DNA of 58,681 nucleotides, the filler included, from Sphacelaria rigidula (taxonomy: Eukaryota), in assembly GCA_964200075.2 (NCBI GenBank). It is 6 parts of 6 records of this genome, joined end to end, with 100 filler letters (N's around TTAATTAATTAA, not from the genome) between each part and the next. Parts side by side here need not be neighbours in the genome. Positions count along the whole stretch, not along the records: positions 29,393 to 39,089 come from CAXNAA020007946.1; 5 more parts are not named here. One strand, 5' to 3'. A model generated the notes under the pieces. It saw only the letters and a list, made by a program, of their open reading frames with translations. It had not been told where the DNA came from and did no database searches. A program made the position numbers and the translations under genes. This document shows positions 1-58,681 of the stretch, piece by piece. Each line of letters starts with the position of its first letter. Position 1 is the first letter of the stretch.

Positions 1-4
1 TCTT

Positions 5-560
5 TAGTGGGGAACTCGATCGCGGATGTGTTTTGGCCGGAGGCCCCCTCCCCCCCCCCCCCCCCCGATCTGCGTACAGATCCGTTTTAGTGACTACCAT
101 AAAAAATGGTCTATGGCTACTTCTCATGTATGAAAAAATAAACCTTGTTCAAAGTGCATTTTTGGCCCTTCTCCGTCATTCTTCCCCCGAAAATAGGGTC
201 AGGCGCATGTTGACACATTGGCATAACTTGCTCTACTCGCTGAGATCGTTGTAGAGCACCTTTGCGCTTTCCGTAGGTCACAGCCCCGTTTTTGGTCAAA
301 CTTGCACTTTCAACAACAAGCGGTCAAGTCATAAAAAAACAGGGGGGAAACTGCCATTGTTTTTATAACTTGACCGTGTGTTACTGAAAATGCAAGTTTG
401 ACCAAAAACGGGGCTGTGACCTGCGGAAAACGCAAAGGTGCTTTACAACCGTCTCAGCGAGTAGAGCAAGTCATTCCAAGGTGTAAACATCCACCTAGCT
501 CTCTTTTCGGGGGAAAAACGACGGAGAAGGGCAAAAAATGCACTTTTCAACAAGTTGTAT
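5..560 (+). mobile_element. Palindromic (foldback) DNA-transposon end, copy 1
   Basis: Arms ~145-340 and ~360-555 are inverted repeats of each other (e.g. CACAGCCCCGTTTTTGGTCAAACTTGCA vs TGCAAGTTTGACCAAAAACGGGGCTGTG). The whole block is an inverted homologue of 3110-3733 and starts with TAGTGGGGA. Confidence 0.7.
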
Positions 561-1499
561 TTTATTATACATATACTTCTTACGTAAAAAAAAATCATCA
601 AAGAAGCCGTTTTGTGATGAACCGTTCTTCAACAGATATTTTCAAGTAGCCCTTCTTACGTCACGTGGACGTTATGCAATACCAGAAAAGCAATTCTCAT
701 CGTCTTTCACGACATGTGTGGGGAAATTTCTCAAATCTAGGGCGCGTGAGAGAGAAAGCACCCTGCTGTTGTGTCGTGGTGTACGGTCCGTACTGTACTG
801 ACTGTACTGTACTGTAAGTGTTGACTGCGCAGTACTCTTTTATGCGCACCGCCTCGCTGTTCTTACCGACAGGAGAACTGACGGCTATACCTTTTCGCTG
901 CACGGTACTCGTGGTACTCAACTGTACGGACAGCACGGACAACAGCACAGTGCTGTATTGTATGTTTTGAATAGAGTACTTGCACTACGTCGTGTGTTCA
1001 GTACGGTGGTGTCTCTACCAGAATTGGGTGCATGAAGAGTAATTTGTACTGCATTGCAACTGCTGGTGGCAACACACTGCATGCACAGAGCCAAACTGCA
1101 CTAGAAATTTACTGTACTACACGGAGCGCATAATCGTATAGTGGTTATCATCGACCCCGCCCTCTGCTGCTCTAATGGGGTAAAGGGCCGCCACGCTTCT
1201 GGCGGGCGAAGACGCGGTAGTAACACGCTGACTGGCCGCGAGCAACAGCAGTGGCAACAGTGATGGCAGTCAAGCCAGCATCGGTGCTATTGTGGAGTGA
1301 AGAGGGGTGTGGCGTTGATGAGCAGCGGGATTCCAAAAGCTTGTGCGGTAACATTTTTCGATATAGCCCAAAGCGATCAGAATACCAGGATTGTCTGATA
1401 AAAAACATCAAGAACGCGTTTTCTGATGACACAAGAAGTGGGATTTTGGCCATTTATCGATAAACGTGTTTTCTTCTAGAGATTTTCACGGGAACCGCA

Positions 1500-1741
1500 G
1501 GTAAGGTACCGTACTGAGCGTATCCCCGGTATTTACCGGGGTATATCATACCATGGTATGCGTGGGTGTCGTAGGTATGAGTTTTGAATATACCTAATCG
1601 AGAAGGTACGGTAGGTATTGAAATCTCGAAATACCATGGTATCGTAGGTATCGTAGGTAATACATTTGAAAATACCCGATTGGGTCGGTATCGGTAGGGT
1701 ATGAGATGTCACAAATACCAGTACCAGGTACCTGCCTCACC
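1500..1741 (+). mobile_element. MITE-like repeat with two ~84-bp internal units
   Basis: Starts GGTAAGGTACC and ends GGTACCTGCCTCACC. Internal units read GGTATCGTAGGTA...GAAAATACCCGA...GGTAGGTAT...CGAAATAC. Homologous to 2742-3060. Confidence 0.6.
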
Positions 1742-2741
1742 CTCTATACCGTTTCCAAAACTGTCATCCGGCACTGCGGAGAAGCGTTTCAGGGCGTGTC
1801 TAAGCACTTTTTTTTCCGTTCGAAAAAATGGGGCGGTGGAAATGAATTGAGCGAAAAAAACGCTTAGTTGTGTCGAGTTGAGCCCAAGCGAATTTCCAAG
1901 CATTCGATCAAAAAAAGACGGTGAAATTCGTGGAACGGTACATGGTCACTCGTGTACAGTATAGACATTCTGTACGGTCTGCACGGTTTGCAAGCAGTGT
2001 CTCTTGAGTGCGTATGTGCGTGTTTTAGTAGAACTCTATAGAGAAACGGGCAACGTGCAGCGCAGACAGCCCAGGACTATCAGTCTTCTCTGCTTACAAT
2101 GCGACGTTAAAGGGAATCCAACAACGTGCAGCTTTGTACTGCCTGTACTGTCCATGAGCGTGTACGCAACTCAGTTGCCCACCGTGCCACGCAGTTCCGT
2201 CACTGATCCTACCACGAAAGATGCGCAAGTTTTCGCCAACAAAATATAAACAAAGCATACCCAACTGTTGAAGTGTATATATCCCTGTGGACAACTCGTA
2301 CTCGATGCTGCAGGGTTGCGGTGGTAGCTGAAAATGAGTTGAATAGAGTTAGCATGGTTATGTGAACGGGTGTTGTCTGGCGTGGTGGTCTAGAAGATAG
2401 GAGTCAAGTGCCGCTTCGTGCCTATCGACCGCATGTTCCAGATTGAAAAAGCTTAGCTTCATTGCCTTGAAGTTTTCTCCCGCGCGCCACTAGTTACAAA
2501 TTTGAGTTGAAGTCTTGTAAGAACAGACATGCTGTGGACCTATCAGATGAGAAAAACAAATCGACCACACTTCAGACTACAAAGCAATAAGTTCATTCGA
2601 ATTGATTCAAATACGAAAATCAGGGGGAATCTAGAATCAAGGTATATATTACTTGTGAAAACAAGACGTACCTGCGCCGACAACTTTTGGCCTTTGCGTA
2701 AGTGGGGACCAGCTGCTGCATCGTGGGGAGTGCATCGCGTC

Positions 2742-3060
2742 CGGTATTTACGGTGTATACCCCTGGTATTTACCGGAGTGTCCCATACCGTGGTATCGTA
2801 GGTATCGTAGGTACGACCTTTGAAAATACACGAGTGGGCGGGTACGGTAGGTATTGACCTCTCGAAATACGCTGATATCGTGGATATCGTGGATATGAGT
2901 TTTGAAAGTACCCGATCGAGCGGATACGATAGGTTTTGACATCTCGAAATACCGTGGTACCGTGGGTATCGCAGGTCTTAGTCTTGAAAATACAAGATTG
3001 GACCGACATCGGTAGGGTATGAGACGTCCAAAATACCGGTGACGGGTATCCATCTCACCT
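2742..3060 (+). mobile_element. Same MITE-like family, three ~82-84-bp internal units
   Basis: Unit ends (AAATAC) at 2870, 2952 and 3036. Shares the 5' CGGTATTTACC and 3' CTCACC sequences with 1500-1741. Confidence 0.6.
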
Positions 3061-3109
3061 ACGGTGCCTGTGGAGTTTTTTTAATACATAAGAATTACCC
3101 TACAAGAAA

Positions 3110-3733
3110 AAAAACTTGTTGAAAAGTGCATTTTTGGCCCTTCTCCATCGTTTTTCAAGAGAGCTAGGGGGATGTGGACACCTTGTAATGACTTGCTCTA
3201 CGCGCTACAACCGTTGTAGAGCACCTTTGCGTTTTCCGCAGGTCACAGCCCCGTTTTTAGCCACAGTTACATTTTCAATAACAACCGGTCAAGTTATAAA
3301 AAAAAAGGCAGTTTCCCCCATATATATTTTTAACTTGACCACTTGTTATTGAAAATGCAAGTTTGGCCAAAAACGAAACTGTGACCTGCGGAAAACGCAA
3401 AGGTGCTCTACAATGGTCTGTCTCAGCGAGTATAGTAAGTCATCTCACGGCGTCAACATGCGTCTAGCCCTATTTTCGGGGAATGACAACGGAGAAGGGC
3501 CAAAAGTGCACTTTTCAACGAAATTCATGACTTGATACATAAGAAGTAGCCTTAGACCATCTTTTATTGCGATCAACCATCTCGATTCTTCCAACATCGG
3601 GGGGGAAAAAGTCGGGCAACGCATTTTGTGGGCCCCGATTTCGACCAAATCGGGGTGACACGATCTCAAAAGTGTTTCCTGATTTTTTTTCGAAAAATTG
3701 GGGGATATCGTTCCGAGATCGTAACTCCCCCTA
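3110..3733 (-). mobile_element. Palindromic (foldback) DNA-transposon end, copy 2 (inverted relative to copy 1)
   Basis: Internal palindrome ~3115-3520 centred near 3315. The flank ATACATAAGAAGTAGCCTTAGACCAT is the reverse complement of ~105-131. Ends CTCCCCCTA at 3733. Confidence 0.7.
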
Positions 3734-4656
3734 ATTTTTAGGAAGGTGGCGTACGCGCATTGACGTTCAATGGTACGGTACGAGGCGTTTGATATTTTTC
3801 CAACCGCAGCAGAAGACAGTCTTGTGACAGCGTAGGGCGTGCCTGCCCGCGCGAGCTGCTGAGGCAGCTTGGCACGGAGTTTGACAAGCGGATAATGAGT
3901 GTTGACGCCGTCCCCTGCGGCGATGGTAATTTTTTATGCTCCACTGCGCTGCCATAGGTTTCAATATGACAAACGGCACTGCACTACTGAACTCTTCTTG
4001 TGGACTGTTTACTGTTCTCATAACACCGACTATGCCATGATGTACTATGATGCACAGTACGCAATACCACCACCGTATTATTCACCACCTCCCTGCTCTT
4101 CAGCTTCATGCATGAATACTCAATACCACAAACTCATGCAGAAAATGACTATGATTATCCGTGTAAAGAACTATTGCACAAATTTGTGATACTGTACCAT
4201 CAAGCGGTCCCCCCGACTTTGAGTTGGCGAATTTGAGTGCTCCTGGTTTCTTCAAAATCGAGGTCTCAAAAAGTCGAGATTGTCGCCATGAAAGATGGTC
4301 TAAGAAGCGGCCTGAGTACAGTGACAGTGAATGTACTGACTGTACTTGTACGAACAGAATGTCAAAATCAATAATTCCGAACCTAGCTTGACGATGGGCG
4401 CTTTTGGCGACCTGGAAGAGGGGGTCGCAGTCCATGCTCCTGTTTTTTCAATCAGCATCATGCTCACTTGAAGAATATATCTCAGCCTTACATGTTCATC
4501 AGCGCGTGCTCTAACAATCAAAACAAGAGTTTTGACAAGTTCAACACGTGTAGATTTATGCTAATATTGCCCTATGATGACTGAGGCTGGGCCGCCTAAG
4601 AAGCGGACTTTCCTTCAGCCGGTTCTAACTGACGATATATCGCGAGTTGTGCATAC

Positions 4657-6162
4657 CATGACACATCGTGGTAATCTGCAAATCAACGCGCGTCTTTCAG
4701 TTCACGTGGCACTGAGATCTGGCTAGTTCCCATCGAATGAAAAACCAAACTGTAGTCAGCTGCGAAGTTTAGAGAGTTGATGGTGACAGGTGCGGTGGAA
4801 TTAGGGGGGGGGAAAGGCTGAAATCGCATTTTCGATTACAGTCGGTTGTGCCGCGGCCGCAAAGTGATGGTGCTGCACAAGTTGTGCTTGTACAGCAATG
4901 CATGTCGTACTGTAGGCGCGCAGTGGGTAAACAAAGCTTGTAGGAAACGTCAAAGTTCCGGCTGAGGTTGTTGTACTCTATCTAAAAGCCAGTCCACCGA
5001 TTGTCAACAGAAAAGCGCGGTTGCGCTGGTCGATTTTGAGTCGTTTGCTATGATATTTTGACACGACGTACATGCGGTGTGTGCAAAGCCCCCATCCCTT
5101 GTCCTTCCTCATGTTTTTCTCGACCGTAATGAGTTCTTGGTGATCGAAAAATTGAAACAATTTATTTCGGTTCAAAATCGCCGCCAGCTCATTGAAAAGG
5201 AGGGGAAAAATCAAGGGGGAACATTAGGGTCTCTACAACATACCTCATGCACAATGCTTCAAAATTTCGTGCAAAAAGACTCGAGATTGAACAGCATAAC
5301 CGCATTTCATTTTTTCGTGGCTGGTCCATCTCCACGCAGGAACCGGTCTTCAACACGAACACGAGATCATGCAGCTAAATTTTTAGTAGTTTCTTAATCA
5401 AGTTTTGACACGATGTACAGGACGTATGTGCGAAGACTCTGTTATCCGCCCCCTGTATTTCTTATTTCATCTCCGTGAATTGTGGGCGACTAAACATTTC
5501 AGAACAGTTTTTTCGGAACTAATTCGTGACTAACTCACGAAAAAAAAAGAAGAAAGTAGGGGCAGATAATGGATTCTTGGCATACTGTACAGTATACGTA
5601 CGTCCTTTACATCGTGTCAAAATTTCATCGAAAACGCCCCAAAATTAAGGTGCATAATCGCGTGTTCGCACCCCTGTCCGCGTTTTAGGGCGGCCGAGCC
5701 TGTATAATAGTGGCCAGTTCGCTACGAGTATTGCGGGCCCACTGCTGTACCATCTGCACTTCATCGCTGTGCTTTGTAAGTACCAACTGCATGATAACGA
5801 TACTGTTGTACCGCCTGTGTTGTCTGTTAAACACAACTCAAGACTTGGCGACACCAGAGCTGCCCTAACAACGACTATGGCTTCCCACAAAAGTCCCTCG
5901 CTGGGTATGTGCTATCGTCCCAACACAGGTATCTCGTCCGCCAACTAGTTGCTCTCGATTGTGATGCTGACCTTAGCAGGATGCCTGCCTCTTGAATTAG
6001 CTCACAACCCCAAATGCGGTGGGCTTGTTCTGTCTCCAACTCCACATCGTTGTTTCCAGATGGTCGATTATCGAGAATGTCGCGTGGAAGAATGATGGTC
6101 CTATGCCATGCCTCATCATCTGGTATTTGGCCAGGAGTAGAGTTTCTCGCGGTCTCTGCCAT
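4657..6162 (-). CDS. CCNL: Cyclin L (cyclin box N-terminus), 5' partial gene; exon 1 = 6162-5972, probable 19-nt exon 2 = 4675-4657
   Basis: Exon 1 encodes MAETARN...RPSGNNDVELETEQAHRIWGCELIQEAGILLR, matching the cyclin L signature (PS..D.+..ETE..LR..GCELIQ.AGILLR). It ends at an AG|GTCAGC donor in phase 2. A CAG|ATTACCACGATGTGTCATG|GTATGC micro-exon continues in frame as R-LPRCVM (cf. LPQAVM/LPQVAM). Later exons were not found in this contig. Confidence 0.8.
5050..5630. repeat. Degenerate dimer of MITE-like units in the cyclin L intron
   Basis: TTTTGACACGA(C/T)GTACA occurs at ~5056 and ~5403. Its inverse (ACATCGTGTCAAAATTTC) occurs at ~5610, with a degenerate copy at ~5250. Confidence 0.4.
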
Positions 6163-7239
6163 GGCCGTAGCGATTGCCGTTGTTGTCAAGAACTCCGAAC
6201 CCGCAAGCACATAGGAGTCCCGACCAGCTGTGCCGGAAAATAACCGAATCAAACACCTCGCTCGCTTAGAACATGACCAGAGAACAAGCGCAATTCTTCA
6301 GATATTTGTGTTCGCCACAGGTAAAGGTATGACAAAAGAGCATGCTCTACTGTCATGACCTTTGTTGTTCGCTTCGCGAAAGCACTGGGCAGTATCATGA
6401 ATCGCGCTATTCTATTCGGGGGCATTTGCTTCTCGTTCGCCGCCCTGCAAGCCGGGGCAGACTGGAGTAAGGGATTGTGCTGGAGCCTCGCTGTTTTCGC
6501 CTTCATGTGGAGTATTACAAACACGCTGTAATCAACGCAACATGGGTGCATCCTGGGTCGATAACAATTTACGAGTATGCTTCACCGAGACACAGGCTAC
6601 AGACAACAAGTGCGTGTATATACCGTACCGGGGCTCACAAATGCACACACACATGTAGAGCAGTACTGCAGTCGTGAGGTCAAACGAAAGTGACCAAGGC
6701 TTGAAGTGTAGTACTACCCGCCGTTGGTCTCCGATAAGATTGAGCACACAACAAAGGACCTCGTTCCCAAAATGCCGACCTACACAGCGTCCAGAGATTA
6801 TCGAACGGGTGGGGTATCGTAGTTGGTACACACAAACACCCAGTCATTCATAGTTTTCCTGCAGATGTACTGGATCTCGGCAGATCTACAGGGTGTCCTC
6901 ATAATCTACAATATAATCTATAGGTCACCCAGGGGGGGCGTATTTCGATTTTTGAGACATGTGGGCCCCTAAAGTTGAGATTCGGTAGATGTGGGAGTGG
7001 GAAGCGCGCCTGCGCAGCCAAGGATAAAATACTGTTGTCTAACACCGTTGACACTGCTTAGTAGACCAATGACGTAGTAATCACATGGTGAGCAGTTGAC
7101 AAGAGCCATTGCGGTATGCTCAGATATCAAACAATATCTGGTATCTGGATGACTGACACAGCAACAAATCTGTATCAATCAGGGGGGCTGATACCGCGGT
7201 ATATTATGTGCCACTTCTATTACACTTACTTACTATGCC

Positions 7240-7576
7240 GGTCGCCCCGGTGGCTCAGCTGGCAACCTCGAAACCATCTGATGATCGGGTCGTGGATTAG
7301 AATCTCGGAGCGAACTGGGATTTTTCTCACAAAAGCCCAACAGTGAACATGTCGTGGGTACACAAATTTCGACTCAACGGTCGACGAGGAAAATGAACTC
7401 CTGAACCCCTCTCGCGATAAAAGATAAAAGGCAAGCACCGCACAAGGCAGGGTGGAAAAATGAAAACAAGTAAAAAAGAAACAAACTCCTGTGTTGGCCT
7501 TCCTCCTGTGTGCCCACATATACCGAAAGGTGTATAGACCGACGTCCAGAATAGATGGGACGACAACACACACACT
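7240..7576 (+). mobile_element. tRNA-derived SINE, copy 1
   Basis: Head GTCGCCCCGGTGGCTCAGCTGG is A-box-like. The body contains CTGAACCCCTCTCGCGAT and CTCCTGTGTTGGCCTTCCT, and it ends in GTCCAGAATAGATG plus an (AC)n tail. Colinear with 41312-41666. Confidence 0.7.
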
Positions 7577-8766
7577 AGAGTTATGCTCCAGCGGGGCGTA
7601 TACAGTGCCATGGGGGTTCCGTCACAGTGCGGTCAAAATCGCGTTGTCACTGATCCCATCTCATGAGCTAATCTCCGCAAATTGCGCCTCACTAGTATTG
7701 CGCAGGGTCCTAACTTGAGCGGCCACGCCGAGCTAGCGACCCACCGCATTATGCTGGGACCCTCACTGGACAATAGGAGCCAGAATCGTGAGTATGGTCC
7801 GTTTCATGTGGTTTTTCATATACTGCTACGTACGGTAGTGCCGACTCCTACACTTACAGATAGTCATGAGCCACCTAGGGTTTGGGTAACATCTCCGTAT
7901 TCTTGTCCACTCTTTGTATCGTGATTCACAGACAACAATAGTAAGGTATCACCCGGCAGAGTAGCTAATATGATGCAGTGGAAGCAGAGGGCTCACGGCA
8001 CTATGCGAAGAGACTGCGCAAGCAGAGCATACACCAATCGAGATACCGAGTGGTGCAGTTTTTTAACAAGAACCTCAAGTGCCCAAATTAACCCCCCCCC
8101 CCCCCCGAGGGGGTAGATGATCGTATGACTATGGCATACATGATCATGAGTACATCCCGAGGGGGTAGGGGGCGGGGGAGGGCTGTATGCATCAAATTCC
8201 AGTCTTCGGACACCCCTTGGCTACTTGAAAAGTCTGCAGGTACTCTACGAGTAGAGATCTGCAGAGGCTTGGTTAATCTATGAGACTTTACCGGGTCCCG
8301 TGTGCATGAGTCTCTCGCCGGCTTCCCGCGTGAGGCTGATGCCGCGATAGCCCCCCCGGAAAATTGGCTGGTTTATTGAGGAGAAAAAATCTGTACGTAT
8401 ATCAAAATGACAAGAGCCGAGCACACCGAGCAGCTGGGGACTTTCACGCTTGGAATCATCTTCGCCAATTTCGCCCATATGAGGCGCTTCATGCATTATA
8501 AAATCAGCTGTCACGCGCTGTATGGCAATTTTCTTCGTGAGAGTTTGGGTTGGTCTGGGGGGGGGGGGCTATCGCGGCATCACTCGCAAGATATGCGTAA
8601 TGGGAGGAGTTTGCTATCTCAAGTCCCTTCTTCGTTATTTACCCCCTTCCGCAGTTGATCCCGGCCTCGAGAAATCGGGGCGACGTACAGTAGACGACCC
8701 AGGGCTGATCGATGCCAAAGATAAGATAATAGATAGCATGAGTAGGTATATACACATCAAAACATT

Positions 8767-8937
8767 GCACACCTTGGACAACATATGGTCAACAGTTGCA
8801 ATAGACATAAAACGTATTGCATAAAGTATAGGCCTATTGCGACTATTGTCGGCCGGCAATAGTTGCAATAGGCCTATACTTTATGCAGTACACTTCTCGT
8901 CTACTGCATGTATTGACCATATATTGTCCAGGGTGTG
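8767..8937. mobile_element. Foldback MITE / long hairpin
   Basis: Near-perfect palindrome centred on TCGGCCGG (~8852), with ends CACACCTTGGAC...GTCCAGGGTGTG. Related fragments lie at ~11700-11780, ~13215-13280 and ~20550-20612. Confidence 0.65.
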
Positions 8938-9698
8938 AAACATTGTAACACAGAAATTTCCCACACCGATTTATTTGCCCGCGCAAAATATACAACAAAA
9001 AGAGCAGTTTGAGGAGTGGTCAGATGGAATCCAGTAAGTCTGTGATCTCCACCATATTCGCCGATGCGACGTCGTTACACAGTATAATCGCCGTTCGTAG
9101 GGGGGGGGGTGCGTTGCTGTCAGCCGAGGGACAATCATAGGGCGGCTATGACCCAAAACTCCATGCCTTCACCATCCTGCTGCGGATGCTGATCGTATCC
9201 GTGGCTAGCCTGACGTCTGAGAATCTTCGATAGAGCGGGCTCAAAGAGGAACGAGGACAAGCACTACGCGAGCGCGAGATTGACCAGGTGCTCGATGGGC
9301 GATCAGCGTTTTCCAAACATTTTCATCGGAACAGCAGACTTGAGAGGATACCATCCCCACGAGTAAACGTCTTTCTAGCTCAAAACGCAAGCGCTGGCGC
9401 CATGCAAGGTGGCATCATCCACGGTGCACTATCCTAAGAATAGTCCAGGTTGTGCTAGGCACGCAATGCTTTATCGGAAGGGTCACGAGCTGAAATGAAG
9501 AAAGATCGCTGCAAATTATCCGGATGGTGAGCGCAATAGACGCTAGTTGTTTTATATTTGTTTTCCTGGAACCGGCACTAGATCTATCTTGGCGTCTTTC
9601 TCATTATTTTCGTTCTCTTCCCTTCCCTCTCCCCCCCCCCCCCCCCCCCCACCCACCCACCCCGCGCACGACGCGGGGCGCACCGCGGTCCACACCGA

Positions 9699-9798
9699 NN
9701 NNNNNNNNNNNNNNNNNNNNNNNNNNNNNNNNNNNNNNNNNNTTAATTAATTAANNNNNNNNNNNNNNNNNNNNNNNNNNNNNNNNNNNNNNNNNNNN
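9699..9798. other. Artificial contig linker (N44-TTAATTAATTAA-N44)
   Basis: Identical 100-bp spacer with a six-frame stop sequence, present five times in the window. Confidence 0.98.
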
Positions 9799-9870
9799 AA
9801 CCGGTGCCCGCCGCGGAAGGGCGGCCGCAAAAAAGGCCAAACCACCCAACCACCCAACAAATAAAGGGTA

Positions 9871-9901
<31 letters not shown>

Positions 9902-10720
9902 CTGGACAACAAAAGAGATCACGTTGTCGAGGAATGTACTGCGTACAGTATGGAATCTACTGTTGATTGCAGGCTATTACAGATTACGTTGTCGGATAAT
10001 GGATGTACAGTTTAGAATCTACTGTCTCAAGCAAAAAGATGGAATAGTCGATACTGTACGCAGTACATAAAATGATACCGTAATCTATTGTCATTTTCTA
10101 GTGTGATGTTCTTGTGTGCACGATTTCGACGGAAGCTAGTGGTCATTTGCGAGATGGAATTTTGTGCTCAGTGCTGAGGATGGGGTATGTGAATACTTTT
10201 GATGTACCCCGAGTCTTTTTTGCTTTTTTTGTTTTCAATTTTCGTTAATTGCATGCATAATGTCATGCTGGTTTCTCTCTGTTGAATGTGCTGACAAACT
10301 GGAAATATTGAAATATTTTACACCCTGTGCAGCAGATTTTACCTTCAACAACTGTACTGCGTACAACACATGATGTGTGGCGTGTACTGTAATAGACAGG
10401 GATTACATACTGTAACCAGTACACTTCTTGACAATGTCATACAATCGTCAAGCAGGGTGAAAAAAAATGTGATTGAAATCAAAAGTGGGGTACTTTCGAG
10501 TATCCGACAGTTCAGGTTATGGAGGGTACCCACCGCTGTTGATATCCTGAAATACTGTGAGTACAGATGCCTGAGGTTCCTAGTAAAGCAGAGCTCGCAC
10601 GCGTATTGTTCACCTTACCTTCTAGATCGTGAGGGTATCTGCTGCTTAACCGCGTAAACTCTACCCGCCCGACTGACGACGCGTCTCTGTGGTTCCCGCT
10701 TGCACAACGAACGAAACCAG

Positions 10721-13700
10721 GAGCCTAAAGTGCACTTCAAGTACATCGAAGCGGCCGCCAAGATGCAGCAGTTCAAGGAGGTTGAGCGCGTGTGCCGTGA
10801 TTCGACAGTGTACGAACCGGAGAAGGCAAGTTAATACGCTACAACACCTGAGGCCCACCCAAGAAGAATCGTGTTTTTTTATTGTAGTTAACTATTTGTT
10901 TCCTTCCAATTCCTCTTTTTTCTTTTTCTTTTCATGCTCCCGCGATAAAGGAGGTGAAACCACGTCTTGAACAGCAGGTGAATAATGATGCCTTGTGGTG
11001 ATTCTCCATCTTATTTGTTTCCGTGTGAACGGCCTTCAACGAAATCGGGATGCTCCCGTCGCTTTTTTTTCCCGCATGTTTTCACGGGTCGAACGGATTC
11101 ATGATTCGTCTGGAAATTCTTGAGTGTAATTGATTCGCACCGTATGAATTATTCCTAGGGCTGTGTTTCAAGCGTTGCAACTCGGGTACAGTATGCGCAG
11201 CCCAGGCGCGTGAAATGGCGCAAAAATTGCGTTGAGACCTTGATGATGAGCGGTCAACTTTTTTTTTTTTTTCTCTTATGAGCAATCATGCCTGAAGAAT
11301 CGTGGATTTGGTGATTCGAATCAGCGATGATTCGTCCAAACTGCACATGTTTTGACTTCTCGTTCAGAAAAGTAGGGGTGTTATCAAACGTCCAAAGTTA
11401 AAAATACTGAGGGAACGAGTGCGCATCCTTTAAACTCGTGCTGATCTACAGTAGGATGTGATTGATGTGTAACTTCAGGTGAAGAAGTTCCTGATGGATG
11501 CTAAGCTGCCGGACCCGCGTCCGCTCATCCACGTGTGCGACCGCCATGACTTTATCGAGGAGATGACGGGTTACCTGTACAAAAGCAGCCTTCAGAAGTA
11601 CATTGAGGTACGTTTCATTTCGTTGTATTTTATTTCACACCCGGGATAAGAGATTCTTTTGTCCAAAAACGTTTAACGCGTACAGTGTGGAATCTATAAT
11701 CTGTTGCAATAGGTACAATAGTCAATACTGTAAGCAGTACACTTTTCCCCAGGCATTCTAATGCCATTATCCAGGGTATGTTGTGTTGAGCTTTGTTTCA
11801 ATTTCAATGTTGGAGAGCAGTATCTCCACAAAATCCACGAAGCTGGGAAGGGTGACATGTTTGGGAGGTGAGTTCTAGGCTTGTACATATGATGCTAGCA
11901 CGGTTTGACAGCAAAAGTGACCCTTCATTATTGTCAAGATTAACGATTTTTTCACAAACCGTGGTTTCACCAAAGACCCATTATTATTTTCAAGATGAAC
12001 GATTTTCTCAAGAACAGTGGTTTTACAACAGAGTGACCCATCATTATTTTCAAGATGAACTATTTTTGCAACCGTGTTTTTTTTCACCCATCAAAAGCCG
12101 TGCTAGTGCAATAGGTGGAAGCTAAGTGAAATCTCGTTTGTTGTTCTGGGTGTCGTCCCATCCAGTCTAGGGCTTTTCGGGATATGTGGGCGCATGCATC
12201 AGCGGAGATCACAGTAGTATGAAGGTCAACACGGTAATTCTTGTCATTTGTCTAGATTATTCGGTTGTTTTGGTATTCCACCTTTTTTGTCGGATGTTTG
12301 GCCTCGATATTCAGTAGACCTGACTATGTGTACGTTAATATTGGTTGGTACTCGATTTTACATGATTTCAGACTGAAATAAAGTTGTGAGAAAGTTTATG
12401 ATTTGGGCAGGTGTGCAGTGGTGAGCGGTAGACTCAGCTTGTTCAAAATGTGTCTTGGTCCAAATCGACTCAAGGGCGTCGATTTCAGCTTTGGCGAAGC
12501 ACACATTGTTTCAGAAACTCTTCTCACCCCTCTTACCCGAGAGTTCTCGATATGCCTTGGTCGGGGCTAGGGTCAACGTTAGGGTTGGCGGCATCTCCGC
12601 AGTACCAACCATGATTTACGTACATTTCTTGAGGTCCCCTCTTGATATGCTGAAAGGGCTCAGCAGTTCCTCTCCCCTCGTCGACCGTGAAGTGGAACCC
12701 TCGTGTCTCGTATTTTTTCATGACCATATTTCATCGTAGAGGTTTATAGCATTTTTTTATGTCGACACACTTTCGGCCTCCCTCCGCTTCCTCAGGAACA
12801 GTCTGTGGTCCCAGGACTAATCCATCTTCCCCCCTACGATGTCGCGGATTGGACTATCGCTTTTGCGCCGCGCCGACTCGAGTAAAGTCAGGCCCCGCTA
12901 CCCCACGTCTTGAAGGTCTCAGTGACAAAAATCAGGTTCTTCCCCGAAGACATGCTGGACCCACGTCTACCTGTAATCAAGTCCGTATTTTTCAGGGATA
13001 TACACGTTACACGATCACGTTACGTTATCACGTGAAGAAAAATAAGTTTCACGTTACGTGACGTGTGTCACCTAAAGAAATTATAACGTTTCGTCAACGT
13101 CCAATTTGAAAATTTAACGTTACGTTCATCACGTAATTTTTTTTATGTTCACGTTATGTGTCTGCCAAAACGTATTTTTTCGGACCCCAAACGATATATG
13201 GTCCAGAGTTGCCGTGGACAAAAATGTACTGCATAAAGTATAGGTATGCTGGAACTACTGGACATAGGTTGTCCAGGTTGAGGTATTTTTTCAACCTTGA
13301 TGGTCGGGGGTTTTTTCAAGTTTTTTTGGCAACACCACTTGTGAAACACACGGTGCACATTTTTTTTCTTCTTCACAAAACAGGTGTACGTGCAGAAGGT
13401 GTCGCCGCAGAAGACTCCCATGGTTGTCGGTAAGCTGCTCGACCTCGACTGCTCCGAGGATTTCATCCGTCAGCTGCTGAACTCAGTCGGGCACAACTGC
13501 CCCGTCGATGAGCTGGTGGAGCAGGTAAGAAAGAGACGTTTTTGTATTTTGATTTCATTTGTGGCTCGATGTATGTGCTTGACGTGATAACCGTAGGTCA
13601 GAATGTTTCACGTCAAGGAAGCAGATCCTGTACGATGACTATTGTTTGCATTGTATGGAAGATGTTGCATATTGCAATGGGCAAGCAATAAATGAGTACT

Positions 13701-16700
13701 CCTTCCCTTTTTTTTTATGTTGTCAGAGGTCAAATGACGAAGACAAGCAACAAATGAGTACTCCTCTCCCCTTATGTTTTCTTGTATTCCAGGTTGAGCG
13801 CCGCAACCGCCTTCGCCTCCTGCAGCCATGGCTCGAGGCCATGGTATCAACCGGCAACACCGAGGTGGCTACTCACAACGCGATCGGAAAGATCTACGTG
13901 ACCCTGAACAAGGATCCCGTAACTTTCCTCACTAACAACCAGTTCTACGACCCGAAGGTGAGGGGAAGGGAAATCAAATGAGATGAAGAGTACATATCAA
14001 AATTATTTATTCTTTTCTTTGGTGTGATGTACTGGTGGCTACAGTTACTGCAGCTGCGGCCGCGATATCTCTCTTTTCTGAGACTTGGAATGGCGTTCAA
14101 TGGGTGATTGATGTTGTGCTTGCTCGTGTTTTTGATGGAAAGCTCACTCAGTGCAGTGAATAGAAGGTGTAAAATGTATATATTTTGTTCGAGACCGTCA
14201 CGGGCGAGGGCGATAGCCATTGCGTGTATTCGTTATTTCTCGAGTGGAATTTCAAAATTTGGGTTCGATTGGACTGATGGCAGACGAAATTACTTTGAAC
14301 GATTGTTGGCAGCCATGACGTCGTTATTGATCGTTTCATATTGATGGGCGTTTTCTTATGCGCGGTAGCGACGGGGTGGCGTCCTCTCGTGTTTGTCGTC
14401 GTTGCATCTTGTCAAAGGCAGGTCGAGTAGGATGAAGTCAATTGCGGGGTACTTTCGAAGTCGTACGTGAAATACGCAAATTGGGGTAGGGTGCTATTGG
14501 TTGCTTTCCAGTTTTTTTTTGGGTACGACTCCCAACACCATACCCCAATTTGAGTACTTGAAGTATGACCCCCAAAATACCCCGCAGTGGAGAATACCCT
14601 CACTGGACCTGCCCTTGCATCTTTTTCTCCCTCGTGGGCCACGCGGGAGTAAAAGACGAGGTGGGCAGTGATGAAGACGCCATCCTCCTTGCTCCGGGGT
14701 ACAAAGAGATGGCGAACACAGTGAGCTGGTCGACGTCGATGTCTTATCGATGATGGTGACCGTTGCTGACCACACGTTATACCGTCCCCAGTCGCAGGAC
14801 TGATGTATCTTCCTTCATGGGCATCCGGATCCTTGACCTCTTTCACCCACACAGAGGATGAATACATGGCCGCATCACTCCTGTCCACCTTCGTGGCACC
14901 CGTGATGACTATCATCACCATAGCTCATGGGGTGGGCAAAGTCCTTGTTTGTGCTTTTTTTTCTTTTTTCTCGAGTGCTCATGAAGCACCGATGACGCGT
15001 ACAGATGAACTCATTCACGTGATCACTTTCTTGCTTCACTTTTTTTTTTTTTCCTTCCTTCTTTCCCTCTCCCCCAGGTGCTGGGCAAGTACTGTGAAAA
15101 GTTGGATCCTTCTCTGGCCTTCTTGGCCTACAAGCGGGCGGGCGGCGCTTGTGACGACGAGCTGCTGCGTGTCACAAGCGAGAACGGACTGTTCAAGAAC
15201 CAGGCTAGGTACCTGGTCGAGAAGCAGGACATGGATCTATGGGCTAAGGTACGAAAATGACGCCAATTTTTGCCCTCGAATTTCGTTTATATGTGAGCAG
15301 TATTTGCGTACCGTGTACTTTGCTCTACTTGAGCCATGATGGATGGGTGGTATGGAGATGGCCAGGAAGAGGTCGCCCACTAGACTAGACAGTGACGGCG
15401 TACCTTGCGTTGGCGCGTCCTCGTGCATACATTTTTTGTTTTCATTCCGAATTCAACCCTTTGGCCGCTGGGGTAGGTCACGCTGTGCCACGCAAATAAT
15501 TTTTGAGTGAAATGTGGTGCCAATCCAGTGCACGACCTACTCAGGCGCTCAACGGGTTGGGTCGTACTTTGTGTGTGGAGGGAGGGGGGGTGAGGGGTGG
15601 AAAGAGTACAGTGGAGAAGGTCTTCTCTTGTTGTCGTTGTTGTTGTCGTCGTCGTCGTCTTCACATTAAAAACCGTTCTAATATCTGTACGGTACATCCG
15701 TACTAGGCATCTGATGCGGACGCCTTCCGTGGTCACAGGCTAGCAAAAAACCCCAAAAAACAAGATAGATCCAGATTTAAACTCGGAAAACGCAATACAA
15801 GCAAAACAGGGAAGAATGACGGGCCAAATGCGGTGGAAAAAGGAAATATCAGATGTGATGGTACTGGATGGGTCGTGATTCATGTCCACGTCATCTATGT
15901 TGAGTCGACGAATATCTAATCGGAGCCTTCATGTTTTCCCCGCTCGTTTTCGATCGAAAATTAGTATGCTGAGACTGTCTCAATCCCTTTTGAGGCTACA
16001 CTATACTATCTTGGGTGAGAGCGCACTTGTGAGTGGGCATCATTTTCAACTGAAATCGACTGAAATTGATCTCGAAAGGGTTAATAAAATGCCCTTTGAA
16101 ATAGAAAGGGCTCTTTTCTCACGACGGACTCCTTTGTAAGTATCGGCGTTGTCTTACACTGCTCGGAAATGGTCGCGGGGGACTGAAGGCTACTTCCCTT
16201 GTGCATTCATTGGAAAATGATATCTCATGAAGGCGTGGCAATGAGTATCGGCCTAAACCCCTTTGGAACTCACAAAAAAGAGTACAAAATCCCATATGCG
16301 AGCTTTCGTCACTCGGAAAACGTCACCTCGGGTTGGGCGCACGAATCTGTCTCATTGAAGCGTTTTGGTGGGCTGCATCATAACCAGTCGGAGAAAAACA
16401 CCTATAATTTGCCCAAGAGAAACCTCAGTTGTAAATCGTCAATTTTCCATCAACGGTTCCAAAAGGGTTAATATCTACCTTTTATTCCGAAAAGGATTCA
16501 AGATGTTGCATTTCGCTTCATTCGCTTTTTGCAAAAAGACCCAAGGGACCGAGTATCTCGTAATGGTGATATAGTGGTGATGCGTGGTGTTGATCCAAAC
16601 ACGTGAGAGGATGAGGTGGTGAAATCCGATAGTCCCTCCACTGCATGTGATGGATAATAACTCGGAATACTCGCCGTTGTTCCTGTGACACTGTCGTACG

Positions 16701-19284
16701 ATGGATGATGGCATGATGATCACAGGTGCTGTCCAAGGAGGAAGGGGAGCAGGTGGAGCCCGTTTCTCGACGAGCACTGATCGACCAGGTGGTGCAGACG
16801 GCTCTGCCGGAGACGAAGAATGCTGACGAGGTTTCAACCACCGTGAAGGCCTTCATGAATGCGGACATGCCCCAGGAGCTGATCGAGCTTCTCGAGCGCA
16901 TTGTGTTGCAGGTGCGATGGGATGGGTGTGAAAACTCCAGTAAATGACGGAGGATAACATGTTCTACTTGGTGGTGAGCGGCGTGTCACGGGGATAATTG
17001 AAACAGACCATGGTCGTGATGGTTTAACGCCAGTCTCGTGGGGCAGGATGTGCGAGAAGAATGATGAGCCCTTGTTCCCGAGAGGGATGAATGATTATGG
17101 AGGATGACACTGCCCTCGCGGCTCGTGGAGTTTTTGCTTTTTTTTTTCCACCATACGGGTGTTGGTTGTATATGTGTGTTTTTGTAACGGCAAAAAAAAT
17201 ACTCCGCTTGACGATTTGTTCATCCTTGAGCTTTTACAGCTTTCAAAAGAACAAGATTGGGAAATATCTGCGCCCTTTCCCCACACTCGATTAAAACGAT
17301 TAGGAAGGAAAACGGCGGTGCGTACTGCTGCGTGGGTACTTTGATGTACTGCATACACTGTTTCGAAGACAAGTACGGTGCCAGCAAATCAAGAGAATTC
17401 TGAGCAAACGATGAACGCGCTGAGAAAACAAACATTTGTGACTGCCTTTTTTTTTTCACCTTGGGTGCAAGTGCAACGTGACGCCCGCCTTGTGTGTGAC
17501 CACGAGTGGAGGAAGACGTGTCGCTGACCAGTTGAAAGTAATGTGCGACTATCAGCTAATCGATTGATTGATGATGGATCAAATCGAAAACGAACGTGGC
17601 GCAGGGATCAGACTTCTCCGAGAACAAGAACTTGCAGAACCTTCTCATTCTGACCGCCATCAAGGCCGACCGCGACCGCGTGATGGAGTACATCAACCGC
17701 CTCGACAACTTCGACGGCCCAGAGATCGCGAAGATCGCCGCTTCTGAGCAGGTGCGCGAACTCTGATTGATCACTTTATTCTATATTATTATTATTTATT
17801 TTGTATCATTTCATTCTTTTTTTTCTCAGGCGTTCACGTTTTGTTTGCTGCTGCTACTTTCTTGACGATGCGGCAGTTGGCGGGCGTTTTTCTGCGATTA
17901 TGAGTTTATATCTTGTCCTTGTATTTTATCTATCAATTTGTTGCATCGACCGGCCGGAAATAGAGACGAAAAGTCTCGCGAAGGAAGACAGCACGAGCAG
18001 AGGAGCAAAAGTTCGACATCTCACGCTTCTCTCTTCCATGTGTAATCATGTCGTGGAAGATGGCACTTGCCATGCAAAAAATCGCTACTCTTCACGATCA
18101 TCTCCGTTTTGGTTCGTTTTGGCTTCATTTTTTTTTTTTCAACTGCCATTCAATCAGTTTTTTTGTTGTTTTTTTTCCCCTCCACTGTATACTGTACAAA
18201 CATACAGCTTAGATCCTTTTTCATCATCTTTTTATTTCCCTCCCTCGTACACTGTACACACGCGACACAGTACGAGCTCTTCGAGGAGGCGTTTTTGATT
18301 TACACGAAGGAGGGCAAGAAGAGCGAGGGAGAAACGAAGACCGCCATGCATGTCTGCGCCGCTGAGGTGCGGGGATGACCGAATATGCATGATTCGGGTA
18401 GTGTACGTCGACTGCACATCCGGTGTATATTTCTGTTTATATATTGATTTAACCGACCAAACAAGAATCTGGCGTTTACTGCAGGCGTCACAGTTTTGTT
18501 GATATCCAATCTTTTTTATTTTGGCAAAAAATAAAAAGATTTTGACGCTCATGGATGGACCGACCGAGAAAATGACAATGTACCGTAAGCGTTACTTTGA
18601 GGACGATCTTGTATCGGGATTGAGATTCTTGAAATGTTTCGGACAATGGCGGCGGTTATCTCACACATTCGCGTGCGTGCGTTTGCTGGGGTGGGTGTTC
18701 TTCCCCAAATTCGATTTTGGTCGAGGTGAGGGTAGCATTTATTTTTAACAATGTTGTCATTTATTTTGACTCCTGTTTTTATTGTGCTTTGTGTGTGTTG
18801 TGGTTTTTGGTCATGTATCAGGTGCTTGTGGACAACCTGAAAGCTCTGGACCGTGCAAAGGACTTCGCGGAGCGTGTCGCGGACAAGGCCGTGTGGAGCA
18901 AGGTCGGTTGGTTACGAAAAATTATTTTTTTCTTGTTTTATTCGTGTTCTTCCCTCCTCTTCATTTTCTTGTGCTCCTAGTCCGAATACTGAATACTTGA
19001 CCCTCGAAACATGTAATGAAATTCCGGGAAGGTTCTAATCGACCGACTGGTGAACACTGTTGAGTCGAGAGTGTCTTGATCTTGTTGGGGATATTGGCTG
19101 TTTCACGTTGTGCTGTGCTGTGCTGTGCTGTGTTGAGTCGATTGTAAGCTCATTTTCCCCTCGTTGTGGGTTGGATGATTTCGACCCATATACACAGGTG
19201 GCCAAGGCCCAGCTCGACGAGGACTTGTGCGTAGACGCGATCGCCTCTTACATCAAGGCCGAGGACCCTAGCTACTACAACGAG
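10721..19284 (+). CDS. CHC: Clathrin heavy chain, ten internal exons (partial gene)
   Basis: Exons: 10721-10825, 11479-11607, 13384-13524, 13793-13957, 15078-15248, 16726-16911, 17605-17751, 18271-18366, 18822-18902, 19198-19284. All have AG acceptors and GT donors except the first, which has a GC donor. They splice in frame to [137 protein letters not shown], colinear with the conserved CHCR leg region. Confidence 0.97.
11895..12106. mobile_element. MITE with CTAGCACGG...CCGTGCTAG terminal inverted repeats and three ~56-60-bp internal units
   Basis: Units GACCC(T/A)T(C/T)ATTATT(G/T)TCAAGAT start at ~11919, ~11975 and ~12035. The inverted termini are directly visible. Confidence 0.65.
15628..15705 (-). 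repeat. 3' end of a retroposon-like repeat with a (CAA/CGA)n tail
   Basis: The reverse complement CAGATATTAGAACGGTTTTTAATGTGAAGAC(GAC/AAC)n matches 48999-49132. Confidence 0.55.
16258..16467. mobile_element. piggyBac-type MITE
   Basis: TAAA|CCCCTTTGGAAC...GTTCCAAAAGGG|TTAA: CCC/GGG termini with TTAA-like flanks. Confidence 0.5.
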
Positions 19285-19419
19285 GTACGTTTTTCTTCGA
19301 CGGACTTCCACTTCGATTTAATGAAACTAGCAATGGTTAATCGAAAGTGCTTGTTGTCTATAAATAACGCTCTTTCACATTGTTTGGCGTCACTTTCACT
19401 CGAAGACAAGCGCACCGCT

Positions 19420-19450
<31 letters not shown>

Positions 19451-19495
19451 GCGCCCCCGCACCGCCACAACGGCGCGGGCCCGCGCGGGAGAGGG

Positions 19496-19595
19496 NNNNN
19501 NNNNNNNNNNNNNNNNNNNNNNNNNNNNNNNNNNNNNNNTTAATTAATTAANNNNNNNNNNNNNNNNNNNNNNNNNNNNNNNNNNNNNNNNNNNN
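19496..19595. other. Artificial contig linker
   Basis: N44-TTAATTAATTAA-N44. Confidence 0.98.
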
Positions 19596-19810
19596 AGGTG
19601 ATTGAGTGCGAGCCTGGTCCGGCGAAAACCCGGCGTGCTCCGTCCCGGCTTTGTAGGGATGCGAGGTCAACGGTCAGATGACAACGGCATGCATGATCAT
19701 GAGTACACCTCCCCTCTCCCTTGCTCCGTCTCGAAAGGGATGCGTGGTCTATGGTCAAATGACTAAGGCAAGCAACAAATGAGTACGCCCCCTCCCTTCC
19801 TCCCTCCCAC
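19596..19810 (+). mobile_element. Two tandem 3' ends of the ATGAGTAC/C-tract retroposon family (variants A and B)
   Basis: GGGATGCGAGGTCAACGGTCAGATGAC...ATGAGTACACCTCCCC is followed by GGGATGCGTGGTCTATGGTCAAATGAC...ATGAGTACGCCCCC. Confidence 0.65.
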
Positions 19811-19829
19811 TACCCCAAACAAGACACAC

Positions 19830-21378
19830 CTGCGTGATTGCGGGGTGAGCCTTGAGGAACGACGCCACTCGAATCGCGTTCTCTTGCTGACGCTCGACGC
19901 GCAGGTGCATCGTCTTCACCCCTCGTAGCAGCAGCCACGAGTCGAATGGGCTCAGTCCCGTTCCCTCCGCGTTTTGGAAGAAATATATCTGCACAGAGCA
20001 AGGTTTGTACGCGAAAACGAGTGAGACAAGCAAAAAGCGATCAGTGTTACCGTCAGATGTTTCAATATGGAAGCTGCCACCCGTGTTTTTCTTCACACAA
20101 AACATAATACTCGAGAGACATCGTGCTTCAATTAGTCCGGTACACACCGTTGTCTTCGACACAGTGTACATCCATCATGCGACCACGGGCGGACCCATGG
20201 GGGATCACTCAAAGTGCGACAATCAATCAATCCATCAAATCGTCGATATCCAAGTGATGAGACGCAAGGCAGTGGAGGATAACCACGTACAATACGTACC
20301 TGCTCCGCCAACTCCTGGTTCTTGGCGACCACGACTCCGGCCATGACGTCAGCGTGTCCCGAGATGAACTTGGTAGCGCTGTGCACAATCAGGTCTGCGC
20401 CGAGCTTGATAGGCTTCTGGAGGCACGGGGTCATCATCGTGCTGTCCACCTAAGCCAACAGTAGAAACAACAGGGCGCGCGCGGGGGGGGGGGGGAGGGG
20501 GCTTTTTCACACTGGACGATGACGATGAATCATATGGTCTCTTGTAACAGACGCAATAGTCGACACTGCACGCAATACACTTTTCGGAAATGTGATTTAT
20601 TGTCCAGGGTGCGATAGATTCTGGGATGCGCAATTTTACGTGTCTGGGGTGTGCGTGCCTGGAATGCGGTCCGACAGTGAAAAAAAACTCGAGAATTGAT
20701 TCGTACGGTACGAATCACCAATCTCACACTAAGTAAGCACTTCCTTTTCAGACGAATCATTGATAGTCCAATTCTCGCTCATTGTACATACATATACATA
20801 CATGCGATCCTCAGAGCACGACCCACTGTAATTGAAATGAAATCATGGAAAAAAAAAAAAGCATCACCACGCCTAAAGCACGTCCCGTACCATATCTCTA
20901 CAAGCGACTCAACCCTTAAACGGCGAGAGCTGGGGCATCTGTTGAATCGGCATCAATTTCACCAGGAGAACGCGGGCACGACTCAGGTGAGCTACCCCGC
21001 AGTCTTACGGATCCAAGGGTTGAATGAAATAAAATAAAATAAAATCATGAAGAGAAATCATAATCGTGCCTATCGCACGTACTGCCCCGTAGTATACTGT
21101 ACGGTACTGCACCTCTACAAGCGCATTCTTGGAGTGCGCCACGCGGCAGATGTCCGGGATGTTGATGATGCGTTGCATGGGGTTGGTAGGGCTCTCGATC
21201 ATGATGAGCTTGGTGTTGTCGGTAATCACAGAGGCCAGATTAGCCGGTCCCGCCGGTCCCGACATGTCGACATAGCGGATCTTGACGTTGTTGCGAGCAG
21301 CGACCTGTGCGGAAGACATCATGATAAAAATGAAAAAAGAAGAACAAAAAACACTCACTAAAAATGGAGAACCAAAAA

Positions 21379-21417
<39 letters not shown>

Positions 21418-24400
21418 AAAAGAAGAACCAAAACACTACAATGAACGATGAATGAATAATGAATAAATCGAAAACTAAAAATGAGAAAATGAAGACCCAA
21501 AATACCAAAATGAAAAGTAAAACATAGGAAGAAATCGACAATTAGAAATAGAAAACAAGTGAAAAAAATGGAGAACCGAAACACTAAGGCCGGTTCTTTT
21601 ATTCTGAAAATGGTCACTGAAAATAGTCGTTTTGGTCAGTTTCCATAGACTCTTGCGAGAACGCGATCTTACAGGGCCATTTTTCGTTCCAGAAGTCTCT
21701 GAAAACTGAGAGCCGTTACCAGGTAGCGAGATTTTCCCAACTCTCGTTGAGAAAAGCCGTCGGTTCCCAGTGAAATCAAACTGTCTGAAAAGGGACGTTC
21801 CATCACACACTCTTCGCACACCATACCCGCAGTGATATATATAGTCAGTGCTCCATCACACACTCCCCGCACGCAAGTGTAGTACAGTCAGTGCAAAAGT
21901 AGCTGTGCATGTTCTTGGTATAGTACCGTAGCAGGAGCGCAGGTGCTGCAGCACTCCGTGCATCGTTTCATGCCCGTAGGACCAGGGACAGACAGTACAG
22001 TACAGTACAGTGCTTTTTCGCCGGAAGCGTTACTACTATGAAACAGAACGGTGTCGCCCCTGCTGGCTGTTTTGACTGCTCGTATCGTTTCATACTCGTC
22101 GTGCCCGCCACCGATTGTTTACTCTGTAGTATTTTCTGTGTTCCGGACACGGTTGCTACCGCACTATTGATGGTGACTGTCACGTGAGTTTGTTGTGTGC
22201 GGTATGGCACAAACCATACTGCTGAACACTGAACCGCTTGCGACACTACTGCTGTACCAAGCAGCGGTCGGCTGAAGTGAGTGTTTATGCGCTTGTCATT
22301 TCGGTCCCTACTATACCAGTAGCCACTGTGTACGTGTTTTGCCATCCCATCTATCCTGTACCTGGACGGGATTACATGTTAGTATACCTTAGGTGGCACA
22401 AGCACAAAATGCAAATGATGACCAATACCACCGGCTGCACGCAGGCAAGATGACGGCCTCGGGTGTACAAATCCTCTGGATTTTTTCATAGAATATGAGA
22501 TGGGGTTTTGAAAATCGACTTCTCTGAAAAAAGTCCTCGACAACGCCCAAAAACTTTTTAGTCTAGAAGAAGCGGCCAAAAATGGAAAACAGATACTCTA
22601 AAATATTCTTGCCTGTTTGTGGAAAGTTTTGGATCGTATCACACACACATGGGGGGATGGGGGGGCGCGGGAGACGGTTTCATGTTATCTTCACCCCGTT
22701 CAACTCGCAGTTTTACCCCTCCCCAAGTTCCGTGCTAGTCTTGCCGAACCTAAATACTTGCTCGATAATTCCACGCTCAATAGTACTCCTTACTTCTGCA
22801 TCACGGTGATGTCCTCCCCCTAAAATCAAGCAAGCAAACAGGATACCACTCCCTGTATTGCAGGTGTACGGTTCATGGGACCCCCCCCTGTAGCGAGAAA
22901 ATGATGACTACACTATGAGATGGACGGTGGTCACCGACAGCGAACCAGAAAGGAGATATGTTTCGGCTCATGTATGGAGCAAGAAAAAAAAAATGTAATA
23001 GGCGCTCAAATAAATATTGGAGGTGGCTATTACAAAAGGGGTATAAATGAACAGTGCTCCTCCGCCTCGAAAGAGATGCGTGGTCAGTGGTCAAACGACC
23101 AAGGCGAGCAACAACGGAGTACCTCCACCCCCCACCCCTCCCCACCAAAAAATGGACGCGTTACCTTGCTGAGAAGACGGTAGGTGCCGCCGTACGAATC
23201 GTCGTTGAGGATGATCTCCTGGCCCGTGCGTACGATGCGAGTAACGGCGGAGAGCGCCGCCATGCCCGTGCTGAAAGCGAACGCCTTGTGTCCGTCTTCC
23301 AGCTCGCATATCTACGGTGTTCAGAGCGGAGGGGAGGGAGCATATTTGTGATCATGCATGCCGCAGCCATGAGACCGACGGAGCACGCCGGGTTTTCGCC
23401 GACCAGGCTCGCAGTCGATCACCAAGTCCGAAGCGCCATGACGTGTGTCGGCGAGTCGGATGAAGGGGTGACCTGCATCCTACGAAGATTGTTTGGCCCG
23501 AAGCGTACTACTTCTCTTCCATATGGATGACAGCCTCTAAGTGAGAGGGGCGGGGGGGGGGCGTACTCATTTGTTAAGTTCTGATGAAAAAAAATGACTG
23601 CATTCTATGACGGGTGGGCTCTTCCCCTCATGTAACGTACCGCTGCGAGCACTTTTCAAGTGTATTAATAGTATACCCCTTGAGGACCACAGCCCTCGAT
23701 GGGGAGGGTGACTCCTAGAGCCGGGAACGCTACGTAAGGGGAAGGTTTAGTTGGTGAGACTCCGAGTCTACCAGGGCTCTACACGTTACACGTTTCACGT
23801 CGAAAGTCAAGCCAGGCTAGTACAACGGTGGGGGGCGGGAACCACTTGGAGAGCCCTCTTTAGAGGTCAAGTCGAATCAGGGCTTCTCGTGTGCTCCCCC
23901 CACCGTAGTAGAAGCCTTGCTCAACTTTTGACGTGAAACGTGGACGTGTAACGTGTAGGGCCCTGGAGTACACCTAGGCAGGAAAGGAAGGATTGTGCGC
24001 CACCTTGGTTGGTACTCTCCTTCTGCACTCCGCACGAGCGATCACGGCGGGTTTCCTTCAGGGGAGTGAAGTCCTCGACACCCCGCGGCAGTGCAGCGCA
24101 ATCACTACGGCGGGTCAAACCCACTCCACGAAACTGCAAATAGCGCAGCACACTCACGTGAACATCAATTTTCGATCCAGTAAATCCACCAACTCTATTC
24201 CATATTACCTGCTTCTCGAGCGCGGCGCGGGTAGGGTTGCCCGAGCGTGTGTAGTCGTAGTCACCGAAGGTCGTCGCCGATGGCTGCGCAAAGGTGGACA
24301 CCTGCAGTGATTTTTCAAAACACATTGCAAGCGTGTGTTGGGGCGGGCTAGAGTATCTGATACATGCGGGTATTTAGAAAAAATCGTACCCTCACAAGTG

Positions 24401-27400
24401 CAAAAAGCTTGCGTAGAGTCTTGAAATGAACCATTGTGATCGTATCCAACATTACCCAATATTTTTCAGGTCGGACAGGCCATGAGTTTCCCAACTATTA
24501 CTTCCTACTAGTGTACTGATCCACATCATGAGCCAGCTTACTCAGCGAATAAAACAAAAGAGACGAAAAAATAGACTGGAAGTATCTGGCAGGAATCGAA
24601 CGCCTGTTCTTCATACCCTGATGGTGTCGGTTGAACCATTTTATTGTACACGACCGGGGCACGGTGTTACTGCAAATACCTATTTTAATTATTTTATTTG
24701 TCGCACTTTGAACCCCTCCCCCTCGGAGAAGAAAGGTGATAGACCAAAAGTCAGCGTCCAGAGAATCGGAGATGGGTCTGGTTTCCGCAGAGATACTAAC
24801 AGGCGAAAAACATTGCTCGACGGACTGGGGTCCGAACACGGGAGGAGATCGGCTGAAGACGGGCTGAAATCCTCAAATTTGTACAAATACGGATTGGTTG
24901 CCATACAAGACGGTCTCACTACCCCGATATATCCAGGATATATCGTATCCATATCCATGTCATATATCATATCCCGATGTCACTACCCCCCCACACACCC
25001 GAGATATACTGTATCGATATCGATTGAAATTGCGCGATATCTCGGTACCATACCGTTTATCGTATCCCGCGATATATCGCATATCGTACGATTTATCGCG
25101 GGATGAGATATACGATATGTACAGTTGGCTTCATGTGTGAAAATCAGGTAGGTTCTAGAGTTCAGACTTTGCGGGCAAGTCTGTAGGAGAGTATTCCGAT
25201 ATCGTGCGATATCTCCCGATACGACGTTTTGAATAGCGTATTGATATTGCGTTTTCTTTACAGCAGATATCGTATCACGTCGACTTTTCATCGCGACATT
25301 CATCACCACTTTCAGGTAACCCGGCAACCAACTCCGCGACGGCATTTTTTCCAGGTCGGTATCACGGAATGGTGCTTTTGTCTTATCTCACCCAGGTCAT
25401 GGATGTGCGTGTGTATGGCCCCATTCAGTGTAAGGGAACGGAGCGTGTAGGTACGCGACGTGGACTTCGACTTGACGAGCTTTGTAAGAAAAGGCCTGGG
25501 GTTGGGAACAGACTGGCCGATGGAGGGTGCCGAGACGGGGCACCCCAAGTGAGGAGCACGACTAGCCCGTAGTGGGGATTGGAGAATGACAGTCCCACGG
25601 TTGACATGCTCGGGAGTACGGTCCGGATTGATACGTCCGGGGTTTTTAGTAAGCGGGTGGCGTCACGGAGAGGTCATAATCACACTATAATGACTCACTT
25701 CGTATACATTCAGAATATTTTGAACACACGAGCGTGAAGCATACTTTGTAACGAGGAGTCTACGAGAATCAATGCTGATTTAAGTGCGCCAGTTCCTCCG
25801 CACCCGCCCCAGGAGATGTCTCTTCGGGCCAATGCCAATGCAAGGGATCCGGTTGGCGGATTCGTACTTTACTTTGTGCGGGTGTACACATGCGTTCACG
25901 ACCGTTCGAACGGACGCGCGATCGCGGTGGTGCTGCAATGTTTCCGGCGGGCATGAGAGAGAATTTATTCTCATGAGGGCTTTCACGAGGGCTTGGCAAG
26001 GCAAGAATACCGAGACCCTCGGAAAAGACGGACGGGACCGGGGCGCAGCTCCGGGTCGCGTGCGGCTTGTATATATACATATATATATAAATGAGTTCGA
26101 GCATCTCTTCCTTTTTTTTTCCCTTCAAGGACGGAGGGAACCTCACCAAACACTTACCCAGCAAACGGGTTCGTGTGCCGATTACCACGAGGCTCGGCTT
26201 GACCACCTCGCAGCAGTCCTGTGGGGGAGGCACCTCGAGCGTTCGGCCAGGCTTGCTCAAGGCCGTGTGGGAGTCGAACCCACTAAAACTCTTCGTCAAC
26301 TTGGCACAGTACACACACCCGCCCTGCGTTCATGAGCTTCGGCCCCGGAGCAACGGCAACAGATCAGAACTTCCGCGCTACTGAATTAACGGCTGCCCAA
26401 TCCCGTGCGTTACCTGATATATCGGCATGCTGCTAGCTCCATAAGGATCGTTTTTGCATGGATTGTACGACGTAATTTTCGTGGCCATGTCCATCTCCTT
26501 GGCGGGACTGCGTTTCATCAGTAAGGAACACACGCGCCAACAGACAAAGGGAAAAAGGGTAACAGAAATTATCACCATGATCGGTTGCCTATCATATTTC
26601 GAACAATCGAATATGTATGTATATGCATATATATATATATACAGTAATGGGCGGTCTAACTATTCAGGGGTGTTTGGGGGTTTTCCTCGCGCATTACGAT
26701 ACTCTTCGATATAACTCGCAGTCACTAGCGTCGGTAGGTTTTGGTACAACAAATCATCTTCGAAACACAGTGCCCGGGTCAGTGTCAGTTGGTGTTATCT
26801 GACGGTACGAGTAAATGCTCCGTTTATCAGGAGGGTGTTATTGAACGTGAAACGCAGTTTTCCGGCTCGGGTGCCATGAGTAGGTGGAATTAAAAAAAAC
26901 TAGCATTTTTCCACAAATAAGATCGGAACAGGCTCGATCGACCGAGAATAAGAATCTGGGCTAAACCGTGGCAGGACCCCACATGACCGGTCAGCCCGTA
27001 AGTCACTCAATATTGAGTATGTACGATTTTTTTCCTTGGAATGTGGAGCGGATACAAATATCTTCAGATCCTCAATGTGATGAGCGGTGACAAGCGAAAA
27101 GAGCCCAATAAAATCGTCAATGACCAAAAAGTCACAAAATGCCACAAAATAAATAGTTAGACCGCACACTGCTGTACATCTTTAATAAAAATATCCTCTT
27201 GATCGACTTCTCCGTCCCGTTCTCCGCCGGGATAAACTCAACTAGGCTCAGTAACCACTTAGGAACACGGGGTATAGCGTTTCCTAGTCATTACCCACAC
27301 GACCGGCAGGCTCATCATGCACTCCACGTGTACCGGACAGTGGATTGGTTTCGTAGGCTCAACATCAACATTGAAGGGATCCCCCCCCTGCCCCTTCGCG

Positions 27401-27763
27401 GGGCACCACGCTCCACCTACAATCTGCGTACAACGAGGGTTTCACTATAGTGCAGCTAAAGCCACTCATCACAAGTCCTGCTCATGATGAGAATATCAAG
27501 TAATTCCAACAAATCAGTATAGTGCGAGGTCCCGGCATAGCGCGATTTTGGGACCCCGACAATTCTGTATAACATCTAGAGCAAATGAGAGCTCACGCAC
27601 GTGGTGGGCTCCGCTGCTGCTTGAGCAACCTTCTCGGCCTCCTCTTCCTCCTCAGGCGAAGGTCCGGCGAGCACGGCGTCCAAGTGCGTGCGGCGACGCT
27701 TTGAGCTCGCGCCGAACGAATGGGCAACGTGGGACTTTTCGAGCAAGTCCTCCAATCGCGATC
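19830..27763 (-). CDS. CBL: Cystathionine beta-lyase (Cys/Met metabolism PLP-dependent enzyme), partial gene
   Basis: Exons (minus): probable 27763-27601, then 26507-26414, 24301-24209, 23311-23165, 21304-21113, 20449-20300, 19988-19830. All have AG/GT boundaries and are phase-compatible. Motifs include DPYGASSMPIYQ, YDYTRSGNPTR, FSTGMAAL, YGGT, ESPTNP, the PLP-lysine motif HSATKFISGHADV, and YFFQNAEGTGLSPFDSWLLLRGVKT, typical of plant/fungal CBL. The C-terminal exons lie beyond the contig end. Confidence 0.93.
20913..21019 (+). mobile_element. ~100-bp piggyBac-type MITE, copy 1
   Basis: TCAA|CCCTTAAACG...CCAAGGG|TTGA. The internal CATCTGTTGA(A/C)TCGGCATCAA(T/G)TTCAC is shared with 28795-28892. 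Confidence 0.55.
21378..21418. repeat. (TAAA)n microsatellite
   Basis: Directly visible, about ten units. Confidence 0.9.
23065..23145 (+). mobile_element. ATGAGTAC/C-tract retroposon 3' fragment (variant B)
   Basis: CTCGAAAGAGATGCGTGGTCAGTGGTCAAACGACCAAGGCGAGCAAC...GAGTACC followed by a C-rich tract. Confidence 0.6.
23341..23575 (-). mobile_element. ATGAGTAC/C-tract retroposon, 5'-truncated variant A plus adjacent variant B end
   Basis: Colinear with 46265-46490 (GGAGCACGCCGGGTTTTCGCC...GATCACCAAG...GGCGAGTCG...GATGACAGCCT) and flanked by G-rich tracts. Confidence 0.65.
24915..25250. repeat. GATAT/ATATC-rich palindromic MITE-like repeat
   Basis: Dense CGATATATCG/GATATC motifs in both orientations. 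Confidence 0.45.
26110..26345 (+). repeat. Dispersed repeat, homologous to 41760-42020 (opposite strand)
   Basis: Translations KDGGNLTKHLPSKRVRVPITTRLG..LLKAVWESNPLKLFVNL and KEEGNPNQRLSRKRVRVSITWRLG..LLKAMWGSSPTKPPVNL align. The element class was not recognised. Confidence 0.65.
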
Positions 27764-28019
27764 CTGGTGTATGGATATGGATATGGACATGGAATATGAT
27801 AATATTTCGGTGTGAAAAAGCGATAGCGTGTGATCGTGCACGTGTACGGATCACGATCCTGGTACTTTGAATGGATATGGAGCTGGAAAATGACAGTGTG
27901 TAAGTGACAACAAGCAGCAGTGTGTGCCTTCGCGATTACCCAAACTGTCGCCCTGGAATACGACAGTGTGACAAGCTGTAGGGCTATAATGGTCACGCGG
28001 GTACAGTTGCACCGCTCCT

Positions 28020-28152
28020 TCGCGCTTGGTGATTTGACTGCGAGCCTGGTCTGGCGAAAACCCGACGTACTCCGTCCCGGCTTTGTGGGGATGCGAGGCC
28101 AATGGTCATATGACTATGGCATGCAAGGTCATAAATACCCCCCCCCCCCCCC
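28020..28152 (+). mobile_element. ATGAGTAC/C-tract retroposon 3' fragment (variant A)
   Basis: TGCGAGCCTGGTCTGGCGAAAACCCGACGTACTCCGTCCCGGCTTTGTGGGGATGCGAGG followed by a C run; matches 19597-19720. Confidence 0.7.
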
Positions 28153-28794
28153 ATACGAATTCGGAACGGACGGTGCTTCGTCTCGGAATCCTAGTCAATA
28201 ATCAAACGAGCAAGGCTGTCTCACATTCCCAGAAAAATATGGAAGCGGCGTGTAGCGACACCTTGGAACATGACGAGGGGGGGGGGCGTACCTTCTGTAT
28301 GGGGAGAGGAACGTCATTCCTGCATTCCCGGAAAAAACATGCAAGCGGCGTATCGATGAGCAACACCTTGGAACATGACGGAGGGAGCTCAATAAACCGT
28401 TTTCCAGATTTTGAAGATTCGCTCGAGATATTTCCAGCTGAAGCGGGTGGGGGCCTTCGGGTCACAGTGTACCCCACGGCGATGCCCCCACATGAAGAGG
28501 TGGGAGAACAACAGCGCCCGTCTGACACGGGGCCTGAAATGGCGAGGGAACACGAGCCACTCGTGTACATCATGAAGGAGATGGGAGGACGTGAAGAAAT
28601 CGTTCCTGCATAGCAGGCAGCCGTTGCTGAGGCGAAGACAGCCATTGCTTAGGACTGTTGGGCACAGGACAGATGCATCCTCAAAATTTCTGCGTGTACT
28701 GCACTGTGCTGTACTATTGTGTTACACGAGGTGTTTTTGCACCATTTGTCTTCATCATGCTCCCATCGGTGGTACGATTAGAGAAATCGCTTAA

Positions 28795-28892
28795 CCCTTA
28801 GACGACGAGAGTAGGCCATCTGTTGACTCGGCATCAAGTTCACTTGAAAAAGGTATTCGTGGTCCAGATGGACTACCCTTGCGGTCTAAGGG
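28795..28892 (+). mobile_element. 98-bp piggyBac-type MITE, copy 2
   Basis: TTAA|CCCTTAGAC...GTCTAAGGG|TCAA. Confidence 0.6.
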
Positions 28893-29292
28893 TCAAAACA
28901 GGGGATGGATCGTTTTCATCCCCTCTCCAGGAAAGCCGCTTTTCCGGGCGGGTTTTCCAGGATCTGACCAGTAAGGAAACTGGGGGGTCGTTTTTCTTTC
29001 GTGCGGAACGAGGAAAAGTTTTTTTCCCCCCCGTCTTTTTGGTGGGTTATTGGGTATAATACAGCATGTTGTAGGCCGATAAAATACTGTGAGAAAAAAG
29101 GCAACACCTTTCGTGATGACCGGAGGAAATAATACAGGGTGCCAAAAATGGAAACCTCAAACAGAAGCATCAGCACGAAGAAAAAAGAAATGAAAAAAAA
29201 GCGATTTTTTCGAAGAAAACGATATCATACGTCGGACGAGCACGAGTGTCACTCGTGCTCGTTGGGCTGCTCGTTGGCCGAAAAATCAATAG

Positions 29293-29392
29293 NNNNNNNN
29301 NNNNNNNNNNNNNNNNNNNNNNNNNNNNNNNNNNNNTTAATTAATTAANNNNNNNNNNNNNNNNNNNNNNNNNNNNNNNNNNNNNNNNNNNN
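29293..29392. other. Artificial contig linker
   Basis: N44-TTAATTAATTAA-N44. Confidence 0.98.
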
Positions 29393-32300
29393 ACACCCGT
29401 TCCCGCTGCCAACGACGACCTGGCGCGAAATTTCGAGCGACAAATGGCCCAAGATACCACCCCCGCTATCGTAGGATGACTCGTAAATTCAAATTTCGAT
29501 CGGCCGGGGAAGGCGCGACTCGTGAAGTCTCTATCAACTCGACCTCAGAAAACAATGTACGGGAGGTGTTACCACGGAACCCGCCGACAGTACCCCTCAA
29601 GGAAGTGGGTAACACCCCCCGTGGAATCGGGAAAGCTGCCGGTGGTAGGGCCCCGGAGGTACAAAAGTCAACTCCATCGGCCAAGGCCAAGAAAAGACGT
29701 ACACCACCCAAATCCGTCACGGGCACACCACCACAACATGCTGACGTACGTGCATCGAGGCGGAAGAGAGCCGCGGTGAACAAGCCGGAGGTTGACAGCG
29801 TATGGGGAGCGTGGCATGAACAACAGCAGGCGGCGCTGCAGCACAGAAACGGCATAAAGGAGGATCAGCTGATGGCAATACCATCTCCCGAGGAAGTGCC
29901 GATGTCCGTATCCTCATACAACTCAAGATGGGGTCCTACTCGGGGCTCACCGGGGGAGATTTCCACGCCGTCGGGACACCGTAACAAGCGACCAGGCTCA
30001 CCATACACCTCGCGACCAACTCGTGCAGGCGCGCCGGCGTCAAAATCGAAGCGGAAAACGAAGAAGGCTACATATGCTGCCGCCACTGGGGTTGACCATT
30101 GCAGAGTTGAAGGTCTCGGCAGCTCATCTTGCGCGGGTTCGGAGCAAGAGCAGGTAGCGCCGGCGCCTACGAACGGGGCTGCCCGCGAGCTAATGACGCA
30201 TCCCGACCGCGGGGCAACACCTCCCGATACTAATCGTGGTGAACATCGCGCGCGCGGTGAAAGAGAGAGATTGACGACGCGACGCAACAGTTCTCAAGGT
30301 CTCTCTGGGAATCATGGTACCTGCAGGGGGGTGCATGCTGCGCCGCCGGGCCTACCCCGGTTAGTGGAACGAGGAGGGGGAAAGGACGCAAGCGTGTTTG
30401 CAGTCGTGATGCGTATGGCATGCAGTCTCCCTTCTTCGACCACGAATGCAACACGTATTCTTCTTGCGGTCAGGTACACGACCGAGCATCGCGACTGTGC
30501 GTCGCCTGCCTTCGATCAGGGCCCGAGGAAGGCAATATCTGGCGTCATCTTGGCGCGGCGCGAATCACTGAGGCTCGGCAATTTCTGGAGTCGTGTGCGG
30601 ATGATGACGGTGTACGCCCGGTTGCGCTTGTGAAAAATATCATCCGAGTTCAGATTGCTTGTGCAGCCGGCGTGATTGTTTGTGGCGCTCCATCGATCGA
30701 CACAGGATAACGAGTACTAGACGGAAGGCAAATTCCCTTCCTCCGGTTAGCTGCACACCCGTGACTGTCGGTTTAACACCCCCCCCTTCGCCTGCCGAGC
30801 CGGTTGTTGCAGAGGTACGCCAAAACGTGATTGCGACCGTTGAGGAGGGGCGTTTAGTGGGAGTGGAGGATGTTCAATCCTGGCTGACCGAAGCCAGAAC
30901 CGCAGTGAACGCCCGGGCTGTTCTAGACAAGCGCACCAGGGAGCAAGCGCTGAGAATTGTCGATGTAGTGGCCGCGGACGGTGCAGTCGACGCCAAGCTT
31001 GAGAAGATAAGCGGGGTTGATGCGGCTGTATGCGATGGGCGACGCAAGTTTATCTATCTCGTTCCTTCGGTGGTGGCGCTCGAGGTAGCCATTGCGGCCG
31101 ACGTTCAACTTGGCAACATGCGTACGAGGGTACGAGAGTTGGAGCGCTCTGTCTCTCGCCTCACCGCCGAGATCAAGACTGGTCAGCCTATTGAACACGC
31201 ACTCCAGCGGGTGACAGCTGCCAGTTCGGAGGAGGATAAACGGGCCGTGATCATAGCGGCTGGGTCTATCGTCAGGGTGGACATTGAAAGTGCACACAAA
31301 CTGAGGAACGTATCGGGGGATAGGGACCTGAAATACGCCGCCGACATATCGAGGAAAATTAGACCCATGAACCAATTTTGTAACGGATGAAACGCCGCCG
31401 GCACTGTTGGCATTGCTGAGCAGTCTGTTCCATTTTCAAGTGTCGAGTGATGATCTGGACTTGCTTTTACCGCCAGTGGATGAAGCCAGAAGCGGTAGGC
31501 GAGGGGATTCTGTTCACGCGCCTGGCACCGCTGGGGCGGATGATGTCGACATGTCGGCGGCGCGGGATGGTGGGGCGGGTTCGATGAGCACCGCAGTCGG
31601 GTCTGGTGGTGGAACGGCGCAACACGAACACGGGGGCGCAGCTCAAGGGGGGTCGGCGATGTTCCGCGCCAGCGCAAGAACACACGGGTCGGCCGCGCGG
31701 GAAAAGGCGCTGCGCAATAAGATGAAGAAGAGGAAGAGGCGGGATGGGAGACTGTACATGCTCGTGCAAAACCTCGTCAAAACTGTTTTAGGCCGAGGTT
31801 TTCGAGCAATGCACGACTTCCATCTGGCGCAGGTGTTGATAACGCACGGCACACCCGTGGCTGTCATCGACTACGTAGCCGCCCATGGATTCTGCATGAC
31901 AGAGTCGATGCGGTAGGTACAAGCGGGAACAGTTCTACGTGAAGTGGAGGATGGACAGATATTTTATGGCCCTCGCATTACGGGTCGCTGCGATTCCTTG
32001 GGACAACTGCAATTTTCGGCCAACGACGCGTGTAACGGGGGTTGGGGCATATGTAAGTACTATAGCGGCCTCCTGCGTGGCCGTGGAGACTCTGCCTGGG
32101 CATCTATCGCTCATGCACGCGCACCGGCGGCAAGGTGATCTGGTCGCCGCGGACATCACGACGGGACCCTTCTGGCACAGGGACGGTGATCAATGGGAGC
32201 TTTTCCTCTCCGTATTCGACGATGCAGCCTTTCGTTGTGCGGTGGGGAGGATCGCAGGTGAAGGTGGCCACATCGAATTTGGGTTGGAGATCGAACTTGG

Positions 32301-32877
32301 ACAGGTGGACAGAGTCGGCAAAATTTGGGTGCTCAGTAGTTGGTCGGGATATTAGTGTCGAAAGATGGCGAGATCACGCACCTGTGCGTGGGGCGCAGTG
32401 TTGCGTCTGGCATGATAATATTTAGATCTTGGAGCTGAGCTCGCCTCAACATCAGGCTGTTTGCACTTGAGCCAGGGTTAGGGTTAGGTGATGACATAAT
32501 TTCGCTCGGACGCCGCGCACGGGTAATCCAAGTGTATTTGCTCGCACCAAGTAGGTTGGCAAGGTGCGGATTCGAAAGCCCTGGAGATGCCGTTACTGCG
32601 TTTCATAACCGGTACTGAGACTGCATCGTAAACAATTCACGAGCAAGAGACAAGGAGAAGACGAGTCTGTGGAAACATTTCAGGGAATGCACGAGTGCTT
32701 CTCCTATTTCCGATGCAAGATTAAATGTCGCGCGCAGCGGGAGGTATTCCATGGTGCGACATGCGCACCTCGCAGAGTGGCACGGATTGAAGGTGTGAGG
32801 GTGGACAAATGCCTAACGGAGTTTATACCCTACATCATCCGCGCTCGTGTGCGCTTATCCTCGACTCCCCCCACCAG

Positions 32878-35107
32878 GTGATACCGATGATGCAGAGGGA
32901 GCCGCAGGTGTTCAAGTACCTCTTCATGCAACTGGGCACCACGAAGAGTTGGTCCGACTCGAAGGCCGCGATCGACCATCTTGCCGATATACGCCGCGTG
33001 GACGAGAGGGGCGCGGCGGCGGCCTGCATGGTTGCCGGCGATGAGGAGACATTCCGCTTCATGTATCACCTGATTCGGAGTAACCCAGGCCACTATCACT
33101 AGGCCAGAATATACGTGGGTGACTGGCACCTTTTGTACCACATGGCGAAGGCCATCATGAACCGGTTTTGAGGAGCAGGGATAGAGTTCATCGCAGAGGC
33201 GCTTGGCGTGGACGGAACAAAAGCATCGGAGGCTAGCAACCATCGGATGGCACACCATACCATCAGCGTGTTCTTCGAAGCAATGTGGGGTACAATCGTG
33301 GCCATGTACTACTCCGAGCATGGCGGCGATACGGACGTGACCAACGCCGGAGCCGCGGCGAGCGATGCCTGTGAGGTGCCGGACACTGCCATAGCACCAG
33401 AATCGGATCCCGGGGAAGCATCAGCACGAGCACTTGGTGCGGCGACAACGCCACCTATGCCACCGGACGCCCCGAGAATAGTGCACCCTGCGGGACCCGT
33501 CACAGCATTACCTCTGCAGATAGACAGTATGGCAGCGCCTGCAGTCGGCGTTCATACGGAGGCACCTTCCGCGACAGTAACAACACCACGCGGTGCGGGG
33601 GTGACAGAGCATGTCGGCGCGGGTCGACAGTCGAGCGGACCGCGGGGCCTGCAGTCTCCAAGTACTGCAGTGGCTGAACTACGCAAATGTCGTGGTGAGG
33701 GTTGCACATCAGCGGCGACGCACGGAATCAGAGACATGAGAGATCCGATATTCTGCGTAATCCACGCCAGCGCAGGGCTGATAGATTTCCGCGAATATGG
33801 CACGGGGTTCCGCGAATTGTCGTCCACTACCGACAGAGGACAACCGCCCGCGCCGGACTGCGGCGGCGGCGGGGTAGGCGGCCGCGCCGACGGCAAAGCG
33901 GTGGCCGCCGATATGGGGCCATCTCCCACATTCGGCACATCACCAGTGTCGGGCGCCGGCGGCCGAATATGATCCGCCTCCAGCATGGCATCGACGGCGA
34001 CCACTACCTCAGGAGCAGCGGCGGTGGCGGCGCCCAACGTCAGCGGCGGCGAGCGCAGTGACGACCATGAACCCTTCGACAAAACCGTGGAGCAGCTGGC
34101 AGAAGAGTTTCGCGACATAGCTAACGAGGTGAAGGCGCATGAGAGGAGGGAAGACATTCCTGCCATTCGACCTTGGGTTCGGGCCCGGGCGGAAAAACAC
34201 AAGAGCTTCCGAATTTGGGAGAGCTTCGTCCTTCACTACTACCCCGCGTATATGGCATTCCGAACGGGCCTGCGCACAGGCAACTTCCTCCTTCGGCTGG
34301 CAGGGCTCCGCCGCATGGCATCCATATTCTGTATGACAGGTAAAGACCGTTACCAGTGGCTGGTCGTGCTACACCTTATGCACATGGCGCGAATGCCGGA
34401 ATCGGACCTGAAGTTCGTCGAACAGCTGATCTCGGTATCGTTACGCGACAACAGGTACTGGGCAAGGGTGGGACTTGATGTGCGGCAGGAGATGGCGAAC
34501 AGGTCCTTAAAAAGAGTCACGAACAAGAGGACGCCTACTGCACTTGAGAAACTTGCTCCAATCGCGGAATGACGGGATGTGGCGGAAGCAGCAGTGAAGG
34601 AACACTTGTTATGTGGGGAGGGTGCCGGACGGAACCGTGGAGGAGAGTCGTCTCTCAAACGTCAGCCCCCCGTAACGAAGGCGTATCAGAAGCTACACAG
34701 CACTCCTGCCTTTACGCCGGCCGGCGAAGAGGCCCTGCATGCGCTGGACGGGCGAGTGGTCAGCGGACCGTAGGCAGCGGCCAATTTGTCTTGCGCCGAG
34801 TTGTCGCAGAAGAAGCTGGAGGACAACATCGCGTGTTACGTGTTGGGCGACAAGACTAAGAAGGGGGCAACGAAGCAGAAGGTCTATACCATCCCACCAA
34901 AGAACACAACAACCACACCGACGGCGACTCAAGGCTGGAAATCGACGCTGAAGTCCAACACCAAGAACAACACCATGTACAGGCAGGAGCTGCTGACCGC
35001 TTCGAGAGGGATTGTGGGGGCGCCCGAAATTTCCCAGGAGGAGAAGGAGAGGGTACTTCTCAAGCTCGGAGGGTCTGTCCCATTCAGCATTCTCAATTCC
35101 AACGGAG
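32878..35107 (+). pseudogene. Core transposase exon of the Academ-like element (one frame, five in-frame stops)
   Basis: Acceptor CCCCCCACCAG at 32877 and donor G|GTGAG at 35108. The listed ORFs 32809, 33208, 33985, 34579 and 34786 share one frame, separated only by stops at 33100, 33169, 33970, 34570 and 34771. Confidence 0.75.
33688..33792 (+). other. EsV-1-7 cysteine-rich motif, in frame within the transposase
   Basis: CRGEGC-TSAATHGIRDMRDPIF-CVIH-ASAGLIDF = C-x4-C-x16-C-x2-H-x3-G-hydrophobic, the spacing that defines the EsV-1-7 repeat. Confidence 0.75.
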
Positions 35108-38100
35108 GTGAGAGGAATACCTCATGCTGGCCAGAGTTGCAGTGGACACAATGCCGGGAAACGAGCACGTTCACATCGCACTCGGCCGTAGGCAACTTGC
35201 AGTTTGGCTGTGTCTGACCCTGGGGATTGTTTTTACCGTCAGTATACTAGTGCCAGATGCTTTCGCACATATTTGTAGTGATCATTCCTAACGGCCATCA
35301 GATCGACACTGTTTCTACCCTCACGCACAGTCATCCTCTGCCATACCACCCCTTTTCTCTTATCACCGCACCCCCACGTTGCCTACAGGTTTAGGGCATT
35401 CCAACAAGAGCGTCGCAAATCAGTGGATACGATCCGCTTCTCCCGATGGCGAGCAACTCGACCCGTTCTACGTAGCTCAGGATCATGCCGTCGACTACGC
35501 GACGGAGGTCCACCGCGAACCTCCTCAGGCCGCGACTGAGGGCGGTTATCCAGCAGTGGAAAGCTATCATGTCGACAAGGTGCATACCGAATGGACCGAC
35601 GCCGGGACCGAGCTATTGATAGTTGCTCACGACGACCCCGATGCCGTGGGAATCATGAAAGCCCACGAGCAGCGAGGGCGGACAGGAAAGATGCGAAAGG
35701 GTCAGACGAAATTCCGTCCCACATCGACCAAGGCCCTGCCCCGCGGGTCAGGCTTCCAGAGCTGGCTGCGGGAAAACAGCAAACGGGCGAGAAACTATCT
35801 GGCTAGCGGTGTTTTCAAGCGAGTATTGGTCGAAAATCACTATGAACCTTTGATAGTGACATACGGTAGACTGCTGCCGAGATAGCCCCCCCCCCCGAAC
35901 TGGCCAAGAAAGTGCACGGAGGCGATGGTCATAAATTTATAGCTGGTTTCGTGCTGCACGACGCAACTCATTTGGGCGTTCTAGCTCATTTCGGACTGCT
36001 ACACACCTCTCATGTGAGCGGAACTGCTGCTAACGAGCCCAATAGTGGGATTGCAGCCGGTTTGTCGAATGGTCTCTGGTGCACTTTTTGTCGGGGGGCT
36101 ATCTCGGCATTAGTCGGTACTGGAATACCGCCCGCCCGAAGCGGCTCCACGCCAAGGCTTCCGGTGGAAGTAATGGGCAATGATGTTGGCGGCGGTGGCG
36201 GCGGCGGTGTTACCGTGCGAAGGAGGGGCCGCGACACCGGCGGTGATTATGACATGCGCGGTGGAACACGCCGATGCTCTTGGACGCACAGAGGGGGGTG
36301 GAGCCCAGCAGTGGGATGCGACAGTGATGATGGGCGAGCTGCCGGGGGGGGCGGTGGACACGGAAAGGGCGGTAGAGGCGTCGAGTGCGAGTGTTTACGG
36401 CGATAGTATTTCGATGGGGGCCAGCGGGTGAAATTTAGCGGCGACATCGGTTGGGGGGGAGGGGGGGGAACGGCGGTGCCGCGGGGTGGCGGCAGCTGCG
36501 GCCGGCGGAGGCGTCGATTGCAGCGATCTGGCAAGGGCGCCCCCGCGGACATATCTTGAGGTGGTGACAGGTAGGGGAACAGGTGAGGCGGCGGCGGCGC
36601 CGAGGAGGGCGCCACGCGCTGGTATCGGCGCCGACGGGGGGTCCGGACGACTCCACCTTCGTCTCTCGTGGCGTCATCGGAGAGCGGGAGCGTGGACACA
36701 GCGGCGGCAGCAGAACCAAATTCACCACGTGCTGGGGGGGGGGCACCGTTCCATTGGTGAATTGCAACCCCATCTATTGTGGTGGCATGATGGCAAGGGG
36801 CCTGACCGGAGCATCCATAGCGCAGTCGGACCCGGCATAGGTGACGGGGAGATGTCCGCAATGCACTTCATTATTCACTCCGGGACGTTTCAGAAGCATT
36901 TGAAGGAATGGCTCGTGACTTCCACTGATACTGATCAGTGCATAGTTTTCCTGTTGGCCATGTCCTGCGGGCATATCGACGTACAAGGCTCCAACGCGGT
37001 GCAGGTAACTGTCAAACGCATTATGAACGGAGGCCCCCGGTGCATACTGGTGAACAGAGTGTACAGCGCCATCGTGACTCTGAGGGACGGGAGCGAAAGT
37101 GCGTGGCCTCCCGAGGGACTGTATGATTGGCTGACTGACACATCCTGTAAACGTAGCGCTGTTCGTTTCCACCTACCTATTGGCTGGCTGCGACTTCCTG
37201 ACGCGTATTTCCGGGATCCCCTTCCCCAAAATGTGGGAATTCGTTCTGAAGGCACTGAGAACGCCGATTCTGTTCACGAAAGCGATAGTGGTGATTGACG
37301 AGGGTAAGGCGAGGGTGGAGGTGGACGAGGGTGTCAAGCTACTGGCCACGATCTTTTTCTTCAGGTACGAAAACGCATTTGCGCAAGTCGCTGCGGATCC
37401 TGGACATCTCTTCACCACGACCGGGCAGAATCTGGAGTCTTTCGTGAACAAGATTCGTCTGTGCATTGCCACAGTACATGGGCACATGCCTTCCCGGTGC
37501 TGCCCGGACTTGGAAGCCTGCCAGAAGCACGTGGATAAGGCCGACGTAGTATTGGAATACTGGGGGGGGGGGGGGCTTTGGGATGAGCAGNNNNNNNNNG
37601 CGCTCGGACAGAGGAGGGGGGTAAGGGCGGCTTTTTTTTGGGGGGGGGGGGGGGGGGGGGGGCTTTGGGATGAGCATGCCCACATTGAACTTCAACGGGC
37701 GCGGATGGGGCGTTGAACCAGAGAAAAAAACTCACCACAAGGGTGGGGTAAAGGCGGCGAGCAGAGGGGCGGTGGAGCTTACACGGGACCACATAGTTGT
37801 ATACTTGTCAAGCCACACGTATGTCGATACATCCGAGATTGTGCGAACCCTGAGATGCGCGTGCAAGCCGGAAAGGGCGGCGCGAAGACGTCACTGGTGC
37901 CGGGATTAAAGATGTTTGGGGCGTTGTAGGCTGAGCTGCGGTTGCCAGGGCCGCTGCTTTTTGCCGCCACCCCCTGACCCAGCGGCCGACGCTACTGCTA
38001 CAGGTCATTCCGCCGGAGAAAATGTCGATACGTCCCGCCGACGTCGTAAGGGGAGGGGCGGATCCACGGCGAACCGTGGAAGGGGCGGGTCAGCGGCGTT

Positions 38101-39032
38101 GCGTGGCGGGGGCAGGTAAATGGAGCGAGGAAGGCCCCGGGGGCAGGTGTTGATAGTAGTCATGGTGAGGAGTGCTGCCGACGAGATGGCGAGAGGATGG
38201 CGAGGGTAGCGGGAGAGAAATCGGATCCGGGACCAGATCCTAGCTGTCGCAGTTGTTGCGACGGCGGTCTAGATGATCCGCCAGAGGGCGGATCGAAGCA
38301 TTCAGTCGGGATCTGGCTTGGAGATTCAGATTCCGAGTGTAGCGACTCAGAGGAAGAGGATCCGGCATCGGAAGCGGGCAAAGACTACGACGACAAATTC
38401 GCGTTTCGATTGCACCTGTATCGAAAGTCGTAGACATGTTTGTTGCAGATGAGTTGCGTAGGTATATAAGTAACCGTGGGAGTTATCTTCCGCGGACGGA
38501 AGTTATAACCCGTGCGAAGGGTTGATGGGGACGTTGTCGAGTGCCTGATGCAGTGCGCCCTTGTGTGCAGACGTCTACAGCGGGTCGTCCGGCGACACCC
38601 TTGGGCGAATCGCCGGTTGTATCTCAAGATAATGTGTGATACTATAATTGTGGAACGAACGACTAATATAGCGAGAATGATGATCAAGACGCGGTGTTGC
38701 AGAAAACCTTATGGAACACTGTGCAGCACGACCACCACATGCGCGTGGACTGCAGTCGTGAGGCGGAATTCAAAGCGCTCTGCACCGCGGGCGAACCGCC
38801 ACGAATATTTGGTGTGATAACAACCGATCTTGAAAATTGAGGACAACGGTTTTCATTGGCGATGATGAGTCGGTTTATTATAATCTTCATGTATGTGGAC
38901 CCTTTAGTTCTCAATATGCCTGCATTCCTTCACGTGCCGATAGCTATCACCAATTTCTGCATGCCATACAAGATTGAAATCCGATAACCGAATTTCTGGG
39001 GTCCGATGTGTATATATATGTTCTGTTGCGAT

Positions 39033-39066
<34 letters not shown>

Positions 39067-39089
39067 GGAGGGGACAGGGAGCGCTTTTT

Positions 39090-39189
39090 NNNNNNNNNNN
39101 NNNNNNNNNNNNNNNNNNNNNNNNNNNNNNNNNTTAATTAATTAANNNNNNNNNNNNNNNNNNNNNNNNNNNNNNNNNNNNNNNNNNNN
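39090..39189. other. Artificial contig linker
   Basis: N44-TTAATTAATTAA-N44. Confidence 0.98.
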
Positions 39190-39259
39190 CTCGAAAGGGA
39201 TGCGTGGTCAATGGTCAAACGACTAAGGCAAGCAACAAATGAGTACGCCCCCCCCCCCC
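39190..39259 (+). mobile_element. ATGAGTAC/C-tract retroposon 3' end (variant B) at the contig start
   Basis: CTCGAAAGGGATGCGTGGTCAATGGTCAAACGACTAAGGCAAGCAACAAATGAGTACG followed by a C run. Confidence 0.7.
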
Positions 39260-39885
39260 TTTAATCGGAAAACGTTTGAGGTGGACGCGCAGTTTTTATC
39301 CATCTCCTTGATGTGTGGTCCAGTCGTGCTCGACTGTGATGGACGCGGTCAAAGGCTCCTGTATCCAAAACACCCCAGACACTCGGTCTTCCCCACTTCT
39401 GCCGCTTACGTCCACGACCGCTCGGTTCGTCCCACTGTTATTTCTCCTTGTATCCTATAACTGGGTGGTCGTGGCCGTCATACAACATGATCACCTCGCC
39501 CGCAGAGGTCTTCACAGGAATGCTGCAACGACACATCCACTGCCAACGATCCGTGCAGCACGCCCTCCAGGTGAGCATAGACCAGATCTGCAGAGAGCTT
39601 TCGGGCCAAAGTTTTCACTTTGAAATTCTTCGACACGAAAGAAGGGGGATATAAAAAGCAAGGCGCGCACTCCGTCCTCTCGTGCGGCAGACGAGTCGTG
39701 TCAATCCACGCGCTTTGTCCATGTTTTTACCCATCTCTTTGGGTACCTCTCTCTGTCCCCGTCTCCTTGGAAGTTGTATGTTTCACTCGATATTGGGAGT
39801 GCATGCTGTATGACGGTCTCCCGCCCCCGCCCCCATTCTGTTGCCGCATAACGCGCACGTCGGTGCTTCGTGCTTTTGGATGCAG

Positions 39886-40270
39886 ATTGTGCTGGTCCTC
39901 CGTGAAGACGGCGACACTGTGCCCGAAGCCGTGAGCAAGTGGGCCGACGAGTCTAACTGGATGGGCGGGGATGCGGTTGTTCTTTCCGCCGACACAGCCG
40001 AGGTGGGTTCATTGGTTGCTCAGCTGCTTAGCTGGTTAGATGGCTGGTTGACTGATTATTGACGCTGCTCTTGTACTGGCAACCTTTTATCATGTAAAGG
40101 TTGGCGTGTTGTGTTGGTGGATCTCTCGTGCTCTTGCGTTTCTGTTTTCCTTTCGTCACACTTTTTCAATCTCTCGATCTCTCCCATTCTTCGAGACGAG
40201 TCCATAGTCTGAAGGAATCATCCCATGCCTCCCCGGGTACCCGCCTTGAAGTATGTGCGTGTGTTGTTGC

Positions 40271-40303
<33 letters not shown>

Positions 40304-43300
40304 CGTCGTCGTTGCTGTCGCGGTTACTGTTGCTGTTGTTGTCACACACACACACACACACAACAAGCACAAAAAGCACAAAACAAGCACACTATGCTTC
40401 CGCCCCCCTCTTCCCCCTCCTTCCCGCAAACGGCAGGTTGAACCGTTCCACAGAGTGTTCCGCAGACCATTATCCGCGCTGCGCGCAGACCCCAATCCCC
40501 TCGTCGCCCCGACAGTCCTAGCACGCGCATCCGACTCGCGCCATCCGCGCCAAAGCGAGCTGCCTCGGCAAGCGCCAGGCCTCGCGGCAACCTCAGGCTT
40601 GTCCGCAGACAACACCAGCGGCGTTGGTAGCGGTAAAGAGGGGGGGGCGGTAGCGGGGTTAGGTTGGTCCAAGCGAGGATTCACGTTCGCGGGAGGGGGA
40701 GGCGGGGGAGGCGTTTCGAAGAAGGGCGTGAGAGATGTGATGGCTAAGTTTAAAAAGGGCCGGAAGTTGGACAATAACGGGGCTTCGGACGGGGGTGGGG
40801 ATACGGCTTCGGGTATGGCGGCGTCGGTGGTCGTTATGACGGGAGGGGGCGGACCGACCAACAACGAGCCTCAGACGGTGAGGGACCTCTTTTGTGGTGG
40901 TTGGTATGCGGGTTTATGTGTGTCTACCGTTGTTCCCGTCTGTTTGTTTTTTTGCGGGTTTGCTCCGCTATACTCGTTCATCCTTGTCTTTTTTTTTACC
41001 CGTCTTGTGCTGCTGTGTTTGGGTTGTGCCGCGTATTCGCTGAGATTGAGTGTACGCCCGGCCTGCACGTTCCTCGTGTTGTGATTTCGTGGATTTTGTT
41101 GAAGGCGTTGTGTATCTATTGCATCGCCCTCCCACATTGATACTGTGGCTGTCCCCTCCATTGGCTGTTTATTTTCTCGTGCGTTTATCGTGATTGTGAC
41201 ATCATCGCCGCGCATAGGCCAATGTTTCAGGCACATACAGAGATCAAGCACAGTTGGTTTCTTCTTGTCCTGTGTAGTTTTTTTTGTTTGTTTTTTGGTG
41301 CTACTCTAGCCAGTCGCTCCGGTGGCTCAGTTGGTAACCTCGAAACGTTCTGACGGTTGGACCGTTGTCTCGAGTTTGGTTCAGTTACACGATCTGGGAT
41401 TATTTCTCACACCATGCCCAACAGTGAAGGGTGACTATATCGCGGGCGCACAAGATTCGACTTCACGTTTGATTAGGGAAAGGGACCGCTGAACCCCTCT
41501 CGCGATGAACAATAAGGCACGTGCCGCAGAAGGAAGATGGATAACGAAAAGAAAAAAAAGTGAAAAAAAACTCCTGTGTTGGCCTTCCTACTGTGACCCC
41601 GGCTTATGCGTCCACATACACCAAAAGGTGACTGGCGTCCAGAATAGATGAGATGACAACACATACAGGCACACTTGCATTTGTCGGAACGCCCTCGTCT
41701 TCGTTCGGCAACAAAAAGGTTTCAATCCAGCCTGACCTAGCCTGTACTTGAACGGGGGTCGTGCGCCATCACACGGCGAACATGCCCCAAGGACCGAGCC
41801 TTATTAGAGTAAGACAGTGCGTGCACCGCCCCAAGTTGACAGGGGGTTTTGTTGGACTCGACCCCCACATTGCCTTCAGCAAAGCTTTCCGAATACTCGA
41901 GACGCCTACCCCACATGACCGCCGGGAGGTAGTTTTGCCGAGCCTCCAGGTAATCGACACACGAACCCGCTTGCGGGATAGGCGTTGGTTGGGGTTCCCT
42001 TCTTCCTTCGAGGAAAAACAAAACAAACCGCTAACGTGCCGGTGTGCGGCTGCGCTTGGTTGTTGATGGCTCAATCTCCGGACTACCCCGAGTCTGCTTT
42101 TGATGGCGCTAGTGATATGCTGTTGGTAACAGTGTGAAGCTCTGCGTGCTCTCCGTTGGCGCTTGTGTTACGCCTGAGGGTGCACGTTTGCCCTTCACCG
42201 GAAAATTCCTCTCTTGTGGACATTTTTCATACGACACGTTCATTGTTTAGCGTGTTGGTCATGGTATCCGCGTTACCCCCGTCTTTCTGAAGATTGCTAA
42301 TCCAATAACGTGCTTTCCTTGAGACTTTCTTCGTGTTTATCCGCAGTTGTCCTGCCTTTTCGAGATATTTATCATCGGAATATGTAATATGTGGGGACAT
42401 CATGCTGCAACGGTAGACTGGCTGCAGCGGCCGCCGCATCAGCTCTCTAGTTGTATAGCATGGATCCGTGGATGCAGAGTGAAACACGCGTTGGTTGACC
42501 CTCCTGCTTCAGAGAGAGCGAGTCTATCGCTGTGAACCAGACAGCCAGCAAGGTGTCGGTCGTGGGGAAATTACCTCCCGTGAATGTTGTCTAGGGGACC
42601 GGGGCTACGGAACGCCGGAGATGTGCTCCCAGTATATTCGTCTTTATAACGTTGCTTACTTTCTCAGCAAGTAGTTCTTGTCTGCCCTTATTTTAACGGT
42701 ATCTATACGTTTAATTACTCCCGTTATTAAACTAACTTCCCCCTCCCTCCATCCCCTAGCTCCCGCACTCCTCGAGACAAGTCCTTCGTCTCGAGAAATC
42801 AAGCCATCGGTCCCACAGCACGTGGGTTTTGGTGAGTGGAGCTTTTTTTAATTGTTCGGATGTTCTCGTATGGAACTATTTCCTTCCGAACACAAGGTAC
42901 TTCGTGTCACCATTCTGGAGGCTGAGGGCCTCCGAAACGTGGCGGTGCTGAAGAAGACGGACTCGTACGTGTCTGCTCATCTTGCCACGAGGACCGAAGT
43001 CCGCGAAGGGAGAACGTCTGTAAAAAAGGTGAACCAACGGGACAGACATGCAGAGGAAGAAGGAAAGGGTGAAATATGTCGGGAACGGTGGAACACGAGA
43101 AATACGTTTCATTTTCTGTTTTTCCGGTGATTTACGGTAGTGTGTACCACGGGGGGGGAGGGGGGGGGGGTCGGTCTCTGTTGGATTGTTGGAAGATCTG
43201 GTTTGGCTCGGGGGTGAGGGGGCGAGAGGGAAATTGCTGGGGGGGGGTTTCTCATGTGCGCCGCGTACGGTGGTTTGTTCGACGGATTTTGGTGTCTCCG

Positions 43301-45426
43301 GTGGCGTTCAAGTTTTTTTTTTACGATACGCTTTTTTTGCGCTTTTGCTTCGTACCGCCAGTGGGTTTGTGTAAGGCAAGTAGAAATCATCAGTTGTTGA
43401 TGTTGAAGTTGCTACTACCAGAGGCGAAAGTGGGGACTGTTTGGGTGTCTGTCATGTGTTGGTTGGGTCGATGGCCGGCCCGTTACGATGCAGAGGATCG
43501 TGCACAAAGAGACAACGGCCAGATGTGTTCTACTATACTACCGCAAAACAATACGAATCTTCGAGGGTAATTACGTCATTCCCGGCCAACACATGTCAAC
43601 AAGTTTACCGAGTTGTTTCTCCCGCGTTTCCAACGGTATTTATCTTGGAGCATGTTGGAAACCCCTTCACGCTTGTTTTTTCCCGACAAACACTCGAGAC
43701 AAGACGCAAACACGTACGCACACAAATATCGAGTCCAAAAGTCCCTCCTCGCCCTCGCCCCTGGGTACTACACGTCATTGCCAAATTACACCTCTGTCTT
43801 GCTCACAAATGGTCCGGAAAAAGGTATAATAATTGACTTCCGGATGCGGGGAACGACAACCTGCACGTGATGATAGCTTATTTCCGAACGTCGTGTCTTA
43901 GGCTGGTTACTGTCTGCAACAGTAACAGGGTTGACAAGAGCGTCTGTGCGTCTTCGCCAGCGCAGATATGTTGGGCGACCATTCGCAGCCAGGGTTGGGC
44001 TTAGAATGGACCGCATAGTTTTCGACGTACGCGAAAAAAACGGTATATTTTTTGCCGGGAGAGGCGGAAATAATATTGAGGCTGTTTTGAAGTAATGCAC
44101 CTCATATTTCGGTCAATTTTTGGCGTATGTTGAACGAAAAAAAAAAAAGCAAACGTATTTTTTGTCTTCGGCGTTCCTTGCGGGGGAAACATACCGCCTG
44201 CTGCTCTCCTCTGCGCTAGCGCAGACAGTGCTCCCGGGTTATTGTTGAAGCACGCGATTTTACAGATTGGGGATGGATTTTTTCTTGGGGATGAGAACCC
44301 CGAGAATTAAAATCTTCGTATCCACATCAAATCTTCGACATATGGTTCCATTTTTCCACTTCCTGGTAGCTTTTGACAACTACTACACGCATACAAGTTT
44401 GCGTTTCAGTAACCGGAATATTGAGGTCCTAGGTGAAAAACCAATTTTGGGGACTTTTGGTGATCCGATCGGACCCCAAATTGTTTCTATCTAGGACCCC
44501 GATATTTCGGTTATCGAAATTCAAAACCTGTATGGCGTGTAGTACTGGTCGATAGCTACCAGTAGGTGAAGGAGTGGAACTATACTTCGAAGATTTGGTG
44601 TGGATACGAAGATTTTAATTCTCCGGGCTCTCATCCCCAAGAAAAAATTCATCCCCAATTTGTAAAATCGCGTGTTGAAACCCTGGTCCATACTTCAATC
44701 GTGTGCCTCCATGAATACTAAGGATGCATCACAAGTGTCCTGTCTGTGCTATGTTTCCAGGTCCTCGGGTATGTCTCGGCCGGGATTTGCAAATTGAGGC
44801 TGGTTGTAGGTTGCCGCGACTCTTCCCTCCTACTTTTTTCATTTAGACTTGTTGGCTGTGAGTCATCATCCAGGTGGAGGCAAATCGAAGATTATTCGAC
44901 ACCTGAACATACCTTCCGCAATGAAGCTTTCAACGTGTTCAAAACTTCATGCCGTGCCCCGTGGCCTCTGCACTCCCATCATGTGCCATGTATCTTGTTA
45001 AGCATGTCAAAGGTTAACTGCCCGTGTTGACCCCCCCCCCTCGCCCCCTGCTCTCTCTCTCGTCCCCACTTCTTTCCCCCTCCCGAAATTCCAAACGCAC
45101 AGAACACGTGCGATCCAAAGTGGAACGAACCGCTATCATTCACGGTCCCCACGGGGACACTGGTGGACGCACAACTGTTCCTCAAGGTTGTGGGGAAACA
45201 GAAGGTGAGGGACGACATAATTCTGGGGCGCGTGGAGCTACCTCTAGCGGGCATCAACAGTGCAGACCCTTCTGCTGTCATTGGAGAGGCAAGTAGCGCC
45301 GGTGGCGGCGGAGCAAGGGATGCGTATGCGGCGGATGGTGGCAGGTGGTTCGCGCTGGAGGAAGGGCAGGGCCGTCTTAAGATCGATGCGGAGTTGGTGA
45401 AGAGGAGACCGTCTCTTATAGTGTAA
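39886..45426 (+). CDS. 3' exons of a protein with a C-terminal C2 domain (partial gene)
   Basis: The C2 domain is split over 42897-43028 (VLRVTILEAEGLRNV..TDSYV..RTSVKK) and 45103-45426 (NTCDPKWNEPLSF..LFLKV..DDIILGRVELPL..WFAL..GRLKI, ending TAA). Upstream phase-0 exons 39886-40002 and 40437-40877 are probable. 39504-39570 and 42760-42831 are possible. Confidence 0.8.
40262..40362. repeat. (GTT)n plus (CA)n microsatellites
   Basis: Directly visible. Confidence 0.9.
41312..41666 (+). mobile_element. tRNA-derived SINE, copy 2
   Basis: A-box TGGCTCAGTTGG. Body and 3' end are colinear with 7240-7576. Confidence 0.7.
41760..42020 (-). repeat. Dispersed repeat, homologous to 26110-26345
   Basis: Nucleotide and translated similarity, e.g. 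GCGGGTTCGTGTGTCGATTACC vs ACGGGTTCGTGTGCCGATTACC. Confidence 0.65.
44251..44674. mobile_element. 424-bp foldback MITE in the C2-domain gene intron
   Basis: CACGCGATTTTACAGATTGGGGATG...CATCCCCAATTTGTAAAATCGCGTG, with arms pairing over ~200 bp. TGAA lies one base outside each end (possible 4-bp TSD). Confidence 0.8.
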
Positions 45427-46264
45427 TGCTGCTCTCTGTACGTTTGGATCACGGGACGATTTGGGCGTGAATGTACACCCGCTTGAAAGGGTGTGAACTT
45501 GCCCGAAAATACCATTTGTTGGATTAAATTAAAAATCTCGTAGGATTAGGAGACGCGCAAATGCCGTATCCTGGGCAATCAACCGATTTAAGATGTTTCA
45601 TTCGAGAGGGAGCCGGAGCGGGGATGAGGGGAAGGGGAAGGGGAGGGGGAGGGTTGCCTGCGCGTTCTGCTGCTGTCTCTGTTCCAGTTTCTGTGTGGAC
45701 TTGCTGTCTTTGATTCCCTGTCATATGGGAGGTTGTAGGGTGTGAAGAACGTAGCAGTGTCGTGATACACCACCTTTTCGCTTGCCTCGTGTAGTGGTGG
45801 GGGCGATCCGCTAGCAGGAGTTTCAAGCGGTATTCAATTGTTCGATGCGGTTCATAACGGGGCAGGATAGGTGTGGGTGGGTGTAGGTTGGGGAGGGGGT
45901 AGGCAGGGCTGATCGCTGGGAGATTGCGGTGACTTTGGATTGTGCGTAGTGCTGTCGTGCGGTGTCGTTCACCATCGACTTTATGGCTGTGCGATCGATG
46001 TTCCACAATGATGCCCCTAGAGTTATGTTCCTTGGACCCTGTCTTTTCCGCGTGTGGCAATCGACCTGTATGCGTTTGATACCCGCAAGGCGTTCTGACA
46101 GCACTTACTACGCTGGTTTTGCCCGTATTTCAGAATAAATGGACGAAGGGAAGGAAGGCGACAAGAGACACTTTCGTGTCGCCTCGCGTTGACGATTTTG
46201 TGTGCAGGGTGTGTGCGGGGTGCAAAGAGCCCGTGGCATTGGTTGAATGTGATGAGAGGAGGGG

Positions 46265-46574
46265 TGTACTCATGATCATGCATGCCATAGTCATAATAAG
46301 ACCATTTACCCCGCATCCCTACAGAGCCGGGACGGAGCGCGCCGGGTTTTCCCCTGGCCAGGTTCGCACTCGATCACCAAGCGCGAAGCGCCCTCGTGTG
46401 TTGGGCGAGTCGCATGAAGGGTGAGCTGTATCCTGCTTATATTGTTCGGTCCGAAGCCCACTGATTATCTTGCATTTGGATGACAGTCTACCATGAGTTG
46501 CTTTTATTATCTGGTATCGCCACTTCAGAAACAGCCCCGGCTTTTACACTGTCTCATGGATGTCTCACCGTAGA
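46265..46574 (-). mobile_element. Longest copy (~310 bp) of the ATGAGTAC/C-tract retroposon, with an 11-bp target-site duplication
   Basis: Direct repeat GAGAGGAGGGG at 46254-46264 and 46575-46585. The 3' part matches the 19597 and 28020 copies, and the 5' part matches 58580-58681. Confidence 0.75.
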
Positions 46575-48814
46575 GAGAGGAGGGGGGGCAATCGTATCGC
46601 GTAGGAATTGGAATGCTCTGTCGCCTCTTTGGGATGGGCTAGCACGTATATCTACATGTAGCACCTGATTCGGCATAATGCTTGGAGTGCCGTTCTGCGA
46701 AGTGTACCCTATAGAAAATGTTGCATGTTGTGTACTATCTGTTGTGTTGTATTGTGTTGTGTACAACTGTTTCTCCCCTGTCCATGTCGTTCGTCCCAAC
46801 CTTGAATTTTGTTGATGGAGTCGCTTCTCTGTTTTTGCGTTGTGGTACATTGGAGCTGTATAGAGGGCAGTGCTCAGGCATATTTGAAACCTCAGGATAG
46901 AGTGCGGCGTGTTATGTTTTGTTGCCGATTATGAGTATGCACGGAACACGTGAACTCCAAAGCGGAGGAGCGGGGCGTGTAAAGCCAGCTAGCGGCCTCG
47001 GTGCGTAGTGCCGGACATGTTGACGGTCTGTCCACGGTAGGACCGGGTGTGTTTCGACCGAGATGGTGCCACAGAGAGTGACGTTGAGACGTTGCTACAG
47101 GCAGCATAGAGATCGATGTCCAGCGACATGTGTGTAGCTTGAGGGCGCTTTGCCCGGAAAAAATCCACGTCGAGAGGAATATCTTCGTGCATCGCAGTTG
47201 TTCCCGGCAACAATTTACACGCCCCCGCCGTGGTCCATGTTAGTTCCGGACACGTAGCAACCTTGTATGAGGGAGAAGATTATCGTCGCCAGTGGTTCTT
47301 GCCATGCAGGAACGTTGTCTCTGAAAATCGTTGAGCGTGCTCTGAGTTTCGTGTGGAAGCTGTTGTAGTAAGTTTTCAAATGCGTATGATTGATAGCCCT
47401 GTTATTCCCCTTGGCGCGAATTCGTCCATTTTGTTCTTGTGTTGTTGCGCTTTCGTGTGTGTCGGCGTTCAACGAGAATGTGGACTAAATTGCGAAAAAC
47501 GTGCCTTTGCGTTGTCGTTCCTCCTGTGGTAATTTAGAACAGGGGTACAGCACGCAGGAGATGCGTACGAGTTTCAAGCGATTGATCCATGATGCCCTGC
47601 ACAACATGGCAGACGAATCATTTCAACAATTATATGTAATAGTGATTCATTCAGAGGGGGCTTCAGTGTTTTCGACTCTCGAGTAAGTACCGAACGCACG
47701 ACACGGGTGCGATTGCAATGTGCGCTTTTCCAAGGAAAATCTCACCCATCAACAACCGTGCATGGAGCGGTCACAGTCGTGATTCATTTTGACTGTATGT
47801 TAGTACCATGTTGCGTCAAAATCTTCATGGTATGCTTTACGTATCACGTTGACAGAGACCCAGACGCGCGGGAAAATTACCCATTTATTTTAATGGCCTT
47901 GCTCAAGAGCGGATGAAAGATGCTCGGGAGGTTGTATTTTGTTGCAGGAACATGATGACACTGCTCGTACTTGATGCACGAGCCACGGATATAGGTGTCG
48001 ATTAATGTTACCTCGGAGATATATCTTCACATATATATATATATATATATGGCATACTCGTGTGATTACTCCCCATGTTTACTTGAAATACATGTTGCAG
48101 CGGGAATGGATGCGGCGGTAATATACATGGCACTTTCACCGGTCCATACCCCGATGGGGTGGAGGGATCACATCCCACGTACATCAAGGAGGAAAACGCA
48201 CTACTCAGCTCGAAGACACACACATGCTGCGCAGCCAAATTCAGCTGAAACAGGGGATTTCTGTGATATTTTCGAACTCGGCGATTTTCGATAGTGTTCC
48301 TGCGTGACACCGCTCATCCCAGGGAACGTTTGATCGCAATATTTAGGTATTGGAATATACGAGGCATCCGCTGCCCATTCCGAAACAAAATCATATCCGC
48401 ACTCAATATTGAAGAGATGACACGCTGACCGGTTTTTGGGAGGTCCTGCCATCACCCAACCCATCCTTCTGATCCTTGGGGATTTTTGCTGGATTGCAGC
48501 AATCCTGATCGTTCTCGTGAACAGATGAATAGAAGTGTTTGTGTAGAACTCTATATTGTTACCTATTCACTGCGCTAGACCCGAAAAAATGTGTTTTTTG
48601 GACCACTGGCGGTCGCTGACACCTCTTGATAAACGGGATACTTACTCTGAATCAGCCTGACGACATCAGTTGAGGGTTATGTTCTGAGCACGACTTGCTT
48701 CACACTTACAGCGATGGTGCCCAAGGACTTTTTTGTAGGCCTGGTGCCCCTTGATCGCGTAGATACGTTTTCAGCGCATTGTACCGTCATTTCCCCTGAT
48801 TTAAGGGTGGCAGG

Positions 48815-48885
48815 GGAGGGGGGGGGGCGTACTCATTTGTTGCTTGCCTTAGTCGTTTGACCGTTGACCCCGCACCCCTTTCGCG
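48815..48885 (-). mobile_element. ATGAGTAC/C-tract retroposon 3' end (variant B) at the contig end
   Basis: A G run followed by CGTACTCATTTGTTGCTTGCCTTAGTCGTTTGACC, the reverse complement of the 39190 copy. Confidence 0.7.
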
Positions 48886-48985
48886 NNNNNNNNNNNNNNN
48901 NNNNNNNNNNNNNNNNNNNNNNNNNNNNNTTAATTAATTAANNNNNNNNNNNNNNNNNNNNNNNNNNNNNNNNNNNNNNNNNNNN
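48886..48985. other. Artificial contig linker
   Basis: N44-TTAATTAATTAA-N44. Confidence 0.98.
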
Positions 48986-49027
48986 CGAATTCACAGCGCA
49001 GATATCAGAACGATTTTTAATGTGAAG

Positions 49028-49090
<63 letters not shown>

Positions 49091-49132
49091 ACAACAACAA
49101 CAACAATGACAACGACAACGACAACAACGACA
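48986..49132 (+). repeat. Retroposon-like 3' end with a long (CAA)n tail
   Basis: CAGATATCAGAACGATTTTTAATGTGAAGA followed by ~100 bp of CAA/CGA/TGA triplets; homologous to 15628-15705. Confidence 0.7.
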
Positions 49133-51338
49133 AACTACTCGATAGGGGGCGGTGATATAGACACCACCTTCAATGTGACCACGAGGACAAGAGTACTGAG
49201 TAACCTTTCGACGGGAGTACGACCTGTAGCAGCGAATGCTGGAGATTTTCGTCGTCGGGGGCATGTCGAAATTGTTCTTGGTACTATGGTGATGAGAGAG
49301 GTAAACGACACGCCGAACGACACGGGTCACCCTTCTGCAAAAATAAACTGTGTATGCGTGTCTCTGCGCCTCTGTGTATGTGGTGAGTCACGTGCCGGGA
49401 ATGCCGTCCGAGCGCAAGGCCGGTTGAAGAGTTGATGCCAAGTTGAAAATGTGGAGAGCAAACGCTCATGCCTAGCAGCGGCGTTCAGCCATCAGTTACG
49501 GAGTGATAACCCTCCAAAATGCCGACAGCATGTCTATTTTGAGTTTTACTTGCGAGAGAGATGTGTTACATCCCTACTTCGAAAGGCACCCGTGCGCCCG
49601 TATTTTCTTCTGTACGCTCGATGGATATGCCTCATGTGATATACTTATATATCCTGAATACTCTAGAGGGCATATGTTCGGGGCTAAAGACAGGCGCTGC
49701 TGTCAGAGCCATTGTGCACACTCGAAACACCGTGGTGAGTTATTTCCAAGCAACCAGGCTCATAATTCGCTCACTATCCCTTCATAAAATTCGTGCCGTT
49801 GGGAACGACCACACCCATACCACACAAATATGATGCCGAAGAGCATTATCACGTTCATGAGCAGCTCTGAAATCTTCAAAACTCCCTGGTCCAAGCAGGT
49901 ACTCGACTCCTCGTCGAACCGCGTAGACTCAGGAGCAATTAAAACGGTCACCGCAGGAACCAGGAACACGGATCCTGGAAACAGTATTTGATACCTGTGC
50001 CCGATTTCGTTCAAGCATTCCACGATCGGAAGGCAGCCCGTGAGCAATGTGAACACTAAATTGCGGGCCATCCCATTCTACTGGGGGAAATGCTATCATT
50101 TCCTCAGTCGGCACGATTCTCCGTCCCCACCTGAGGATATGGCCATTTCGAGGCACGATCGACACGGTCATCATTGAAATCCACAAAAATCGTTGAGGTA
50201 CTCAATTTAAAGTCGGGGACACGAGGGCAACATCATGACATATTTTGAGTAACTCATAGGTACAGCTCAGAGTATGGATGCGCCGTTCGAGCTGTGCAGA
50301 GCACACTCAACACACGAAGAAGAGCATCCTGCGAGGGCGTCGAGAGGTAACAGCCGGACACACCGAGCGACCATAACACGCACACCGATTCCGGGTGGTT
50401 TGAGAGCAAGTACCATGAAAGCGTAGATGGACGAATGACCTCGGGAATCAAACATGAGCTGACATCAGCAGGTTTGGTATCATGAATATGTCTGCGTGTT
50501 TTGATCACGCGGCGAACAAAGGAAAGGAAACATCTGAATCGACCTAAGAGCGACAACACAACCGGTGGAGTGAATACCTGTGTCCGCTCTCGAACATACA
50601 CGGCAATAAGGAGATACTGCAGCCAGAGAGTGCTTTGCAGTTAGTTCCGGCCAAGTGGGATTAGGTAAGTAGGGTGCGGGAACGCATCACCCGACAGCAT
50701 ATGTCTCACTCTGATTTTTGACTAGGAGTACTCTTCACGAGTCTAAAGTCATAAGAGACCAAAACTATCGCCACAAGGATAATTAGTCATAGATAGTGGC
50801 GAACAGCATGCAAGGATGAAGTATGTCACAAACGTGGCACCGGCTGGTCCGGGGTATTCGTCAACGGCACACTAGTTCCTTCGCTTCCCACGACGGCTGC
50901 TCGCCCTACTCTTGCTTATCGGGAAATGAAGACGCTACCAAACACGAACACCCCGGCAGAGCCGTTGCTCACTCTGCGCGCCACATGGTCCTGTCATGTT
51001 TGATGAGGATTCTCCACGAGCGGTACACACGAACGAAGACAGCAATCGGCATGAGGGTCGGTATCTGCCACCCAAAAAGTTTCTGCACAAACGACGAAGA
51101 AGATGGCAGCGGAAGAAGGGTGTAGCGGCCGCGGCAGGGAGCGATAGTGGCAGCGAAACCCACTTAGGCACATGGACACCTACCGAATAGTACGAGGAGC
51201 GAGTGGAGGGCACAGCCGGAGCTAAACGTTTGTACTCGCACGAAAAATGACTAGTGGTAATGATAACTGTAGTCGAATAGGTCGTGACGAGACAGAGCCA
51301 ATGTACTCTCCTTCAAAACCTCAAGCTACTGTTCTATA

Positions 51339-53039
51339 CTAGTTGGAAAGGCATTCCTCGATGAGGAACACTTTGCCTTTAAAATTGAACTCGGAGAATT
51401 GTGACCCCGACAAGTAAGCGGCGACACACAACTGAAAATAACAACACCGGCAGCCTCATTTCCCCCGTTTTTGTTAGACCAACGCACAGCAACTGTGGTG
51501 GATAGAGGAGGTGAGGCAGAGGCAGCACACACTACACGATGTTGACAGGGAGGATCGCAACACCTGCGTACTCTGCGATCGTGCGAGCAGGTTGTAGCAA
51601 GGTGTTTCGCTCATTTCATTTTTTGAGAGTATCCGACGATGCCCAACAAATGTACACCTATGTTTACGCCGGAAGTGGTTGCTCCTGTATCCGACGACCG
51701 GCCGACCTCCAGTTGCCGTCAACCCTCCTTCCCATCGAAAGTCGACAAATTGTCGAAGTGCTCATAACATTTACTATCAGAGTAGAAGGAGGTGAACGCT
51801 ACTCAGACAGGACAAGCGCGACAATAACAGACGTGCGACACAGTACGCACAAGTACAAAGATGACACCGAATTGAGACTTGCAACGCTAGCGCCGAGATA
51901 AGTATTTATTCAAAATGATCCTGTGGACAGTCTGTTTCGCCCGCGATGGACCAGTTCGAGAGAATATTGAACTAACAATAACGACGGACGGCGACGGCTG
52001 CACCAACGGTAAACAATGGCAAGGCAAGCGCGGTGTTATGCAGCAACATATACCCATAGCGTGGTGTGCCTAGTGTACACAAGATCTAAGGATACGGCTG
52101 ACCGCGGAGAGGTGAACGCACAAAACGAAAACGTTAAAAACCAGAGTCATCTATACTTTTCGAACATTGACACAAATTATCCGAATCGACTTCTCGAATT
52201 CATCATTGCGGATACATGGAAATGCCCGCCGCAGTACAACCGCATGCCGTAGGACCCCACGCACTGGTGGCCACTGGGGTGCCTGCAACCTCAAATTTGG
52301 ACGTTACAGACCTTGCGCAACGTCTGTAACGTCCAAATTGGAGGTTGCAGGCACCCCAGTGGCCACCCGTGCGGGAAGAAAACAATAAGATTTCACATCA
52401 AAAAAGAAAGAGGGACAACGTAAGAACAACGCATTACCCGACCGGCACAAAAGAGGAGAAGGAGGAAAAAGAAGAGCAGAGAAACGATGAATATTAAAGA
52501 ACTAAAAATGTAGTACCAGAGTGCACAAAATAACTGCAAGTATACCCATGCTCGTTACTCATGCAAACATAAAAAACCGCCACAAGCCTGTGCTCACCTC
52601 AAGCGCGCAGTTGGCCAGAATATCCTCCTTCTGTCGCTCCCACAGCCCACTTTGGATAAAGGAGACCACGGTCCAGAGAACGCCAGACATAGTCTGCCAC
52701 GACAGCACACGAATGTCTGGTTCCCGTTAAACAATTTTTGCCGATATTAGCCTTTCATCCCCCAATGTCCGCTCTGTGGACCCATGTGCGAAAACAAGAG
52801 ATATCGAACAACTAAGCTCAGGTTTGAAGACTGTAAAGCGTGAGACGACCTCGTGCTTAGAGGACCGCATCTGAATTTGAATATCATTTGCCGCAGCGCA
52901 AAGAAGGGGTGCATTCTTGTCGAAGCTAGGAGTTCAGAGAAGCACTAAGTTGGGTCCTTCAATGAGGAGGGACCTACCTGCTCATACCTTGCCCACTACT
53001 GACGCCAATCCAGCACATTCCGGTGTGGAATGATCATGG
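51339..53039 (-). CDS. Putative exons of an unidentified gene
   Basis: 53039-52988 (GCAG|..|GTATGA), 52693-52598 (GCAG|..|GTGAGC) and 51431-51339 (TTTTCAG|..TAG) are phase-compatible. They join as HDHSTPECAGLASVVGK-TMSGVLWTVVSFIQSGLWERQKEDILANCALE-LCVAAYLSGSQFSEFNFKGKVFLIEECLSN*. No family recognised. Confidence 0.3.
52260..52373. repeat. 114-bp near-perfect palindrome
   Basis: 57-bp arms with 3 mismatches and no spacer (centre TTGCGCAA). Confidence 0.9.
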
Positions 53040-53891
53040 CTGCAAAGTGGGATCAATCGGAATATCAGAAGAAAATATAACGGACGATCTATTTGCTTAC
53101 CAAGTATTAAACACTTTGACACCAGCGTATACCGATTGTCTGCTTTTTCCCCACGCGTTGATGACCATTTAACCAAGCATCGCGGAAAAGTGGCCACATA
53201 ATTACGTAAAATCAATCGAAAAGGTGCTAAAACACAGAAATGCGAGACTCATGGTTGAATGAGCCGAAAGTTACATGGTTAAATTTGACCGAAAATGCAG
53301 GGTGTCCACCGTTTTATGAGTGTGGAACGTTGGCGCGCATCCAACGAACAACGTGTGAAGTCAATGGTGGGGATGATCGCGATGCGTAGAACGGGGTGGC
53401 TATAAAAGTACTTCGCTGCTCCACCGTCGATTTTCCTGCACTTGTTTCACCAAGGGTACGGTCAGTAGCTGGCCTTCGAGTCCCCTAGTAACGTTCATGA
53501 TCCCGTTTCGCGACCCATGCCACGCATTATCGGGTAGGATTTATGAAAATAGGTATTAAGCCGAATGAGTACAGGAAATCCGCGATGAAAAAATAGTGCC
53601 CTGGCGTCAAGCGATCATCTCTTTCCCCCCCGATTTACTCTCTGTAGCTTTTTTTTTCAGCGTTTTATAAAACGCTTTCGCAGCCTGTAGTGGAAAACAA
53701 GCTGTAAAATTCATGGCTGTACGAAATTCTTTGGCGAGTTTCAGCATTCCATGGTGCATATGAACCACATCAAGACCGGCGTCGCACCACGAAGGGCATG
53801 ACTCCGAAATAGAGCCTGGGCGACGAAATTCTTCGAGGGCAGGTCGGGTAGGGCGTGTACTTCTGAGTACTCGGCTATAATACGCCGCCGC

Positions 53892-53968
53892 GCCCCGGTG
53901 GTGTAATGGTCTGACTGTCGCCATTAGGGTGGAGAGAACGGGGGTTCGATTCCCGATTTGTTGGGGTT
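53892..53968 (+). other. tRNA-like Pol III head (probable SINE or tRNA pseudogene)
   Basis: A-box TGGTGTAATGG and B-box GGTTCGATTCC, followed by a T run. The anticodon and acceptor stems do not close properly. Confidence 0.5.
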
Positions 53969-55178
53969 TTTTTTCGTGATGTATGATTTCCACCGTGGAA
54001 AGCGTGAGAACTTGAGTACACAAAGTAGTCGACTGGGTTTGTGTGACGTCAGTTAACGCGGTGCGGGAGTGCTGACCCAATCAGCGAGACCAAAGTGGAA
54101 GGCACGTACCCGGGGAGAGATGGGTTGATCCCTCGAGACCACGGACTCATCCCGAGGACGAGGAGGGGTTCGAGGACGAGGAGGGGTTCAACGTGTGAGG
54201 GAAAAACAAAAAACGGATAGGTTGGGTACGATGTAATTCCCCTACCCATACTTTGTGTACAGTGGTTGCAATCTCAATGCTGTACCCAATCTTTGGCTTC
54301 TTTGGGTATGGTCTCAATACGCTATCTAAAAACTGGGCACGTGATCTCAGCACTACCCGAGTATAGCTCCGATATGATTTTAATACCTTATAATACCCAA
54401 ATTCGGGCACAATTTCACAATTTTATATGCGTGGAGACCATCTGTGTATGAACGTAATGACATCCATATACACATGTGAGCCGGAGAAACAGTCACAGGA
54501 ACGGAGCCCGCCAGTGACACACATGAGCGGACTCGAAACGTTCAAACCTGTGAAACTGGATTTTTAGCAAACCTAGGCAACGAGATCTACGGTATAAGAA
54601 CTCAGAATAACAAGAGTCACCGTATGAATCCTGGTTGACAGCGGGCCGGTAAGCTGTACCGACCCGTTCACTCGTTCTTCTAGCCTACCCTTGACGACGG
54701 TCGAATCCTTGCCTAAGCGTCAAAGAGAAAATCACGCCTCGCTTTGGAGATTCTTTGGCAGCAGGGCACAGCAACGTCTTACTGCCTCACCTTGAGCGAA
54801 TCCTGTTTCACAGTGGCGACGACGAAGTGATTTGAACCCACGGGTGTAATACACCTAGACACCCGCAACCAACGATAAGTGCAAGCTTGCAGAAGAGCAG
54901 TTCACAGTCAACACGCCAACCAAAAACTCCAGCAGTGCTACGCCGGCAGCGGTCACGCCGGCACCCACCAAAGCCGACGCCAAGACTGGCGAAGAAGAAA
55001 CCGCGAACGCCGATCCCGCGGAGTCGGTCATAGCGGACGCAACGGGGGAACCTAGCCCCGAGACGTGGACCACTCCGCGACAGAAAAGAAGGTCACGGTC
55101 GAGGAAAAACGGGAAGAAGCCAAAACAAGCCGTTAAGCAAGAAAAATCAAGAGACAGTACGAGCTAGGGTGGTGGTAG

Positions 55179-55222
55179 TGTAATGCGTGAGAGGACCGCA
55201 CGCGGTCCTCTCACGCATTACA
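55179..55222. mobile_element. 44-bp TIR-only TGT..ACA element (Ginger-like) with GTAG TSD
   Basis: GTAG|TGTAATGCGTGAGAGGACCGC-AC-GCGGTCCTCTCACGCATTACA|GTAG. Confidence 0.75.
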
Positions 55223-55321
55223 GTAGCGTAGACACTACCAACGAAGGGGGGAGATTTCACCAATTGGGCACAAACAGCGACAGTGATGAAGACAGCGAGT
55301 CTGACCGGGAAGAGGACGCCC

Positions 55322-55516
55322 TGTAATGCGTGAGAGGACCGCGTGCTTAGAGGACCGCATCGGAATTTGAACATTCCTATGGTTAGGGTTAGGGCCAGTA
55401 TGGTTATTGCGTGGTACCTGCAGGGACTGGCCCGATTGGTTTCGAGAAACGTCGCTCCTGAGGTGTTTTAAACTACGGCGTGGTCCTCTAAGCACGCGGT
55501 TCTCTCACGCATTGCA
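55322..55516 (+). mobile_element. Ginger-like MITE with internal TTAGGG
   Basis: ~37-bp TIR TGTAATGCGTGAGAGGACCGCGTGCTTAGAGGACCGC; internal GGTTAGGGTTAGGG; flanks GCCC/ACCC. Confidence 0.75.
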
Positions 55517-55938
55517 ACCCGCCACTCGACAGCATCCAACATCGAGGGAGCCAAGGCAGCAGGTTTGCGGGTAGCTCTCAGAGTCCTGGAAAGTCACGCA
55601 CGGAAGGGGTCTCATCCTCCGGTGTGGGCTCTTTCGGCGTTGGGAATGACCCCACCATCAGAAGATGCGCTACATCAGGTCGCACAGGTGACGCAAAGTA
55701 ACACGAATAGTCGACTGAGTAAGGAGGTAGTGTCTCGTTCAACGTTCGATCAGCGAACTGGCAGTGCAGTAAACAGCACACCACAAGCTAATCTAAGTAG
55801 CGAGACCGTAGACACAAGTGTATCTCTTGCAGATAGGAGGAACAGCCCCTAACGGGTAATCTCCAGGAATGCTACTCACAGTAACGCGTGCCCAAATGCT
55901 GAGATCCAACTAGACAGGGACAATTCGTTCAATCCCCG

Positions 55939-56149
55939 TGTAATGCGTGAGTGGACCGCGTGCTTAGAGGACCGCATCGGAATTTGAACATTCCCATGGT
56001 TAGGGTTAGGGTCAGGGTTAGTGTTGGGGTTATGGTCAAGGGCGTGGTACCTGCAGGGACTGCCCCGATCGATTTTGAAAAGCGTCCATCCTAAGGTGTT
56101 TTGAACTGCGGCGCGGTCCTCTGAGCACGCGGTCCTCTCACGCATTACA
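55939..56149 (+). mobile_element. Ginger-like MITE with a longer internal TTAGGG tract and CCCCG TSD
   Basis: CCCCG|TGTAAT...ATTACA|CCCCG; internal GGTTAGGGTTAGGGTCAGGGTTAGTGTTGGGGTTA. Confidence 0.8.
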
Positions 56150-56324
56150 CCCCGAACAGACGCCCCCAACGACACCCCGGTACTCGCAGATTCGAGAAGA
56201 CGGGAAGTATATAACGAGCACACACCGCGATTTACCCTGAAGCAGTCAGACCTAGGCTCGAACTTGGCGTTACATGGACTAGCGGAAGAGGACATACCGG
56301 CGACCATGCGCGAGTAGAGGTCGA

Positions 56325-56930
56325 GAACGATATGGATACTCTTACAAAGTTTGGGTAGAGTCGAGTGCGATCCCAACACTCGGCCCAAAGGGGTACAATC
56401 TCAATACTTTACCAAAAGATGTAACCTTGGTAAAATACCCGAGTATAAAGTATCCCTTGGGTATAATCTCAATGCTGTACCCAAAGTTTGAGTGAGTTGG
56501 GCATGATCTCAACACTCGATACAACTATGGGGCAAGTTGAGTGTGGTAAATACTCTACCCAAATATTGGATGAGTCCAAATATTGGATGAGTCCCCTCAG
56601 CCATATCGGGGTATAGAGGATCACTTGGGCAAGATCTCACCCAAATGATGAGTACTCTTGGTACGGATGCAACACCTCACCTGATGTTTTGCATACTAGA
56701 GGTGCTAGTTTTTTCAAGTACTTGGGGACAGATTATCGCGTGGACATGATCTCAACACTGTACCCGAATTTCGGGTGGAGTTGGGTATGATTCAATAACT
56801 CTAGCCAAATATTGGGTAATATAGGTACGATCTCATTGTTTTCCCCTTTGGCTTGAGAACTAAACGTACGGCGTTCCAAACTACCAGGGTGTAGGGTATA
56901 TCCCACCCGAACTGCCCTTGGATATACTCC
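56325..56930 (+). repeat. Degenerate array of GGGTATGATCTCAA(T/C)ACT..TACCC subunits (also 54220-54410 and ~14420-14600)
   Basis: Recurrent ATCTCAATGCTGTACCCAA/ATCTCAACACT motifs; exact 17-bp tandem AAATATTGGATGAGTCC x2 at 56561-56594. Confidence 0.6.
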
Positions 56931-57148
56931 AAAAGCGAAAAGCTGCTATGTCAAAGAGATCGGTGGTATACAGAGAACGCCAGAAGATCGTATGGTATCT
57001 TTGTTGAAACTTTCTTTGTAAAACTCACCGTCCACCGTGCCAATAAAGTTTAGTCGACAAAACGCTCGCGTGAGCGGAATCATGGCGTGCCACAAAAAAG
57101 CTGACGGAATAATACGATATTCAAAGCCTAACAATAATAAAAATACCG

Positions 57149-57385
57149 TAGGGGCCCTTTTGATGAACCGTGCTATGTAATGCTTCCCACTCTGTCGATT
57201 TGTCAACGATACACACTCAGCGTTTCCGTTGTGAAATTAACACGATGAACAGCTTTGCTACACACTAGGGGGCCTCTTGTTGAACCGTATTTAGCAATGC
57301 TTCCCACTTTGTCAATTCCTCAACGATACATACACTCAGCGCTTCCCTTGTAAAATTAACACGATGGACAGCTTTGCAATACACG
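57149..57385 (+). repeat. Tandem duplication of a ~117-120-bp unit
   Basis: Units start TAGGGG at 57149 and 57266 and share AATGCTTCCCACT..CAACGATACA..CACTCAGCG..AAATTAACACGATG..ACAGCTTTGC. Confidence 0.85.
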
Positions 57386-58579
57386 TTCTGGAAAGGTGTC
57401 CTAAGATCTCGTGAAACCACACTTGGAATACCGCATCCTTCCACTGGAATTATGACATCAGGATTTTACTCACAAGTATTTCTTCGCCTACATTCTATTT
57501 ATACCAGAAACAGCTTAGCGTATTTTTTGGCGTCTAAGTGACACAGTGAGTAGCTTCACGAGGAACCACGTTTCAGCGATGTGCTACCGCCTCCCCCGTT
57601 TTTTTTCCCCGTATACTATCGGTTTCTTAAAAATTGAGTGATTTCGGTGCTTGAGCATTTCGTTGCCTCACACTCTAAGAAGTTGGTGGTATTCCGTTGT
57701 GTCAATGCTGTCACATTTTGGGATGCCGAATTTCCCCATTTGTCATGTTCAAGCATCTGCATCTCATGAAGCGCCAGGAGGTTCTACAACATGACCCCAT
57801 CAAGATATGGACCTTGTTGTAGATTTTTCGGTGGAAGCTGATTTCGCGTGCTGATTTTGACAATTAAGTTGTCAAAGAATTCGCGAAGGTGGACACTGTG
57901 TCCTAGAGAGCTCTTTGTGATTCATTCGCCTCGAGCACCACATGTATAGGCGTAGCGCAGGATATCTACCGTTACATCACTGCGGTCTTCAGCCCTTTTG
58001 ACGATGTCAGCCTTCACAGCCATCGTGTGCACCTCAATGCATGCCAACAAACATCTCGTGTGTTTCGAAATGCAGTACTAGAATAAACGTCGCGCGTGAT
58101 GGGATAGCGTTTCCCGGAGTGACCACGAACCCATAGTCTTGTGCCAGCGCAGTGTTCCACAGCCCGCCCGCTCTACGTTTCAGAAATGTCGCTGATAAAA
58201 ACGCAAACACGTGCTTTACACTCTCTACGCGCTTCCCTCCAGTGGTTGCTCAAAAACACGATCCCCTATCAAGCGTTCCAAGGATCCTCGCTTCTCAAAA
58301 CATCGCCAACGGTCGATAATAATCAACCTGAGCCTCGAAATCAGCCTTTCCAGAGCCGTCCCTCATGAAGATGACATGGATATCTTGGTGTCTCTGGTTG
58401 CGGATAGGTGTCGTTGTATGCCTTGCTGCCTATGTAGGGACCACGTGCTTCCCAGCGATTGATACGGATGACACGAGAAGTCCCAGACCTACTGTATTGA
58501 AGTATCGTCAGCGTTTTTGTTTCTTCTTGCAAGGGTCTGTCAAGATAAGGTTTTTGGACATGGAGCCCCCCCCCCCCCC

Positions 58580-58681
58580 ATATGGTGAGACACCCATGAG
58601 GAAGTGTATAAGCCGTTGCTGTCTCTGGAAGTGGCGATACCAAATAATAAAGCAACTCATTGGAGGCTGTCATCTAAATGC
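58580..58681 (+). mobile_element. 5' end of the C-tract retroposon, truncated by the contig end
   Basis: A C run, then GGTGAGACACCCATGAG..GTGGCGATACC..AGCAACTCAT..GCTGTCATC, the reverse complement of 46480-46570. Confidence 0.7.

Follow-up and report, generated by a model that had tools for sequence, protein, structure and literature searches.

The Academ superfamily was reportedly described by Kapitonov and Jurka in 2010 and the AcademX lineage by Kojima in 2020, whose list of Academ hosts is said to comprise animals, Chondrus and Puccinia. Academ belongs to the small number of DDE groups in which a second enzyme is obligate, and the C-terminal cysteine cluster of AcademX goes by the name 'Cys8'. 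AcademX combines a target duplication (TSD) of 3-4 bp with a nuclease, and AcademH one of 9-10 bp with a helicase (PMC10045372). Brown algal genomes commonly contain EsV-1-7 motifs, one of them on a Mariner transposase of Ectocarpus (PMC12477816). No record of Academ in brown algae or Ectocarpus was found in a literature search that lay outside Repbase and most subscription papers. Academ is likewise missing from the two supplements of the Nemacystus genome that were searched, and from the text, five supplements and Table 1 of a 2025 curated Ectocarpus transposable-element library, which does hold 51 'DNA/Unknown' families (PMC12477816).

The window analyzed here, 58,681 nucleotides of Sphacelaria rigidula (GCA_964200075.2), consists of six contigs with N spacers between them. 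The finding is confined to contig CAXNAA020007946.1 (29393-39089), on either side of which the window is unrelated to the element. With a probability of roughly 0.88, this contig carries an autonomous cut-and-paste transposon of AcademX type, ∼13 kb long and from a brown alga, in a copy that is near-complete but dead. Elements of this kind are known, but no record was found for this host group; the present one is larger and has an unusual insert. The AcademX label is based on architecture and TSD.

Extent and gene layout

Copies were searched for in the 244-Mb assembly (27,214 contigs). Family identity stops ∼2.0 kb upstream and ∼1.5 kb downstream of the contig's part, and the element is therefore put at ∼13 kb. 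These outer segments (∼2.0 kb 5' and ∼1.5 kb 3') are absent from the window copy and seen only in other copies; even without either end, it is the most complete of the mapped loci. Its features are as follows:

29393-29482, no strand assigned: right-hand terminus of another, high-copy small TIR repeat (ends GAGTC...GACTC) that has inserted into the element; 40/40 scored matches, 481 candidates
29483-39030, + strand: AcademX-type element, internal ∼9.5 kb, both TIRs outside the contig
29483-32304, + strand: coding exon, 5' part lost, with a basic low-complexity N-terminus, a Cys cluster (∼30400-30700), a helical region and the first catalytic D (WDN, 31999-32007)
32305-32877, + strand: intron 1, GT...AG, predicted from a conservation drop and phase
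32878-35107, + strand: coding exon with the second D (AGDEE, 33034), GDWH, a helical insertion, the catalytic E (34489) and post-core helices
33330-34050, + strand: family-specific insert of ∼250 aa between the second D and E, in which an EsV-1-7 Cys motif (33688-33790) is flanked by Ala/Pro/Gly-rich arms
35108-35388, + strand: intron 2, GTGAG...CAG, spliced joint in run X8
35389-35868, + strand: N-region of a FEN1/XPG-type nuclease (D 35493, DD 35631, K..E..GR 35658)
35869-36115, no strand assigned: nested 247-bp MITE, TIR GACT...AGTC, 4-bp TSD GGTA; 40/40 scored matches, 1210 candidates
36120-36782, + strand: Ala/Gly-rich spacer of ∼220 aa between the nuclease N and I regions, open in copy L045
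36783-37590, + strand: nuclease I-region and H2TH part (E 36849, STDTD 36921, GCDF 37186, P..H...YW 37504-66)
37591-37676, no strand assigned: gap at a poly-G run and 28-bp duplication (37562-89 = 37649-76), together probably an assembly artefact
37856-37960, + strand: CXC (TCR/LIN54-like) Cys tail, with one Cys changed to W and a TAA stop at 37907
37961-38409, + strand: low-complexity, acidic C-terminus, the family ORF ending after FAF
38410-39030, + strand: 3' non-coding part of the element with a poly-G run at the contig end; 41 matches, mostly 84-92%

Measured against copies below 85% identity, an excess of third-codon-position differences tracks one coding path along the element. The GT...AG ends of both introns are kept in most copies; the intron-1 donor is GTGAG in distant copies and weakened in the window copy. 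The intron-2 GT..AG joint is exact in run X8 (depth 657, versus 0 in X1), and runs X6 and X7 contain loose ends that fit this junction, with none in X1. No spliced joint for intron 1 was present among the matches listed in the putative RNA runs. X6-X8 are, by guess, probable RNA runs from one study, and their transcripts derive from family members, not necessarily from the window copy. Other copies suggest a third intron and a start codon upstream.

The window copy is dead. Its whole coding path (spacer excluded) has six in-frame stops in 2,357 codons, five of them in the middle exon (33100, 33169, 33970, 34570 and 34771), and at least eight private frameshifts (∼30350, 30640, 31375, 31915, 36485, 36640, 37130 and 38110). 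Taken alone, this copy is ordinary as well as dead.

The sequence-only reading had described these 9 kb as broken, GC-rich ORFs from 29476 to 38433. The GC-richness is confirmed (0.583 versus 0.488 in the rest of the window), and the motifs it named are all present on the + strand in the order given (R-x-G as LRTGNF, frame 3). Some of the breaks are the two introns and the nested MITE. Both boundaries move: family sequence begins at 29483, and the ATG at 29476 is chimeric or spurious because 29393-29482 is another repeat cutting the element's 5' part; at the other end, other copies stop after 'FAF' (∼38409), so that 38433 is a read-through, while family sequence continues past the contig end. 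Among the proposed low-complexity stretches, 29476-30400 falls, from 29483 on, in the exon with the basic low-complexity N-terminus. The stretch at 35900-36750 is in part the MITE (35900-36115), the remainder being the Ala/Gly-rich spacer, and the one at 33330-34050 has its Ala/Pro/Gly-rich arms but encloses a conserved EsV-1-7 Cys motif. The N-terminal Cys cluster, thought to be an extra, is probably not: all four full-length animal relatives checked have a Cys-rich N-terminal region, the clusters being alike by position.

The small TIR repeat at the left edge has both ends at 3/7 other loci and is missing from 19/19 other copies of the AcademX-type family. The MITE is absent at L021, L022, L093 and L110 and is flanked by a 4-bp TSD at 8/8 loci.

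The transposase core and its insert

The DDE core motifs lie on the + strand as WDN (31999-32007), AGDEE (33034-48), GDWH (33118-29) and LDVRQEM (34474-94). With its stops masked, the middle exon finds 348 proteins by phmmer at E<=0.001 (37 at E<=1e-30), so the coding signal exceeds chance, and DUF6589 occurs in 26/28 of its homologues scanned. Structural modeling used homologues for both domains, not the window copy. The E. fasciculatus homologue, modeled with AF2 (70 rows, pLDDT 73.9), matches the structures of integrases, Tn5, the P element and Hermes (Z 9.6-8.2), among them ASV integrase (Z 9.6, rmsd 4.2, 138 aligned), the P element (Z 9.4, rmsd 5.7, 340 aligned) and Hermes (Z 9.1, rmsd 4.3, 178 aligned). 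In the model, WDN and GD each lie on a strand and E on a helix, the arrangement of RNase H. The leading Foldseek matches are Transib, Hermes and RAG1, only at E>=0.055; at E<=0.001 Foldseek returns no match for this model or for the nuclease-homologue model. The element is predicted, with support from the homologue model, to encode a DDE/RNase H-fold transposase with D, D and E.

Other searches were less productive. Pfam on the raw window frames matched EsV-1-7 alone and neither a transposase nor an XPG family; long DDE-core homologues, sought by word seeding, came to 0/651; and PDB searches yielded chance matches only with the single sequence and mostly acidic-tail noise with the DDE profile. 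The KDZ, EnSpm and Sola-1 families of giant Ectocarpus elements, compared by Pfam profile, gave no match, DUF6589 being the only one.

The insert in the core is unusual. In the window copy its EsV-1-7 motif scores 27.6 bits against PF19114 (cutoff 25, E 2.7e-6); in L024 and L025 it falls below the Pfam cutoff. At 12 other loci the motif region has an identity of 0.57, versus 0.2-0.43 in its flanks. The second D and E are 480 aa apart in the window copy and L024, versus 224-261 in 8 relatives, because of this insert.

The nuclease and the cysteine-rich tail

The nuclease follows the transposase in a single frame path in the window, and both lie in one protein in a full-length Nemacystus homologue. 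Its motifs are VDYATE (35490), HDDPD (35628), KAHEQRGR (35658), GEMS (36846), STDTD (36921), GCDF (37186), PDLEACQKH (37504), EYWG (37555) and GRGWG (37697), all on the + strand. The model of the homologue P0165 (43 rows) is modest (pLDDT 59.7); its top 10 fold rows are all XRN/EXO1/FEN1/GEN1/XPG, including XRN1 and Rat1 (Z 10.5-6.8), with the best scores XRN-type, equal to EXO1 and higher than XPG itself. Thus the two folds anticipated by the sequence-only reading, RNase H-like DDE and FEN1-type, are both matched by homologue models. Profile matches are to EXO1 (E 0.013) and, for the tail, LIN54 (E 0.032). In the ESM Atlas the top clusters are unnamed and the named ones reach <=0.86, which makes them leads only. 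A long spacer between the N- and I-regions is found in the window family and in another family, in a position that presumably resembles XPG's own spacer.

A Cys-rich tail had been proposed as the Cys8 finger. The tail is there (37856-37951), but intact copies have nine Cys, not eight, aligning with animal CXC/TCR tails; TCR profile matches occur in the tails of the animal relatives.

Dispersed copies, ends and target duplications

Scored matches number 72/79 for the DDE core and 150/150 for the nuclease region (261 candidates), giving a family of at least 150 matches; 29 DNA matches cover 34000-34600, and a further search of the family gave 42. Other copies give the TIR as CAGTGTTACGCC (12-17 bp). 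Its 14-mer has 94 exact sites, versus 2 for the reversed control, and a variant has 59, versus 13. Nine two-ended copies were recovered (3.7-8.6 kb), none as long as the full element. A 4-bp TSD is exact in three of the nine (P about 5e-6) and carries one mismatch (a transition, 3/4) in two; the remaining four have no 4-bp TSD: in two of them 5 bp fit but for one mismatch, and in the other two nothing fits. A TSD of 9-10 bp was not found in the nine copies, the best being 5/9 for 9 bp and 4/10 for 10 bp. A helicase motif set was also not found in six frames of 7 loci in which the outer 2 kb and 1.5 kb are only partly covered; one stray DEAH occurs in L159 and none in the window contig. The end consensuses share a sole common hexamer, at 44 versus 54. 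An offset of 10 is the commonest (50/714 pairs, equaled by shuffles 8.7% of the time; left spacers 35-45), a weak indication of 12/23-like asymmetry.

The AcademX-type assignment first made from the window, with DDE transposase, XPG-like nuclease and Cys tail, is thus borne out by a dispersed TIR family, a 4-bp TSD and both folds in homologues. The TIRs and short TSD that it predicted were found in other copies, but neither end of the window copy lies in the window. It had held that a lack of dispersed copies, TIR and TSD would count against it; all three are present. Its other ground for rejection, best profile matches to another superfamily or to a single-copy cellular or viral gene, did not apply either.

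Relatives and phylogeny

Named homologues come from Ectocarpus, Nemacystus, Branchiostoma, Lytechinus, Sycon and Prasinocladus, the closest being Nemacystus and Ectocarpus proteins. Nemacystus decipiens g15026.t1 (1,802 aa) joins DDE core and nuclease in one chain, as in the window family. Ectocarpus siliculosus CBJ31386.1 has the DDE core followed by the same nuclease (28-38% identity to the window), and E. fasciculatus CAN0060527.1 and Ectocarpus sp. CAB1107098.1 and CAB1112218.1 share the DDE core. Unlike the window family, these brown-algal proteins lack the EsV-1-7 insert and the long nuclease spacer. The database names of the Ectocarpus and Nemacystus relatives never say transposase, and CBJ31386.1 is entered as 'similar to solute carrier family 35, member F4'.

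A quick tree (67 rows, midpoint root) of only unlabelled or uncharacterised homologues, from which 82/149 candidate rows were dropped for <75% coverage, joins the window family to Nemacystus (support 98). Both fall in a clade (SH-aLRT 96) with Ectocarpus proteins and two other families of the S. rigidula genome; it stands apart from the animal rows, and one Ectocarpus protein lies outside it. Together with the EsV-1-7 motif, these relatives point to a brown alga as the probable host. This agrees with the divergent stramenopile lineage proposed at the outset. It could also be read as a separate, unnamed lineage of DDE plus 5' nuclease elements, AcademX-like in working yet not grouping with Repbase AcademX: the brown-algal cores are only 22-27% identical to the animal ones and form their own clade, in a tree that holds no reference Academ sequence. 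Such a lineage is improbable, as the full-length animal relatives have the same DUF6589 core, motif order, nuclease and C-terminal CXC cluster, and the 4-bp TSD is that reported for AcademX (PMC10045372).

Decay of the family

Shared differences among 13 DDE copies fall 87/83/206 over codon positions. Singletons are spread 41/35/43 in part a of the nuclease (16 close copies), 47/55/73 in part b and 44/54/48 in the CXC region; close copies are ∼91-92% identical, with singletons near-even over codon positions. Purifying selection acted between subfamilies, with neutral decay inside the recent subfamily. No fully intact autonomous copy was found among the family copies, and the copies indicate a past burst followed by decay.

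Deleted copies that keep the C-half of the nuclease and the CXC tail might instead be genes under selection, with a helper or repressor role, rather than passive non-autonomous elements. The nuclease region has 261 candidates and the DDE core 79, the same deletion (29852 to 36211) is found at 4 loci, and probable RNA runs contain spliced family transcripts. However, singletons are near-even in nuclease part a and the CXC region, with a mild excess at third positions in part b, many copies have stops, and the mid-element DDE core is where internal deletions fall anyway, which makes selected genes very improbable. The EsV_1_7_cys Pfam match, the FEN-like nuclease and weak ESM Atlas neighbors (poxvirus G5 and NCLDV XPG clusters at 0.76-0.77) would suit a fragment of an endogenous giant virus or a host repair gene in decay. 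This reading is already ruled out by the ends and copy pattern, with TIRs, TSDs, >100 dispersed copies, spliceosomal introns and the DDE fold against it, EsV-1-7 being common in brown algal genomes, including on an Ectocarpus Mariner transposase (PMC12477816).

Proposed mechanism and implications

As an AcademX-type transposon, an intact element would encode, in one spliced gene, a single protein of roughly 2,700 aa. By analogy with DDE biochemistry, its RNase H core would cut at the CAGTG ends and join the 3'-OH ends to the target with a 4-nt stagger; cut-and-paste of this kind is proposed because of the fold, TIRs and TSDs. In hAT, Transib and RAG, the non-transferred strand is dealt with by hairpinning. 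The fused FEN1/EXO1-type 5' nuclease may well cut or trim the non-transferred 5' strand (donor flank or flap), a role favored on balance because the nuclease is kept in every long family seen and because of the reported contrast between AcademX and AcademH (PMC10045372). Less securely, the CXC and EsV-1-7 Cys modules might bind DNA or chromatin. Copies whose internal deletions remove the DDE core now outnumber full copies and were mobilized in trans.

A wider, speculative and rather unlikely proposal is that of an old, unreported AcademX radiation in brown algae (at least three families in S. rigidula, plus Ectocarpus and Nemacystus), with the window family as its giant form. The transposase would have captured the EsV-1-7 finger inside its catalytic insertion as a reader of target DNA or chromatin, an inner motif would be offset by one helical turn between the two ends, and the family would still be transcribed and spliced.

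The AcademX-type assignment extends a little-studied transposon superfamily to stramenopiles. Ectocarpus gene sets hold Academ proteins, though the curated library lists none (PMC12477816). The EsV-1-7 insert is the second case of a brown-algal transposase taking up this motif, and abundant algal families offer material for testing the putative link between nuclease and short TSD.

Comparison with known systems

Like AcademX, the window family combines a DDE transposase, a 5' nuclease and a terminal Cys cluster in a single protein, and it has short TIRs, a 4-bp TSD, CA..TG ends and no helicase motif found. Its CA..TG ends would fit the published end rule. Unlike AcademX, it is brown-algal, has at least two introns and a long spacer inside the nuclease, and shows a second-D-to-E distance of 480 aa (versus 224-261 aa in 8 relatives). 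The AcademH core is of DUF6589 type, like that of the window family. AcademH is set apart by its 9-10-bp TSD and helicase (PMC10045372), versus 4 bp and a nuclease here. At ∼13 kb the family also exceeds the mean of 5,565 bp given for curated bivalve Academ (PMC10294476). The FEN1/EXO1/GEN1/XPG/XRN nucleases and the P element, Hermes and Transib/RAG1 resemble it in domain folds at 8-16% identity, and none of them joins both domains in one chain. Finally, TcMar-2_Ec32 of Ectocarpus is likewise a transposase with an acquired EsV-1-7 domain; that element is a Mariner with an N-terminal addition (PMC12477816), whereas in the window family the motif lies within the catalytic insertion, in a core of Academ type.

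Internal deletion forms and family ends

Internally deleted forms of the AcademX-type family recur across the genome. The junction joining window positions 29852 and 36211, a deletion in which the entire DDE core is missing, was found at L088–L090 and L111, and also in X6–X8, three sequencing runs of one study that are presumably RNA; this form is amplified to at least four loci. A second internal deletion, 33309 to 37837, recurs at loci L092 and L095 and in runs X7 and X8, and its joint carries a short, telomere-repeat-like filler. At the family's right end, the terminal motif is partly repeated at positions 20–28, and one hexamer is common to the left and right ends with a 10-bp offset (chance 0.087).

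Other repeats in the window

The window also holds the following repeats:

35869–36115, 247-bp MITE nested in the element, TIR GACT...AGTC, 4-bp TSD
29393–29482, one end of an abundant ~280-bp TIR repeat, GAGTC...GACTC
134–563, 3157–3419, 8765–8940 and 44244–44681, long imperfect inverted repeats, other contigs
19597–19807, 23060–23143, 28034–28152, 39184–39267 and 48800–48883, a separate dispersed repeat

The 247-bp MITE has a very high copy number (1,210 candidates), with a 4-bp TSD flanking it in 8/8 loci. A second Academ copy, L029, also hosts it (6859–7109). For the ~280-bp repeat, putatively Sola-like by the end rule, one of the three two-ended loci has an exact 4-bp TSD and another has one with a single mismatch. 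The long inverted repeats are probably foldback or MITE elements; window 44494–44676 resembles the 3′ region of the AcademX-type element. The separate dispersed repeat is frequently located at contig ends.

Further Academ families and homologues in other hosts

The genome of Sphacelaria rigidula contains at least two more Academ families, represented by loci L157, L158, L159 and L160, which have long open exons (maximum 925 aa). L157 and L158 have a common intron-2 position, and in both the nuclease spacer is duplicated. At L102 (3914), one copy of the AcademX-type family lies inside the 3′ region of another.

Among homologous database proteins, P0151 (CBJ31386.1) is an Academ-type transposase from Ectocarpus that public databases list as ‘similar to solute carrier family 35, member F4’. 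The homologue P0103 is labeled Prasinocladus, a green alga, and the animal relatives P0127 and P0139 contain OTU domains, which together point to a wider host range and additional domains.

Follow-up and report, generated by a model that had tools for sequence, protein, structure and literature searches.

An EsV-1-7 cysteine-rich motif in the expanded linker of a decayed transposase-like gene from the brown alga Sphacelaria rigidula

A single EsV-1-7 cysteine-rich motif was found at 33688-33792 on the plus strand of a 58,681-nucleotide stretch of Sphacelaria rigidula DNA (assembly GCA_964200075.2; hereafter the window), in the frame of a decayed gene that appears to encode a DDE transposase. 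The window is composed of six pieces of about 9.7 kb each, separated by spacers of the form N44-TTAATTAATTAA-N44, and the motif lies in the piece at 29393-39089. One gene or element fills this piece, which is bounded by N's, and there are no element termini inside it. Comparison with sibling copies shows that the motif and the linkers around it were part of the reading frame in the elements ancestral to these copies. With moderate confidence, we interpret the locus as a decayed member of a high-copy brown-algal transposon family, in one sublineage of which a loop of the transposase expanded and took up an EsV-1-7 module that would have been translated as part of the enzyme.

The first-pass annotation of this DNA had reported an exact C-x4-C-x16-C-x2-H-x3-G motif, and this spacing is indeed present at 33688-33777 (+), with the CCCH part at 33688-33765. 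The frame that encodes GDWH at 33118-33129 (+) translates from 33685 as KCRGEGCTSAATHGIRDMRDPIFCVIHASAGLIDFRE. The profile search that the annotation had proposed gave a positive result: in hmmscan, the uninterrupted ORF at 33172-33969 matched Pfam PF19114 (EsV_1_7_cys) with an E value of 8.7e-6 and 25.9 bits, against a gathering cut-off of 25 bits. The alignment spans profile positions 1-33 of 35, and the envelope extends to approximately 33786. When the same region was searched by hmmscan within a 594-residue read-through, the score fell to 23.8 bits, just below the cut-off; for this reason we regard the match as genuine yet borderline at threshold. A feature search of the ESM Atlas, which uses a language model, was done with a 51-residue part of the translation; all 30 of the 30 neighbours belonged to EsV-1-7 clusters, the best having a score of 0.91 and 191 features in common. 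In the accessible text of 10.1101/2024.02.19.579948 and PMC12477816, the EsV-1-7 domain is proposed to be a zinc finger, and the literature searched, some of it available in part, contained no demonstrated biochemical activity for any EsV-1-7 domain.

The best named relatives of the host gene are two S. rigidula "unnamed protein products", P0002 (76%) and P0003 (82%). Exhaustive searching with HMMER yielded 342 relatives, 150 of which were listed. An upstream conserved transposase part at 31551-32304 (+) was delimited with tblastn of P0002 and P0003 and with sibling contigs; it contains a candidate for the first Asp in the sequence WDNCN (31999-32013). The next transposase block, at 32878-33318 (+), is 81-88% identical to P0002 and P0003 and includes GDEETF (33037-33054), which holds the candidate second Asp, as well as GDWH. 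The downstream block at 34126-35107 (+), found by tblastn of P0002 (74% over 360 residues) and by the family consensus, contains WESF (34216-34227), FRTGLRTG (34258-34281) and LDVRQEM (34474-34494). The consensus blocks of the family are WDN.D, V.GD..TY...PGDWH and LDE.HEM..NK; the LDE..EM of the family thus reads LDV in the window. The longer relatives match the DUF6589 family (PF20231), for which the gathering cut-off is 27 bits. The read-through translation of the window, P0001, is without a match to it at E<=0.01 and P0002 falls short at 23.4 bits, whereas homologs found with P0001 score 33 (P0004), 66.1 (P0013), 50.5 (P0115), 46.1 (P0132) and 46.6 bits (P0139). Since these homologs pass the cut-off and P0001 and P0002 do not, the window gene is assigned to DUF6589 by transitive homology.

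The view that the host is a DNA transposase, which had been put forward in the first-pass annotation, is supported by predicted fold. An AlphaFold model was made for P0016, which is approximately 34% identical to the window blocks, from an alignment of 48 sequences (pLDDT 82.6, pTM 0.84). Foldseek returned nothing for this model at E<=0.001. In a structural comparison with 48,161 representative chains, the P element transposase ranked first (Z 8.5, with an rmsd of 5.4 over 270 residues). Cores of retroviral integrases (Z 7-7.9) came next, then Hermes (Z 7.0, 250 residues), where a Z of 7-8 is middling on the structure-comparison tool's own scale; Tn5, Mu, TnsB, Mos1 and RAG1 were found lower in the ranking. 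DDE transposases, integrases and other nucleases of RNase H-like fold, Argonautes among them, account for roughly three quarters of the 50 best rows. On the evidence of this model, the host domain is a predicted DDE transposase, in which an alpha-helical domain is inserted into an RNase H-like core, a fold that does not separate Academ from other superfamilies. The resemblance to the P element, Hermes (hAT) and RAG1 consists of the RNase H-like core and a large insertion between the second Asp and the Glu. It is a likeness at the fold level only (Z 8.5, 7.0 and 4.9, respectively, with 8-11% identity), and these three proteins have neither an EsV-1-7 module nor a fused 5' nuclease.

A FEN/XPG/XRN-type 5' nuclease domain was located at 35389-37326 (+), in the same protein. 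Residues 390-804 of the Ectocarpus model P0155 map to 35388-37326, and P0155 and a second Ectocarpus model, P0157, each combine a transposase and a C-terminal nuclease in one protein; the window matches both of these parts. A structural model of P0169 (core pLDDT 65-90, overall 55) was compared with known structures, and the first 17 rows were all 5' nucleases, among them Xrn1 (Z 13.7), EXO1 (12.5), FEN-1 (10.8), GEN1 (10.5), XPG (10.2) and T5 exonuclease (9.4). Foldseek gave 13 matches for this model at E<=1e-3, all of them to XRN1, XRN2 or Rat1. At the sequence level no XPG domain was detected with Pfam XPG models or in the PDB, and the nuclease came to light solely through fold comparison.

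Animals, fungi and a red alga are the reported hosts of Academ elements; we know of no report from brown algae. AcademX, which Kojima reportedly described in 2020 as a lineage of the Academ superfamily, has target site duplications of 3-4 bp and terminal inverted repeats. A DUF6589-type family is present in the Ectocarpus, Pylaiella and Sphacelaria proteomes, and the curated Ectocarpus transposable element table has no Academ entry. According to the accessible text of PMC10045372, the layout of AcademX is a transposase with an XPG-type nuclease; the window element resembles it in having a DDE transposase and a predicted XPG-type nuclease in one element. The Academ lineage named in the first-pass annotation is therefore a plausible label, by architecture only.

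An additional 807 bases, at 33319-34125 (+), distinguish the window from P0002, P0004 and P0006. They form a linker that is rich in Ala, Pro and Gly and expanded to about 269 codons, which was recognized by query-anchored alignment, composition and 3-base periodicity. The extra segment lies between ...AMYYSE and the block ...VKAHERREDIPAIRPWV; in P0002, MYYSE is joined straight to PDKVKIH, so that the segment is either missing or spliced out of that gene model. As had been annotated, the motif is positioned between GDWH and WESF..FRTGLRTG (34216-34281), and it is flanked on both sides by linkers rich in Ala, Pro and Gly: together these residues make up 0.43 and 0.38 of the linkers, compared with 0.22 and 0.17 of the conserved blocks. 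The linker is in phase with both flanking blocks. At the equivalent site in other lineages (P0006, P0014, P0016, P0019 and P0115), a shorter, variable and often Ala/Pro-rich coding linker is found within single uninterrupted ORFs, its length, judged by eye, ranging from approximately 20 residues in P0006 to approximately 60 in P0115. In the P0016 model the equivalent loop is disordered (residues 265-292). From the short coding linkers and the disorder seen elsewhere, we conclude that the segment is an expansion of a tolerant loop, which sits between the second Asp and the Glu block.

Fourteen sibling ORFs with matches in the segment were compared with the window by query-anchored BLASTP. All 14 are collinear with the window frame at 37-64% identity, with gaps of whole codons, in a set of ORFs that came from a protein search, which sees frame-keeping copies only. 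The left junction of the segment is crossed by six sibling ORFs and the right junction by five. The motif site itself is covered by four of them (P0018, P0148, P0100 and P0108). All four ligands are kept in one of these, P0018 (CRGEGC-x16-CVFH), an intact sibling that reads on into the conserved block. P0148 keeps the first two Cys residues, after which the alignment stops, and in P0100 and P0108 two ligands each are replaced by Arg or Gly. By pattern count, P0018 alone among 170 family proteins has the CCCH spacing; its sequence gave no match to PF19114 even at E<=5. Retention of the motif in siblings, as envisaged in the annotation, was therefore seen for the position and frame of the segment, but the full set of ligands is kept in only one of four covering siblings, and P0002 is without the segment. 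Three further runs have contigs that are 93-98% identical to the window over 33543-33960. Scans of metagenome contigs and viral contigs for sibling DNA yielded no relative. Because the motif-bearing siblings have it at the same place, the ancestor of the sublineage had the motif there.

The copy in the window has five in-frame stops, at 33100 (TAG), at 33169, 33970 and 34570 (all TGA) and at 34771, and at the first three of these positions the siblings have Trp, Trp and Gly, respectively. The stop within the linker, a TGA at 33970-33972 (+), is private to the window copy, the codon being Gly in all four sibling ORFs that align there (P0018, P0100, P0045 and P0123). Thus, the motif does stand in the same frame as GDWH, as claimed for the transposase frame, but the frame is not open. 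A frameshift is present at 31913/31915, where tblastn of P0003 and P0002 changes frame; sibling contigs omit four letters at 31912 and do not have the frameshift of the window. A second frameshift occurs near 37150-37199, in the nuclease domain. This domain is also interrupted by a nested MITE-like element of 247 bp at 35869-36115 (unstranded), with 23-nt terminal inverted repeats and GGTA on either side. Word depth jumps approximately 100-fold from 35866, and the sibling contigs have the empty site. With five in-frame stops, the frameshifts and the nested MITE, the window copy is dead and incapable of producing the protein. Alignments to 4.6 kb comprised 140 to 4040 contig pieces per run, and the element is multi-copy and mobile.

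Two introns were delimited in the host gene. Intron 1 (CAG/GT...AG/GT) at 32305-32877 (+) corresponds to a tblastn gap for P0002 and P0003, and the region is full of stops in the transposase frame. Contigs of run X6, for which the label RNA is a guess, join approximately 32254-32276 to 32875-32881 with GT..AG ends. Intron 2 (GT...AG) at 35108-35388 (+) was placed by its splice sites, by a change of frame in tblastn and by a loose end in X6, which past 35109 carries the letters of 35391-35402. Both introns are missing from the X6 contigs, and so somewhere in this organism the family is both transcribed and spliced. Cover by X6 is sparse over 33402-34325, with no joint spanning that stretch, which we take as evidence neither for nor against its inclusion in mRNA; contig depths are no measure. 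The most abundant X6 contig is a variant that departs from the window sequence at 33309.

We consider it likely that the linker segment is coding, as predicted from its periodicity and phase. The 3-base periodicity of 33319-34125 (chi2 49.9) is as strong as that of the exon blocks (42.1 and 46.6); values as high as those of the segment and the exon blocks arose in 0 of 1000 shuffles, whereas intron 1 has no 3-base periodicity (chi2 1.2, p 0.98). No tandem repeats that might be the source of the periodicity in the linkers were found in 33319-34125, and the sole indel variant inside the segment, among those listed, removes 6 letters in total. It could nevertheless be proposed that in active elements the 807-bp segment is a non-coding intron or an intron-like spacer, and that the motif came along as a piece of some host gene without ever belonging to the transposase. 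The gene model P0002 does skip the segment, spliced GT-AG introns do occur in the host gene, and GC-rich DNA of this kind yields long ORFs in several frames, for example one of 226 codons on the minus strand. Against this stand the contrast in periodicity with intron 1, the 11 junction-crossing sibling ORFs in which the segment is in phase with its flanks, and the shorter coding linkers that other lineages have at the same site in uninterrupted ORFs. Moreover, no GT...AG is present in the window at the boundaries implied by P0002, and none of the joints listed in four runs bridges the segment. Among the runs listed for 32800-34600 there were none recorded as RNA. An intron-like segment is in our judgment unlikely, but is the alternative to which we give the most weight.

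That an EsV-1-7 fragment, from a host gene or another mobile element, was inserted in this one copy after it had landed, and is in frame by luck, is a proposal that gains something from the nested insertion elsewhere in the copy (35869-36115) and from the three proteins, P0002, P0004 and P0006, that are without the segment. Fourteen ORFs from other contigs, however, have homologous pieces of the segment with the same flanks, the contigs of the three further runs match it over 33543-33960, and a Pfam search of the other frames and the opposite strand of 33319-34125 matched no family. Since the sibling copies share the segment, the separate nested insertion that the annotation had raised as a possible refutation is ruled out by the 14 collinear ORFs, and an event confined to this copy has only the slightest probability. 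The resemblance to EsV-1-7 domains might also be a chance spacing of Cys and His in a low-complexity GC-rich stretch, with no shared ancestry; the PF19114 score at threshold, the failure of P0018 to reach it, and the relaxed pattern C-x4-C-x14-18-C-x2-H, which occurred in 65 of 300 block-shuffled windows, are in keeping with this. The strict pattern, by contrast, occurred in 0 of 300, the profile alignment is nearly complete (33 of 35 positions), the ESM Atlas neighbours are uniformly EsV-1-7, and the host belongs to a group with 31 to 335 EsV-1-7 family members per genome, according to the accessible part of 10.1101/2024.02.19.579948. Chance is in our view very unlikely.

The explanation that we favour, that of an EsV-1-7 module taken up in an expanded transposase loop, can be outlined as follows. 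An intact element would encode a single long protein in which a DDE transposase (DUF6589) is followed by a FEN/XPG/XRN-type 5' nuclease, with a Cys-rich tail at the end. In the family at large, the loop between the GDEETF/GDWH and LDE..EM blocks is predicted to be disordered and is approximately 20 to 60 residues long; in one sublineage it may have grown to approximately 270 residues and acquired one EsV-1-7 CCCH module. Translated within the transposase, the module could form a small zinc-bound interaction unit on a flexible tether, and the tethered unit might contact DNA, chromatin or a host protein, with consequences for targeting or regulation. A zinc-bound interaction module for targeting or regulation is the most likely of its putative functions.

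The first-pass annotation had considered a fusion of this type to be undescribed, which does not hold in general. In the Ectocarpus Tc1/Mariner transposase TcMar-2_Ec32, as described in the accessible text of PMC12477816, an N-terminal EsV-1-7 domain was acquired, and the kind of fusion is therefore already known. Both are brown-algal cut-and-paste DDE transposases with an acquired EsV-1-7 motif, and the authors of that study likewise take the motif to be a possible zinc finger. The two differ, as far as that text goes, in superfamily, the window element being DUF6589/AcademX-like; in the placement of the domain, which in TcMar-2_Ec32 is N-terminal, the usual place for DNA binding, but in the window is internal, in the loop between the second Asp and the Glu; and in condition, TcMar-2_Ec32 being intact and active-looking and the window copy dead. 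Their host algae belong to different orders. An EsV-1-7 fusion with an Academ/DUF6589 transposase, or an EsV-1-7 module in any Academ element, was not found in the literature searched; the supplements of PMC12477816 and 10.1101/2024.02.19.579948 may list other EsV-1-7 domains carried by transposons, or this family itself. Compared with the known fusion, the one described here is new in its superfamily, in the internal placement of the motif and in its host lineage. The motif has the same CCCH spacing and PF19114 match as IMMEDIATE UPRIGHT (IMM) and the phaeovirus EsV-1-7 proteins, in so far as these are described in the accessible portions of PMC7457493 and 10.1101/2024.02.19.579948. IMM, however, has five repeats, and the known proteins are cellular or viral (10.1101/2024.02.19.579948, in part), whereas in the window a single motif is found in a transposase loop.

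The EsV-1-7 family, to which the developmental regulator IMM belongs, is one of the most strongly expanded in brown algae, according to the accessible part of 10.1101/2024.02.19.579948. A transposase needs to find DNA or chromatin, and because of this dependence a second, independent fusion would strengthen the view of the module as one that binds nucleic acid or chromatin. It would also offer a simple test system, in which the module is set against the element's own ends. On the structural models, DUF6589, a Pfam family of unknown function, is a DDE transposase joined to a 5' nuclease. It should be noted, as a counterweight, that this type of fusion is already in print, that the copy is dead, and that both the translation and the function of the motif are putative. 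A broader proposal, that unrelated brown-algal transposases captured EsV-1-7 independently, Tc1/Mariner at its N-terminus and an AcademX-like element in a loop of its catalytic domain, appears to us quite doubtful. If true, it would make EsV-1-7 a portable DNA- or chromatin-binding zinc module, and transposon-borne copies could have fed the expansion of the family and its patchy spread among algae and giant viruses. As far as its accessible text indicates, the Phaeoexplorer preprint (10.1101/2024.02.19.579948) excluded a large transposon orthogroup, OG0000001, when EsV-1-7 proteins were gathered, which is a hint of further transposon-borne EsV-1-7 copies.

A MITE-like element of 247 bp (35869-36115) is nested within the nuclease domain of the transposon copy, where it has 23-nt terminal inverted repeats (GACTGCTGCCGAGATAGCCCCCC) and is flanked on each side by GGTA. 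Sibling contigs show the empty site at this position, and the word depth of the contigs is approximately 100-fold higher at the element. The GGTA duplication is 4 bp long, which falls within the range reported for AcademX; thus, the element may be a non-autonomous relative.

The commonest contig of sequencing run X6 matches the window up to 33309 and then continues into unrelated sequence with CCCTAA-like units. The sequence past this point leads to the C-terminus (...MYDP-stop) of P0003, a homologous protein from Sphacelaria rigidula, and the break itself lies at most 9 bases from the start of the expanded linker in the transposase.

Extra modules were found in four members of the family. In P0130 the additional module is an OTU cysteine protease (30.7 bits); P0139, P0169 and P0170 have Tesmin/TSO1-like CXC Cys-rich tails, with a weak match to Pfam TCR in P0139. 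The region at 37625-37909 of the window seems to be a decayed counterpart of such a tail. Cys/His pattern matches at 40268-40345 (+) and 49022-49099 (-), in other pieces of the window, are spurious, being produced by microsatellite-like runs of TGC/TGT Cys codons.

Numerous gene models from Ectocarpus and Pylaiella belong to the family combining DUF6589 with a 5' nuclease (11 of 17 and 2 of 17 matches, respectively, in one homolog search). These homologs (P0155, P0157-P0173 and P0013) come from Ectocarpus sp. CCAP 1310/34, Ectocarpus sp. 12 and Pylaiella littoralis. Academ is absent from the curated list of Ectocarpus TEs (PMC12477816, Table 1); these models may therefore have been filed under 'DNA/Unknown' or annotated as genes.

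The window consists of six pieces of about 9.7 kb each, whose order does not imply genomic adjacency. The spacers between them (9699-9798, 19496-19595, 29293-29392, 39090-39189 and 48886-48985) have the form N44-TTAATTAATTAA-N44, with a stop codon in all six frames.
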